From the NCBI GenBank assembly GCA_965205675.1, contig OZ242186.1:704001-768000 (forward strand): a DNA stretch of 64,000 bases. Direction: 5' to 3'. A model generated the notes under the pieces. That model ran no database searches, was not told the origin of the DNA, and worked only from the letters and a program-made list of their open reading frames with translations. This DNA comes from Nitrosopumilus sp. GTDB lineage: Archaea > Thermoproteota > Nitrososphaeria > Nitrososphaerales > Nitrosopumilaceae. Every line of letters starts with the position of its first letter. The first letter of the stretch is position 1. Positions 1-64,000 of the stretch are shown one piece after another. The position numbers were made by a program, and so were the translations under genes.

Positions 1-1156
1 ATCCCAGTGTATCTTTTATTACTTCACGATTTTGCTCAATCAGATTGATGAAAGGAAATACGTAGAATATTCGTTTAATGTTGTTATTTGATTTTAGTAG
101 AGTAAGAGCAAGTTTCATGGAGGTATTTGTCTTGCCGCCGCCTGTGGGAACCTTTAGGTAAAATACTCTTTGTTGAGGACTATTAGAAATAGATTTCTTA
201 AGATTAGAATCCGATTCTAAGAGTATTTTTGTTCTTAATTCATTTAGATCATTAATATCAGGAAGATTTAAATTTTGGATCTTTTTGTAACAAGAAGCAT
301 CGTTTAGTAGATACCCATCAAATTCATATTGGTAAAAATTCTTCTCGCATCTTTCTGCCAAAGAGGGGTTTATTGTAGAGATCTTATCCAAGTAAGATAC
401 ATCCTGCATAAAATCAAGAGTAGCGTAATAGTCACTTGTAATCAAAAGAGAGTAGATTGTCTTGTATAAATAAAACAAAGCCTCTTTTTGCTCGTCTTTT
501 TTGAAAATATAACGTATGTCTTTTTGTTTATAACCATCATTTTTGAAATTATACGCATTAGGCCATTTCTTCGTAGTTAGCAGGATTTTTTTCTGGCCAG
601 TAAAAAAAAGATCAGAAATTGTGTCTAAATCATTTAATTCCTGTTCAATTGTAGTATTGTTACGCATTTTTTTATAAAGAAAATTAATGTCTTGTAATTG
701 TGTATGATGTCTATCTATTGTCTGAGATAATAGGAGGAAAAGAATTTGATATTTCGATTCACAAAATTTGCTGTAAAAATCGTCAAAAAACAGATGATCA
801 AATAATATTTTACCATAAAAGGAATGATCTGAATTTAGACTCTCAGTAGAAACACACAAATCATTTTTCATCTTCTCTTTCTGAAATACAGGGTTAACCT
901 TGCCAAGATCATGATAATATATTATGGATCGAATCAATTCAATGAAATCGGGTGTTTGATGAGCTGGTACCAACGGAGATAAAATGCAATTTAAATTTTC
1001 TTTTAAAGATAGCTTGTTAATTAGGCAATCACAGTATTTCAGTGTCTTTTGTGAATGTGCGATTAATGTCTCAGAGTTTTTATCCCATGATGATGATGTA
1101 TGAGCCAAAATTTTATCATGATATTCTGGTTTTAATATTTGATCAAGAGTTTTCAT
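1..1156 (-). CDS. cas3: CRISPR-associated helicase/nuclease Cas3 (N-terminal HD domain plus start of SF2 helicase; truncated by window edge)
   Basis: Manual translation from ATG at 1156: MKTLDQILKPEYHDKILAH..ETLIAHS..YYHDLGKVNPVFQ (HD motif) and YLKVPTGGGKTNTS (Walker A). Directly downstream of cas5. Absent from the ORF track because it lacks a stop in the window. Confidence 0.93.
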   Translation of the reverse strand, partial: MKTLDQILKPEYHDKILAHTSSSWDKNSETLIAHSQKTLKYCDCLINKLSLKENLNCILSPLVPAHQTPDFIELIRSIIYYHDLGKVNPVFQKEKMKNDLCVSTESLNSDHSFYGKILFDHLFFDDFYSKFCESKYQILFLLLSQTIDRHHTQLQDINFLYKKMRNNTTIEQELNDLDTISDLFFTGQKKILLTTKKWPNAYNFKNDGYKQKDIRYIFKKDEQKEALFYLYKTIYSLLITSDYYATLDFMQDVSYLDKISTINPSLAERCEKNFYQYEFDGYLLNDASCYKKIQNLNLPDINDLNELRTKILLESDSNLKKSISNSPQQRVFYLKVPTGGGKTNTSMKLALTLLKSNNNIKRIFYVFPFINLIEQNREVIKDTLG

Positions 1157-1163
1157 TATCAAA

Positions 1164-2003
1164 TCAGAATAGATATATTGTTTCTCCATCGATCTCAAAC
1201 AGATTTCCTTTTCCTAAATCTACTGAAGAGGTATCGGATCTTTTTGCAAGTTGTGCTACTTGAAGATGATAGTGCATGTTTTCAGAATAGCCTATAGGAT
1301 AATTTTCAACAAATCTAAATCCTCCCGGAAGACCCGATACTGTATGGCCATCATTAGATTCAAATCTACTTGCTGTATCGTTGCCATTGATATGGGTATT
1401 TTCATTATTTGTAAGAAATACAGATGATATGCATTCAGCGTTTTTCTTCTTCTGTTTTACATCTCCTGTGTTTATCTTGTCAAAACATGCAATGAATTCA
1501 TTTTTTCCAAGGTAGGGCATGAAAACAGGCTTGTTGTTTTTTAAGCGATCTGTTAATTCAACAATTGAATCCTTTTCTGCCTGATCGTAAACATAAATTC
1601 TGTATTTGGGTCTTATCAAAAGCTGTTCATGAATAAGTACATTTTCACTTGCTAGTCCTGCTTTGACGTTAACATTGGTATAAAAATAGCTATTTCTGCT
1701 GTTGTATGTGTTTATTATTTTGTTAAATGGAAAATCACCAATTGGTTTTATACCGATCTTGAGATCTTTGAGTCTTTCATAGAATTCAGGAAATTGATTT
1801 AAATCTAAATTATTTTTTTCATTGAATTGTGATGATATCGTTTCATATTGTCTGTCAAATCCACCCATGCCCAAGATACTGCCTATCATTCCCAAAATTG
1901 CAGGTTTTGGAGGGAGATTATATGTTAGACTTGTTTTGTTGATATCTGGCTTCTTAAAGAAACCAAAATCTGAACACATATCAAAATATACAAGATTTAC
2001 CAC
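1164..2003 (-). CDS. cas5: Type I-B Cas5 (Cas5h-like)
   Basis: N-terminal FGFFKKPD..SLTYNLPPKPAILGMIGSILG and PYLGKNEF motifs of Cas5; position in operon. Confidence 0.92.
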   Translation of the reverse strand: MVNLVYFDMCSDFGFFKKPDINKTSLTYNLPPKPAILGMIGSILGMGGFDRQYETISSQFNEKNNLDLNQFPEFYERLKDLKIGIKPIGDFPFNKIINTYNSRNSYFYTNVNVKAGLASENVLIHEQLLIRPKYRIYVYDQAEKDSIVELTDRLKNNKPVFMPYLGKNEFIACFDKINTGDVKQKKKNAECISSVFLTNNENTHINGNDTASRFESNDGHTVSGLPGGFRFVENYPIGYSENMHYHLQVAQLAKRSDTSSVDLGKGNLFEIDGETIYLF

Positions 2004-2020
2004 AAAAATCCCCCAGCGGT

Positions 2021-2983
2021 TTACTTGTCACGTATTTCTTCCAAGGTTACAATGTGTCTCTTTTTGACAGGAAACTCGTTTATTCCAATCAAATCAATTT
2101 CATTATCATCATAGTATAGTTCTATGCTGGAGATGTATTTTTTATAATTACTCTTGAATTGGGAAAAAAGGTTTGACAAGTCTATGATGTTTTTATTCTC
2201 GCCTCTCTTTATCATAACATGATCTTTCATCATTGGTAATATGTGAGATTCTATTCTACCGTCTTTTTCATCAGCATTCATTTCAATAAACAAAAACAAC
2301 TCTGCATCAGATCCGATTTTAGATGCAGATGTAGTATGGCTTATGCCACGACACATGGCTTCTTTGAATAGTTCTATATCAGATTCTAATAAAAGTGATT
2401 TTTCATCTTGTCCCATACCCAATTCTAAAGAGTTGATCAGATTATTGGGGTTGATTACAAAGTCATATACATAATGAGACTCTAATGCCTTTGTTTCATT
2501 ACCAAGAGTTTGCTGTTTTTTATCCTTATCTGATGCATAAGGTGAAAGTATTTGATTGTTGTAAAATAGATTTTCATCAAACCTGTCTATGCCATAAGAA
2601 ATCTGAGTTGTTCCAGTAAGTGAAACCTTTTTGCCTTCTTCTGGATATGTGGCTCCAAATAAACGAACGTCTATCGTAGAAGTTAATTTAGCAATAACAT
2701 CTTTTTTTGTTTTAGCTTCTTTCCCAAAGACTTGACTATAATTTTCATTAATTTCACAAGGATTGCCATCTTTTTTATATCGTCTCCAAACAAATACTTT
2801 TTCGCCTTTATTGTGCAGATACTTTCTGACACAATATTTCAATGCTTTATCTGTAGCATAAATTGTTCCATTTTCATCAGGTAACCGCCTTGGAAGACCA
2901 GAAAAATCGCTGTTAAAAGAACTATTCTTTGCTTTAACAATCAACAGACCCTGAGCAAATTTCTTGAAATGTTTCGGTGTCAT
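2021..2983 (-). CDS. cas7: Type I-B Cas7 (Csh2/DevR-like backbone)
   Basis: NSSFNSDFSGLPRR, TDKALKYCVRKY and IDVRLFGAT motifs typical of Cas7b/Csh2. Confidence 0.93.
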   Translation of the reverse strand: MTPKHFKKFAQGLLIVKAKNSSFNSDFSGLPRRLPDENGTIYATDKALKYCVRKYLHNKGEKVFVWRRYKKDGNPCEINENYSQVFGKEAKTKKDVIAKLTSTIDVRLFGATYPEEGKKVSLTGTTQISYGIDRFDENLFYNNQILSPYASDKDKKQQTLGNETKALESHYVYDFVINPNNLINSLELGMGQDEKSLLLESDIELFKEAMCRGISHTTSASKIGSDAELFLFIEMNADEKDGRIESHILPMMKDHVMIKRGENKNIIDLSNLFSQFKSNYKKYISSIELYYDDNEIDLIGINEFPVKKRHIVTLEEIRDK

Positions 2984-3007
2984 TTACACATAGCCTTCTT
3001 TCTTGCA

Positions 3008-4696
3008 TTAAATAACATTATCGTCTAGTGCTCCAACATAAAATGGAATTTTTAATTCTGTAAAAGACATACTTGGCTCATATGAAAAAACACATGTTGT
3101 AATTTTTTTAAAACGCTTGTTATCAAGTTTAATTTCATGTTTGTATTGTGCAATAAGTTGTTCGATGGTTTTCTTGACCAATTTTGTTGTGGATTTGTTG
3201 GTAAATGGTTCAAGAAGGCCATAAGTGAGCTTTTTTGATTTGGACAAACTTATCAGATAGTATGCTATTTGGCCTGCAAAGTATGCCCATCTCTCATCAC
3301 TATCAATCTCAATTTTCTCATTGTTGTCAGATAGAATTTTGTCTTTTATAGATTTAACATCATCTAAAATACATTTAGGTTTACTTTCATTTGACAACAG
3401 CAAGTGTCTGTTAAAGAACAAATTAAAAGTTTCTTTATCTGGTTTTTCCTTATTTCTTATACTTTTTTCGATTCGGAATAAAATTATATTTTGCAGATCC
3501 TTGAAAGTAAGTGTCTTTTTATTCCTATAAACAAAATCAAATATCTTTTGCCTCAATGAATAGATCAAAGTCGTTTCTTGGTTATCCTTTCCTTTTATCG
3601 GACCAAAATATTTGATAAATGATTTTTTACCATGTAGTGCTTCAGCTAGTTTTCCTTCAAGTTCATAACGTTTGATTGGTTTTGGTTTTTTATCATTTCT
3701 GAAATAGTCAGTAAAACAACCAATTTCCCACGTATAACCCGATACATAATCAAAGAATAGATATTCTTTAGATATAATAACAAGATAAAAATCAAAAACA
3801 TTTCTGTCGCGTTTGTAAAGTTGATTGAATATGAAATTAAATCTGTTTTCATCTCTTTCTAATTTATGATTTAACAATTTAATTTCTCCATTTACTTTAT
3901 CAGATTCAACAAATAAAGGAAAAATTTTGATTTTTTGTTCGTCAAGAATTTTAAGGAATTGATTCAAACTTACTGAACAACTTCTACATACTCTAAGTGG
4001 TATGCCTCCCTGACTAACCCTAGTAATATGTTTTAAAAAAAATTTCTTCCCATCATAATTAGTTAAAAAACTAGGATTTGAAATTTCTAGATTGGATTTT
4101 CGGCATACAAAACATTCTCCTTTAACTACAGATGTTTTTTTACCTATACTAGTTCTTTCTGTAATAAATTCAGAAGCAATTTTATCCCATTTGATAAATC
4201 TTTTTTCATCAGTATGGATCAAAACATGAAAATCCAAATAATTAAAAGTATTATCCTTGTTTTTTGTTAAATCAGGTAAAGCATCATTCAGAATTTCATG
4301 AATGTTTTCAATTAATATGCTATGATTCTTTTTTAGGAATTTTGTTTTGGATATTTTTTTCTTTAAGTCATCAAGGTTTTTTTGAGAGAGTTTAAAGGCA
4401 AAAAAAGTGAATGTTATCAATCCAGACGTACTTCCTAATGCCTTGTTTGGTTCACCAGGTAAAACATAATCTCTAAAACTATCAATTATTTTTTCATAGT
4501 GTTTGTTTTTATCAATCCACCCATTAACTTTGGAATCGTCATCCAGTATTTCAAGTCCATTATACATGAGAGAGTCATCATTCTTATTTTCTTTTGTTTT
4601 AATTATGATAATTTGTTTACCTGACCTAGGTTCTTTATGCTGTGTGGGTGATTCTTTATTGTACATATCAACAAACGTAATTATTTCTTTTAGCAT
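3008..4696 (-). CDS. cas8b: Type I-B large subunit Cas8b (Csh1-like) with C-terminal Cas11-like region
   Basis: 562 aa; CxxC...CxxC (CFVC, CRSC) zinc motif; C-terminal AYFAGQIAYYLISLSKS helix bundle; lies between cas6 and cas7. Confidence 0.85.
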   Translation of the reverse strand: MLKEIITFVDMYNKESPTQHKEPRSGKQIIIIKTKENKNDDSLMYNGLEILDDDSKVNGWIDKNKHYEKIIDSFRDYVLPGEPNKALGSTSGLITFTFFAFKLSQKNLDDLKKKISKTKFLKKNHSILIENIHEILNDALPDLTKNKDNTFNYLDFHVLIHTDEKRFIKWDKIASEFITERTSIGKKTSVVKGECFVCRKSNLEISNPSFLTNYDGKKFFLKHITRVSQGGIPLRVCRSCSVSLNQFLKILDEQKIKIFPLFVESDKVNGEIKLLNHKLERDENRFNFIFNQLYKRDRNVFDFYLVIISKEYLFFDYVSGYTWEIGCFTDYFRNDKKPKPIKRYELEGKLAEALHGKKSFIKYFGPIKGKDNQETTLIYSLRQKIFDFVYRNKKTLTFKDLQNIILFRIEKSIRNKEKPDKETFNLFFNRHLLLSNESKPKCILDDVKSIKDKILSDNNEKIEIDSDERWAYFAGQIAYYLISLSKSKKLTYGLLEPFTNKSTTKLVKKTIEQLIAQYKHEIKLDNKRFKKITTCVFSYEPSMSFTELKIPFYVGALDDNVI

Positions 4697-4742
4697 CTAT
4701 AATATCACACAGTTAAATTGAAATTCTAAATTATATATTCTT

Positions 4743-5486
4743 CTAAACTGTCTTTTTCATGACAGGATTTACAAAACCAAACCCCAACGAGTTGCGTTCT
4801 CCTAGCCCACAGTCAAGGGCAAATTTTTGGATATCGGGGGAAATTCCAGCAGAAAACTTTATCTCCCACAAAGAGCCAATTACCGGAATCTTTGACAAAT
4901 CCTGTTCAATCTTGGTGGAGACTTGTTTTTTAAATTCATAATGCTCAAAAATTCGTTTGTTAATTTGTAAACCCGTAAACTCTTCATATTTTTTTCGCAT
5001 ATTGGCTTCAAGTGCATCGATGAATAGATCGATAGGATGATCTGATCTCCATAAAACTGACTTGTACGGGGCAGTATGTATTGTTTTTCCAGAATATTTT
5101 TCAATCGGTATGCGTATAATTATTGGAGACTGGGTGATTATTTTCAGTGGAAATGTCAAATTTCTTTCAGGTACTTTGATCGCCTTGACTATCTTAAATA
5201 AACTCCCGATTGATATTAACACACAGTTGTCAATAATTTTGATCAATTGTTCATGAATCTGATTTACAAGTTCTTTGTTGGGTGATGATATGATCAGATG
5301 GTAATGATCCGACTTTGTAGATTTGAATATGTTTGAAAAACAGAAAAATTTGTATCCTTTTTTATCGTGCAATTGATCAAAATCACTATTTCTAAGAAAA
5401 GAATAGATGAATCCCTGGATTTTTGCATGATATTCAAAGTTGATTTGATAATTTTGTAATGATTTTATAAAAAGCAATATGCGCAT
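4743..5486 (-). CDS. cas6: CRISPR endoribonuclease Cas6
   Basis: LHDKKGYKFFCFSNI and C-terminal glycine loop GLGERNSLGFGFV. Confidence 0.95.
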   Translation of the reverse strand: MRILLFIKSLQNYQINFEYHAKIQGFIYSFLRNSDFDQLHDKKGYKFFCFSNIFKSTKSDHYHLIISSPNKELVNQIHEQLIKIIDNCVLISIGSLFKIVKAIKVPERNLTFPLKIITQSPIIIRIPIEKYSGKTIHTAPYKSVLWRSDHPIDLFIDALEANMRKKYEEFTGLQINKRIFEHYEFKKQVSTKIEQDLSKIPVIGSLWEIKFSAGISPDIQKFALDCGLGERNSLGFGFVNPVMKKTV

Positions 5487-5597
5487 ATTGTGACTAATAT
5501 TGTTTCATATTTCATCTTTTAGGTAAGAGACTAATTTGCTCCTAGTATAGTTTTGGTATTTTTTCTTTAATCTTTGTTATCTTTTTCTGCCATGTGA

Positions 5598-5912
5598 TAG
5601 TTAAGGCATTAAATATCTGAACACTTTAACAACTCGAAACACTTCATTATCCAATCTCGTCTGCATGTGTTTTCTCATTTCAGAACCATTGACGAAGAAT
5701 TGGTTTGCAGTTTCCCTTTTTCTCTTCTCTGTATCTTAATTGGGTTTAATTCTGGAGTGTATGCAGGAAAAACATCTAATGTTCGCTTTACTTTTTGATG
5801 CTTTGAGAAATTCTTTTACTATGACACTTTTGTGGCATGATGCATTATCTGCAAACAATAACAGTTTCTTACGAAATTGTTTTTGTAATGATTCTAAAAA
5901 ATCAAGAAATGA
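5598..5912 (-). mobile_element. IS630-family remnant (3' end only)
   Basis: Terminal TAGTTAAGGCATTAAATAT matches the right end of the IS630 at 38441-39594; degenerate ADNASCHKS...PELNP transposase frame homologous to 39270-39594. Confidence 0.85.
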
Positions 5913-6334
5913 ATCCTGAATCTGATGCAATCCTACTTAGGATAACGCTTAATTCCAATCAAAAATTATCTGATATGTTGCCTAGTTTTGAGTTAAACTA
6001 TTTTGCAGACAAAGTACACATTCATCGATGGCCCCAAAACTCACCTATCTGGGATGATTCTACAAAAAAACAATTTGTTGAATCAATCAACTCCAATCCA
6101 GGCAAAAAACAGATCATAATTAAAGACAATTACTTGAAAATAGGGGATTTTGAATTTACTTCATTGAAAAAAATTGGGGTTTCTGTACCTTTTTTTAAAA
6201 AGGAATGCACCATGATCTTGGAGGCCCAATATGGGAAATTCTTTGCACATGTGCACATTACAACAAAATCTGAGGACTATCTTGAGATTTTTAACAAATT
6301 AATTTCCTGGACCAAATCTTTTTCAAGGACTTAG
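5909..6334 (+). CDS. Hypothetical protein
   Basis: Open frame with host-like composition; start moved to ATG 5909 because the upstream part of the track ORF is IS sequence. Confidence 0.65.
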   Translation: MNPESDAILLRITLNSNQKLSDMLPSFELNYFADKVHIHRWPQNSPIWDDSTKKQFVESINSNPGKKQIIIKDNYLKIGDFEFTSLKKIGVSVPFFKKECTMILEAQYGKFFAHVHITTKSEDYLEIFNKLISWTKSFSRT

Positions 6335-6341
6335 AAGATAC

Positions 6342-7616
6342 TCATCTTATCATTTTTCTGATATCTGCCTTTGTGTGCGCATTTGATATGGCACCTAGTT
6401 TTCCTGGCAAAAAGAAAATTCCGTCATGTGCTATCATTTTAAAATGATATTCATGCAGGGCCTTGATATCACACATTGCTGCTTGGCAAGCATTGGTAAT
6501 CTCTGAAATCCCGTCTTTAACAAAATGAGTCATAAACAAAGACCCCTTGCCTGTAACTATGACTTTGCCATCAAATGACTTTGTTAGTTCTTGTCTTGCA
6601 TATTGCCCCAAATCGTTAATCTTAGAATACACTGAACTGTTGTTTTTTAACACCAATAGAGTAGCATACCCTGATGTCATAGAAGCTGGATTTGCAGAAA
6701 ACGTACCTCCCCCCACATAACTTCGCTTTGACTTTTTCTTATCTGTGGTATCTGCATGCTTCATGATTTCTTTTTTTCCACACATCACTCCAATTGCCAT
6801 TCCGCCTCCTACAATCTTACCTAATGTAACAATGTCTGGATCTAACTTCATTGTAGGGTATAGACATCCGTATCTGAATCTAAATCCTGTAACAATTTCA
6901 TCTAAAATAAACAATGACTTGTTTTTATGAACAAACTCTTGAACCCCTTTGAGATATTCTGGAGTAGCTGGAATACATCCTGCACCTCCCAACACTGGCT
7001 CTATGATTACTCCTGCTAAATCCTTTGCGTGTTTCCTAAGAATTTTTAGCGAACCTTCTAAATCATTGTAAGGTATGGAAATAATCTTCTCTTCATTTAC
7101 TATTCCGCTACTTTCTGATTCACTAAACGGCCAGTTTACACTTTTGAGCAAATCTGATGTGTATCCGTGCCATCCTCCATCAATCTTTGCAATAATTTTT
7201 TTCCTAGTTACTGAACGTGCCAGTCTTACTGCATACATTGTAGCTTCAGTTCCTGATGTGACATAGCGAATTTTTTCAGCAACTGGAACTGCCTTTGAAA
7301 TTAATTCTGATAATTTTATTGTCTGTTCATTTACAGTTCCATACATCCAACTTTTTTCAATTTGTTTTCTCAGAGAATCCTTGACATCTTTTGGAGCGTG
7401 TCCTAAAATTAAACTCCAATGTCCCATCCAATAATCTGTATACTTGTTCTCATCTACATCTACAAGATTTTTTCCAGAAGATGATTTTACTACAAATGGA
7501 TATGGTTCATAATATCGTATATTGTGAGAAACACCATTTACATGAAGTCTCAATGACTTTGCAAATATTTTTGCAGAATTTTTTGTCTTTTTTTTATACT
7601 CTGTAATGTAACTCAA
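6342..7616 (-). CDS. hemL: Glutamate-1-semialdehyde 2,1-aminomutase (class III aminotransferase)
   Basis: [34 protein letters not shown] (PLP lysine) and GGTFSANP motifs; divergent from 16S rRNA as is typical of group I.1a thaumarchaea. Confidence 0.9.
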
Positions 7617-7770
7617 AAGTAATTTTTAAAATAAAATCTGTCATTTTAACTATCAAAATAACCATCTCTGGTCAGTCTCTAAAAGTAAGGCATGTTTGAG
7701 TGGATGATATGGAGAATAAAATGTGTAATTTTTACAATTTTTTGACCCGATCAGGCATAATTTCACGTAT

Positions 7771-7780
7771 GGTTTATATG
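7771..7780 (+). promoter_or_regulatory. Putative TATA box of the rRNA operon promoter
   Basis: GGTTTATATG about 230 nt upstream of the 16S 5' end, ahead of a structured leader. Confidence 0.5.
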
Positions 7781-8001
7781 GATTCTGGTTTTATTGGCTT
7801 CTGCATACGTAACGCAATAGGCGGCGCCCGTGATGAAGTATGGCAAGATGCCACTTTGTGATTTATGGGCCTCCAGTTACGCATACAAAAATGAGGATTT
7901 GATTGCAAGATCAATATCTGAGATGTGAAGATTATGTGCATCCGTCAATTCCAATTAAAGTACAAATGTACTTCAATAATCAAAACAAAAAAATAATTCA
8001 G

Positions 8002-9472
<1,471 letters not shown>

Positions 9473-9624
9473 TAGACAAGGAAAGTGTACGGGTGTACAT
9501 AATCTTCATATCAAATCATCGATGCAATGCATCACCAAAAGTGATGTATGAAGGATGTAGTATGTCCCTGCCAGGGGACTTGCAATGATCGTCGTGCATA
9601 GTCGTGTAATATGTGGCTGAATAT

Positions 9625-12612
<2,988 letters not shown>

Positions 12613-12697
12613 CGGTTCAGCCACTTACATAGAGACTATGCGCGATGATTTCATTCATATCATCAAGTGGATAACATATACACGACTTGTACGATGA

Positions 12698-12775
12698 TTT
12701 TATTTTTTAATCATACATAGCGTAAGCTATGTGTTTTTATTTTTTAATCATACATAGCGTAAGCTATGTGTTTTT
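12698..12775 (+). terminator. Tandemly duplicated (37-bp period) hairpin plus T-tract downstream of the rRNA operon
   Basis: ACATAGC-GTAA-GCTATGT followed by TTTTT occurs twice in exact tandem. Confidence 0.6.
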
Positions 12776-12958
12776 AGCTCTTTGATATTTTTTACATCGA
12801 TTAATTTTTTTACAAATGAGTTTAATTTGCAACAAATATTTTGTTTTGATGCTTGTAAAATCTATTATTTCAAGAAAATAATATTTGTTTAATGGTTTCC
12901 CACATGTTGATCATGTTCAATACATTTCATGTTGAAAATCCCAGAACATCATGGGAGT

Positions 12959-13870
12959 TTAGGACTTGCTCTTGGTGGGAATAGTTCTATCTTTGTGCTC
13001 TACAAGAACTAATTCCTTTTTCCATTTTAGAAATCGTGAGTCAGGAGGATACTCTATGTCCTCATTTATCTTGATTTCAGATAAAATGGATGTAAGCCAT
13101 CTTCTTACTGTAATTGTTCTGTTATCTCTTAAATTTTCTGATATTTTTATTCCTAGATCTTTTTCTACAATAACATCGCCTCTCTCAAAGGCCGTATCAC
13201 ATAATCTGCAAAACAACAACCCATTAGTTGGATTCATAGAGTTTTTAGGCTCTTCTTTTTTCATAATGTTATATGGCACAATATGTGCGCCTATCATGTA
13301 CTCTGGAATTTTAAATCCACATAGAACACATTTGTGGTACTGATTTTGTAAAATATTTTTAAATGCAGTCTGTTTTGTTCGAGCATAAATAGTTTGTATA
13401 GAACCATCAGAATGGAAATTCTTTTGTTTAATTTCTTGTTTAACATATTTGATAGCATATTCTTCTAACAAGGAATGATGATTTATTTTGGAACCTGCCA
13501 ATCTCCATATCCCCATACCTCGTCCACTTTTTGTACGCTTCCAATCTACTAAAATATTCTTTAGACGTAATCTCCGAATTTCTCCTGCTATCTCTTTGTA
13601 CAATTTGTTCCCATTTTCGTTAGTATAATCATCAAGGTTAAGACCTAAGCGTAATACTACAAATTTATCCAGTTCAGTTTTATTGTGCCATATGCACTTG
13701 CGTTCATCTGTTTTGGAATATGATTTACCATCATTTTGTATCATAAAGATTGGTTTACCTGGTTGAGTAAGATATTCCCATACATATTTTTGAAGACCGG
13801 TAAATTCCGGATATTTCTTGAACTGTCTCAATAATATGAATAAGAATTTATCATAATTAAATGAAGACAT
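12959..13870 (-). CDS. HNH endonuclease (restriction-like, C-terminal HNH_2 domain)
   Basis: CVLCG..GAHIVPY..NPTNGLLFCRLCDTAFERG and FLKW tail. Confidence 0.8.
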   Translation of the reverse strand: MSSFNYDKFLFILLRQFKKYPEFTGLQKYVWEYLTQPGKPIFMIQNDGKSYSKTDERKCIWHNKTELDKFVVLRLGLNLDDYTNENGNKLYKEIAGEIRRLRLKNILVDWKRTKSGRGMGIWRLAGSKINHHSLLEEYAIKYVKQEIKQKNFHSDGSIQTIYARTKQTAFKNILQNQYHKCVLCGFKIPEYMIGAHIVPYNIMKKEEPKNSMNPTNGLLFCRLCDTAFERGDVIVEKDLGIKISENLRDNRTITVRRWLTSILSEIKINEDIEYPPDSRFLKWKKELVLVEHKDRTIPTKSKS

Positions 13871-13989
13871 TAGAATTAGAGCAAATATTTGTATGAGAAT
13901 CAGTCAACTCAAAAATTAATGATAAATGTGGAATCATGAAATGGGACAAATTATTTGTTAATGATATTTGTTGAAATCTAGATTTACAA

Positions 13990-14403
13990 TTAAAATGATG
14001 ACGCTAGTGAATCAGTTTAAATCTAAAATATTAAAATCATTACAGAAACAATCTGCTAAGGGATTGTTATTATCTGCAGATAACGCATCATACCACAAAA
14101 CTAGTAGGGTAAAAAAGTTTTTCAAAAAATCAAAAAGAAATGTAATCATCAGATATTTTTCTGCATGCATGTCAGAATTAGACTAAATTGGAATTCATGG
14201 GGAGAAGAGAAAAAGAAGAACTGCAATTTAACACAGTTGAAAAAATATCAAAACAAGGAAAATACAAACTGCTAGTCTCACAGCATCAACTATCTCTGAG
14301 GAATTTGAAAAATAACATCTCCAAATATTATGGGACAAAAAGATTCAATTTGAATATTCTAAAGTTTATGCAGCCAAAAGATGAACTCATCTTCGAAAGT
14401 ATA
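13990..14403 (+). mobile_element. Degenerate IS630-family transposase remnant
   Basis: ADNASYHK and QFNTVEKISKQGKYKLLVSQHQ..NNISKYY fragments resemble both IS630 types in this window; ends in GAAAGTATA like the IS630 terminus. Confidence 0.8.
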
Positions 14404-14583
14404 CGTTTGCAATCCCATTGCCATTTAGTTGAATTCTTCTAATTCAATGTCATTTTGAAGTTCTTTTGGCAGTCCTAGCCACCATTCTTTAGTATTTTTA
14501 GATATATTTACACAAATCTAAAGTTGCTAATAGATCTGTTGGTTAATTCTTCAAAGTAACTATTAAAGAAAATATGACAAAAT

Positions 14584-15051
14584 CTAATCTTTAATGTATT
14601 TGGTATTTTCCTCTGATTCTTTAATTTTAATTATTACTGTATCTCCTAATCTGTTAAATATTCGCTGACGTTTTTCATTAGTCAATATTAATCCAATAAT
14701 CACATCTATGGGTAATAGAAATGATTTACCAAAACTACTGATTAAAATATTCTTTAAACTTGGATTTGAGTTATCAATATTCTTAATTTTCAAATTCAAA
14801 ATTTTTTTCCCTATGCTTTGCCCTGTTTTGTATTCTAAAATTGTCCAATATGCAAAAAATAAGATGCTAGTTGGAATGTATTGGATGTTTTCTCCAAAAA
14901 AGCCATCATCATTAAATTCATAATCTATAGTCCCAAAGGATAAAAAAATAATTGCTGTAGAAATTATAGAAATGATGATAAAATCAATTAACCATGCAAG
15001 AAATCTGTCTGTCCATTTAGCTAAAACTATGTTTGACTCTGATTCACTCAT
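14584..15051 (-). CDS. RDD family membrane protein
   Basis: RFLAWLID, GQSIGKKILNLKI and RQRIFNRLGDTVII motifs. Confidence 0.88.
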   Translation of the reverse strand: MSESESNIVLAKWTDRFLAWLIDFIIISIISTAIIFLSFGTIDYEFNDDGFFGENIQYIPTSILFFAYWTILEYKTGQSIGKKILNLKIKNIDNSNPSLKNILISSFGKSFLLPIDVIIGLILTNEKRQRIFNRLGDTVIIKIKESEENTKYIKD

Positions 15052-15322
15052 AAGTTGATCTATTGTATCGAATTAATAAAATGTGTTAATCTTTAGCTAA
15101 TGTCAATTGCGACCCAGTAACTTTATTCTAGGTTGTCTAAAGTTCTGCATGAACGCAAAATTTACAATATCTTGTGTTTCTTGTGATGATAAAATTCAAC
15201 CCCGAAAAGAGATCTCAAAAAATAAAGATGAAAGTTGGATTCACAAACATTGTGTTGAAGATTCTGAGGGCCTGCCTTAGAAATTAAATAGTCTGTTCTT
15301 TTCAATACTTTTAGAATTCTTT

Positions 15323-16156
15323 TTGACATCGATAAATCCTCTTGATCTATTTTTATGGACATTTCGTAGAAATGAAAAAGATGTGGTTAATCTCTATACC
15401 TCCCTTTCCCCTGTCATGCAATTAGCTACTGGCGGTACCATGCTAAACTTTGGTTTTTGGTCAAAAGATCACTCTGATCCAATTTCTGCTCAAAATAATT
15501 TGTGTACAGTTTTTGCTGATATGGCAGAGTTGTCTTCTGCAAAATATGTAGTTGATGTTGGTAGTGGGTTATCTGCACCATCAAAATTCTGGCGTGATTC
15601 ATATCCTCACATTCAACTGTATGACGTTAATGTTAATTTTAAGCAACTAGTTTATTCTATACCTGAAAAAAACATTGAATTTCTAAATTGTACTTCTACA
15701 AAATTGCCTTTCTCTGATAATTCTGTAGATCGTGTTTTGGCATTAGAATCTGCACAGCATTTTAAACCTCTATCTGATTTTATTTCTGAATCCAAAAGAA
15801 TTTTAAAAAAATCTGGGTTGTTTGTTTTGGCAGTTCCTGTAACTGTAGATAATCCATCCTTTAGCAAATTGGGTCTTTTAAAATTTACATGGTCTTCTGA
15901 ACATTACGCTATTGACTATCTTAGAGAATTGATTGCATCTTATGGATTTTCTATTATGGATGAAAAATTAATTGGTTCTAATGTTTATGAACCTCTATCT
16001 GATTATTATCTAAAAAATAGAGAACAATTACGAGCGTCTATTTTGAAAAATTATCCATCATATGTGGAAAAAATACTATTCAAATCTTTGAAAAAAATGA
16101 AAAAAGCATCTGAAGAAAAAATTATTGATTATGTTTTATTGAAATATCATTTATGA
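15323..16156 (+). CDS. Class I SAM-dependent methyltransferase (sterol/tocopherol methyltransferase-like)
   Basis: MLNFGFW, VVDVGSGL, LPFSDNSVDRVLALESAQHF and RILKKSG motifs. Confidence 0.85.
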   Translation: MTSINPLDLFLWTFRRNEKDVVNLYTSLSPVMQLATGGTMLNFGFWSKDHSDPISAQNNLCTVFADMAELSSAKYVVDVGSGLSAPSKFWRDSYPHIQLYDVNVNFKQLVYSIPEKNIEFLNCTSTKLPFSDNSVDRVLALESAQHFKPLSDFISESKRILKKSGLFVLAVPVTVDNPSFSKLGLLKFTWSSEHYAIDYLRELIASYGFSIMDEKLIGSNVYEPLSDYYLKNREQLRASILKNYPSYVEKILFKSLKKMKKASEEKIIDYVLLKYHL

Positions 16157-16787
16157 TTAAATTCTGATTATATCTGTGGAAATTAAACTCTTAATGGTTT
16201 GCAAATATTTTGATTTTCAAATCTTTTTCTCTAGTATCCGACTAGTTGCAATTTTTCACCATTCTGGTATTTCTATTTCATGTATGCTCATATCATACTC
16301 TGTATCAAAAAAGCCTGCGTCTGTGATTTTAGTTTCTTTTTCTATTCTCAAAACTTTTTGTTTCATGAAACCAAAACTAAATTTCTTTCTTCATGAATAC
16401 CATCTCATGTTATATGATTGTAGGGCATTACCTATCTTGAGATTTGGATAGTCTGCATGCCTGTTGTGTTGATGTACCTGTCCCCAAAAGTTGATATTCT
16501 TTATAAAAAAACTCACAAAGTTTTAAAATATCCTTTGTTGTGTTTATTTCAAAATCTGGAAATGATGTGTATGTGAATTTTCAGTGAGAACACTTACAAT
16601 TGCTAATATCGTCATTGATTGTTAAAACCAATGATCTTAATAATACCCTGTCAAGTTTTTGCTTCTAGTTCCATGTAAAAATCTCTTACACTTGTGGTGA
16701 TAATATGACATTATTATTCTGAATTTGATTCCATCTTTTTTTGACTATTGACTAGGTTTTTATTTTTGATGTATGCTATGAATTGTA

Positions 16788-17168
16788 ATGTCAAGTGGTG
16801 CAGGTCTTGAATTATATGATAAAAAATGTGATCAATTACTTGCCGAATCAGAGATTCGATTTGCTGGTATTGTTGATAAAGATGGTCAATTGATTGCTGG
16901 TGGATTCAAAAAAGGCCTAATTCCTCATGAAGGTGATGAGACTAGATTACAATCTTTTCTAGAATTTGTTTCAAAAGCCTCTATCAGAAAAGAATATGAT
17001 GAGAGCTTGGGGCCGATTAATTATCTTGCTGCTAGGAGAGATAAGGCAGTTTTAGTAAGTTTCCCATTTCCTATAACTCAAATTTTACTGTTAATTTCAG
17101 CTGAGCCTTCTGCCAACATCGAAAATTTGGCTAAAAAGGTTGTAGAAATTTTCACTGATGTGAATTGA
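16788..17168 (+). CDS. Thaumarchaeal roadblock-like (DUF6659-type) protein
   Basis: EIRFAGIVDKDGQLIAGG...RKEYDESLGPINY pattern; paralog at 22899. Confidence 0.7.
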   Translation: MSSGAGLELYDKKCDQLLAESEIRFAGIVDKDGQLIAGGFKKGLIPHEGDETRLQSFLEFVSKASIRKEYDESLGPINYLAARRDKAVLVSFPFPITQILLLISAEPSANIENLAKKVVEIFTDVN

Positions 17169-17223
17169 TATACTTGACTAATAGAACGAATTCTTTAATT
17201 ATCCTAAGCGTTAATTTTTAAAA

Positions 17224-18312
17224 ATGACTCGTATAATTTTTGTATTTTTTCTATTTTTGTTGATTCCTGGCAGTTTTGTATCTGCGTTTGGAATGGTAAA
17301 TGATCTTTCTACTAACAAATCATTTTATTATGACGGCGATCAATTAATTGTCTCTGGAGATGTTTCTTATGATCCTTCAATTCCTTTTGTAACTGTACAA
17401 ATTTTTACTCCTGGAAAATCAAATTTTGCTGATTTTGATACAGTTCCTGCAAATGCTGATGGTAGTTTCTCAGCTGCCTTTAATGTTGGAGGTCCTACTT
17501 GGTCTTCTTATGGGATCTATCCAATAAAAATAACATATGGTGGAAATAAAGAAATATCTATCGAGTATAGAGAATCTCTAGAAATTCCCTCTTCTGAAAC
17601 CTCTACGCCTCAAACCTCTACGCCTCAAACCTCTACGCCTCAAACCTCTACGCCTCAAACCTCTACGCCTCAAACCTCTACGCCTCAAACCTCAATTCCT
17701 GAAAATGTCTCAGAACCACTTCCTTTAGAACCTGTTTCCACGTTCAGTATGCTGAAACTACAAGTTCCAAATTTTCCTGCTCTTGATAAATCTCCCCAAT
17801 ACTATATTGATAGATACAATGGTGAATCAAGTTACAAGTCTTGGTTTGATTCACAATTTCCCAATTATTCTATTAATGATGTTGTAGGTTACAAATCAAC
17901 CCAAGTTCCAAATTTTCCTGCTCTTGATAAATCTCCCCAATACTATATTGATAGATACAATGGTGAATCAAGTTACAAGTCTTGGTTTGATTCACAATTC
18001 CCAAACTCTTCAATTTACAATGTTTTGGGATATGCTGACCCTATTTCTGTGCCTGATTGGATTCGTAATAATGCTGAATGGTGGGCAATTGGAGAAATTG
18101 ATGATTCTACATTTGTATCTGGAATTGAATTTATGTTGGAAAATGACATCATTATGGTCTCATCTGTTTCATCTGGAAATTCCTCTGATGAAGAAATACC
18201 TGCATGGATTCGTAATAATGCTCATTGGTGGTCACAAGATTTAATTTCTGAAAATGAGTTTATCTCTTCTCTGGAATATCTTATCCGTGAAGGTATTATC
18301 ACCATAAATTAA
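17224..18312 (+). CDS. Secreted/surface protein with TSTPQ linker repeats and C-terminal IP-W-RNNA-WW thaumarchaeal domains
   Basis: Signal peptide, S/T/P-rich linker, two VPDWIRNNAEWW / IPAWIRNNAHWW units. Confidence 0.8.
   Translation: MTRIIFVFFLFLLIPGSFVSAFGMVNDLSTNKSFYYDGDQLIVSGDVSYDPSIPFVTVQIFTPGKSNFADFDTVPANADGSFSAAFNVGGPTWSSYGIYPIKITYGGNKEISIEYRESLEIPSSETSTPQTSTPQTSTPQTSTPQTSTPQTSTPQTSIPENVSEPLPLEPVSTFSMLKLQVPNFPALDKSPQYYIDRYNGESSYKSWFDSQFPNYSINDVVGYKSTQVPNFPALDKSPQYYIDRYNGESSYKSWFDSQFPNSSIYNVLGYADPISVPDWIRNNAEWWAIGEIDDSTFVSGIEFMLENDIIMVSSVSSGNSSDEEIPAWIRNNAHWWSQDLISENEFISSLEYLIREGIITIN
17597..17693 (+). repeat. 15-bp tandem repeat AAACCTCTACGCCTC x6 (TSTPQ)
   Basis: Read directly from sequence. 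Confidence 0.95.
17761..17999 (+). repeat. 98-bp perfect internal duplication (141-bp period) in the surface protein gene
   Basis: 17761-17858 is identical to 17902-17999. Confidence 0.9.
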
Positions 18313-18360
18313 ATTCTAATTTTACATAGTTTTAATCTAGTGTGTTTGTTGTGTATTGTA

Positions 18361-18816
18361 TTGAAAGCAACATTTGGTGCAGGATGTTTTTGGCATGTTG
18401 AGGACTTGCTCAATAAAACAAAGGGTGTAAAATCAACTGCGGTAGGATACATTGGAGGACAACTTTCTAATCCTACATATGAAGAAGTTTGCACTGACAA
18501 AACCGGACATGCAGAAGCTGTAGAAGTTGATTATGATCCTGACGAGATCTCTTTTGAAGAATTGTTGAATGTATTTTGGTCTAACCACAATCCTACCACA
18601 CTTAACCGCCAAGGCCCTGATGTTGGTATCCAATATCGCTCTGCAATTTTTTATCATAATGAAAAACAAAAAGAAACTGCTGAAAATTCAAAACAATCTC
18701 TAGAAAAATCTGGAAAATATGATGATCCCATCGTAACTGAAATTCTCCCTGCTCCGACATTTTACAAAGCAGAAGAATACCATCAAAAATATTTCAAAAA
18801 ACACGGACTCTCTTAG
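18361..18816 (+). CDS. msrA: Peptide-methionine (S)-S-oxide reductase
   Basis: [28 protein letters not shown] and AEEYHQKY motifs. Confidence 0.95.
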
Positions 18817-18817
18817 A

Positions 18818-19249
18818 TTATTTTACTACTAGTACTGGAATCTTTGATGTGTGGATTACATAGTTTGAGACACTTCCAAAGAACATCTCTTTGGTGGAAC
18901 TTCTTCCTCTTGAACCAATCACGATCAAATCAAATTTGTTTTTTCCTTGTGCTGCTTTGACAATGTTGTATCCTATTTCTCCTCTGGCTATTTTTTCTTT
19001 AAATCCTATTCCATTTTTAGATGCTAGTATTTTTGCTTCATTCATGAATTTTTTGACCTGTGTGTTTAGGGCTTTTTCCACTGATCCTATGCCTCTAAAT
19101 TCTGAATGTGGTGGGGCATAAATTGCATAAAATCCTGTAATTGTGGCTCCGCAACTTTTAGCTAATGTGATTGCAGTTTCTAGACCTCTGATCGAATTCT
19201 TAGATCCGTCTAACGGAACTAGTATTTTTGAAATTTTCTTTTTTATCAC
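18818..19249 (-). CDS. Universal stress protein
   Basis: KILVPLDGS and DLIVIGSRG..FFGSVSNYVIH motifs. Confidence 0.92.
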   Translation of the reverse strand: MIKKKISKILVPLDGSKNSIRGLETAITLAKSCGATITGFYAIYAPPHSEFRGIGSVEKALNTQVKKFMNEAKILASKNGIGFKEKIARGEIGYNIVKAAQGKNKFDLIVIGSRGRSSTKEMFFGSVSNYVIHTSKIPVLVVK

Positions 19250-19381
19250 AATGATTACTTATTTTTGATATTAAAAAACATACTTGCTATCTTCAAATTA
19301 TTGAAAATCGTTTTGATCTGGATATTTTTGATCGCAGGATTCACCAAAACTTATCTAGTAATAATAATTGTTGCTAAAACA

Positions 19382-20173
19382 GTGGAAGAAAAATTTCTAG
19401 AAATCGATGGACATAAAATTCGATATCTAAAATCTGGTAATTCTAAAAATATTCTTGTATTAATTCATGGTTTGGGCGCATCTGCTGAAAGGTGGAATCC
19501 CGTAATTCCTTTATTTGCAGAACATTTTTCTGTTATTGTTCCTGATTTAATTGGATTTGGATACAGTGATAAACCTACAGTAGATTATACTCCTGATTTC
19601 TTTTCTGAATTCCTTGAAAAGTTTTTTTCTGCTACAAATATTGTAAGACCTAGTATTATTGGTTCTTCTTTGGGTGGACAAATTTCTGCAGAATATGCTG
19701 CATCTAATTCTGATGATATTGAAAAATTAATTCTTGTATCTCCTGCCGGAATAATGAAAAAATCTACTCCTGCACTTGATGCATATATTATGGCTGCATT
19801 ATATCCAAATACTCTAAATGCCAGAAATGCATTTGAAATGATGGATGGTTCTGGAAAAGACATCGAAGAAAATATTGTAAATGGATTTGTGCAAAGAATG
19901 CGATTACCAAATGCCAAACTCGCATTCATGTCAACTATTTTGGGACTAAAGAATTCTGTTTCTATTACATCCAAACTCCAATCTATTGTTGTGCCTACTT
20001 TGATTATTTGGGGTGCAAAAGATCTTGTAATTCCAATTAACTATGCTGATGATTTTGTTTCTTCAATACCTGATTGTAGCTTTTTTAAAATGAATGAATG
20101 CAGTCATACTCCATATGTTCAAGACCCTCCAGCTTTTGCCTCTAAGGTTATAGAATTTCTCAGCAGTAATTAG
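19382..20173 (+). CDS. Alpha/beta-fold hydrolase
   Basis: LIHGLG oxyanion loop, PDLIGFGYS, GSSLGG nucleophile elbow, WGAKD and SHTP; start re-assigned to GTG 19382. Confidence 0.88.
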   Translation: MEEKFLEIDGHKIRYLKSGNSKNILVLIHGLGASAERWNPVIPLFAEHFSVIVPDLIGFGYSDKPTVDYTPDFFSEFLEKFFSATNIVRPSIIGSSLGGQISAEYAASNSDDIEKLILVSPAGIMKKSTPALDAYIMAALYPNTLNARNAFEMMDGSGKDIEENIVNGFVQRMRLPNAKLAFMSTILGLKNSVSITSKLQSIVVPTLIIWGAKDLVIPINYADDFVSSIPDCSFFKMNECSHTPYVQDPPAFASKVIEFLSSN

Positions 20174-20208
20174 ATCCATTTAAATATCAAATATTCACAC
20201 TGTTACCT

Positions 20209-20634
20209 ATGAGTGGTAATCAAAACCCATATGATCCATCCGAGATGTTTAAATCTTGGATTCAAAAAAGTGGACGTGCTCAGGCAGAATTTATGAAAAA
20301 TTTTGGCTCTCTGATGATAAACCAATCTGGTAAAACTTTCAATCCTTTGGAAACCTTGAAAGGTGTTTCTGATAGTGCACGAAAAACTCAATCTAATATG
20401 ATGGATAACATGTCTGCCATACAAAACAAAAGTATGGATGCTATGTTTAGCATCGGCCAAATGCTTCCTTCTTTTATGAATTGGGGTGCTTACAAAACTA
20501 CTATCAGCAGTAATGGAAGAATCTCTATTCCTGAAGCCGAACGTAATGCACTTGGTTTAGGAGATGGTGATTTAGTCCAAGTCATTATCTTGCCAATGGG
20601 AAAAAAATCTAAAACCAAGGAGGTGAAACAATGA
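20209..20634 (+). CDS. AbrB/MazE-like DNA-binding protein (PhaR-like regulator of the PHA cluster)
   Basis: C-terminal ISSNGRISIPEAERNALGLGDGDLVQV swapped-hairpin motif; upstream of the phasin, as in haloarchaeal phaRP. Confidence 0.8.
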   Translation: MSGNQNPYDPSEMFKSWIQKSGRAQAEFMKNFGSLMINQSGKTFNPLETLKGVSDSARKTQSNMMDNMSAIQNKSMDAMFSIGQMLPSFMNWGAYKTTISSNGRISIPEAERNALGLGDGDLVQVIILPMGKKSKTKEVKQ

Positions 20635-20779
20635 GTGAAAACAAAACAACAAGTAAGAACGAAACAAGTGATGAGTGAAAACAAAACAATGAGTGAAAAC
20701 AAAACAACAAGTAAGAACGAAACAATGAGTGAAAACAAAACAACGAGTGAAAACAAAACAACAAGTAAGAACGAAACAA
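20631..20779 (+). repeat. Mosaic 18-bp tandem repeats (ATGAGTGAAAACAAAACA / ACAAGTAAGAACGAAACA)
   Basis: Read directly from sequence; about 8 units. Confidence 0.9.
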
Positions 20780-21186
20780 CTAAGAACACAAAAGATGTAT
20801 TTTCTGTATGTCAAGCAAATGTTGATAAACTTTTCAACAGCATTAGACAATCTGTACCGCAATATCACCAATCAATTACTAACGTACAACAAGAATATCT
20901 ACAAGCATATGAAAATATTGTAGATTCAACTATTGCACTACAAAAAGAATATGTCCAGAAACTAGGTGTCGCCGCAAATATTCCTGAAGCAACATTAAAA
21001 GTAATCAATGATACTTCTGAAGAATTTGTAAAAGCATCATCTATACAAAATCAAATAACTCTTGCAACTATAGATGCAACACAACAAAATATCAAAACAT
21101 TCAACGATAATGCAAAATCTTTTGCTGACCTGAATAGAAATATTCTACAATCTTGGATTTTTGCATTAAGTGCTAAAACTAACTAG
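20671..21186 (+). CDS. phaP: Putative phasin (PHA granule-associated protein) with repeat-expanded N-terminus
   Basis: Amphipathic Q/N-rich helical protein between the AbrB regulator and phaC/phaE; N-terminal MSENKT/TSKNET repeats. Confidence 0.65.
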   Translation: MSENKTMSENKTTSKNETMSENKTTSENKTTSKNETTKNTKDVFSVCQANVDKLFNSIRQSVPQYHQSITNVQQEYLQAYENIVDSTIALQKEYVQKLGVAANIPEATLKVINDTSEEFVKASSIQNQITLATIDATQQNIKTFNDNAKSFADLNRNILQSWIFALSAKTN

Positions 21187-21212
21187 TAAAAAACTATTTT
21201 TTTTAATTTTTT

Positions 21213-22277
21213 TTATGATCTTTCAACTAGCCATTTCCCTAGCTCTGGCAAAACTTTTTTTTGTGATAATGAACTAGCTATCATTCCTACGTGTCCTGTA
21301 GGATACATTCTCAGGGTCTTGTCTTCACTTCCTATTGCATAATGCAACGGCATACTGCATTCTGGAGAAACTAAATGATCTCCTACTGCAATTTGTGTAA
21401 ATGTCGGCATATCTATTTTCTTTAAATCAATATGTTCTCCACCCACATGCATTTTATTTTGAATTAACAAGTTATCTTGATAGATGTCTTTAATCCATTG
21501 TTTGAATAGTTCTCCTGGGATTGGTGGAGTGTCTCCTAGCCATTTTTCTACTCTAAGGAAGCTATCTACAAATTTTTTATTATCAATATTTTTGAAAAAT
21601 TTCACATATTTTTCAATTCCTTGCTCAAATGGTTTTAGAACTGAGAAACAATAGTACATGAATTCTGGTGGCATATTTCCTATGGTGTCTACCATTTTAT
21701 CTACATCCATATGTTTGGCCAAATTACTAATTACAGTAGTGTCTCGCCATCCGTCAATTACTGGTGCAGTTGCAATGTAATTTTTCACACTCTCTGGATG
21801 CAATGCTGTGTATGCCGTTGCAATTGTCCCTCCTGTACAATATCCTTGCAATGTAATTTTTTCAACAGATGATTCATTTTTGATATATTCTACTGCAGAA
21901 TCTAAATACACGTTTACATAATCATCAAAATCCAAATATTTGTCCATGCTTGTTGGAGTTCCCCAATCTAACATGTATACATCAAATCCTTGTTGAAGTA
22001 GGTTTCTGACCCAACTTTTCTCTGGTTGAATATCTAGTATGTGATATCTATTAATCAATGCATATGAAATCAATAACGGTGTCCTGTGTTGTTTTCTTGT
22101 AAGTGGTTTGTAATGTAACAGTCTAGTTTTATCTAGTTCGTGAACTGTGTCGTGAGGTGTTACTTCTAAATTAATTTCATCTGGAGCTGATACTAATTTT
22201 GGAGCTTCAATAACGTTTTTACTAAATTTTAAAACTTCTTCAATTATTTTTGGATCTATTTTTGATTCACTGTTCAT
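21213..22277 (-). CDS. phaC: Class III poly(3-hydroxyalkanoate) synthase subunit PhaC
   Basis: PLLISYALINRYHILD, lipase box GYCTGG, DHLV and GHVG catalytic residues. Confidence 0.95.
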   Translation of the reverse strand: MNSESKIDPKIIEEVLKFSKNVIEAPKLVSAPDEINLEVTPHDTVHELDKTRLLHYKPLTRKQHRTPLLISYALINRYHILDIQPEKSWVRNLLQQGFDVYMLDWGTPTSMDKYLDFDDYVNVYLDSAVEYIKNESSVEKITLQGYCTGGTIATAYTALHPESVKNYIATAPVIDGWRDTTVISNLAKHMDVDKMVDTIGNMPPEFMYYCFSVLKPFEQGIEKYVKFFKNIDNKKFVDSFLRVEKWLGDTPPIPGELFKQWIKDIYQDNLLIQNKMHVGGEHIDLKKIDMPTFTQIAVGDHLVSPECSMPLHYAIGSEDKTLRMYPTGHVGMIASSLSQKKVLPELGKWLVERS

Positions 22278-22845
22278 TTTTAGACTTTCCTTTTTTCTTT
22301 GATTCTAATTCTAATTTACTCATTCTTTTTTTAAGCGAATGTATCTCCTTGTAAACTTCATCAATTTCTTCTTTACTTGGAAGATTAACTGATTGTAATA
22401 CTATGTTTGTAATGTTATTCCAGTGTTTGGTTAATTCTAATTCTTTTGAGACCAGTTTCCCGTAATTCTCTCCGAATTTTTTAGAGTCAAATAATTCTGT
22501 AAAATCATTATCAAAAATATCTATCCATATTCTTTTGAATGCTTCAATTTGCTCTACATCTTGTGGTATATCAGGAGCTTTCAGATTTACTTTCTTTTGA
22601 GCAGTTTCCCATGCGTTTGTCAATTGTTTATAATATTCTGTAAGATGCTTGTTGAATCCCATCAAATCTTCATTAATTTCTATTAGTTCTGTAGTGACTT
22701 TTTTTGAATTTGCTGCAAATGCCCTCATTGGACCTATTGATGCTAGTGCTTGTGGTTTACTTGACATTAGATGTATGATGTCTGTCCAAAATAATGACAA
22801 ATGCTTGTAATAGTCGGTAATGTCTTTTGAGGAATCTGTTTGCAC
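22267..22845 (-). CDS. phaE: PHA synthase subunit PhaE
   Basis: NLPSKEEIDEVYKEIHSLKKR PhaE box; overlaps the phaC start. Confidence 0.9.
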   Translation of the reverse strand: MQTDSSKDITDYYKHLSLFWTDIIHLMSSKPQALASIGPMRAFAANSKKVTTELIEINEDLMGFNKHLTEYYKQLTNAWETAQKKVNLKAPDIPQDVEQIEAFKRIWIDIFDNDFTELFDSKKFGENYGKLVSKELELTKHWNNITNIVLQSVNLPSKEEIDEVYKEIHSLKKRMSKLELESKKKGKSKNEQ

Positions 22846-22898
22846 AGATATCTATTATTACAGATCGCAATAAATAGTTCTATTACTACATTAGACTG

Positions 22899-23291
22899 AT
22901 GGAAAATCTTGAAGATCTTGAAAGAATCTGTCAGACTATTATCAAATTAGACCCTAAGATGCGCTCTGCTCGACTAATCAATAGTCGGGGCCATCTCACT
23001 GCTGGTGGCATGAAGGAAGGATTGCTCTCACTTGAAGATCAAAAACAAGATGAAATGATGTTCATGGAACTTGCATTACGAGTTAGAATGAGACATGAAT
23101 TTGATGCTGAATTTGGAGAAGTGCATTTTTCAATGTCTTATCGTGATAAAGTCATAGTAATGAGTTTTCCATTAAACAATGATGATGTATTGCTATTATC
23201 TTGTGAAAAAGATATTGATTTTGGAAAACTGCCTTTCAAAGTTTTAGAAATTATCTACACTCTCAAAAAATCCCCCCTCAAAACTTTCTAG
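22899..23291 (+). CDS. Thaumarchaeal roadblock-like (DUF6659-type) protein
   Basis: MRSARLINSRGHLTAGG...RMRHEFDAEFGEV pattern. Confidence 0.7.
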   Translation: MENLEDLERICQTIIKLDPKMRSARLINSRGHLTAGGMKEGLLSLEDQKQDEMMFMELALRVRMRHEFDAEFGEVHFSMSYRDKVIVMSFPLNNDDVLLLSCEKDIDFGKLPFKVLEIIYTLKKSPLKTF

Positions 23292-23728
23292 TCACAACAA
23301 CTTGATTCTTTTTTTTAATTCTTAATCCTGTATGAAGAACAGTATGTTAATTGGAGCCAAATTGATTCTAGTAAATGTACTTTTAGATATTCTTTTAAAA
23401 TACAATTAAAAATTTTCAATTATTACTATGTCAAGTAGAGGTGGATTAATTTCTTTTTGATTCTTGGCAGTTCGTTTAGGCGTTGAAATAATTTTTATTG
23501 ATAAAAAAATAATTTTCTCTGATTCTTTATTTGTTGATAATATTTATGACTCTGGTAAAAATTCTGAAAAAACCATTTCCAAAGTCGATGATCTTTTAAA
23601 ATTACTCTATATTTGCAAGATGTGGGAAAGAATATTCTTTACAGTTAATTTATGATAAACAGAGCATTAATGATGGATATGTTGTTTCTTCTTGGAATAA
23701 ATTTGCAATCTCTGAAAAGTATATCTGT

Positions 23729-24643
23729 TTATTCTTCTTTTAGCATTTGTTTTAATCCTGCACATCTATTTCTGATAGTTACTTCGGTAACTCCTGATGC
23801 AATTGAAATATCTTTTTGAGATTTGGTTTCCCCTGTACTAATACATGCAAGGTATAGTGCAGCAGCAGCGATTCCCATAGGATCTTTTCCTGCAGCCATC
23901 CCTTTCTCTTTTGCTTGATTTAGAATCGTGATTGCTTTGCGTTTGCTTTTTTCACTTAGCTCTGCAACACTTGCAATTCTAGATATTCCTTTTACTGGAT
24001 CAACTACTGGCATTTTTAACTCAAGCTCTCTGAAAATTAATCTATAACATCTTGCAACATCTTTCCTTCTGATGTTTATTCCCTTTGCAATATCGTCCAA
24101 AGTTCTTGGTGTCTCTGTATTTCTACATGATGCATAAAGACATGCTGCCACTAATCCTTGAATTGAACGACCTCTGACTAGTTTTTTCTCCATGGCCTTT
24201 CTGTAAATGTAAGCTGCTTTTTCGATTACTGCATCAGTTAAAGCCAATTTGTCTTTTAGTTTATCCATCTCGTTTAGTGCTTGTCTCAAATTCCTATCTG
24301 CAGAAGAATGCGCTTGACTTCTACTATCCCATGTTCTTAGTCTTTCAATAGAACTTTTTACACTTGCAGCCAATGGTTTTCCTGTGGCATCTTTGTTTGC
24401 AGCACCAATGACTGTTGATAATCCCATATCGTGCATGGTCAAAGATGTACCTGCACCGGTTCGAGCTTTGGTTCCTTCATCATTTGAAAAAGAACGCCAT
24501 TCGGCACCTGTATCTGCAATTTTGTCTGTAACTACTAATCCACATTTACTGCAGAATAATTCCCCTGTATTTTGATCTGTAACCATTTTCTTGTCTCCAC
24601 AAGATGGACATTTTGGACCGTTCATCATTGGATTTTTAAGCAT
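23729..24643 (-). CDS. tfb: Transcription initiation factor IIB
   Basis: CPSC..CSKC zinc ribbon, GAEWRSF, and two cyclin repeats ending GVTEVTIRNR. Confidence 0.97.
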   Translation of the reverse strand: MLKNPMMNGPKCPSCGDKKMVTDQNTGELFCSKCGLVVTDKIADTGAEWRSFSNDEGTKARTGAGTSLTMHDMGLSTVIGAANKDATGKPLAASVKSSIERLRTWDSRSQAHSSADRNLRQALNEMDKLKDKLALTDAVIEKAAYIYRKAMEKKLVRGRSIQGLVAACLYASCRNTETPRTLDDIAKGINIRRKDVARCYRLIFRELELKMPVVDPVKGISRIASVAELSEKSKRKAITILNQAKEKGMAAGKDPMGIAAAALYLACISTGETKSQKDISIASGVTEVTIRNRCAGLKQMLKEE

Positions 24644-24761
24644 ACTATTTGATTATGATCAAGTGCCTTATTATTCATTTTACCAAATATCTGCAGGTTA
24701 GTTGTATGTAGGTTAAGCTAACCTTTATTCTATTTTTCTAGAATGTCTTAATTTTCTAAAT

Positions 24762-26282
24762 TTAACTTAGTAAACAATATGCATATGATGGATTAAATGA
24801 TGGGTACATGATGTTGTCTTTTTCATTCACATGTTGCAGTCCTATTGAATGACCTAGTTCATGTGTCATGATTGTTTCAACACTTTTTACGTCATACAAT
24901 TGAAAACTTCCATCACAATTATAATCCCCCAAAGTAACTTCTACTACTCCTTTTCCAATATGTGCATGTCCTAAAATTTGATCTGGCTTACATGGTTCTT
25001 TCCCGTCTTTTACTTGGTCTTTCTGTCTGTCTTCAGAGCATAATTCTCTTACAACCCATGTTACCCAAACATTGGCATTAAATTTTTTATTTGTAATCTC
25101 AAATTTTATTTTCGCATTTTGTTCTCCTATTTTTAATTCTTGTTTCTCCCAAAACGAAAAAGAATTCTTCAACGTACTTACATGATCTAGTGGAAGTCCT
25201 GTTGGCTGATCATTGATGAATACTTTGTAATTGATAATATATGATCCTTCATCAATTTCATATGTTGGGTCTGGAAATTTACTTGATGCTTGCTTTACTT
25301 CTTGCTCAAAATTCCATTTTACATAATCTCTGAGGAATTTTTTTATGACGTCTTGACTTGGATTGGGATACTCTATGTATCTTTTTTCTTTGGATATGTT
25401 CTTTGAAATGTCTCGGAGGTATCTCTCAAATAAGTAAAATTCTTCATCTAATTCTTTCTGAGATTTTTGTGGTTTATCTTCTACATTAACAACAATTATT
25501 CCATTCTCAATCAAATGTTGAATCCCTGATACAAATGCTTCATTCTCTATTTGTTTATCTGCCCACCCTTCTGCATTATTTTTTATCCATTCTGGAATGT
25601 TTTTGTCTGGTTGGTTTAGTACTTTTACTGGTGGAATTTTGATAATTTTATTTTCTATCAAATACATTAATACTGAATTAAATTCTGAATCTTGCATACT
25701 TCCATCTGACCACCATTTGGCAATTGGTCTTACCCATTCTGGAATTGTAGTTATCTCTACTTGGCTTGAATTCTCTGGTTTTTCAGTTGCTATGTAGGGG
25801 TATTTTGAAATTATATTCTTGATGAAATTTTTATAATTATTTATCACCACACTATCTGGTTTTTCATCTGATGCTTTTTCAAAATATGATATTGATTCTT
25901 GATATTCTCCCAAATTCCCAAACCCTATACCCATACCTGTCAAAGATATGACGTCATCTGGTTCGTATTGCAATACTTTGAAAAATTGTTTTAGAGAGTT
26001 ATTATGATCATTGAGATTATTTTCAACAATACCTTTCATTTTTAGAGTCGCAATGTTATTTGGAGCGCTTTCTAGTATGTCGTCATAAAGTGTTATTGCC
26101 TCTTTGTATTCCCCCTGAATGAAATGTTCCCTAGCTAAATTGAATTTGAATTCAAGCTCTTCTTCTGTTTGCGCAAATGATGTACCCTCAAGAGCTGTTA
26201 AACTAAACAACAATATTATTAAGAAATAAAATACATTCATTCTATTTTTCATATCTTCATTTTGTTTATACTTTATTTTCAA
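24762..26282 (-). CDS. Secreted TPR protein with C-terminal matrixin-type zinc metallopeptidase (true start probably near 26240)
   Basis: Signal peptide, TPR helices, IPEW-K domains, HELGHSIGLQH..IMYP metzincin motif. Confidence 0.85.
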   Translation of the reverse strand: MKIKYKQNEDMKNRMNVFYFLIILLFSLTALEGTSFAQTEEELEFKFNLAREHFIQGEYKEAITLYDDILESAPNNIATLKMKGIVENNLNDHNNSLKQFFKVLQYEPDDVISLTGMGIGFGNLGEYQESISYFEKASDEKPDSVVINNYKNFIKNIISKYPYIATEKPENSSQVEITTIPEWVRPIAKWWSDGSMQDSEFNSVLMYLIENKIIKIPPVKVLNQPDKNIPEWIKNNAEGWADKQIENEAFVSGIQHLIENGIIVVNVEDKPQKSQKELDEEFYLFERYLRDISKNISKEKRYIEYPNPSQDVIKKFLRDYVKWNFEQEVKQASSKFPDPTYEIDEGSYIINYKVFINDQPTGLPLDHVSTLKNSFSFWEKQELKIGEQNAKIKFEITNKKFNANVWVTWVVRELCSEDRQKDQVKDGKEPCKPDQILGHAHIGKGVVEVTLGDYNCDGSFQLYDVKSVETIMTHELGHSIGLQHVNEKDNIMYPSFNPSYAYCLLS

Positions 26283-26374
26283 TTTCTACTTTATTCAAGC
26301 CTATTTTTATTTGAATTTGTGATTAGTTTACCTTATTTCGAAAATCTTTAATTCACTAATAACCTCATAATTCC

Positions 26375-26713
26375 ATGTTGACAAACATTGGAGCTGGTGG
26401 AATCATTTATGATCTACGTAAAAAAATCCAAGAAATTCAAGCAGATTTGGCTCAATTAGACCATCCTGTATCTGAAATTCCTGAAATGATTGAATCTTCA
26501 AACTTACTGCGTTCTAATCGATATCTTTCACAGGCAAATGATAAGAAAACTGAGCTATTATCTGCATACGAACAATATTCTGTGGCCCTTGAGGAATTAC
26601 TTGCATCTGTTTTTGAGATACAAAAGGATCTTAAAGAAATTCTCAAAGAACAATCGTCGTTAATTTCAACTCCTAGAAAAAAACCCTCAAAACCAAAATC
26701 TAAGAAAAAATGA
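26375..26713 (+). CDS. Hypothetical coiled-coil protein
   Basis: Full-length ORF with upstream TATA-like TTTAA; host-like composition. Confidence 0.7.
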   Translation: MLTNIGAGGIIYDLRKKIQEIQADLAQLDHPVSEIPEMIESSNLLRSNRYLSQANDKKTELLSAYEQYSVALEELLASVFEIQKDLKEILKEQSSLISTPRKKPSKPKSKKK

Positions 26714-26715
26714 TT

Positions 26716-27723
26716 CTATTTTGATAAATGCGTAATGTCCCCTGCAACCACTTTGTGACTTTTGCTATTGTGTAAAACTATCAATGAACCATCATCATCA
26801 ATTTTGATTGCTTTTCCTTTTATGTTGGAATCTGTTGTGTTTAATTCAACTTGTTTGCCTATTGTTGATGATCTTAGAGTCCACTCTGAAATTATCTTTT
26901 TAGTTTGCTTTGCATTAAGAGAATCGTAAATTTTTTCTAATTCCATCAAAAAAGTCTGAACTAAATGAATTGGTCTGTTGCTGTGTTTTTGATTATTAAG
27001 AGAAGCTACTCCATAGAAATTTGGTGTATTTTTGAGTAGTTTTTCAATTTGTTTTACATTTATATCGAAATTTATGCCGACTCCTAAAACTAAACTTTCA
27101 ATTTTATTTGATTCTAATGATGCATCTACTAATATTCCTGCTACTTTTTTACCTTTGATTGTCACATCATTTGGCCATTTTAATTCTGGTTTAATTGAAA
27201 ATATTTTTTCAATTGCAATTGATAGCGCTAATGATGCTGCAATTGGAAATAATGTTGTAACGAAGATGTCAAATTTTGGACGTAGTATAATTGAAATCCC
27301 TATTCCTCCTTTTGGTGAAATCCATTTTCTTCCAGATCTTCCATGACTGTCTGTCTGTTTTTCTGCTACTATCACTGTTCCATCATTTGTGCCTTTTTCT
27401 AAGATTTTCAGTGCTTGATTTTGTGTAGAATCAATTGAATCAAAATAATATGCGTGCTTTCCGATGATTTTTGTTTTTAAATTTGCTGTTATTTCCCAAG
27501 GAAGTAATAATTCTGAATTTGATACTAGTTTATACCCTAATTTTTGTTTTGATTCTACACCATATCCTAACTCTTGAATCTTTTTGATATGCTTCCAAAC
27601 TGCCACTCTGCTAATTTTCAACACATCACTCAAATCTTGCCCTGACAAGTATTCTGTATTATGAGTTTGTAAAAATGTCAGTACTTTAACTAATCCTGGG
27701 TTATCAAATGAATTATACATCAA
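26716..27723 (-). CDS. birA: Bifunctional biotin--[acetyl-CoA carboxylase] ligase/repressor
   Basis: N-terminal HTH (SGQDLSDVLKISRVAVWKHI), STQNQA, GRSGRKW, LKWPND and KVAGIL motifs. Confidence 0.95.
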   Translation of the reverse strand: MMYNSFDNPGLVKVLTFLQTHNTEYLSGQDLSDVLKISRVAVWKHIKKIQELGYGVESKQKLGYKLVSNSELLLPWEITANLKTKIIGKHAYYFDSIDSTQNQALKILEKGTNDGTVIVAEKQTDSHGRSGRKWISPKGGIGISIILRPKFDIFVTTLFPIAASLALSIAIEKIFSIKPELKWPNDVTIKGKKVAGILVDASLESNKIESLVLGVGINFDINVKQIEKLLKNTPNFYGVASLNNQKHSNRPIHLVQTFLMELEKIYDSLNAKQTKKIISEWTLRSSTIGKQVELNTTDSNIKGKAIKIDDDGSLIVLHNSKSHKVVAGDITHLSK

Positions 27724-27937
27724 TTAGTTTTTTATTTTATTCTCAAGTATTAAACACAAACGATTGTTCTGATTTAGTAAAGGTGTTTTGCTATTCCTGA
27801 ATATCTACGTCTTGTATGGTTATTTTCTCTTTAACCTTATCATTGGAGGCTAGGCAACAAATATCTATTTAATTTTAAAGTTATCTGATCTCGTTAATTT
27901 ACTAGTTCCGTCAGATTGTATAAATTATTAGGAATGA

Positions 27938-28225
27938 TTATTCCCTACCGTACAAGTTCTTATGGTCATCTAAATCTACAAGATAAACAATGCGCCCTGC
28001 ATAATTTATTGCATAAAGTAAACTGATTGATTTTGTCATGTGCCTACCAAAACAATCTTTGTATTTACCCTGTTTTCTGTCACCAATCTCAGCAGAATCA
28101 TCTACAAATTCTAATTCTTGAATGAAACATTTGTAATTTTTGATCAAGTTCAAATTAGATTTGAATAGTTTTCTCAATTTTCGATCTATTGTATCATCAA
28201 TTGGTTATATGCCCCAAGGATTCAA
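27938..28225 (-). pseudogene. RelE/ParE-like toxin with an early nonsense codon
   Basis: TTG start overlapping the upstream stop; MNPWGI*PIDDTIDRKLRKLFK..LLYAINY..IVYLVDLDDHKNLYG; in-frame TAA at 28205-28207. Confidence 0.7.
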
Positions 28226-28633
28226 TCTTTCAAAATCTGATCAATATGTTGTAAATATTCAGAAGAAGTGTATTTTTTACCTTTAACGTTACCCGATTGA
28301 ATCAAATCTAGTTTATCTTCAATTTCTGAATTAATCTTCTTTCTTTCTAAATTAGATTCAGAATTAAACTCAGGGGCACTATTCAACACTATGTCTTTGA
28401 TTCCGCTATTTACAGTATATTTAGGATGCGCTTCATAGATATCTTTCAGAATTGAACTCATGGATTTTTTATTTAATTCGGTGAATTTTTCATGTAAAAT
28501 TTTAATCATTTTATCATGATTTTCCACAAGGTTGCGCAGTACTGCACGGCCTTTAATTTTTAAAGTATAATTATGTATTAATCGATTATTGAAAGTTTGT
28601 TCAACTTGCTCATCAATCAAATTTTGTTTAATA

Positions 28634-28771
28634 GACGTCTTGCGTAATTATTTCTAGGCGTGAATTTTGCTGCAGGATTTTTCAAATTGGTTGAGAAATT
28701 TGAATTTTCAGGTATGAATTCTGTTAAAATACAAAATTTGAGAAAAAATCTCTATAATTACGCAAGAGGTC
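28634..28771. mobile_element. 138-bp MITE, copy 1
   Basis: TIRs GACGTCTTGCGTAATTAT / ATAATTACGCAAGAGGTC with flanking direct repeat TAATA; near-identical inverted copy at 51695-51832. Confidence 0.9.
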
Positions 28772-28796
28772 TAATACACATACTTAGATCTTGAGC

Positions 28797-28900
28797 TAGC
28801 TGCTGACTATTAGGACCAAATCTATACTTCTCAACGGTGAAGGGCTTGGCAGCTCCCTCGGTGTGAGATAGCTGCTGACTATTAGGACCAAATCTATACT
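28797..28900. repeat. 30-32-bp direct repeat separated by a 40-42-bp GC-rich insert
   Basis: TAGCTGCTGACTATTAGGACCAAATCTATACT at 28797 and 28869. Confidence 0.9.
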
Positions 28901-29022
28901 GTCTAACAAATATTCATGACCCAAAATCTTCCAAATTATGCTAATTCCTGAAATTTAAACTTGAATCTACAATGTACGTAAATCGAGTTCAAAATAGGGT
29001 GACGAATTTTTGTTATTGAGTA
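28897..29022. mobile_element. 126-bp IS630-family MITE
   Basis: TIRs TACTGTCTAACAAA / TTTGTTATTGAGTA resemble the ends of the IS630 at 39934-41031; TA duplication; excision restores CCC TAT AGA (PYR) of the host gene. Confidence 0.8.
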
Positions 29023-29423
29023 TATAGGGAACCCAATCATCATAGAAATTCAAACTAGTAGTTCTTTTGAATATAGTTGAGATGTCAAAAAACCATATTT
29101 TTGCATACGAGTGGATCCTTTAATGGTCATATCATTTACTAATAAAACAACACGATCTAAACCGGTCAATTACTATACATACATTTTTGTCATATTTGAA
29201 CTAAGTGTATGTTTTGTAGGATGTCTAATAACGCCCATCACACTTTAGTTGAACAATCTATTGAAAATTACTTCCATCTTCATATGTCACATAAAAAACA
29301 ATGAAGATATCGCACTTCTTATCGATAACAGTATCAAGATTTGTAGCGATGCCTGGTTAACTTACCAGTTCCCTAATCTCATGACTTTTCATTTAACAAA
29401 TTTATGACTTTTATGCCTAGTCA

Positions 29424-30230
29424 CTATCTTCTCTTCAGATAACCAGACAATATGCTATCTGCCATCTCAGTAACTTCCATATCTTTTCTCATAGCCAAAC
29501 TATGCAGTTTTCTGGCATTTGTCTTGCTCAATAATATGCTGACTCGCTGTTGTAGTAATCCTTTTTTTGCTTTTTTTAGTAGCTTGATATGAGATGACTT
29601 TGGAGAACGATTCAATGTTTTTAGATACTCTTTTCTTAATTTCTGATCCAATAAAGTGATTTTTTCTGCAATCTTTATTGCTTTTGAAACATTTGGGACT
29701 GCACGATACAGTTTCACACAATCATCACGAGACAATTCCTTTGGGACAAATTGTCTTAGTTTTTCTGGAACTGCTGCAAATCCAAGGTATTTCCTCAACG
29801 TTTGAGAAGAAATTCCCAATGATTTTGCAGCCTTGCTTTTCCCTACAGACTCACTCAAAAACACACAAGCCGCTGTGGTATCTCTTGTGTTCATTTTATT
29901 TCTGTGCAGGTTCTCTACAACTGATGCTGCCTTTGCATTTTCCAAATCATACTTGGTATTATTTGTAAGTAATAGTACGGGTATCTTTTTTGCACCTAAT
30001 CTTTTCAGTGCCGCCAACCTTCTCTGGCCTGACATTAACAAGTATGAATTTTTTGATTCCTTTTGTACCATTGGCGGATTCTGCAATCCCTCGTTTTTTA
30101 TCGAACGTGCCAGTTCTGCAATTCCTTGACGATCAAGTTTTCTTGCCTGTGCGTCACGCCATACCTTGATGTACTTTATTGGAATCTCTTTTAATCGATA
30201 AGTAATTGGAGAATTGTATCTTTTAGCCAT
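29424..30230 (-). CDS. ParB/Srx-like N-terminal domain protein with HTH
   Basis: ELARSIKNEGLQNPPMV..LMSGQRRLAALKRLG..VENLHR motifs. Confidence 0.85.
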   Translation of the reverse strand: MAKRYNSPITYRLKEIPIKYIKVWRDAQARKLDRQGIAELARSIKNEGLQNPPMVQKESKNSYLLMSGQRRLAALKRLGAKKIPVLLLTNNTKYDLENAKAASVVENLHRNKMNTRDTTAACVFLSESVGKSKAAKSLGISSQTLRKYLGFAAVPEKLRQFVPKELSRDDCVKLYRAVPNVSKAIKIAEKITLLDQKLRKEYLKTLNRSPKSSHIKLLKKAKKGLLQQRVSILLSKTNARKLHSLAMRKDMEVTEMADSILSGYLKRR

Positions 30231-30496
30231 GATTCTATCAATATGTGACTTTTGTTAAGAGATACAGTTATTGGTAATTGACTAAAAATGAAAAAAATAT
30301 TAATGGATTTTTTGCATATGGCAAGAAACACAAGTTTGTGAGTTGTTTCTCAGGCGTTTTATTTGTTTATTCGTACTTATCTTAAGATAAAATCAGCTGT
30401 TTTCCAGTTTTTGGACTCCTTTAATTCATAAATCTTGTCTTTTGACTATGCAAAATTAACGAGTCCAGATTATACACTATTTAAACCAAAAAGAGG

Positions 30497-30666
30497 GTAT
30501 GTATCAAGCCTCATGCCTAGAATTTGTTTTTAGTTTCCATTTTTGTTCCTGATGGGGTAGATGACCTTGATTCATACAAAAGAGGGTATGTATCAAGCCT
30601 CATGCCTAGAATTTGTTTTTAGTTTCCATTTTTGTTCCTGATGGGGTAGATGACCTTGATTCATAC
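30497..30666. mobile_element. Tandem dimer of an 81-bp IS66-derived MITE
   Basis: Units 30497-30577 and 30586-30666 are identical; ends GTATGTATCAAGC / CCTTGATTCATAC match the IS66 TIR at 38024/41748; each unit bounded by the 8-bp AAAAGAGG (last copy AAAAGAGA). Confidence 0.88.
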
Positions 30667-31148
30667 AAAAGAGATTGAAAATATCATCGTGCCTCAGAAG
30701 AAAAAGTCGTTTCTTGACCAAGTTGTTTGGCAAAAAAATAACTGAATTACAAATCTTTCTAGTTTTAACCAAAGTACATTATTTAGCTTGTATCTCAATT
30801 CAAAGATGGATAATCTAGACAATTATCCCCCAGATCGTAGGGGTGAACACTTGGATGATGCATAGATTAGTATTATTGGAAAACCTTAATTTGTATACGA
30901 GTCCAATAAAACAGATTGGTTTGTTTTAGATGTGATGGAAAAGGTCAATACAAGAATCAATTCGGGATTATGGAAAAATGTGAATCATGTCAAAAAAAAG
31001 ATATGTCTTTTGAAAAAGTAAACACTGAATCTGATTCTGATGAAGAACGATATTAAGAGATTCTTATTATCCTTAGTTGTTTCTATAAAATTCTAATTTT
31101 GATCTGTATTTTCATTGAGTTTAAATTGTAATTATTTTTAATATTTCT

Positions 31149-31349
31149 ATGGAACAAAAAGCACTAGAATGTCCAGTATGTAAAAGTAGCAAAGCTGAGA
31201 TTGCGGGAGAAGATGTTAAGCTAAGTGGACGTTTTAACAATAAAGAATTCCTTACCACAGAACTAACTGTTCTAAGATGTTCAATGTGTGGATATTATAT
31301 GATGTTTGACAAAAATGCATCATCATTTACAACTAACGATAAACCTTAA
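31149..31349 (+). CDS. Small zinc-ribbon protein
   Basis: CPVC...CSMCGY motifs. Confidence 0.7.
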   Translation: MEQKALECPVCKSSKAEIAGEDVKLSGRFNNKEFLTTELTVLRCSMCGYYMMFDKNASSFTTNDKP

Positions 31350-31351
31350 TC

Positions 31352-31948
31352 TTATTTGACTAGTTCTTGATTATCTAATTGCAACAGGTATGCTTCTATT
31401 TCTTCAGGTGTTTCAGCACCATATATGATCAATATTCTGTCATCTTCCATGATCTCATAATCTCGAATGTCTGATACCTGTTCTCTGTTGACGAAGAATT
31501 TTAATTTATAATCATCGTTTGAACAAAAAGATTTTCCATCTGGGAAAACATAGCATTGGTCATCTAGTCCTATGGATATTGTATCAAAGAGCCATCCTAA
31601 ATCTACCCCAGTCGCATGTTTGTGAATTGTGGAGCCATCGTTTCCTTCAAAATGAATCCAACTAGACTTGATTTGAAATGCTGGACTGGAAAATTCAAAG
31701 GTATCTCCAAAAATCTTCACTAATAATGCGGCATGTGAGTGCTCACTTCCTAATGCTCCTGCATCTGGTGGGCCCCCTGGTGCAGTCTCAGTTATGTTCA
31801 AAAATAGGTATGCTGCATATCCTACTATTACTGCAATTACAGATAAAACTGCGATTGCAATTAGTGTTTGTTTTCTTTTTTCTGCTGAATGCTTTGTAGC
31901 GTAATTTTCACGTTTCACTTCACGCTCTCGCCTTTCTTTTCGACCCAT
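31352..31948 (-). CDS. Conserved thaumarchaeal membrane-anchored protein
   Basis: Basic N-terminus, one TM helix, HSH..WIHFE..IHKH putative metal-binding motif. Confidence 0.75.
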   Translation of the reverse strand: MGRKERREREVKRENYATKHSAEKRKQTLIAIAVLSVIAVIVGYAAYLFLNITETAPGGPPDAGALGSEHSHAALLVKIFGDTFEFSSPAFQIKSSWIHFEGNDGSTIHKHATGVDLGWLFDTISIGLDDQCYVFPDGKSFCSNDDYKLKFFVNREQVSDIRDYEIMEDDRILIIYGAETPEEIEAYLLQLDNQELVK

Positions 31949-32320
31949 AGGATGATTTCATTCTAAAATTTACCCTAATTAACCATTCGTCATCTGTATC
32001 ATCTTCATCACATTCTGAGTATTTTTTCTCTAGTAAGAATCCCTTGAAAAGAGTTTATGTTGATCTATGCTCTTTTTGACAAGACTCTTTATTATGTTTC
32101 TAATGCTAAATTTCACGTGAATTGCAAAGAGGGATTTGTTCATGATTTTGTGTGGTTTGAGATACTATCCTCAAAAAGATGCCTGCATTGTGGAAAAGAA
32201 GAAAACTAAATCTCTGGGGTTTATTTTTTCCAGTTAGTTACTATCTGCCTGTATCGCACATACTCTATTGATTCTGCATTGAATAAAACCAATAAATAAA
32301 ATTAGAATATTCTGTTATTT

Positions 32321-32725
32321 ATGGGATGTATTTTCTGTGATATTTTAGACGGTAAAAGAAATAGTCATATGTTATATGAAGATGAATCTTATGTTGCATT
32401 CTTAGATAAATATCCTATTGATGTTGGTCACAGCCTAGTCATTCCTAGGAAACATTATGAACGAATTACAGATATGAATTCAGAAGATGTTGGAAATGTC
32501 TTTTCTTTGGTTCCAAAAATTGCCAAAGCGATATTGTCTGCTACAGGAGCTGATGCATTTAGTCTCGGACAAAATAATGGCAAAGCTGCAAGGCAAATAA
32601 TTCCACATGTCCATATACACATCATTCCTCGTTACAACAGTAAAGGAACCGTATGGACTGAACGTATAATTCCAACTGATGATGAACTCTCAAAACTATC
32701 TAAAAAAATTCGTAATTTTATTTAG
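32321..32725 (+). CDS. HIT family hydrolase
   Basis: CIFC, GHSLVIP and HVHIHIIPR histidine triad. Confidence 0.93.
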   Translation: MGCIFCDILDGKRNSHMLYEDESYVAFLDKYPIDVGHSLVIPRKHYERITDMNSEDVGNVFSLVPKIAKAILSATGADAFSLGQNNGKAARQIIPHVHIHIIPRYNSKGTVWTERIIPTDDELSKLSKKIRNFI

Positions 32726-33998
32726 CGTGGCCTGGATTATATCTTAAAATCGCCCCAATCTTTCCTAAACTTGCAAGATTGTTTCCGTGTTCTGCACTTC
32801 CTGATATAACTTCTAACTGAGCTCCTGTCTTTGATGCAAGTATTTCCAGATAATCTACAATGTCTTGCTCGTTGACCTCAACTTCCATGGCGTTACATTC
32901 TGGGCATGGTTTTGATGAATATTCTGTCTTTTTTGGAATGACTAGTGGCCTTTCGATAATTTCTTCTTGAATATGTTTACAACGCTTGCATTCTCCTTCA
33001 ACTCTATGCAAATTTGTGTTATCTGTAATTAGCAAAGTTTGAACTACATTGTTTTTCAAATATTCTATAACTTCTTGCAATCCATAGGATCCTTTCCCTG
33101 TGTTTGTGTTTATCTCTCTAAATAAATCCTCGATCATTTTTTTCTCTTCGACCATTCTAAAACTACTTAAAATATCTGCAGATCTTGTAAATGCTTCTCG
33201 TATGCCTTCTGCTCCTGAATATGACGCATCAATTGTATTGATGATATTGTTCTGTAATCTATATTCTAAATAATTTCCATTAATGAAATCTTCTTTTGTG
33301 GGTCCTGGTCCTGAAATAATCAGCCCTTTTACTGGATAAATATCGATAAAATATTCTCTAGTTGTTTGCGCTACTCTGTTGTAAAAATAACTCAACTCCA
33401 TCTCTCTTAGTTTTTGAAATCTTTTTGCAGACTGTCCTCCCTGTCTATGTTTTCCTGCTACCCCTGAACCTGTCTGAGACAACACTTCAATTTTATCACC
33501 ATGTAACAATCCCCAACCTGCATCTTTTGCATCAATTGCTAAAAATCCAATCAAGTTGTCATCCTTGAGCATGTCTTTTAGAATGTCTACATGAAAATGA
33601 TCATCACATCTGTACAAATATTGATTCAAGTCTTTTGGAGGATCTATCTCCCATACTTTGACTACTTCACTTCCTAATGGTCCTCCTTCTTCTGGTGGCA
33701 ATGCCCCGCAAAACATTACCAGTCCTCGTTCTGGAGTTTTTTTGTACAGCTTTAATCTCTGAACAACTTTGCCCAAAGAATCTACTACATGTGATCTTGT
33801 CAAATCTGATTTTATGTTATCTGCTGTTCCTTGTTCTTGTTGTAATGAATTGATAATTTCATGTAGTTGCTTTCCTTTTGGAATATACACTGTGATTAAT
33901 TCTGTGCCTCTACCTGATTTTTTAGATAATTCTTCTAGTGTTTTTCTAATTTTGTAGATTTTTACAGAATCTTGTTTTTCAATCTCAATCTTGGGCAT
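32718..33998 (-). CDS. prf1: Peptide chain release factor aRF1
   Basis: NIKS, YRCD and GGQS motifs. Confidence 0.97.
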   Translation of the reverse strand: MPKIEIEKQDSVKIYKIRKTLEELSKKSGRGTELITVYIPKGKQLHEIINSLQQEQGTADNIKSDLTRSHVVDSLGKVVQRLKLYKKTPERGLVMFCGALPPEEGGPLGSEVVKVWEIDPPKDLNQYLYRCDDHFHVDILKDMLKDDNLIGFLAIDAKDAGWGLLHGDKIEVLSQTGSGVAGKHRQGGQSAKRFQKLREMELSYFYNRVAQTTREYFIDIYPVKGLIISGPGPTKEDFINGNYLEYRLQNNIINTIDASYSGAEGIREAFTRSADILSSFRMVEEKKMIEDLFREINTNTGKGSYGLQEVIEYLKNNVVQTLLITDNTNLHRVEGECKRCKHIQEEIIERPLVIPKKTEYSSKPCPECNAMEVEVNEQDIVDYLEILASKTGAQLEVISGSAEHGNNLASLGKIGAILRYNPGHAK

Positions 33999-34045
33999 TG
34001 TGATTTGTCTTTAATTTACGAATATATCTTTTTGATTATTTTTAA

Positions 34046-34690
34046 TCACAACTCATCAATTGTTTTCAGAAATACTTCTAATGGTTGATTTCCTCTGATC
34101 TTGATTACTTTTTCATCATTGAATATCAGAAATGATGGAGTTGCATCTACTCCTATCTCTTTCCCAAATTCGTAAATTAAACTCACTTTGTTTTTGTATT
34201 TGTGTTCATCCAAACATTCATTGAATTTATCCAAATCCAAATCTACTGTACTTGCAAAATTATTTAGAGATTCACTAGTAATCCATCCTGTTCTTTCCCC
34301 CTGCCAATTTTTGTATAATTCATCATGATATTGCCAATATTTTTCTTGATCATTTGCACAATAGGATGCTTCTGCTGCAAGAAATGAATCTGGACCATTT
34401 AATGGAAAATCTTTGAAAACTAATTTTACTTTTCCAGTTTCAACAAAATCTTGTTGTATTGTATTTAAAGTATCTTGATGAAATTTGTAACAAAATGTAC
34501 ACTGATAGTCTCCCCATTCCAATATGGTGATTTTTGCATTTGCATTACCCATAATGGGGGATCCTCCTTCAATCAACTTTGATGTGGTTAGTAATTGTGA
34601 TTCTGTTTCAGACTCTGGATAAAATGCCAAAAACATTCCGGTAACAATTCCAATTACTACTGGAATTATTAATAAATAAATTTGTAACAT
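34046..34690 (-). CDS. DsbA-family thioredoxin-like oxidoreductase
   Basis: EWGDYQCTFC and GVDATPSF (cis-Pro) motifs. Confidence 0.9.
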   Translation of the reverse strand: MLQIYLLIIPVVIGIVTGMFLAFYPESETESQLLTTSKLIEGGSPIMGNANAKITILEWGDYQCTFCYKFHQDTLNTIQQDFVETGKVKLVFKDFPLNGPDSFLAAEASYCANDQEKYWQYHDELYKNWQGERTGWITSESLNNFASTVDLDLDKFNECLDEHKYKNKVSLIYEFGKEIGVDATPSFLIFNDEKVIKIRGNQPLEVFLKTIDEL

Positions 34691-35156
34691 GTATGTGTGA
34701 ATATTATTTCAAGTAAATACTTTGTTTAATTTTAAATCTAATTTCGCATCATTGTCATTATTTCTGATATTTTCTTACTGATTTCTTTTTCTTTCTGATA
34801 GATATTTTGTTTAATTTTTTAAGAACTTTTGTATTATTTATCATGTGTTTTAAGACCTCTAATGAACATGCTCTTTTAATTACTACAATAGCATCGGTAA
34901 TGCATCAAATAATGTTTTTTCTAAACCCTCTGATACAAATATTATTTTTTGGTAAGAATTGATATTTGGAATTTTCACTATTGGTTTTAATCCTGGCGTA
35001 TCTGACATTTTTTGATCTAATGCTGTTACCATGATTTCTATCCTGGCTTTTGCTTTAATTATAATTCATGCATAAATCATCATTTTTGACGTGTAATACA
35101 TTTGATTTTTTTAAATATTAATTATCTAAGCATTCACTGCATTACAATGAAACAAT

Positions 35157-35474
35157 CTACTGTGTTTTAATTTTAATTTCTATGTTACAACTAGGAGCAT
35201 TACCTGTTTCATTTTTGAAATCTTCAATTAATTGCAGTTGTATTTCCTTTGGATTTGCTACAAATATTCTTTGATATGATGAGGTTTTTTGTTTGCATTC
35301 ATTTCCTTCAAATTCAGTATCTGCATATCTTGCAAATCTTTTTTCTAGATTATCTGTCTCTCCAATGTATATTGGAACTTTATTTCTGTTGTACAAAACA
35401 TACACTCCTGGACTTGATTTCACATATTGGGCACTATTTGTCCATACTCTCATTTTATCATCCAATAATTCCAT
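35157..35474 (-). CDS. GIY-YIG domain protein
   Basis: PGVYVLY...IYIGETDNLEKRF motif. Confidence 0.8.
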   Translation of the reverse strand: MELLDDKMRVWTNSAQYVKSSPGVYVLYNRNKVPIYIGETDNLEKRFARYADTEFEGNECKQKTSSYQRIFVANPKEIQLQLIEDFKNETGNAPSCNIEIKIKTQ

Positions 35475-35573
35475 AATCTATTGTGATTACACTAGATATT
35501 AAACTAGATTACAGCATCTGTAATGTTATAACAATTCTTATCCTTTTAATATTGAATTAAAAAAGATGTAATC

Positions 35574-37253
35574 CTGTCTTTATTAGAAAAATTCCCTCCC
35601 AACTTCACTCCTAGAGAAATTCAAAAAGAGATCATTGGTCAAATTGAAGAAAAACTGCAATCTGGATTCAAAAAAATCATTTTATGTGCACCTACAGGAG
35701 TTGGAAAATCTCTTGTGGGTGCAACAATTTCACAGTATTTTGATAGCTCATTTACTGTTACAGCATCAAAACATCTTCAGGATCAGTACATCAAAGATAT
35801 TCCATTTTTAAAACCTGTTAAAGGAAAGCAAAACTTTCCATGTCTCAAACTAATGGAATCTGAAAAAGTTGATAATGAAAGAAAAGCTATGAGGTGGGGT
35901 ATTACATGTGATAAAGGTGCATGCCAAGAAAGAGTCTCTAAAAATGGAAAAGAAGTTTTTGAAGTTTGTAAATTCAAACCTAGTATAACTCAGGTTGAAG
36001 AAAATACTACTGATGCAAAATCTTGTCATTATTACATGCAAAAATATAATGCTCTAGTCTCAAAACACTCTCTCTGGAATTACCATGCATTTTTTACAAT
36101 TATGAAATTCAATAGAAAACTCTTTGAGGATTATCTTGATAGGAAGGTAACTGTTTTTGATGAGGCTCACAAAATTGAAGATCAAATTATACAGTTTGTC
36201 GGTTTTGATATTTTTGCAGGACAAGTTGATGAATGCAATTTAAATTCTGAAAAATATGATCTTACTGATTTAGATTCTATGATAAAATTAACTGATGACA
36301 TGGCATATTCTTATGCTAAAAAAATCAAAGATATCAAAGAAAGCCCTGCATTTCAAAATAATCCTGATTATGAACTAATCACTAGTCTAGAACGTCGTCA
36401 TGATAGGTCTGCACAAGCAAAAATAGACATCATGTCTGATAAGGATAATTTTATTGTGAATAATCCAGTTAAAGATTTGAATGATAATTTTAGAAAAATT
36501 TCTGTCAAGCCAATTGATGTTTCTAAATTTGTCAATTCTTTTTTTGAAACTGAATATCAATTATTCATGTCTGCCACTATTGACAAATCAAGCTTTTGCG
36601 AAAACATGGGATTGAGACCTGATGATGTTGCATTTGTTGATACAATAAAATCTCCTTTTCCAATTGAACATAGAACTATTGATCTTCTTAACATTAAACG
36701 CCTTAATTATGGTTCTACTGAAGAAGATGAGATTGAAGTAATCAAAACAATTGATAGGATTATGGATGAGCACTCAAATGAACGCGGATTGATTCTCACC
36801 TCTTCAATACCTAGATGCCAAAAAATTATTCGATATCTCTCCCCAAAAAACACTCAAAGAATTCGTCTTTGTCATAGTAAGAACAAAGATGGAAAATCCC
36901 AAGATGAGGTGATTTCTGAACATGCCTCTGATCCTACAGGGGTCTTGCTTTCATCTTCTCTGTGGGAGGGAGTTGATTTGAAAGATGATTTATCTAGGTT
37001 TCAAATAATTGCAAAGGTTCCATACCCGAATTATACTGAAAAAAGAACAAAGGCCAAAATGAATAAATTCCCCTTATGGTATACGTCTCAAACTCTAACT
37101 AAAATTTTACAAGGTTTTGGACGTTCAATTCGAAGTGATGATGACTGGGCAAAAACATATGTCTTGGATACTGCTGTGAATAATGTTTTTTTCAAAGGTC
37201 AACAGATGATTCCAAAAGCCTACTATGATGTTTTAGGTATGGATGAAATTTAA
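35574..37253 (+). CDS. DinG/XPD-family ATP-dependent DNA helicase
   Basis: Frame extends upstream of the track ORF to include PREIQ (Q motif) and CAPTGVGKS (Walker A); DEAH, SAT, EGVD and QGFGRSIR motifs. Confidence 0.9.
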   Translation: MSLLEKFPPNFTPREIQKEIIGQIEEKLQSGFKKIILCAPTGVGKSLVGATISQYFDSSFTVTASKHLQDQYIKDIPFLKPVKGKQNFPCLKLMESEKVDNERKAMRWGITCDKGACQERVSKNGKEVFEVCKFKPSITQVEENTTDAKSCHYYMQKYNALVSKHSLWNYHAFFTIMKFNRKLFEDYLDRKVTVFDEAHKIEDQIIQFVGFDIFAGQVDECNLNSEKYDLTDLDSMIKLTDDMAYSYAKKIKDIKESPAFQNNPDYELITSLERRHDRSAQAKIDIMSDKDNFIVNNPVKDLNDNFRKISVKPIDVSKFVNSFFETEYQLFMSATIDKSSFCENMGLRPDDVAFVDTIKSPFPIEHRTIDLLNIKRLNYGSTEEDEIEVIKTIDRIMDEHSNERGLILTSSIPRCQKIIRYLSPKNTQRIRLCHSKNKDGKSQDEVISEHASDPTGVLLSSSLWEGVDLKDDLSRFQIIAKVPYPNYTEKRTKAKMNKFPLWYTSQTLTKILQGFGRSIRSDDDWAKTYVLDTAVNNVFFKGQQMIPKAYYDVLGMDEI

Positions 37254-37262
37254 TTTTAATGA

Positions 37263-37460
37263 TCATCTTCTTTCAGCACAACTGCACTTTACATATATCA
37301 TCTTGAATTCTCCATTTGTTTTTACATTGTGTGACATTGGTTTTCGACATTGTTGACATTCTGTAAATCCAAAATATTCATCAACTTTGATCATTTTATA
37401 ATCCCATGATTTCTTTTCTTCATTCCAAAATACAGAATTTATTTCAGACGGGCCTTCCAT
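37263..37460 (-). CDS. Small conserved Cys-rich protein
   Basis: CQQC...CSC motifs. Confidence 0.7.
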   Translation of the reverse strand: MEGPSEINSVFWNEEKKSWDYKMIKVDEYFGFTECQQCRKPMSHNVKTNGEFKMIYVKCSCAERR

Positions 37461-37494
37461 GTATGATCTTTAATCTATTTCATTAATTAATTTT

Positions 37495-37707
37495 CTATGG
37501 TCTTAGGTTTTTGAAATCAAGACATTTTGTATCGAATTCGTTTAGATATTTTTTTGCATTAATGTTTGCATCCATTATGTATAATTCACATGTTTCTGAA
37601 TCAATTAATTGTTGGTGGTCATTACTATTTGTAGCTACTTGCAATGCTAAAATACTGACTAACGCGATTATGATAATTATTGCAAATTTGCTTGAATAGA
37701 TATCCAT
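37495..37707 (-). CDS. Small membrane/secreted hypothetical protein
   Basis: N-terminal TM helix and two Cys. Confidence 0.6.
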   Translation of the reverse strand: MDIYSSKFAIIIIIALVSILALQVATNSNDHQQLIDSETCELYIMDANINAKKYLNEFDTKCLDFKNLRP

Positions 37708-38440
37708 AAGTTTACATTACAAATTTTAAACCTAGGTTTAATCATTTGCTATACTGTAAAATAATCCTAGATTTTATCATATGTGATAATTTTTACCAAA
37801 TCTCTATTTCTTGATCTTAAATCCCGTTAATATTCAGATTTCTATCGTGAATATCTATCCTTTAGAAAAATTAATTCAGATGGCTTCATATTTGTCATTT
37901 ACAGTATTGATCTATTGGGCCTTCATCATCAAATATGAGTTTTGATATTAATTTATATCTCATTTATCTATTCTGCGATATGTCTCTGTTAATTTTGTGT
38001 ACTCCTGTAGATTCTTCCTTAGTGTATGTATCAAGCTTCACACATAAATCAATACCATTACACAAAAAATCAAAGATCAGCTAAATCATTCTACAATACA
38101 TGTCAGAGTGTGGTCATGAGAAAATCATCTTACAATTACAAGAAAAAGTAAAACAACTCATGCAAAAATTATCATACTATGAAAATCCACACTCACCACC
38201 ATCAAAAAATTCACTTGAATGGAGAAAACAGAAACAAGATGCAAAGAAAAACAGAGATTCTGATTCTGGCAAATCAAAACGTGGTGGCATACCGGGTCAC
38301 AAGGGCACAACACAGAAATTCACCCCAACTAGTACCATACATCACAAATGTTTAGAATGTCCCAAATGTGGAAGTGAAGATATCCTTCAAATCAAGACTG
38401 CCAAAAGAATAATGGTTGAAATCCCTCCACCAACTCAATA

Positions 38441-39594
38441 TAGTTTAGGCATATAAATTTTGAACGAATTATCAACTATTTTAACCCAAAAGATCTAGAT
38501 CATAGTTTATACTTACAGAATCATGTCAAAACAAACTAAAGCATTAATGGTATCTTCAGGAAGCCATTTCATGAAAGGAACAAGCATTAATTTTTTAAGA
38601 AAAACATGCAAGAATGAAAAAAATGCAAAAGCGAAGATAAGATTAAAGGCTGCAATACTAAGAAAACAAGATATTCCATATTCTGTGATATGTGCCAGTT
38701 TGGATGTCATACCATCAACTCTGTCCTACTGGCTAAATCGAATGGATAAAGAGGGAATAACTGCATCACACCGTAAGGAATATTCTGGCTCTAGATGTTT
38801 CTTAAATAAAAAACAACTAGTGTCATTAAGAGATGATCTAATTTCAGGTCCAGAAAAGTTTGGATTCAATCAATTCATGTGGAGTACAAGAATGGTAATT
38901 ACACATGTGAATAAAAAATACAACACGCTATACTCTGCAAGAGGAATGCGTGAATTGCTGCACAGAATCGGATTCTCATCTAAAAAACCAAGACAGACTC
39001 ATCACAAATCAGCCTCAAAAGAGGAACAAACCCGTTTTAAAAAAACGCAAAAAGGAGTATCAAAAAATATTCCAAATTGGGATACACCACACTATGTCTG
39101 GACGAGTCAACAAATAAAGTAGCACCCAACATAAAGCGCGGATGGTATCTTGCAGGCAATAACATTACCACACCAATTAATTACACTCGAGAAAAATTTC
39201 AATCATTTGGTGCATTGGGCAATAACGGTGTATTTTTTTGCAGGTTCTATGATAAATCAAACACAGACTCATTTCTTGATTTTTTAGAATCACTGCAAAA
39301 ACAATTTGGTAAGAAATTGTTACTGTTTGCTTTTTTGTAGATAATGCATCATACCACAAAAGTGTCCGAGTAAAAGAATTTCTCAAAGCACCAAAAAATA
39401 AAGTAATAATTAGATATTTTCCTGCATACACTCCAGAACTCAATCCAATTGAGATACAGTGGAGAGAAGAGAAAAATGGTAATGCCAATACATTCTTTGC
39501 AAATGGAACTGAAATGAGAAAACACATGCAGAAGAGACTAGATAATGGAGCGGTTCGAGTTGTTAAAGTGTTCAAATATTTAATGCCTTAACTA
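38441..39594 (+). mobile_element. IS630-family element nested in IS66 (orfA 38523-39122; orfB broken near 39330)
   Basis: TA duplication; TIRs TAGTTTAGGCAT / ATGCCTTAACTA; TTTTAAAAAAAC slippery site; LDES, DNASYH and PELNPIE motifs. Confidence 0.92.
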
Positions 39595-39596
39595 TA

Positions 39597-39682
39597 CATT
39601 GCAACTGACACCTGCAACTTTTCCAGATAACAGGTCAATTTCCGGTTGAAATCCCTCCACCAACTCAATACATTGCAACTGA
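39597..39682. repeat. 39-bp direct duplication of IS66 coding sequence (first copy 38414-38440 plus 39597-39608, split by IS630; second copy 39644-39682) flanking a unique 35-bp insert
   Basis: GGTTGAAATCCCTCCACCAACTCAATACATTGCAACTGA occurs twice; insert CACCTGCAACTTTTCCAGATAACAGGTCAATTTCC at 39609-39643. Confidence 0.9.
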
Positions 39683-39933
39683 GCATGTCTTGTATCAATA
39701 CAATTGTAAGAACTGCTCTGATAGTTTCAAGACAGATGGAAATCTTCCACCATGTGGATGCTTTGATGCTTCTGCAATACGTGAGGGGGTCTCATTATTC
39801 TCAAAGAGAATGCCATACGATACCATTAGAGTAACTCTTCAAGAAAGATATGGATTGAAAATTAGTTGCACTACAGTACAATCTATTCTTCGCACTGGCA
39901 GTATTATGTTAGAACCATTGTACCATGACACTA

Positions 39934-41031
39934 TACTTCCTAACATAAGTTCGTCAACCATCCTCTCGTTGCATATACTTGAGAATGTCTAAATTGAATC
40001 GTCTGGTTCTGTAATATTTGGAGATGTTATTTTTCAGATTACTTAGAGATGGTTGATACTGTGACACCAACAAATTGTATTTTCCTTGCTTCCATACTTC
40101 CTCAACTGCATTGAACTGTGGTGAGCCTTTTGGAAACCAATTCAATAGAACATCATCTGCATTCTCATCAAGATATTTTTGTACTAGTTTTGATCTGTGT
40201 TGTGGTGCTCGGTCTACATAGACTAGAATCTTGCCAAACTTTCTGTGCAATTCCTTTAGATAATCCAAAAAACAGTACTGATCAAATTTTTCATATTGTC
40301 TGAATAATTGCCTGCCGTCATGAGTCAGTGCACCAAAAATGATTGTTTTTTGATGTGACCCGTTTACTAGAATAATTGGACGGGTTCCTTTCTTTACCCA
40401 CATCTTTTTTCTAAATATCGCATCAGCAGTAAAGATGGACTCATCTTGTGCAAGAACTGTAAAGCCTTTTGCTATTTTTGAGGCTATTTGTTCTTTGGAG
40501 TTTTTTTAAACCAGAGTTTTTCCTCAACACTAGCTGAATTTACAAATCTCTTTGCTGCAACCTTTGGAACAAATCCCCATTTGTGTAATAATCTGTACAC
40601 ATGAACCTCATGATATTTTACACCTGATTTTTGATAAATCAGATTCATCACTTGCTTTGCACTCCAGCCGGATTGTTTTTCTGCAATTTGTAGTTGAATG
40701 CTGACTAGTTTCTTTTTTGGTATACTAGTTGGTCTGCCAGTTCTAGGCAAGTCTTGCAGTCCTGCAATTCCATATTCTGCAAATCTATCTAACCATTTGT
40801 ATGCCCATGAACGTACACGTCCAAGATTCTTTGCAACATGTGATGCAATTTGGTTCTCAAGTAATACTCGCTTTATCAAAAATAGCCTTTCTTTTACCTT
40901 GACGTTCTTTTCATCTTTGTATGCTTGAATTAATTTTTGATTATTCATGGTTTGATGTGTAATGTTTTGATCAATATGGCATTTGGTAAAATAAATCAGA
41001 TCAACAGATCATAAAATTTTGTTAGAGAGTA
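39934..41031 (-). mobile_element. IS630-family element nested in IS66, apparently intact (orfA 40484-40948 plus -1 frameshifted orfB to 39954)
   Basis: TA duplication; TIRs TACTCTCTAACA / TGTTAGGAAGTA; TTTAAAAAAAC slippery site joins to QDES..DRAPQH..SPQFNAVE DDE domain. Confidence 0.93.
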
Positions 41032-41812
41032 TAGTAGTGAAATTGTGACTGAAAAGATCCTAGGATTAGATGAGACGACATTCCCAATTGACGGAAAGAT
41101 GGGATGGATGTTAGGTTGCAAGAAGCAAAACTGAAGCTCATTACACTTTAGAGTACAGTAGAGGTGCTAAAATATTAAAAAAGTATTGGAAAAAATTTAC
41201 AGGAATTCTAGTATCTGATGGATACGCTCCATACAGAACGGTATTTTGTGATAATGTAAAACAGAGATGCACTGCACATCTGCAGCGTGATGCAAAATAT
41301 CTTGCAAGAAAATCAAATGATAAACAGGCTAAAACCATTTATGGAAAACTCTCAAAACTATTGCATCGTGCAAGACGGTATAGCATACAAGAACATTCAG
41401 AGAAACAACGTAAAAGATATGCGTTGAATTTACTAAAACAAACAGATTCTATAATATGTCAATACATGTCAGGTGATAAAGAAATGATTCAGTTTGGTAA
41501 GAAACTAAAAACTGCAAGAAATAGTCTGTTTACATTTGTGAAATATCCCTGTATTCCATCAACTAACAATGACACTGAAAATTCTATTCAAAAGTGTATC
41601 ATGCAGAGAAATGTTCGCGGACAGATGAAAAGCAATCAGGGAATGAGGATGCTTTCTATATTTTTAACATGCTTTGAAACATGGAGGATAAGGGAGTTGA
41701 ATATGTTTTCTGAGATGGCAAAATACATCTAAAGTGCTTGATACATACTCCTTAGTTGTTATGTGTGCTGAATGACTTTCAACAGGATCTTTATAAGCAC
41801 TAATTACACAAA

Positions 41813-42016
41813 ATGTTTGTGAAAAAACCTTTGAAGAATAATGTGCCAAAGATCTACTGTGAAAAATGTGATCTTGTTTTTGACTCTAGAGAAAAATTTG
41901 ACAATCATTTTGACAGACATTTTTCTGGTGCTGTATGTGAGATTTGCCCAATTGACACTGCTATTACAAAATTTGTAAATCTCTTTAAACGAAAATCCTC
42001 TCAGAATTTGGAATAA
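41813..42016 (+). CDS. Small C2H2-type zinc-finger protein
   Basis: CEKC..F..H..RH and CEIC motifs. Confidence 0.75.
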   Translation: MFVKKPLKNNVPKIYCEKCDLVFDSREKFDNHFDRHFSGAVCEICPIDTAITKFVNLFKRKSSQNLE

Positions 42017-42041
42017 GTTTTTTTAACCAAGTCTCTTTGTT

Positions 42042-42710
42042 TTGAATATGAACAAAAAAGGCGTAATTTTAGGCGTCATTGTTATTGGAATTATTGCAGG
42101 TATTGCTTCCTCCTTATTTGCATCTCCTGCTGAAACTGTTAATTTGGATATGGGCAGAACTCATGGAACTATCTCAACTGCTATGGGTTCCCCAATCCTA
42201 GGTGATCCTTCTGCACCAATTACTATTGTCGAATTTGGTGATTATCAATGCCATCAGTGTTTTAATTGGTTTCACAATACAAAACCTGCAATCTTTAGAG
42301 ATTATATTGAAACTGGAAAGGCAAATCTAGTTTTTGTTGATTTAGCATTCTTGGGACGTGATTCTCCAAAAGCAGCTCAAGCATCATATTGTGCTGAAGA
42401 CCAACAAATGTATTGGGAATACCATGACATCCTTTACAATTCACAAGAACCTAAAATTGATGGTGGTTGGGCAAACAATGAACGATTAAAGGCATTTGCA
42501 TTTAACTTGGGACTTGACATGGAATTATTTGAAAGCTGTCTTGATTCTGGAAAATATTCAAAACGTATTCAGTATAATATCCAGCAAGCTCGAGATCATG
42601 GTGTGACTGGAACTCCGGGTTTCTTCATTATAGGCCCTGATGGACAAGAACCAATTGGGGGTGCACAACCATACTCTGTGTTCAAACAAATATTGGATAC
42701 AATGGTCTAG
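42042..42710 (+). CDS. DsbA-family thioredoxin-like oxidoreductase
   Basis: EFGDYQCHQC, GVTGTPGF and GAQPY motifs. Confidence 0.92.
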   Translation: MNMNKKGVILGVIVIGIIAGIASSLFASPAETVNLDMGRTHGTISTAMGSPILGDPSAPITIVEFGDYQCHQCFNWFHNTKPAIFRDYIETGKANLVFVDLAFLGRDSPKAAQASYCAEDQQMYWEYHDILYNSQEPKIDGGWANNERLKAFAFNLGLDMELFESCLDSGKYSKRIQYNIQQARDHGVTGTPGFFIIGPDGQEPIGGAQPYSVFKQILDTMV

Positions 42711-43196
42711 ATGATATCTGCAATTTCATTAGTATTCTCAAATCCAAAATATCTTTTCTTCTCTGTTGCTATTTTTTCAGCAATGTTTGTTGGATTGTTG
42801 ATTTTATCTGAATATATTTTTCTAGAGCCTTATGTTGTTGGTCATATTCCTTCTGGCACTGAATTTGGGTTTTCTCTAATTCTTACCATCTCTGCACTAT
42901 CTGCTTTGGTTTTGCCGATGAATGTCTTTCGAATCAATATTCTCAAAAAATCAAAACAGAAAATGGGTGGTGGGATATTTGGCTCTGTTATTGGTGCAGT
43001 AGCTGGTGCATGTAGTTGCGGCCCTATAGGATTTGCTGTGATCTCCACTTTTGGTTCAGTTGGTGCAACTGCTACTGCGTTTCTCACTAATTATGAAATC
43101 CAAATTCGAATAATTGCTATTGGAATTTTAACAATTACTTACTTTACCACTGTAAAATCCCTCAAAAATGAATGTAAATTTGATCCCAATTCTTAA
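42711..43196 (+). CDS. Membrane protein with CSC motif (probable redox partner of the adjacent DsbA)
   Basis: Four hydrophobic segments, GACSCGP; abuts the DsbA stop. Confidence 0.7.
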   Translation: MISAISLVFSNPKYLFFSVAIFSAMFVGLLILSEYIFLEPYVVGHIPSGTEFGFSLILTISALSALVLPMNVFRINILKKSKQKMGGGIFGSVIGAVAGACSCGPIGFAVISTFGSVGATATAFLTNYEIQIRIIAIGILTITYFTTVKSLKNECKFDPNS

Positions 43197-43430
43197 TGCA
43201 TTAGAAATTACCAATTAGGCAAATTTTTGCAACCTTGGAATCTATCTTCTAGTTGGTTCAAGTATTATTGTGACATTTATCTATATTCCGATTAGGCCTA
43301 GCAGGAGAGATCCTGAGGCTGATGAAATTGAAGATGCAGAAGATTGACCTCATTCTAATTTTCTATAATCTCTAATGGATTTTAGAAATTTACAAAGTTG
43401 AGATATTTATTTGCCTTTTTATGATTCCAC

Positions 43431-44351
43431 ATGATGCAGAACTGGAATTTGATTTTTGGAATTTCTATAATTTCTAGTCCTATTCTCTTTGCAATGATTG
43501 CATTTCCTGATTCTATCTCTTGGAGTTGGAATCAGGGTAGAGGTGGTTACTTTTTTGCATTGATCTTCATTGTAGCTGAATTAATTGGATTAAAAATTGT
43601 AATTTCAAAGAAAAAATTACTTGTTGTAATTCCTATAGCTCTTGCAACTATGGCCTATCTTGTTTCATTAGAGTATGGTCTACGAGAATACATAGTTGAT
43701 TTTGAAATCCTCTTTAATGTACAATTAGTTGATTCTTGGACTTGGATGTGGGATTTTATTGTGATGGCAATCTTTGTAATTGTAGCTTTGAGTATCTTCT
43801 TTGGAAAGCGTTGGATTAGAATTGGTCCTGCTGCTCCGATATTTCTTACTGGTACTGCAATAATACTCTCACTTGATGCATTTTTCCCATATGACACACT
43901 TGGTCCATTACAATATATTGTTCCATATTTTGTTCAAGCAAATGTTTGGGTGATTACTGCCCTTGATCTTGGAACTGCTATTGCTAGAGATAATGTAATG
44001 TTCTTACGTGGTGATCATGGTTCCATGGCCCTTCAGGTGTTTTGGCCATCAGCTGGCGTTCATAGTATTATTATTTTTTCATTAGTGATTGGGGCCTTTA
44101 TGCTAAAACTAAACATTCCTAGAACTCGAAAATCAATTTATTTTATTTTAGGCATTATTGGAACCATCATTGTTAATTTAATTCGAATTTTTTCACTATC
44201 TTGGTATGCTCTTAAAGTAACTACTGACCCTGTGGCATGGGAGGAATATCACAAAATAGCCGGTGAAATAATGTTTCTACCGTGGCTATTTGCGTTTATT
44301 TTAGTCGTGGTTCTCATTGAATCAAGACGTTTGAAAAACTCTAAAAGATAA
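43431..44351 (+). CDS. Thaumarchaeosortase (archaeosortase family, Ser in place of the catalytic Cys)
   Basis: Multi-TM protein with WNQGRGG, VFWPSAGVHS, NLIRI and YHKIAGE motifs. Confidence 0.88.
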   Translation: MMQNWNLIFGISIISSPILFAMIAFPDSISWSWNQGRGGYFFALIFIVAELIGLKIVISKKKLLVVIPIALATMAYLVSLEYGLREYIVDFEILFNVQLVDSWTWMWDFIVMAIFVIVALSIFFGKRWIRIGPAAPIFLTGTAIILSLDAFFPYDTLGPLQYIVPYFVQANVWVITALDLGTAIARDNVMFLRGDHGSMALQVFWPSAGVHSIIIFSLVIGAFMLKLNIPRTRKSIYFILGIIGTIIVNLIRIFSLSWYALKVTTDPVAWEEYHKIAGEIMFLPWLFAFILVVVLIESRRLKNSKR

Positions 44352-44357
44352 TTTGTT

Positions 44358-45452
44358 CTAAAAATAAGATGTAATGTTACTTTGTCCTTGAATGTCTGAA
44401 AGTTCAGATATTCTTACTCCTAGCCTCCTTATTGTACTAGTTTGATTCTCTAGTGCTTCTTTTAGTAACTGGTCTGCCGTTTTTTGTAATTCTTCAATGC
44501 TGATAGTTGGATTCCTTAACATTTTTGATTTTGATTTGTTTGATAAATCTGACTGTACAAAATGTATGCCTACTGATCTGAACATCTGATTGTTTTTTTT
44601 AACCACGTCATGCACTTCTTTACAAAGTGCGAGGATATTTTCAAATAAAAATTCATAATCTTTTGAATCCTTTTTCAATGTTGTAATTTTACTATATTGT
44701 ATTCTTGCTTCTTTCTCTTTTACTGGTTCATTATCTATACCTCTTGCTGCATTGTAAATCCATGTCCCTGTTTTTCTACCAAACTCTTTGTTTAATGTAA
44801 AAATGTCTATTTTTTTTAAATCTTGAATTGTCTCTAGATTCATCTCTAAAAATCTGGTTTCTGTTTTTTTACCAATTCCTGGAATTGCTCTGATTTTCAA
44901 TTGCTCTAAAAATACCTCAATTTTTTCTGGAAATACTATAGTTAATCCATCTGGTTTTTGAAAATCTGATGCAATCTTCGAAATTAGTTTATTTGGAGAA
45001 ATTCCTATTGAACAACTAAGCTTTGTTTTGTTTCTTATGGTGTTTTTGATTCTTTGAGCTATGTGATTTGCTTTTTCAAAATCTCCCTCTATTTTTTTTG
45101 TTATATCTAAATACGCTTCATCTCTGCCGACATATTCAAAAACATCTGCATTCTCCTTCATAATCTTCATCGCTTTCTCTGAGACTTTTGTATAGAAATC
45201 AAAATCAACTGGTAAAAATACTGCATCTTTTCTCTCTTCTAGTCTTTTTTTTGCAAAAACAATTGGCATTCCTGATTTGACCCCGTATTCCCTTGCTGTA
45301 TAATTTGCAGTTGCAATCGCACCACTATCTCCGCCCCTATCTGAAAATACACAAACACATACTGGTTTTGATTTTAATTCTGGTGATCTTGTTTCTTCAC
45401 ATTGAGCATAGAAATAATCAAAATCTATGTGGAAAACTATTCTTGTTTCCAA
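44358..45452 (-). CDS. dbh: Y-family DNA polymerase IV
   Basis: HIDFDYFYAQCE, ATANYTAREYGV, GRDEAYLD and SKIASDFQKPDG motifs. Confidence 0.95.
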   Translation of the reverse strand: METRIVFHIDFDYFYAQCEETRSPELKSKPVCVCVFSDRGGDSGAIATANYTAREYGVKSGMPIVFAKKRLEERKDAVFLPVDFDFYTKVSEKAMKIMKENADVFEYVGRDEAYLDITKKIEGDFEKANHIAQRIKNTIRNKTKLSCSIGISPNKLISKIASDFQKPDGLTIVFPEKIEVFLEQLKIRAIPGIGKKTETRFLEMNLETIQDLKKIDIFTLNKEFGRKTGTWIYNAARGIDNEPVKEKEARIQYSKITTLKKDSKDYEFLFENILALCKEVHDVVKKNNQMFRSVGIHFVQSDLSNKSKSKMLRNPTISIEELQKTADQLLKEALENQTSTIRRLGVRISELSDIQGQSNITSYF

Positions 45453-45524
45453 TATCTTTCTAATCTATTATGATTATTACAATATTGTGTATTCATCTAA
45501 ATATTGATAAAAGAATCATATTTT

Positions 45525-45764
45525 ATGGAATATCCTGTATCTGTTGATGAAAATGGTGTAAATTTGAAACCTGAAAAAATGGAGAAAGAAAAACTCTATC
45601 ACTGTATTTTCAAGAATAAGGCGATGCTACTTTTCAAAGATTCTCAGGATGTTTTGAACTGTTATGAAATCGAAGAAGCAGATTTGGTCGAACAAATTAA
45701 GAAATGTGATAATGATGACGATCTTGAAAAATTATTTGAGGACTATCTGAAAGGAAATACCTGA
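45525..45764 (+). CDS. Small conserved hypothetical protein
   Basis: Acidic ORF with host-like composition. Confidence 0.65.
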
Positions 45765-45813
45765 AAAATTAAATAAAAGCGAGAGGGAAATTTGTTATAG
45801 CAGGAATTTAAAA

Positions 45814-46794
45814 TTGAGCAACAATAAATCTAATGATGCAGAAGATATTTTATCAGAATTTGATTCTAGAAATAAACCAGAACCAACACCAGAACCAACA
45901 CCAGAACCAACACCAGAACCAACACCAGAACCAACACCAGAACCAACACCAGAACCAACACCAGAACCAACACCAGAACCAACACCAGAACCAACACCAG
46001 AACCAACACCAGAACCAACACCAGAACCAACACCAGAACCAACACCAGAACCAACACCAGAACCAACACCAGAACCAACACCAGAACCAACACCAGAACC
46101 AACACCAGAACCAACACCAGAACCAACACCAGAACCAACACCAGAACCAACACCAGAACCAACACCAGAACCAACACCAGAACCAACACCAGAACCAACA
46201 CCAGAACCAACACCAGAACCAACACCAGAACCAACACCAGAACCAACACCAGAACCAACACCAGAACCAACACCAGAACCAACACCAGAACCAACACCAG
46301 AACCAACACCAGAACCAACACCAGAACCAACACCAGAACCAACACCAGAACCAACACCAGAACCAACACCAGAACCAACACCAGAACCAACACCAGAACC
46401 AACACCAGAACCAACACCAGAACCAACACCAGAACCAACACCAGAACCAACACCAGAACCAACACCAGAACCAACACCAGAACCAAGTTCCCCGGAAACT
46501 TCTAAATCTCCAAAAGCACCAGAAGAACGTGATGTAATCTTTGTTGGAACTAAACCCATAATGACTTATGTTTCTGCAACCTTAACTCAACTTTCAACTA
46601 GAACTATTGTTACTATCAAAGCAAGAGGTAAACGAATTACTCAAGCTGTTGATGTCTCTCAAATGATTGTAAAACGAATGGATTTTGTAGGATATGTAAT
46701 TAGTGATGTAAGAATTACATCTAATTCTTTAACCTCTCAAGATGGAAAAAAACGTAATGTTTCTACTATAGAAATTGATATTTCAAAAAATTAA
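45814..46794 (+). CDS. Alba-family DNA/RNA-binding protein with a long N-terminal (PEPT)50 tract
   Basis: C-terminal [34 protein letters not shown] is the Alba fold. Confidence 0.88.
45877..46485 (+). repeat. Perfect 12-bp tandem repeat CCAGAACCAACA x50 (plus 9-bp partial)
   Basis: Counted directly; no variant units seen. Confidence 0.97.
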
Positions 46795-47011
46795 TCTAAC
46801 ATTCTTAATCATACTTTTAATTGGGATTTTGTTTGTTGTTGTAATTGGATTTACTTATGATCCTTGTGGACTTTCACATGTATTGATTTTAAATGAAATC
46901 TCTTCATACGAACAATCCTTAGATCCTGAATTTTGTGAAAATGTTGTTGAAAGAATTGATTTACACAATGATCAATGTAATTCATACATAGAAACTTTAG
47001 ATTGTGGTTAA
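46775..47011 (+). CDS. Small membrane-anchored Cys-containing protein
   Basis: TM helix followed by four Cys. Confidence 0.6.
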
Positions 47012-47628
47012 GGTATGATATCTGTTATGAATGTAATTCCAAAATACACTAACAACAAACTTAATCCAACCATCATGATTTTATAATTTCTATTTGAGAT
47101 TACCTTTGAACTTTTTGATGCTAGAAATGATATTCCTCCTAACCAAACAAAATCCATCCAAATATGTAAGAAGAACATTATCACTATGCCTGAAAATGCC
47201 CAAATTAGCATGGCGTCTGAAATCAATTTGAATCCTATTGTTAGCCACCATATGATGAAAAATGGATTTAACGCACTAAGTAATATTCCTGTAATTAATG
47301 GTCCTTGCTTTGATTTTGTTGTGATCTTTTTGTTATTTTGTAATGTTGTTTTGATTTGAATTAATGCAAACACAAAAAGTGTAATTGCACCCACAACAGA
47401 AATTATTATTCTAAACTCTGGGAATGTTTTTAAAGAAAATGCCCCTATGCCTAACAAAACAATTAATGGAAATTCGACAATCGTATGGCCTATTGCCATC
47501 TTGATGCCTGATTTGGTTCCTTCTCGTAATCCATAGGATATATTTGCTGCAAAAAGTGGTCCTGGTGTCATCACTCCTGATGCAGAAATAACAATTACCA
47601 TTATAGCAAATTCAAAAATTTGAGTCAT
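47008..47628 (-). CDS. LysE-family translocator
   Basis: SGVMTPGPLF and SALNPFFIIWW motifs. Confidence 0.88.
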   Translation of the reverse strand: MTQIFEFAIMVIVISASGVMTPGPLFAANISYGLREGTKSGIKMAIGHTIVEFPLIVLLGIGAFSLKTFPEFRIIISVVGAITLFVFALIQIKTTLQNNKKITTKSKQGPLITGILLSALNPFFIIWWLTIGFKLISDAMLIWAFSGIVIMFFLHIWMDFVWLGGISFLASKSSKVISNRNYKIMMVGLSLLLVYFGITFITDIIP

Positions 47629-47673
47629 TGTTTTACTATTATCTGATTATGCAATAAATCCAGTTGAATTATT

Positions 47674-48387
47674 TTATCTATACATTGAATCTTTAAGATG
47701 TCTTGATTCTTCTTGCGTCTCTTTGATTGTGATTTCTGCTCTTTCAGCTTCTCTTTGTAATGATGGAATATCACAAGATGCTCCTGGAATTAATTTTGAC
47801 ATTGCCATACATAACTTTGCACTTGATTTAAAATCTGGACCTTCCCCATTGGTATGAAAAATTATCACTATGACATCTTGATTTATCATGTTTCCTTCAT
47901 TTAGTAATATTCCTGGAATTCCTGGTACAGTTCCGTGATCTAATATTTTGAGATCTGCTTTTTTTATTTTATTTCTTGCAGATTCGGTACTCCCAATCCC
48001 CATCATTTCTTCATTACCGTCTGGTGATTTTATTGCGACACTGCTTACAATTAATTTTATTTTTTGTTTTTTTGCCCATGACAACATTGTTTTTGCTATA
48101 ACTCTGTGTAGTGATTGATCTAATGTTAAATATGACAAAAATATGCCGACTTTCAATCCCTCATTTACAAAAATCCTTGTAGGAAATTCTGGCTTTCCTT
48201 TTTTTATTACGCTGATTGGGGGGAAACTATCTGAATCTATAACTCCCCCTAATTCAAATTGTGATGTATGAATCATTGATTCTGTTGCAATGGCGCTGCT
48301 GAATCCTATTGAGGGAAATCCATCTATGAGATATCCTTCTTCTAGATTCACTTTTTTAATTTCCCTAATTCGAATTCTGAGGCTCAA
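47674..48387 (-). CDS. PAC2-family (proteasome assembly chaperone-like) protein
   Basis: LIDGFPSIGFSSAIA and GPDFKSSA motifs. Confidence 0.85.
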   Translation of the reverse strand: MSLRIRIREIKKVNLEEGYLIDGFPSIGFSSAIATESMIHTSQFELGGVIDSDSFPPISVIKKGKPEFPTRIFVNEGLKVGIFLSYLTLDQSLHRVIAKTMLSWAKKQKIKLIVSSVAIKSPDGNEEMMGIGSTESARNKIKKADLKILDHGTVPGIPGILLNEGNMINQDVIVIIFHTNGEGPDFKSSAKLCMAMSKLIPGASCDIPSLQREAERAEITIKETQEESRHLKDSMYR

Positions 48388-48436
48388 TGATTACTTTGTA
48401 TATTGATCAAATAATAGTTTTTATCTGATTCTATTT

Positions 48437-49159
48437 TTATAATTTTGAAATTAATACCGCATAAATGAATGGCAATATTATTGCCCCTTCTGCATAAAGT
48501 GTTGATTGTTTTGCAATCTGCGCTACTTTCCCTCCCCGAAATGCCTCTCTTACTAATGCACCCCTAAGACTCCCATCAAATTTTTGTGCAGTAGTTATGT
48601 AAAACGCATAATCTGACCCTTCTCTATGTTGATTCCACCAATTGCCCAATAAAGAAAAGAATCTTCTTCCAAATGCATTCCAATCATCTTACAAATTTCT
48701 GTGGCACTCATCTCTTTGGCTTCTTTTTGATATTCTTCTTCCAAAAATCCCTGTATTTTTTCTTCAATTAACGGTTCGTAACTATCCACTGGGACGAGGA
48801 CGTTTCCTAATCTATGTCTTGATTTGTTAATTTCATATCGTCCATTGTAAATGACCCTTCTTTATAATGTGAAAAATGCCGTGCAATGTCGTGATCTAAT
48901 GCACCACATGTTGTAATTGCAACATCAAACCATTTGTTTTTGCTAATGTCTTTGATAATGCCTCTTAGGATTGTTGATACACAACTGCTTCTACAAATGA
49001 AATGAATCTTAAACATTTTTTATCTGAAATCATCTCTGTTAAAATTTCTAATCTGTTTGATGGGTTTACTGATTCAAATCCTTTTGATTTTGATAATTCT
49101 TCAATTTTTTTTAATGTGATGTTTGAATGAATTTCTATATCTTTAACTGGACGACCTAT
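48437..49159 (-). pseudogene. Deoxyhypusine synthase-like pseudogene
   Basis: Fragments GRPVKD, ITTCGALDHDIAR, SFLYWA and WWNQHR..DYAFYITTA..DGSL in different frames; start reads ATA; only ~720 bp remain. Confidence 0.85.
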
Positions 49160-49274
49160 AGGTCTATCGTGAATTTGTGTGTTGGTGTCAAGTATAAAAT
49201 CCTGCCTTCGTCAAAATGATTTTTCTCTATTCTCTAAGAAAACTTTAAACCCATCTAATAACACCAAATTTAGA

Positions 49275-50369
49275 ATGACGGGAAGAATTAAAGTTGGTTT
49301 GGTGGGTATTGGTAATTGTTTTTCTGGTCTTATTCAGGGAATTGAATATTATAGAAAAAACCCTACTCAAGAAGTTACTGGAATTATTCATGATAAATTA
49401 GCTGGTTATGGTATTCATGATATTGATTTTGTTTGTGGTTTTGATGTTGGTGAAAATAAAGTTGGAAAACTTCTTCATGAAGGAATCTATGCATTTCCCA
49501 ATATGGTTGATTGGATTCCTCAAGATGAATTACCAAAAAACGATGCCAAAATTTACGAAAGTCCAATTCTAGATGGTGTTGGGCTGTGGGTTGAAAATCG
49601 AATAAAACCTATTGAAAATCCAAAATCTGTAGAACAAATAACTGAAGAAGTTAAAAAAGTAATCAAAGATTCTGGTGTTGAAATAATTGTATCTTATTTG
49701 CCTGTTGGTTCTGATAAAGTAACTGAATATTGGGCACAGATTTGCCTTGATACTAATACTGCATTTGTAAATTGCATTCCTTCGTTTATAGCGTCTGATG
49801 AAACATGGGCAAAAAAATTTGCAGACAGAAATATTCCTTGTATCGGCGATGATATCAAAGGACAAGTTGGTGCCACTATTGTTCATAGAACTTTAGCTAA
49901 ATTATGTAATGATAGAGGAACTAAAATTGAAAAAACATATCAAATCAATGTTGGTGGCAACACTGATTTCTTAAACATGAAAGAACAAGATAGACTCGTT
50001 TCAAAGAAGATTTCTAAAACTGAAAGTGTTCAAAGTCAGCTTGATGAAAGATTAGATGATGATCAAATTTATGTCGGCCCTTCTGACTTTATTCCTTTTT
50101 TAGGTAACACAAAACTCATGTTTATGCGAATTGAAGGTCGTCAATGGGCAAATATCCCTTACAATATGGAAGTACGTTTAGAAGTTGATGACAAAGCTAA
50201 TTCTGCAGGCATTGTAATTGATGCAATCCGATTAGCACGAATTGCACTTGATAGAGGCGTGGGCGGACCAATCAAGCCTGCTAGTGCATATTTAATGAAA
50301 CATCCTATTGAACAAACTTCTGATGTTAAAGCAAAAGCTGCTTGTGAAGAATTTGTTGCAGGTGACTAG
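49275..50369 (+). CDS. ino1: Myo-inositol-1-phosphate synthase
   Basis: VGLVGIGNC, GDDIKGQVGAT, NVGGNTDFLNM and DKANSAG motifs; start set at ATG 49275. Confidence 0.93.
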   Translation: MTGRIKVGLVGIGNCFSGLIQGIEYYRKNPTQEVTGIIHDKLAGYGIHDIDFVCGFDVGENKVGKLLHEGIYAFPNMVDWIPQDELPKNDAKIYESPILDGVGLWVENRIKPIENPKSVEQITEEVKKVIKDSGVEIIVSYLPVGSDKVTEYWAQICLDTNTAFVNCIPSFIASDETWAKKFADRNIPCIGDDIKGQVGATIVHRTLAKLCNDRGTKIEKTYQINVGGNTDFLNMKEQDRLVSKKISKTESVQSQLDERLDDDQIYVGPSDFIPFLGNTKLMFMRIEGRQWANIPYNMEVRLEVDDKANSAGIVIDAIRLARIALDRGVGGPIKPASAYLMKHPIEQTSDVKAKAACEEFVAGD

Positions 50370-50384
50370 TCACTGAAATTATTC

Positions 50385-51600
50385 ATGTGAATTGTTTTGA
50401 TACATTTCATCTCTTTCTAAACATTAGGGCATGGCTTTCGTTAGAGAATGGTTTCAATCAAAAGATGGCAGACATGTATCCATACGAGACTATTCTCTCA
50501 ATGCTATCTTCATCCTAGTTAGGATTGTTCGCAGTTATTAGACGAGGCCTTGTCCCTCATAAATTTCAACGCGACTTGCAGTCCTAACTATAATTTTGTA
50601 CAAATTCTCTCCTCTCCTTTAACATCCAATAAATAACACGCAATAACTTTGATGCACCAGCTACTGCAGCTTTGGATGATCCTCTTTTCTTTTTAATGCG
50701 ATTATAAAATTTTGTAATGTCGCTATCTGGTGCGTATCTAACATGTGCATGAATTGCCTCCACTAGCAACCATCTTAGCATGGTGCTTCCTCTCTTTGTA
50801 ATTCTTCCGTGATGTATTGTATCTGCAGAATTTCTCACCGATGGAACAATCCCTGCATATGCACATAACTTGTGAGAATTTGAAAATCTACTAATCTCTG
50901 CAATTTCTGAGAATATGCTCAATGCTGTGTATGGTCCAACTCCAGGTGTTGATATCAAAATACACACATCAGGATTATCATTTACCATGCGACGTATCAT
51001 GGAATCTATTTTTGCAACCTCCTTTTTGTGAAATTTTATGCTTTGTAGGTACGAATCTATTCTATAACTCTCCAATTTTCCAAGTGCACGTATGTGTTCT
51101 GAGGAAAATGGTGTTGCTTTGATATGGATTCCCTCCTGTAGTGTAATACCATGTATGGAATTCTTCATCTTTACAATAACGCGTATAATCTTGTGTCGAT
51201 GTCTTACAAGCTGTCTGTATTGCACAATTGTGTGATCTGGCACAAATGATTCTGCAATGTATCCCTCCTCGTAGCAAATTTGCAAGATGGTACGCATCAA
51301 TTTTATCAGTCTTTTTGAGTGATGATGCTATTATCTTTGTGTTGTATGGATTAGATAGTATAACATCAAGATGTAATTTGTCTGTCATGTGTCTATAAAG
51401 GCCATACCAGACAGATGATGACTCTAAAACATATTTTGCGTTCTTTGGAATTTTGGATGTAATTTTGCTAATAGCAGAAAAATCACTGGAAATCTTTTTG
51501 TTAAATAATAATTTGCCAATCTCATCTACTGCTGCCACCTGTACAGAGTTCTTGTGAACATCCAATCCTACAAACATCAAATATTTTTTTTCAGGAAGGG
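50385..51600 (-). mobile_element. IS110-family element; transposase 50584-51577 split by a 1-nt frameshift near 51265; ~200-nt 3' non-coding end (boundaries approximate)
   Basis: VGLDVHK, LESS, KTDKIDA (DEDD RuvC-like) and PGVG..AYAGIVPSVRNSA..GRITKRG (Tnp domain) motifs. Confidence 0.88.
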
Positions 51601-51694
51601 TAGTGTGTTTGTTTGCATTTCTTACTTTCTTGATACGAATGCAAGTACCATCTAATTTCCTAGCTGATTTTGGCACATATGGTTATAGTTATTA

Positions 51695-51832
51695 GACCTC
51701 TTGCGTAATTATAGAGATTTTTTCTCAAATTTTGTATTTTAACAGAATTCATACCTGAAAATTCAAATTTCTCAACCAATTTGAAAAATCCTGCAGCAAA
51801 ATTCACGCCTAGAAATAATCACGCAAGACGTC
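51695..51832. mobile_element. 138-bp MITE, copy 2 (inverted relative to copy 1)
   Basis: Reverse complement of 28634-28771 with one visible mismatch; flanked by TATTA on both sides. Confidence 0.9.
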
Positions 51833-51837
51833 TATTA

Positions 51838-52560
51838 TTAGAATCTGAAAATCTAACTCTTCTACTCTCTTCATATTTGTCCAAATCAAATTCTTCACTT
51901 GATCCACATTTCCCATTTAGTCTCATAACTTTTGTTGTCATTACTTTGTTATTTTTGATTAAATCTATGGTGAGACTACCGCCAAATCTCTGATTCTCTA
52001 CATTTGCTGCTAAAATTGGGACTCTTCTCCAATGCTCTAACTTGAACATACATCTGTCATGGTTTAATCCCCCGTTGGACTATTCGACTTGGTGAAAACA
52101 ATGCTTTGGCTCCTTTTTTTACAAATGTGTTGGCTACTTTGCAAATACCCTGTCGTAACAAATCACCACTCCAAATTTGCAGGCTATATCAAAAATTTTA
52201 GCCTCTTTTCTAGGCTTGACATTATCTCGTTTAGTCAAAAGGATGGATTTTTTCTTATCTGCCTATGACATCGTCTTTGGGTCAACCCCCTATTATTGGA
52301 GAAATTATTGATGACTTAGCCTTGATGATTCCATAAAATGCTCCTAGAATTGTGGTCGTGGAAAATTCTTTTGTTATTTTCTTAAACTCTGAAAATTCTA
52401 CATCAGAATCATCTATCTCGTTATTTCTTAGCCATTGCTCTGGCAGGCATACAATGTTCGTGTCTGTCCTTCCTAATTTTTTTAAAATTTTTGAAACTTG
52501 TTCAATTCCTTTTTGATTTGTACTTTGTGATGTAATTTGAATTAATCCAAGCTTTGCCAC
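51838..52560 (-). pseudogene. Carbon-nitrogen hydrolase (nitrilase family) pseudogene
   Basis: KLGLIQ..IVCLPEQWL N-terminus, stop after 92 aa, then fragments (LFSPSRI, PILAANVENQRFGG) in other frames. Confidence 0.8.
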
Positions 52561-52741
52561 GAATTTACAATTCTTTATTGGTAATTATAGTGGGTGTAAA
52601 CACGCGATCAATTTACAAATTTATCTTTAATATGATTTGACCACTACGAAAAATATCATAACACAACAAGAAAAATTATGCAATTATGTCAATTAAACTT
52701 GTTAACTACCGATTATCCTTCGTATTAAGAAATTATTATCA

Positions 52742-55700
52742 TTGGTTCATGTAAAAAAAGTTGAGATCTTTGGTTTCAAGTCATTTGGATTTAAGAATAC
52801 TACAGTTCAGTTTGAACCTGGACTTGTTTCAATTTCTGGACCAAACGGTTCTGGTAAAAGTAACATCTTGGATGCCATTATTTTTGCAATGGGTGAAAAT
52901 AAGCCAAAAGTTATGAGAGTTGATAAACTCCGATCACTTATTCACGATATTGAAGGAAATAGACGTGGACCAAAAATGGCCCGATCAAGTGTCCACTTTG
53001 ATAATTTGGATAGAAAAATCCCTGTAGATGCTGACATTGTTGAAATTACTAGAGAGATGGATGGAAATGGTGAAAATACATACTATCTAAACAAAAAGAA
53101 AACAAACCGAAGCCATATTCTTGATTTACTTGATATGGCAAATGCTGGTTTAGGGCAATTAAATGCTATACAACAAGGAACCGTTACTCGAATTTCTGAA
53201 TTCACATCTGAGGAAAAACGAAAAACTATTGAGGATTTAATTGGTCTTTCATATTTTGATGATAAAAAAATAGAATCTATAAAACAACTAGATGAAGCAG
53301 ATAGAAGACTGGAAATTGCTCTTGCCAAAATGGGTGAAATCAAAAAAAGAATTGATGAACTTGAAGAAGAAAGAAACCAAAAGCTACGTCATGATATCCT
53401 TGAAAGAGAACTAAATCGGTACAAAGCTATTGATGCGGCCAATAAAATGAAGGATATTTCTGGCAAAAAAGCTATCAAAGAGACTACTTTACACACTTTG
53501 ACTACCAAAGTCACAAAATTTGAAGAAGAGCGGATTTTTCTACGAACAGAAATTGAAACGCTTGAAACTAAAAAATCGAAATTGATGGGGGAAGCTGATG
53601 CTTACAATCAAACAAAATCTGCCTTAGATTCTGAAATTGCTACAGCAATGGAACAATATGAAACTGACAATAGTTTAATCTCTGTATCTCAAAAAAGAAT
53701 TAAAGTAATTTCCACAAGAGTTCCTGAACTTAAGATAGAATTAGACTCTATTAGTAATGCACGAACTGATATTGATACTCAAATTCAAAAAATAAAAGAA
53801 TCTATACAAGAAATAAATGAAAAGAAAAACAACATTGATAGAGAATTAGAGATTGTAGATTCTCAAAGACAAAAAGTATTATCCAAACAATCCGAAGCTG
53901 CCGCTAAAAAGTCTATGATTGATGAAAAAATTAAAACACTTAATGTACAACTAAACGATGCAAAATTAAAATTTTCCAAAGATCAATATGAAAAAAAACA
54001 ATCTTCACAAATTATTGAAACAAATTCTTCAAAATTATCTGATATAGAATCTGCAATTGAAGACCTAAGTAAAGCACAAACTCAACTGGAATCCTTAATG
54101 CAAAATAATAAAGCTACAATCACTGAATTAAAATCTAGAATAAAAAAATACTCTGTGAAAAAATCTCGCATTCTTACTGATTTAGACGAATGGGGACAAA
54201 TTATTGAAAAATCAGATCAACAAGCAACACGTTATGAATCTAAAATTAAAACTGTTAAAGGATTCATGCATGAAGACTATACTGTTGCAAAATTAAAAGA
54301 AGATGCACAAAGACTTGGTATTGAAGGACTAGTATACGAAATGATTTCTTGGGATAAAAAATATGAACGTTCAGTTTTAGCAGCTAGCTCTGATTGGATT
54401 AAAGCAATTGTTGTCAAAGACTTTGCAACACTATTGGGAATAGCCGAAGTTGCAAGGGATAAAAAACTTCCAAAATTAAAAATTATTCCACTTGATGCTA
54501 TTCCAAAGTTCAAATTAACTCTTCCAAAAGAACCTGGAGTTATAGGGGTCTTATCTGATAATGTGAGATGTAATCCTGCATATTCTGCACTCAAAACTTT
54601 TCTGTTTGGTAATATTGTTCTAACTGAGACTAGGGAATCTGCCTATAATCTATCTCAATCTGGCTATAAAGCAGTAACTCTTGGTGGCGAATTCTTTGAA
54701 GTTAAAGGCAGTACTGTCACAATTGATAACAATTCTAAAATTTCAAAACTTACGAAATTAATTTCTCTAAGTAGCGACATTGAAGGTTTGTTCCAATCTA
54801 TTAGTTTAGTCAAAAAAATAATGCTAAATAAAAAACAAGAAATCAAAAAACTAGATAATGCCATTAAATTAAACAACGACAGACTTTCATTATCTGAAAA
54901 ATCTTTGTCCTCTGCCACAGAAAATCACTCTAATTTAAAATCTAGACTTTCATCTGTATTTGTTATAAAAGAACAATTAACAAAAAGGATTTTGGATTTA
55001 ACTGCCAAAAATAATCTCCTTGAATCTCAAATTAGCGCTGATGAATCTCACATTGATTCTATAGATGATCAAATCTCAATTGTTGGACAAACTTATGCAA
55101 GTGGTGAACAAACTAGAATTGCAAGTGAATTACAAAGCATCAATCTTAAAAAAACAGAGATTGAAAAATTACATACTACTATTATGACTGAATATCGTGA
55201 TCAGTCATATCAACTTACAACTATGGAGACACAGGATAATCTGGAAAAATCTCAATCTAGCCGTCTTCATGATGAAGAAAATTCCCTCAAATCTGAACAA
55301 GAAGAATTAGAAATAAAAATTAAAGAGCTAGAATCTCAAAAAGAATCAAAAAATAAAATTCTTGTAGAACTTAGAGAAAAAGAACAAGAACTTATCTCTT
55401 CATCTGGTTCTTCTATTGGTCAATTAAAAGAATATGATGATAAATTAAAAATTGTATCTGAAAAGGATAAAGAACTTACAAAACAGATCAATGCTATTGA
55501 ACGACAATCTGATTCTTTGAGTCGTGACTTGTCTGATTTAATAGAAAAAGAAACTAAATTACGGCAACTATTGTCTGCACTTGGGTTTGATAAAGATGTG
55601 GAGACATTTGATGTTGAGTCTATTGTACATGGTTTAACAACTGAGTTGTTATCTCTTAATGCATTAAATGCCAAAGCTCCTGAAACATACATTGAAGTAT

Positions 55701-56266
55701 CTTATGGCTACCGTTCAATGTCTACTAGAAAGAACTCTCTTGAATCTGAACGAAACTCTATTGTAAAATTCATTGAAGATATTGAAAAAGACAAACGTCA
55801 AACTTTCTTGGATGCCTTTGATAAAGTCGATAAAGAGATTCGCTTAATTTTCAATAAAATGACTGATGGTAATGCTTGGCTAGAATTACAAAATGAAGAT
55901 GATATTTTTAATTCTGGAATCTCTTATTTGATTCAATTCCCAAATAAACCAAAAAGAGAATCTACTTCGATTAGTGGTGGTGAGAAAACATTAGCTGCAA
56001 TTGTATTTGTTTTGGCTTTACAAAAACTAAAACCATCCCCGTTTTACTTGTTTGATGAAGTTGATGCACATCTTGATGCGCCAAACTCTAAAAGACTGGC
56101 AAAAATTTTAGAGGAAAGATCTAAAGAAAGCCAATTCATAATGGTGTCTCTTAAAGATTCTGTTATACAAAAAGCAAAACTGATCTATGGTGTATTTCCA
56201 AAAAACGGCGTATCTAATGTTGTCACTTACAAAGATAAGCGATTGCCTTCTGTGAAAACTTCCTAA
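52742..56266 (+). CDS. smc: Chromosome segregation protein SMC
   Basis: GPNGSGKSN, coiled coils, hinge, ISGGEKTL and FDEVDAHLD motifs. Confidence 0.97.
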   Translation: MVHVKKVEIFGFKSFGFKNTTVQFEPGLVSISGPNGSGKSNILDAIIFAMGENKPKVMRVDKLRSLIHDIEGNRRGPKMARSSVHFDNLDRKIPVDADIVEITREMDGNGENTYYLNKKKTNRSHILDLLDMANAGLGQLNAIQQGTVTRISEFTSEEKRKTIEDLIGLSYFDDKKIESIKQLDEADRRLEIALAKMGEIKKRIDELEEERNQKLRHDILERELNRYKAIDAANKMKDISGKKAIKETTLHTLTTKVTKFEEERIFLRTEIETLETKKSKLMGEADAYNQTKSALDSEIATAMEQYETDNSLISVSQKRIKVISTRVPELKIELDSISNARTDIDTQIQKIKESIQEINEKKNNIDRELEIVDSQRQKVLSKQSEAAAKKSMIDEKIKTLNVQLNDAKLKFSKDQYEKKQSSQIIETNSSKLSDIESAIEDLSKAQTQLESLMQNNKATITELKSRIKKYSVKKSRILTDLDEWGQIIEKSDQQATRYESKIKTVKGFMHEDYTVAKLKEDAQRLGIEGLVYEMISWDKKYERSVLAASSDWIKAIVVKDFATLLGIAEVARDKKLPKLKIIPLDAIPKFKLTLPKEPGVIGVLSDNVRCNPAYSALKTFLFGNIVLTETRESAYNLSQSGYKAVTLGGEFFEVKGSTVTIDNNSKISKLTKLISLSSDIEGLFQSISLVKKIMLNKKQEIKKLDNAIKLNNDRLSLSEKSLSSATENHSNLKSRLSSVFVIKEQLTKRILDLTAKNNLLESQISADESHIDSIDDQISIVGQTYASGEQTRIASELQSINLKKTEIEKLHTTIMTEYRDQSYQLTTMETQDNLEKSQSSRLHDEENSLKSEQEELEIKIKELESQKESKNKILVELREKEQELISSSGSSIGQLKEYDDKLKIVSEKDKELTKQINAIERQSDSLSRDLSDLIEKETKLRQLLSALGFDKDVETFDVESIVHGLTTELLSLNALNAKAPETYIEVSYGYRSMSTRKNSLESERNSIVKFIEDIEKDKRQTFLDAFDKVDKEIRLIFNKMTDGNAWLELQNEDDIFNSGISYLIQFPNKPKRESTSISGGEKTLAAIVFVLALQKLKPSPFYLFDEVDAHLDAPNSKRLAKILEERSKESQFIMVSLKDSVIQKAKLIYGVFPKNGVSNVVTYKDKRLPSVKTS

Positions 56267-57225
56267 TCTAATTCCACATAACATGCAGAATAATGTTCAT
56301 CAATTTGTTCTAATTTTGGCTCTTTCACACATTTGTCAATAACATATGGACATCTTGTTCTAAATCTACATCCTTGGTAAATATCCTCACCTGTTGATTC
56401 TTTTATTCTGATTTTCTTCTCCCTGTGCAAATTATCTGGATCTGGCTCTGAGATTGCATCAATTAACGCCTGAGTATATGGGTGTCTTGGTTTATTTAGC
56501 ACTTGGTTAATTGGGCCCATCTCCACAATCTTCCCCCTATACAAAATTCCTATTCTCTGACCAAAATATTTGGCAGTAGCTAAATCATGTGTAATATAGA
56601 TAAATGAAATATCGTATTTTTTTTGTAGTTTATGCATTAACTCAAGTATTTCTGCTCTAATTGATACATCTAACATTGATACAGGTTCATCTGCAAGAAT
56701 TATTTTTGGTTTTAATGCAAGTGTTCTTGCTAAGACTACTCTTTGTCTCTGTCCTCCTGATAACACATGTGGATATTTATTCATAATTTCTCTAGTTGGT
56801 TCTAGTTTGACTTCTTGTAAAACTTCCATCACTCTTTTGTCTCTGTCTTCTTTATTTCCTATTTTGTGTATTTCTAATGGTTCTGATACAATGTCTTTAA
56901 TTTTCATTCTTGGGTTAATCGAGTCATAAGGATCCTGATGGATCATTTGGCAGTTCATTCTAATTTTTGCTATGTTGTCTTTTTTATTGTCTATCTCTTG
57001 TTCTTCAAAAAATATTTTTCCAGAATCTAATTCAATTGATTTTAAAATCAACTTGGCAATTGTAGATTTTCCAGAACCTGATTCTCCTGCTAAAACAAAC
57101 ACTTCCCCTTTTTTTAATGAAAAAGATACATCATCTGTAGCTCTGACAGTGTTTGATTTTGTTCCAAATATCCCTTTTTTTGTAAAATATTTTTTTAAAT
57201 GTTCTACTTTTAATATCTCATTCAT
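56263..57225 (-). CDS. Oligopeptide/dipeptide ABC transporter ATP-binding subunit
   Basis: GESGSGKST, LSGGQRQR, ADEP, HPYT and GCRFRTRC motifs. Confidence 0.93.
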   Translation of the reverse strand: MNEILKVEHLKKYFTKKGIFGTKSNTVRATDDVSFSLKKGEVFVLAGESGSGKSTIAKLILKSIELDSGKIFFEEQEIDNKKDNIAKIRMNCQMIHQDPYDSINPRMKIKDIVSEPLEIHKIGNKEDRDKRVMEVLQEVKLEPTREIMNKYPHVLSGGQRQRVVLARTLALKPKIILADEPVSMLDVSIRAEILELMHKLQKKYDISFIYITHDLATAKYFGQRIGILYRGKIVEMGPINQVLNKPRHPYTQALIDAISEPDPDNLHREKKIRIKESTGEDIYQGCRFRTRCPYVIDKCVKEPKLEQIDEHYSACYVELD

Positions 57226-57320
57226 TACTTGTTGTTATATCTCAAAGTATATCAAGAAATATCTTTTATGCATAAAATTTGGGATAACGCATTTATGCTA
57301 AATAAAGATCGATCTAATAC

Positions 57321-58343
57321 TTGAACAAAACAATTCAGGGAAATCTAGATTACAAAAAATATGTTGTAGATTCTAAGCTTCAATACTTTAAGACTCATGC
57401 CAGTAAAGTTGAGAAAACATTTGCTGAAGAGATCTTTTCTAGTCTTAATGGGGATTCCAAATCTATTAGTCCTAAATTTTTCTATGATAAAAAAGGCTCT
57501 GATTTGTTTGAAAAGATTTGTGCTCTGCCTGAGTATTATCCTACAAGAACTGAAATTAGTGTTTTAAAAAAATTACAAACTGAACTATCTTCATTTATTG
57601 ACGAATCTTTCCGATTAGTGGAATTAGGTAGTGGTGCATCAGTTAAGACTAGGCTTATTCTTGATATTTTTACAAAATTACAAACTCAAACTGAATATTT
57701 CCCAATAGATATCTCTGAAATTTTGACTGAGAGTTCTGAATTGCTTCTTCAGGATTACGACACTCTTCACATTACTGGTATAATTGATACCTATGAAGGT
57801 GGATTGGAATTTTTAAAAAACTATGATGACAAAAATAATTTTATTATTTTTCTAGGTTCTAGTTTTGGTAATTTTTCTCCTGATGACGGACAAGTATTTC
57901 TAAAAAAAATAAACTCTACAATGAAATCTGGTGATTTATTCCTCATTGGTTTGGATTTGGTAAAAGATTCAAAAATTTTAGAATCTGCATATGATGATGC
58001 TCAAGGTATTACTGCACAATTCAATCTTAATGTTCTTGCTAGAATAAATGATGAACTTGATGCTAATTTTGACTTGAATAATTTTTCACACTATTCATTT
58101 TACAATAAGAAAGATCAAAGAATTGAAATGTATCTAAAATCTTTGGTTAACCAATCTGTAACTATCTCAAAATCTAATTTTTCTTTAGATTTAAAAAAGA
58201 ATGAATTAATTCATACTGAATATTCTCACAAGTACACTCTGAATCAAATCCACACTCTTTTGGGAAAAACAGGCTTTAAAATTAATCATATTTGGTTAGA
58301 TGAGAAAACTCATTTTTCTTTAACACTAGTTTCAAAAAACTAG
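57321..58343 (+). CDS. egtD: L-histidine N-alpha-methyltransferase
   Basis: PKFFYD..GSDLFEKIC.LPEYYPTRTE, ELGSG, AYDDAQGITAQFNLN and IHTEYSHKY motifs. Confidence 0.93.
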   Translation: MNKTIQGNLDYKKYVVDSKLQYFKTHASKVEKTFAEEIFSSLNGDSKSISPKFFYDKKGSDLFEKICALPEYYPTRTEISVLKKLQTELSSFIDESFRLVELGSGASVKTRLILDIFTKLQTQTEYFPIDISEILTESSELLLQDYDTLHITGIIDTYEGGLEFLKNYDDKNNFIIFLGSSFGNFSPDDGQVFLKKINSTMKSGDLFLIGLDLVKDSKILESAYDDAQGITAQFNLNVLARINDELDANFDLNNFSHYSFYNKKDQRIEMYLKSLVNQSVTISKSNFSLDLKKNELIHTEYSHKYTLNQIHTLLGKTGFKINHIWLDEKTHFSLTLVSKN

Positions 58344-59650
58344 TTGTTCTCTGCACATCTAAACCCTGCAAATAACCAACGTTCATCTAATCTAAAGAAA
58401 TTTCTATAACTTCCCCTGATTGACATTTTTGGAGTTCCAAAAGAACCCCCTCTCAAAACTTTTTGGTTTGTAAACCATTTGTCATTATATTCATCAAATC
58501 CTGATTTGAAACCTGGATATCCTGTGAATTCTGATGCAGTCCACTCCCATACATCCCCAATCATTTGTTGACATCCTAGATGACTAATTCCATTTGGATA
58601 TGATCCTATCTCTGAGCATCCCCAATGATATGACTCAAGTAAATTACATCTGTCTTGAGTGGGATTTTCGTTTCCCCATGGAAATGTTGTTTTTTCTTGT
58701 CTATCTTCATTCCAACAAGCAGCTTTTTCCCATTCTGCTTCTGTTGGGAGTCTTTTACCTGCCCATTTACAGTATGCATCTGCTTCATAATAACTAACAT
58801 GACACACTGGTTCATTTGGGTTTATTTCTCTAATTCCTAAAAAGTCTCTTACGTGCCATTTATCATCTATTTTTTCCCAATACATTGGAGAATTCCATTT
58901 GTTATTTTTTACTCTCTCCCATCCGTCTGACAGCCAATACTTGTATGTTTCATAACCTCCATCTTCCATGAATTTCATATACTGTTGATTTGTTATGGGA
59001 AATACATCTAATTTGTAATCCTGAAGGTATACTTTATGTTCTGGTGATTCTATGTCGTAACAAAAATCTTTTTTGTTATTTCCTAATGTGTAGAATCCTC
59101 CTTTGATATCTATTGATTTTTTCTCAACATTATTTGGTTTCATAATTTCATTTTTCTTTATTGGTAGGTACTGCTCTGCAAGTAAATGTTGTAAATCATA
59201 CACTAGTAACTCTTGATGCTGGCATTCATGATGAAATCCCATAACTATTAGTTTTTTGATCTCTTCATTCAAAACTTGAGTTTCAATAAACTTTACCACT
59301 CTTTGATTAATCACGTCAAAATATTGCAAGATTTGGTCTGTTGTTGGCCTTGATACAACTCCTCGTAATCTTTTATCTTGTGGCACTCCAAATTGTTGAT
59401 AATACGAGTTAAGATACTCTGAAAATTCTTTAGAATAAAATTCATAATTTTTATCTATTTTGCTCATGATTGCTTCATAAATCCAACTTACATGACCTAT
59501 GTGCCATTTTGGAGGACTCGTAAAAAATGCAGTTTGAACTACAAGATCATCTTTTTCCAAAGTCTTTACCAATTCTAATGTTCTACTCCGTGTTTCCTTA
59601 AATTGCTCTAATAATGAAACCTCTGTTTGTAACTCTGGATTTGATGTCAT
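58340..59650 (-). CDS. egtB: Ergothioneine biosynthesis sulfoxide synthase
   Basis: SPPKWHIGH, HHECQHQE iron ligands and FGE-sulfatase domain (RLPTEAEWEKA, YRNFF); start set at ATG 59650. Confidence 0.92.
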   Translation of the reverse strand: MTSNPELQTEVSLLEQFKETRSRTLELVKTLEKDDLVVQTAFFTSPPKWHIGHVSWIYEAIMSKIDKNYEFYSKEFSEYLNSYYQQFGVPQDKRLRGVVSRPTTDQILQYFDVINQRVVKFIETQVLNEEIKKLIVMGFHHECQHQELLVYDLQHLLAEQYLPIKKNEIMKPNNVEKKSIDIKGGFYTLGNNKKDFCYDIESPEHKVYLQDYKLDVFPITNQQYMKFMEDGGYETYKYWLSDGWERVKNNKWNSPMYWEKIDDKWHVRDFLGIREINPNEPVCHVSYYEADAYCKWAGKRLPTEAEWEKAACWNEDRQEKTTFPWGNENPTQDRCNLLESYHWGCSEIGSYPNGISHLGCQQMIGDVWEWTASEFTGYPGFKSGFDEYNDKWFTNQKVLRGGSFGTPKMSIRGSYRNFFRLDERWLFAGFRCAENN

Positions 59651-59697
59651 AATTGAAAAATTATTTATTTCTATTATTATGTTTGTGGGTATTCTCT

Positions 59698-61140
59698 CTA
59701 GTACCCTCTTGCAAAAATTGGTATGGCTGTACTTTGTTCTTGACAATAGATGCATTTTTGGTTTGTATTCTCACTTTCAAATGGTATGGCTCTAATTTCT
59801 GCACCTGTTTCTTCTTTGATCTTATTTTCACATTCTAGTTTTCCACACCATGGTGATCTGAAGAAACCTCCTTTCTCTATTTTTGATTTAAATTCATTAT
59901 AATCTGAAATTTCTAATGTGTTGTTTTCTGCTTCTCTTTTGGCTTTTTTTAACATCTCTGTTTGAATTTTATCTAGCATGATTGATATTTTATTTATTTC
60001 AGAAAAATTTAAATTAATTTTTTCTTGATTGTATCTTTTTGCAACAATGACACTCTGTTTTTCTATATCTTTTGGACCTATATCTATTCGTAAAGGAACC
60101 CCTTTGAGTTCCCAATCGTTGAATTTGTATCCCAGTGATAATCCTTCCCTGTCATCTACATGTGTTCTAATGTCTTTTGACTCTAACTCTGCCTTTATCT
60201 CCTCTGCTTTGGGCAATATGCTATTTTTTCCTTCATTGTTTTTATAAATTGGAACAATTACTACTTGCATTGGTGCCACTTTAGGTGGTAGCACTAATCC
60301 TTTATCATCGCCATGAGCCATGATCATTGCCCCAATCAATCTCCAGGAAATTCCCCACGAAGTTTGCCATGCAAAATGTTCTACGTTATCTTTATCTGCA
60401 AATTTTACTTCAAACGGTTTAGAAAAATTTTGTCCTAAAAAGTGAGATGTGCCCATTTGTAATGCTTTCCCGTCTGGCATTATTGATTCCATAGTTGTTG
60501 TATATACTGCACCTACGAATTTTTCTTTTTCACTTTTTCTACCTATTGTTACAGGAATTGCTAACTCTTCTTCCACTGTTTTTTTGTAAATATCTAAAAT
60601 CTTCATTACTTCTTCTTCAGCTTCTTCTTTTGTTGCGTGTACTGTGTGTCCTTCTTGCCACAAAAATTCTGATGTTCTAAGAAATGGTTTTGTGGCTTTG
60701 ATTTCTGCTCTTAATGCTGTATTCCAAAAATTAATTTTTAATGGCAAATCTCTCCAGCTTTGAATCCATTTTGAATACAATGTATATGCTAATGTTTCAG
60801 AAGTTGGTCTTAACGCAAGTCTGTCTCCTACTTTATTGGTACCTGAATGTGTTACCCAAAACACTTCTGGATTGAATCCTGCAAAATGTTTTTGTTCTTT
60901 TCCTAATAGTGACTCTGGAATTAATATTGGCAAAAATCCATTCCTGATCCCATTTTTTGAAAACTTTTTGTCAAATGTATTTTTTAATGATTCCCATATG
61001 GAATATCCGTCAGGCCTAAGAACAATCAATCCTTTAACTGGTGCATAGTCTGCAAGCTTTGCTTTTAGCACAACTTGTGTATACCACTCACTAAAATCCT
61101 TATTTTTTGAAACTGTAATTCCCACATCTTCTTTTCCCAA
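59698..61140 (-). CDS. proS: Proline--tRNA ligase (archaeal/eukaryotic type)
   Basis: LRPTSET, FLRTSEFLWQEGHT, QTSWG motifs and C-terminal ARGY. Confidence 0.97.
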   Translation of the reverse strand: MGKEDVGITVSKNKDFSEWYTQVVLKAKLADYAPVKGLIVLRPDGYSIWESLKNTFDKKFSKNGIRNGFLPILIPESLLGKEQKHFAGFNPEVFWVTHSGTNKVGDRLALRPTSETLAYTLYSKWIQSWRDLPLKINFWNTALRAEIKATKPFLRTSEFLWQEGHTVHATKEEAEEEVMKILDIYKKTVEEELAIPVTIGRKSEKEKFVGAVYTTTMESIMPDGKALQMGTSHFLGQNFSKPFEVKFADKDNVEHFAWQTSWGISWRLIGAMIMAHGDDKGLVLPPKVAPMQVVIVPIYKNNEGKNSILPKAEEIKAELESKDIRTHVDDREGLSLGYKFNDWELKGVPLRIDIGPKDIEKQSVIVAKRYNQEKINLNFSEINKISIMLDKIQTEMLKKAKREAENNTLEISDYNEFKSKIEKGGFFRSPWCGKLECENKIKEETGAEIRAIPFESENTNQKCIYCQEQSTAIPIFARGY

Positions 61141-61474
61141 ACTAGAATTTATTGAATTAATTTAATTAATGAGCCTTTCGTGAGCAGTTATCATCATATT
61201 TATTTATCAAAAATCCCAAAATTTGTGCTACTACATTTAATTTTAATTGTATTTTCTAACAAAATTTCATGATCCATGGTTCTAATTTGTTTTATCAAAC
61301 ATCATGTAGATCAAAACATTGTACATCAAACCATGAATAATCAGAAATTAATTCGTAGTGTGGTGCTGTCTGGTTACCTGAAGCGAAGGTGAATCAAACC
61401 CTGAAATCATTATTTGAATATAACTCCAACTGAGAAGACTCGTTATGTGATGAACCTTTTCATCCGAATTTGAA

Positions 61475-61765
61475 TTATTTTAGCTTGTCGCCTTTGCAGA
61501 GCACTTTGCCCATTACCCTGCTTTGGAAATTTGTACACACAAAACATTGTATGAAATGAACATCTTCTTTTAAGACTGGACATTCTACAAATTCCTGTTT
61601 CATTCTTTTGAGCATTTTTGGACTGACTCCTTTTAGTTTGAGTTTTCCTTTTTCATCCATCATTCCTGATGCTTTTAGTTCTGTCTTGATATCGTCTGGG
61701 AGTTTTTGTCTGCCTTCTCTTTCTTTGATTTCTACTTCGAATTTATGTTCTAATTCATCAGCCAT
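61475..61765 (-). CDS. Conserved small protein with C-terminal Cys cluster
   Basis: CPV..CFVC..C motifs. Confidence 0.7.
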   Translation of the reverse strand: MADELEHKFEVEIKEREGRQKLPDDIKTELKASGMMDEKGKLKLKGVSPKMLKRMKQEFVECPVLKEDVHFIQCFVCTNFQSRVMGKVLCKGDKLK

Positions 61766-62083
61766 ATCTATTAGAGCATATTCGGTGATTTATTACTAGC
61801 GTTTTTTTTGATCTAAAAAAATTTAAACTTTAATACTATTGATGATTCCGATATTAAATACCATAATTAATTGAGACTTGGGCATAACTAATTCTAATTT
61901 TTGAGTCAATTCTCAAATTATTCAAATAGAAAAAGCTAAGGATCTTATCATGTTTTGTTCATTGGAATGTCAAAACAAATGAAAATTCCTAACAAGATTC
62001 TGTCGGAATCATTTCTTATTGGTGTGTTATATTTGGTGGGAGTGTTGTCTTTGTATGAGGAAGTATTCAGATCTGGTAGACCA

Positions 62084-64000
62084 TATGCCCCAGATCATAA
62101 GTCTTTTAATTTATTGTTCTTGCAAAATACTGATACATATTCAAATTAAATTTGTGGGTTCTAAAATACTCCATAACTGTATGCCTCATTTCATGAATAG
62201 ATTCATAAAATTCTGATTCAACATCAGTAGATGGGAAAGTAACTCAATTTAGATCAAAAACTATCAATAATTCAATCAATCTATTCAGATAGAAAAAGCT
62301 TGATGGAAGTATGTCACTCCATCAAATATGCATTGTACTTCATTTGATACCATGACACACCAAGGCGTGATACTATCTAAAGCATTTGAGATTATCACTA
62401 AAATAATGTACAATATCTTATTGTTTCCATGCTCTAGTAAAAATAACTCACGGTTCCACAATGCAGATGCACATAATTCTATCATGTCATTGTGTTTGGG
62501 AAATTCGTATGCCGAATCTGGATTAAAGAGACTGGCAATGGAATCAGATAATGCTTCTCCAACTGGTTTCATGGTTGAGAAAAATCATATCAAAAATATC
62601 ACAAAAAACAATGCAAATTCAATTACATCAGTCACTAGATAGTACAGTATCAAAATTACGAGAACTGGGAGTATTGGAACAACCAGTTACTGTAGCAATT
62701 GACAAACATCTAATCCCAAGATATGACAAATTGCCAAACCATTCTTTAATAAAATCAAAATCAAAAAACAGTACTACTCATTTTGAGAGTTACTGCACCA
62801 TGCAGTGCGTTGAAAAAAGAATCAGGGCTCAATTAGGTTGTTATCCTTTGTATGACAACAAATCAAATGCCGATTTTGTGCGTAAATTACTCTCTGATGG
62901 CATCAATAATGGAATCAAGATTAAACTATTGCTAGTGGATAGGGAGTTTTTCACAGCTGGAACAATTTCAGAAATAAAACAAAAGAATCTGAAATTTCTA
63001 ATGCCTGCAAAAAAGAATTCTCGAATCAAAGATGCAATTGTACAATACGTTAATGGAGATAGAAAGTCAATCTCGCCATACACAATAAAATCATCATCAG
63101 GACATGTAGAATCATTTACTCTAGTTATTCTACCAAACAAAAATGCAAGAAAAAAATCAGATATTATTGATCAGTATGTTGTGTTTGCAACAAATATTTC
63201 ACCAAAAGAAATATCATATAACATACAAAACATTCCAACTGATTACAAGAAACGTTGGGGGATTGAAACAGGCTATGCATGTGTGGGAAGGTTCAGACCA
63301 AAAACCACCAGTTCAAACCAATCCATAAGATTGTTGTATTTTTACTATTCATTGATTTTGTACAATGCATGGATAATTGCTAATTTGATTATCTCAGAAG
63401 AAACTAATGTACAAAATCACAAACCAATAATATCAATTGAAATTCTCAAATATTTCTTTGTAAAGATAATTATTCATTATTTTAGAAATAACAAAAATAA
63501 TTATTTCCTAGAATGTGTAACTTGAGTTACTTTCCCATCTACTGAACATTAACATGTTTGCACTGTCTCCAAATCTCTTCAATCATACTCAAATGCGGGG
63601 AGCCTCTTGGAAGATATGCCAGTTTGACATCTTCGTTTTTACGCAGATATTCTTTTACATCATTAGCTTTGTGTTGTGGTGCTCTATCGACGATAACAAA
63701 TATTTTTCCGAATTTTTTACGAGCTGCTTGCAAATAATCTATAAATTCAACTGAGTTAAATTTTTCATACGATCTAAAAAAACTTTGATTGCCATCATTT
63801 CCATAAACCAAAAATCTTTGATGTGATCCTCTCCAACGTACAATCATTCGTTGGTGTACATCTGTCCAGTATTTTTTACCAAGACGTACATCGTCGACAA
63901 ATACTGATTCGTCTTGGATAAATACTGTAAAACCTTTCTTTTTTGCCTTTTCTATGCGTGAAATGATGCGGTTTTTCCACTTGCGGCACACATCCTTGGA
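62084..64000 (-). mobile_element. IS630-family element (runs off the right edge) interrupted by ISH3
   Basis: QDES..DRAPQH..SPHLSMIEE in 63539-63991; frame continues left of ISH3 as NVESEFYESIHEMRH..FARTIN* (stop 62106-62108). Confidence 0.88.
62225..63544 (+). mobile_element. ISH3-family (IS4 superfamily) element; transposase 62328-63525 split by a 1-nt frameshift near 62570
   Basis: Perfect 23-bp TIR CAGTAGATGGGAAAGTAACTCAA and 5-bp TSD AACAT; AIDKH, LLVDREFF and YKKRWGIETGY motifs. Confidence 0.93.

Follow-up and report, generated by a model that had tools for sequence, protein, structure and literature searches.

How did a piece of transposase coding sequence come to stand twice, on either side of a short unique segment, in the manner of a CRISPR repeat and its spacer? 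The question arises from a degenerate IS66-family element (38024 to 41748, forward strand; extent set by blastn against sister copies) in a 64,000-nt stretch of a Nitrosopumilus genome, hereafter the window. The element contains two nested IS630-family elements and a 74-bp insertion. Its C-terminal ORF (41361 to 41732) matched the IS66 transposase profile NF033517 with an E value of 4e-14, a score under the curated cut-off because the ORF is a fragment. The initial annotation had read the locus, once the nested IS630 is removed, as repeat(39)-unique(35)-repeat(39), and this reading is exact in every detail. The first repeat copy is split at a TA: its first 27 bp (38414 to 38440, forward strand) are identical to 39644 to 39670, and joining them to its last 12 bp (39597 to 39608, forward strand) gives exactly the 39-bp sequence of the intact second copy (39644 to 39682, forward strand), with which it pairs as a target-site duplication. 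Between the copies lies a 35-bp insert (39609 to 39643, forward strand) that is unique in the genome. The limits of the unit are certain, since the bases next to the copies are different at both sides. Read in a sister IS66 copy, the 39-mer codes for VEIPPPTQYIATE, which lies between both Cys pairs of a zinc finger.

The interruption of the first copy is a 1154-bp IS630-family element (38441 to 39594, forward strand; NF033545, E 7e-19 and 1e-9) with inverted ends and a TA target duplication (38439 to 38440 and 39595 to 39596); at least 11 near-identical copies of it occur genome-wide. Since the second repeat copy is uninterrupted, this element inserted after the 74-bp event, the order that the initial annotation had given. 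A second IS630-family element of 1090 bp (39941 to 41030, reverse strand; NF033545, E 4e-23 and 5e-21), present in the genome as eight full copies at 99–100% identity, has no relation to the event. The insert carries a TAA stop (39628 to 39630) in the transposase frame, and the break of the frame noted earlier is real. That the insert inactivated the transposon is a weaker claim, because one sister IS66 copy with ORFs listed (L006) is itself frameshifted.

All three other IS66 copies that hold the exact 39-mer (genome positions 987689, forward; 1618110, reverse; 1857851, reverse) carry it singly and without an insert, as the initial annotation had anticipated. The site is likewise empty in the public sequencing run of a second organism, in which the insert has no coverage. 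In the public run that holds the locus best, which is possibly the assembly's own source, a 197-nt Logan contig covers window positions 39572 to 39767, reading from the IS630 end through the partial repeat, the insert and the full repeat into downstream sequence, with a depth of 10.5 compared with 13.8 in the adjacent contig. The 39-35-39 structure is far above chance level.

The genome holds at least 14 such CRISPR-style scars, and the IS66 unit is one among them. We scanned the whole 2.01-Mb genome for isolated, non-tandem direct repeats at least 26 bp long and spaced 20 to 400 bp apart, and found that 14 of 25 fell at spacings of 60–79 bp; the 39-35-39 unit stands outside these 25 because the IS630 splits its first copy. 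The genome contains 13 further two-copy units, with unique inserts of 32–37 bp (native CRISPR spacers, n = 11, measure 34–37 bp). Unit spacings form two peaks, 64–67 and 70–74 bp, with no comparable signal near them. Class 1 comprises four units with 30-bp duplications and periods of 64–67 bp, and class 2 comprises ten units, the 39-35-39 unit included, with duplications of 36–39 bp, periods of 70–74 bp (mean 72.1) and a mean insert length of 34.6 bp. A second class 2 unit lies in the window itself (28792 to 28900; genome 732792) and has the form 37-35-37, with one mismatch between the copies, a period of 72 bp and an insert of 63% G+C. Repeat copies are perfect in eight of the ten class 2 units, which argues that these are recent. 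Each insert differs in sequence, the units contain neither terminal inverted repeats nor transposase cargo, and no unit detected by the scans in this genome has acquired a second spacer. At two class 2 sites, the ends of hemA and of a UbiA-family gene, five of five aligned relatives have a single repeat copy and no insert. The sequences hit include transposons, the ends of genes and a gene resembling a tRNA. A further candidate at genome position 30670, with a 23-bp repeat, was dropped on finding its "insert" conserved in a related genome, G091, and a 72-nt "intron" called by ARAGORN in a tRNA-Gln proved to be a coincidence, with no internal repeat.

A complete type I-B locus lies 40 kb from the 39-35-39 unit, which bears out the initial annotation on this point. 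Its effector genes, cas3 (start), cas5, cas7, a large subunit without a family match, and cas6, occupy 2 to 5486 on the reverse strand of the window, and cas4-cas1-cas2, together with an array of 12 repeats, are found a short way upstream of it (genome 698254 to 700895). The gene for the resident Cas1 (TIGR03641, 437 bits) has an open frame and stands next to those for Cas2 and Cas4; the genome has no second cas1. The native repeat measures 30 bp and the modal native spacer 35 bp, so the IS66 insert is indeed of spacer length and accompanied by a target duplication, as originally described. All four class 1 targets resemble the native repeat in register, with 15, 17, 18 and 19 of 30 identities against a null of 9.6 ± 2.3 (p 0.019–0.00015). 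These units serve as a positive control and prove that ectopic Cas1-Cas2 integration occurs in this genome.

The 39-mer, by comparison, matches the native repeat at 12 of 30 positions even with a free gap, which is the chance level (p = 0.55), and the equivalence that the initial annotation had looked for between the native repeat and the 35–39-bp segment falls away. Its likeness to the two longer repeat types found in congeners is 17 of 36 positions for type I-G (p 0.07) and 15 of 37 for a second I-B type (p 0.74). At 39 bp, the duplication stands against a resident repeat of 30 bp and is 2–3 bp off the 36/37-nt repeats of the congeners, whose systems are absent here. The near-inverted, type I-like ends to which the initial annotation had drawn attention, GTTGAAAT...ATTGCAAC, score 7/9 (p about 0.1) and are lacking in the other nine class 2 units, where terminal inverted repeats were not significant; the sole Rfam CRISPR match of the 39-mer, CRISPR-DR36 (15.2 bits, E = 2.9), is at chance level. 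Across class 2 as a whole, targets show no likeness to any of the three repeat types, whether in this genome or in G091. With offsets left free, half-repeat matching was not significant in any class, a single-gap repeat model was not significant for class 2, and a de novo search yielded no motif common to the class 2 targets (p 0.33).

At the level of single bases, the attack sites do show a preference. The first duplicated base was G at 25 of 62 attack sites, compared with a background of 16.7% (p 8e-6), and G is the first base of all three native repeat types. Terminal bases of the inserts were G at 4 of 62, like the spacers of I-G (10% G) and second I-B (5% G) arrays and different from the 30-nt-repeat I-B spacers of G091 (27% G; Fisher p 0.0006). 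The source of the IS66 insert was sought in several collections. Elsewhere in the 2.01-Mb genome the 35-bp insert is absent, with only chance-level 12–14-mers matching; nor does it match the sequence of two relatives, 1.6 Mb from G091 and 0.8 Mb from G018. The protospacer search suggested by the initial annotation also returned nothing to which a PAM could be assigned, in that viral, metagenome and genome contig collections contain no exact match to the 35-mer, a search that a diverged protospacer would escape. The native array behaves similarly: its spacers have no target in a phage collection (chance-level matches) or in their own genome, and comparison with 80 genomes of the genus gave array-to-array matches and no targets. 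One insert in this genome, however, is an exact copy of a 32-bp sequence that occurs five times, 430 kb away, with junction microhomology of 0 and 2 nt; the other 13 of 14 inserts lack a genomic template. In G091, 7 of the 23 inserts queried match that organism's own genome (1.6 Mb), compared with 0 of 288 array spacers. The sequence TCN beside four of eight self-derived protospacers is a candidate PAM and only a lead.

Congeners supply the geometry that the resident system lacks. Arrays in G091 combine 36-nt repeats (type I-G) and 37-nt repeats (second I-B) with spacers mostly of 35–38 bp, at a mean period of 73.2 bp, and its 1.6 Mb contain 23 isolated two-copy units at spacings of 70–79 bp with a mean period of 72.7 bp, 21 of which were analysed as class 2. 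Of 80 genomes sampled from the genus, 6 have the 36-nt array type and 9 the 37-nt type. In G091 an island of 22 kb constitutes the second I-B locus; it contains a DDE transposase, an I-B-like cas operon and an array in which the 37-nt repeat stands 132 times, and it is flanked by a direct repeat. The corresponding position in the window is an uninterrupted ORF (26375 to 26713, forward strand); CRISPR modules are mobile within the genus. Searches of the present genome for either system by tblastn found no cas remnants, no I-G or second I-B repeat turned up within 11 substitutions, no repeat-end motifs were seen, and no array matched the 36/37-nt types. The G018 genome has no cas1, yet six units with periods of 71–75 bp are present in the 0.8 Mb scanned; these have more mismatches and look older. 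Because G018 retains a six-repeat orphan I-G-like array, it is no clean negative control either way.

From these observations we infer that the 39-35-39 unit is probably the scar of an ectopic Cas1-Cas2 spacer integration, whichever module supplied the enzyme, and in this respect the mechanism put forward in the initial annotation stays the best one. A 35-bp foreign fragment would have become attached to the IS66 transposase gene by one join on each strand, the two joins standing 39 bp apart; the 39 bp in between would then have been duplicated as the gaps were filled, and the IS630 would later have landed in the first repeat copy. The site would not have been chosen for any likeness to a CRISPR repeat; class 2 integration would strike essentially arbitrary sequence, its sole preference being for duplications that begin with G. 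As class 2 geometry equals the unit length of the congeners' 36/37-nt-repeat systems and not that of the resident 30-nt I-B system, the responsible machinery was most likely an adaptation module of the I-G type, with its Cas4-Cas1 fusion, or of the second I-B-like type, since lost from the chromosome, an assignment that we hold with somewhat better than even confidence. With no trace of either system in this genome, such a history requires complete loss. The remark in the initial annotation that 74 bp is also compatible with 37+37 comes nearer to this evidence than its link to type I-B.

The scars can be set beside several known systems. Off-target "neo-CRISPR" integration by over-expressed E. 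coli I-E Cas1-Cas2 was reportedly seen by Nivala, Shipman and Church in 2018 (in Nat Microbiol 3:310). The common features are a spacer-length insert outside an array, a duplicated target, the presence of Cas1-Cas2 and a product of two repeats and one spacer; here, in contrast, the events are natural, number 14 in one genome and mostly have duplications that misfit the resident system. Transposon insertion with target-site duplication and casposon integration resemble these units in that the strands are joined with a stagger and repair of the gaps then doubles the target, but every insert here differs, without terminal inverted repeats or transposase cargo. Casposase duplications measure about 14–15 bp. 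The arrays of G091 and G018, with repeats of 36–37 nt, spacers of 35–38 nt and a period of 72–74, resemble the 74 bp of the IS66 unit and the class mean of 72–73. A type I-G module of Geobacter is reported to yield mainly 36-bp spacers (PMC6547450). In vitro, Pyrococcus furiosus Cas1-Cas2 made paired joins 30–31 bp apart at repeat-like sites, with G preferred at the joined base, according to PMC6698737. The class 1 units behave exactly like this archaeal enzyme with a 30-bp repeat, and class 2 shares its G preference but differs in having a 36–39-bp stagger and no repeat-like positions. In the type I-B system of Haloarcula hispanica, whose repeat (GTTT...CGAAC...GG ATTGAA..) is closely related to the native one of this genome, PMC4872114 reports that the positions of mid-repeat motifs set the size of the duplication and that this size can be shifted. 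Engineered repeats there gave duplications of 29–33 bp only, and inserting 4 nt or more abolished adaptation; a 39-bp duplication lies outside the range reported there, which counts against the Cas1-Cas2 reading.

Several alternative accounts were weighed against loss of a 36/37-nt-repeat module. One of them, a sub-case of the same probable Cas1-Cas2 integration, assigns the unit to the resident I-B integrase in a sequence-independent mode, in which the second strand attack would fall about 37 bp away, not 30, for want of a repeat-like anchor. The resident gene being the only cas1, the fit of the mean class 2 insert length to resident spacers, the recency implied by perfect copies and the motif-anchored, movable ruler described for I-B in PMC4872114 all speak for it. 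It would require a coincidence, however, by which the relaxed stagger equals the repeat length of the genus's other CRISPR types; aberrant sizes reported there for this repeat family reach only 33 bp; the inserts end unlike the I-B spacers of G091; and G018 carries such units without a cas1. We regard this version as possible but rather unlikely. The initial annotation had proposed that type I-repeat-like ends drew the resident I-B Cas1-Cas2 to the site and gave rise to an incipient orphan mini-array open to transcription and processing. An intact cas4-cas1-cas2 at 40 kb, an insert of modal native length, the inverted ends with their weak Rfam match, and the four class 1 units at which the resident integrase struck repeat-like sites are in its favor, but all four of those units duplicate 30 bp against 39 bp at the IS66 site, the 39-mer is statistically unexceptional both in its likeness to the native repeat and in its inverted ends, and neither feature recurs in the other nine units of class 2. 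Together with the lack of a second spacer in any unit detected in the genome, this makes the proposal improbable.

Only slightly less doubtful is a Cas1-independent capture machine, an integrase or repair pathway common to the genus, that would take up about 36 bp and write it, staggered by about 37 bp, into arbitrary sites, and whose geometry the 36/37-nt arrays would share or descend from. Each of the three genomes examined has units irrespective of its CRISPR content, even the one without cas1; the targets of the units lack repeat likeness, and this genome has no 36/37-type system. Against these points, the geometry is that of a CRISPR unit of the genus, of which G018 keeps an orphan array, the class 1 units establish ectopic Cas1-Cas2 integration here, and the end bases carry signatures like those of array spacers. 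To our knowledge, no integrase besides Cas1-Cas2 inserts arbitrary sequence at a fixed, spacer-like length. A replication or repair accident, in which template switching or microhomology-mediated repair duplicated 39 bp around filler copied from elsewhere, would account for the one insert templated at a distant locus with little junction microhomology; a constant filler of 32–37 bp and a constant period at 14 sites, and at more than 20 in a relative, are unexpected on that basis, as is the missing template of the remaining inserts, and we consider it very improbable. The initial annotation had itself named an assembly chimera of filled and empty IS630 sites as a way in which the structure could be spurious, and a polishing error may be added. 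The region is crowded with multi-copy IS elements, but the Logan contig bridges the IS630 end, insert and second repeat at normal depth, even if its run is possibly the assembly's own data, and the arrangement is seen again both at single-copy loci, where other species have the orthologous site empty, and in two further genomes; an artefact is scarcely credible.

Whichever module supplied the integrase, the unit is probably inert, a two-copy scar and not a working mini-array. The duplicated 39-mer belongs to IS66 coding sequence and does not resemble the native repeat, and the single insert sits inside a gene with no leader-like flank. The birth of a mini-array, as the initial annotation had it, is accordingly unlikely, the duplicated sequence not being like a Cas6 substrate and no detected unit having gained a second spacer.

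For natural off-target integration, a paper citing the E. coli study (bioRxiv 10.1101/148544) speaks only of "circumstantial evidence" in two other species, and full-text literature searches returned no account of ectopic integration occurring naturally across a genome. In the present case the genome of a single free-living archaeon has 14 clean natural events, and a relative more than 20, with empty sites, self-derived inserts and two sharply distinct geometries. If our reading is true, CRISPR adaptation would carry a genuine mutational cost in nature through ectopic integration, and the scars of such integration would form a fossil record that reveals CRISPR types lost by a lineage. Target fidelity would vary greatly by module, the 30-nt I-B type entering only repeat-like sites and the 36/37-nt type almost anywhere, and this difference would bear on the origin of new arrays and on the use of integrases as molecular recorders.

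The two-copy unit at window 38414-39682 lies in a degenerate IS66-family element (38024-41748) and is interrupted by a nested 1154-bp IS630-family element (38441-39594), which is flanked by a TA target duplication. When the IS630 element was removed in silico, joining 38414-38440 to 39597-39608 yielded the exact 39-bp sequence of 39644-39682. Between the two copies lies a 35-bp insert (39609-39643) that is unique in the 2.01-Mb single-contig genome; the bases on either side of the copies differ, which leaves no ambiguity in the 39/35/39 partition. The duplicated 39-mer is transposase coding sequence (VEIPPPTQYIATE, within the zinc finger), and the insert brings a TAA (39628-39630) into the transposase frame. 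In three further IS66 copies the exact 39-mer occurs singly and without an insert, in keeping with the initial annotation; sister copy L006, the only one with ORFs listed, is frameshifted as well. Since the second 39-bp copy is intact and the first is split, the 74-bp event preceded the arrival of IS630, as had been proposed. A Logan contig from the public run that best covers the region spans 39572-39767 at ordinary depth; this run is possibly the assembly's own data, so that it excludes a consensus artefact without being independent proof. In another organism's run (Logan), the empty IS66 site is present and the insert has no cover.

The initial description of a 39-35-39 unit was right, and understated, since the unit is one member of a family. 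A direct-repeat scan of the genome (isolated non-tandem pairs at least 26 long and 20-400 apart in spacing) yielded 25 pairs, 14 of them spaced 60-79 bp; one of these 14 is a degenerate orphan mini-array, and each of the remaining 13 consists of two copies around a unique insert. The IS66 unit is invisible to the scan because IS630 splits its first copy, and it brings the total to 14 events. They form two classes, with none of the 14 at period 68-69. The four class 1 units have a 30-bp duplication (possibly 32 bp in one), an insert of 32-37 bp and a period of 64-67; the ten class 2 units, including the IS66 unit, have duplications of 36-39 bp, inserts of 32-36 bp and periods of 70-74.

A second class 2 unit lies within the window at 28792-28900, where two 37-bp copies (1 mismatch) enclose a 35-bp insert of 63% G+C, versus 34% for the genome, in surroundings without long ORFs. 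The window also holds three perfect tandem arrays, with units of 12 bp x 51 (45876-46486), 15 bp x 6.5 (17597-17693) and 89 bp x 2.1 (30489-30673). Most other units are located at gene ends or between genes, as expected if harmful ones were removed by selection. One lies within a different IS66-family transposase gene. The class 2 unit at genome 1599699-1599808 (L017 3001-3110) lengthens a 240-codon ORF without a family match in frame by 72 bp (24 codons), and the frame is still open at 264 codons. Another, at genome 541136-541279 (L013 2971-3109), lies within an atypical tRNA-Phe-like gene, where ARAGORN takes the 72-bp insertion for an intron; given the canonical tRNA-Phe at genome 1563605-1563679, the copy that was hit may be dispensable. 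Four of the 14 units crowd into 31 kb at genome 1470-1506 kb (L015, L016). This region contains a ParB-like gene, an IS66-family transposase and numerous short, broken reading frames, and it may be an element that integrated long ago and in which insertions are tolerated.

The resident type I-B array (genome 698254-699002) ends 5 kb ahead of the window and comprises 12 repeats of 30 bp separated by 11 spacers of 34-37 bp. Next come cas4, cas1 and cas2, all of which the initial annotation had expected, then an IS630 copy and cas3-cas5-cas7-large subunit-cas6, which run into the window. The cas1 gene matches the type I-B profile at 437 bits and is the only one in the genome. The locus sits within a stretch of ~30 kb that the syntenic region of the related genome G091 lacks. 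The IS630-family element between cas2 and cas3 occupies genome 701265-702263 (L001 15265-16263), and ISH3 transposase fragments adjoin the far end of the array. The 11 spacers compare with 37-69 or more repeats in same-type arrays of relatives. At genome 9807-9905 (L002 1807-1905), beside a short ORF fragment that is transposase-like by eye, lies a degenerate orphan mini-array in which two repeats of the native 30-nt type enclose a 38-bp spacer. Compared with G091 1,477,500-1,485,000, window 6351-12774 (genome 710351-716774) is 97% identical over the chunks at 1,477,500-1,482,500 and 90% over the next chunk, in synteny otherwise only 75-88% identical; the high identity may reflect recent exchange beside the CRISPR locus.

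In register, the target sites of all four class 1 units match the native repeat at 15, 17, 18 and 19 of 30 positions, against 9.6 +/- 2.3 for random genomic 30-mers (p 0.019 to 0.00015). In an in vitro study of an archaeal integrase whose repeat is 30 bp long, off-target joins came in pairs 30-31 bp apart, at sites that share repeat positions and favor G at the joined base (PMC6698737); the class 1 units have the same 30-bp stagger at repeat-like sites. Class 1 is thus Cas1-Cas2 off-target integration, and the repeat match together with this precedent indicates that the resident enzyme has integrated ectopically in this genome.

Class 2 targets have no such likeness. Even when an internal gap was allowed freely, none of the ten resembled the native repeat (p 0.35-0.99; 12 of 30, p 0.55, for the IS66 unit), and the ten share neither a de novo motif (p 0.33) nor terminal inverted repeats. 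The ends of the IS66 39-mer, which the initial annotation took to be repeat-like and near-inverted, do no better than chance (7 of 9, p about 0.1, with the other targets lower), and neither does its only Rfam CRISPR match (15.2 bits, E 2.9). Class 2 units represent genuine insertion of captured DNA. For two of them, at the 3′ ends of the conserved genes for glutamyl-tRNA reductase and a UbiA-family protein, an empty site with one copy and no insert is present in 5/5 aligned relatives. The insert at genome 1774800 is an exact 32-bp copy (34 bp with boundary ambiguity) of sequence that occurs five times in a tandem gene repeat at a distance of 430 kb. Searches of the genome found no source for the other 13 inserts, which points to foreign DNA.

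We extended the scan to 1.6 Mb of G091, which shares its 30-nt array repeat exactly with this genome, and to 0.8 Mb of G018, a relative without cas1. G091 yielded 40 isolated pairs, 23 of them spaced 70-79, for the most part perfect and combining duplications of 32-43 bp and inserts of 32-39 bp; G018 yielded six units of that spacing, with 0-3 mismatches between copies. Two large arrays in G091 are absent here, both of mean period 73.2: one of 36-nt repeats beside a Cas4-Cas1 fusion, Csb2 and Cas3g (type I-G), and one of 37-nt repeats beside Cas7/Csh2, Cas5b, Cas3, Cas6b, Cas1, Cas2 and Cas4 (a second I-B-like system). G018 retains an orphan array of six I-G-like repeats with periods of 72-74. 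The class 2 mean period is 72.1 here, 72.7 in G091 and 72.5 in G018; the period is a robust measure, because chance boundary matches lengthen the repeat at the expense of the insert, and mismatches in old copies have the opposite effect. The peaks here, at about 65 and about 72, mirror the two array unit lengths of the genus. G091 class 2 targets resemble none of its three repeats, likeness to the I-G repeat (p about 0.055 or less in 4/25) being barely above expectation.

The 36/37-nt systems are patchy and mobile in the genus, the 37-nt type occurring in 9/80 sampled genomes and the 36-nt type in 6/80. In G091 the second I-B system forms a 22-kb island (1,444,702-1,466,812; L122, L123) that carries a DDE transposase, the cas operon and 132 37-nt repeats. 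The island is flanked by a direct repeat of ~9-12 bp (..TTTCAGGAA) and has a 14-bp repeat at its inner ends; its unoccupied counterpart here, at window ~26,480, is an intact ORF (26375-26713). Another relative, G095 (L044 1500-1670), carries an orphan hybrid mini-array of a 30-nt repeat, a 36-bp spacer and a duplicated 34-nt sequence (period 71) that, reverse-complemented, resembles the G091 37-nt repeat. In a further relative, G048 (C1 1416752-1482301), three cas1 matches fall within 66 kb in ORFs of 409-416 aa, by their size possibly casposases.

Both ends of the 31 class 2 units pooled from this genome and G091 bear a signature. G, which opens all three native repeat types, is the first duplicated base on either strand at 25/62 sites (16.7% expected, p 8e-6). 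The 62 insert 5′ terminal bases are T 27, A 16, C 15 and G 4, a G share that matches second I-B (5%) and I-G (10%) spacers and differs from that of G091 30-nt array spacers (27%; Fisher p 0.0006). Moreover, 7/23 G091 inserts match elsewhere in the G091 sequence scanned, compared with 0/288 array spacers; self-derived spacers would be lethal in a working array and harmless in an inert ectopic unit, which would explain the difference.

A CRISPR-independent origin of class 2 appears unlikely, as the units share their geometry with CRISPR units and G018, the relative without cas1, retains an orphan array. If Cas1-Cas2 made them, the choice lies between the resident I-B integrase in a relaxed mode and a 36/37-type module that is lost or extrachromosomal. 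The resident enzyme is the sole Cas1 encoded, and no trace of an I-G or second I-B system was found in this genome: tblastn with G091 cas proteins recovered only the resident cas1 and cas3, no I-G or second I-B repeat was present within 11 substitutions, and neither their repeat-end motifs nor 36/37-nt array matches were detected. However, the coincidence with 36/37-type geometry and the end-base signature lead us to lean modestly toward the 36/37-type module over the relaxed resident mode. In the closely related Haloarcula I-B system, repeat-motif shifts move the duplication only to 29-33 bp, versus 39 bp in the IS66 unit, and longer insertions stop adaptation (PMC4872114); a 39-bp product from the resident ruler would be new behavior.

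The mechanism first proposed for the IS66 unit, ectopic spacer integration, thus stands in kind, and its 35-bp insert is indeed of native spacer size; the proposal was probably wrong about which enzyme acted, about what made this site a target and about the birth of an array. The duplication exceeds the 30-bp resident repeat by 9 bp, the 39-mer is unlike any repeat of the genus, the unit has no leader, and direct-repeat scans found no unit of the genome that had gained a second insert. Our literature search returned no report of natural ectopic integration at this scale, of two fidelity classes or of scars outliving a CRISPR system. An inert scar is the best description of the IS66 unit, and the class 2 units of this genome may have been written by a 36/37-type adaptation module that is lost or extrachromosomal.
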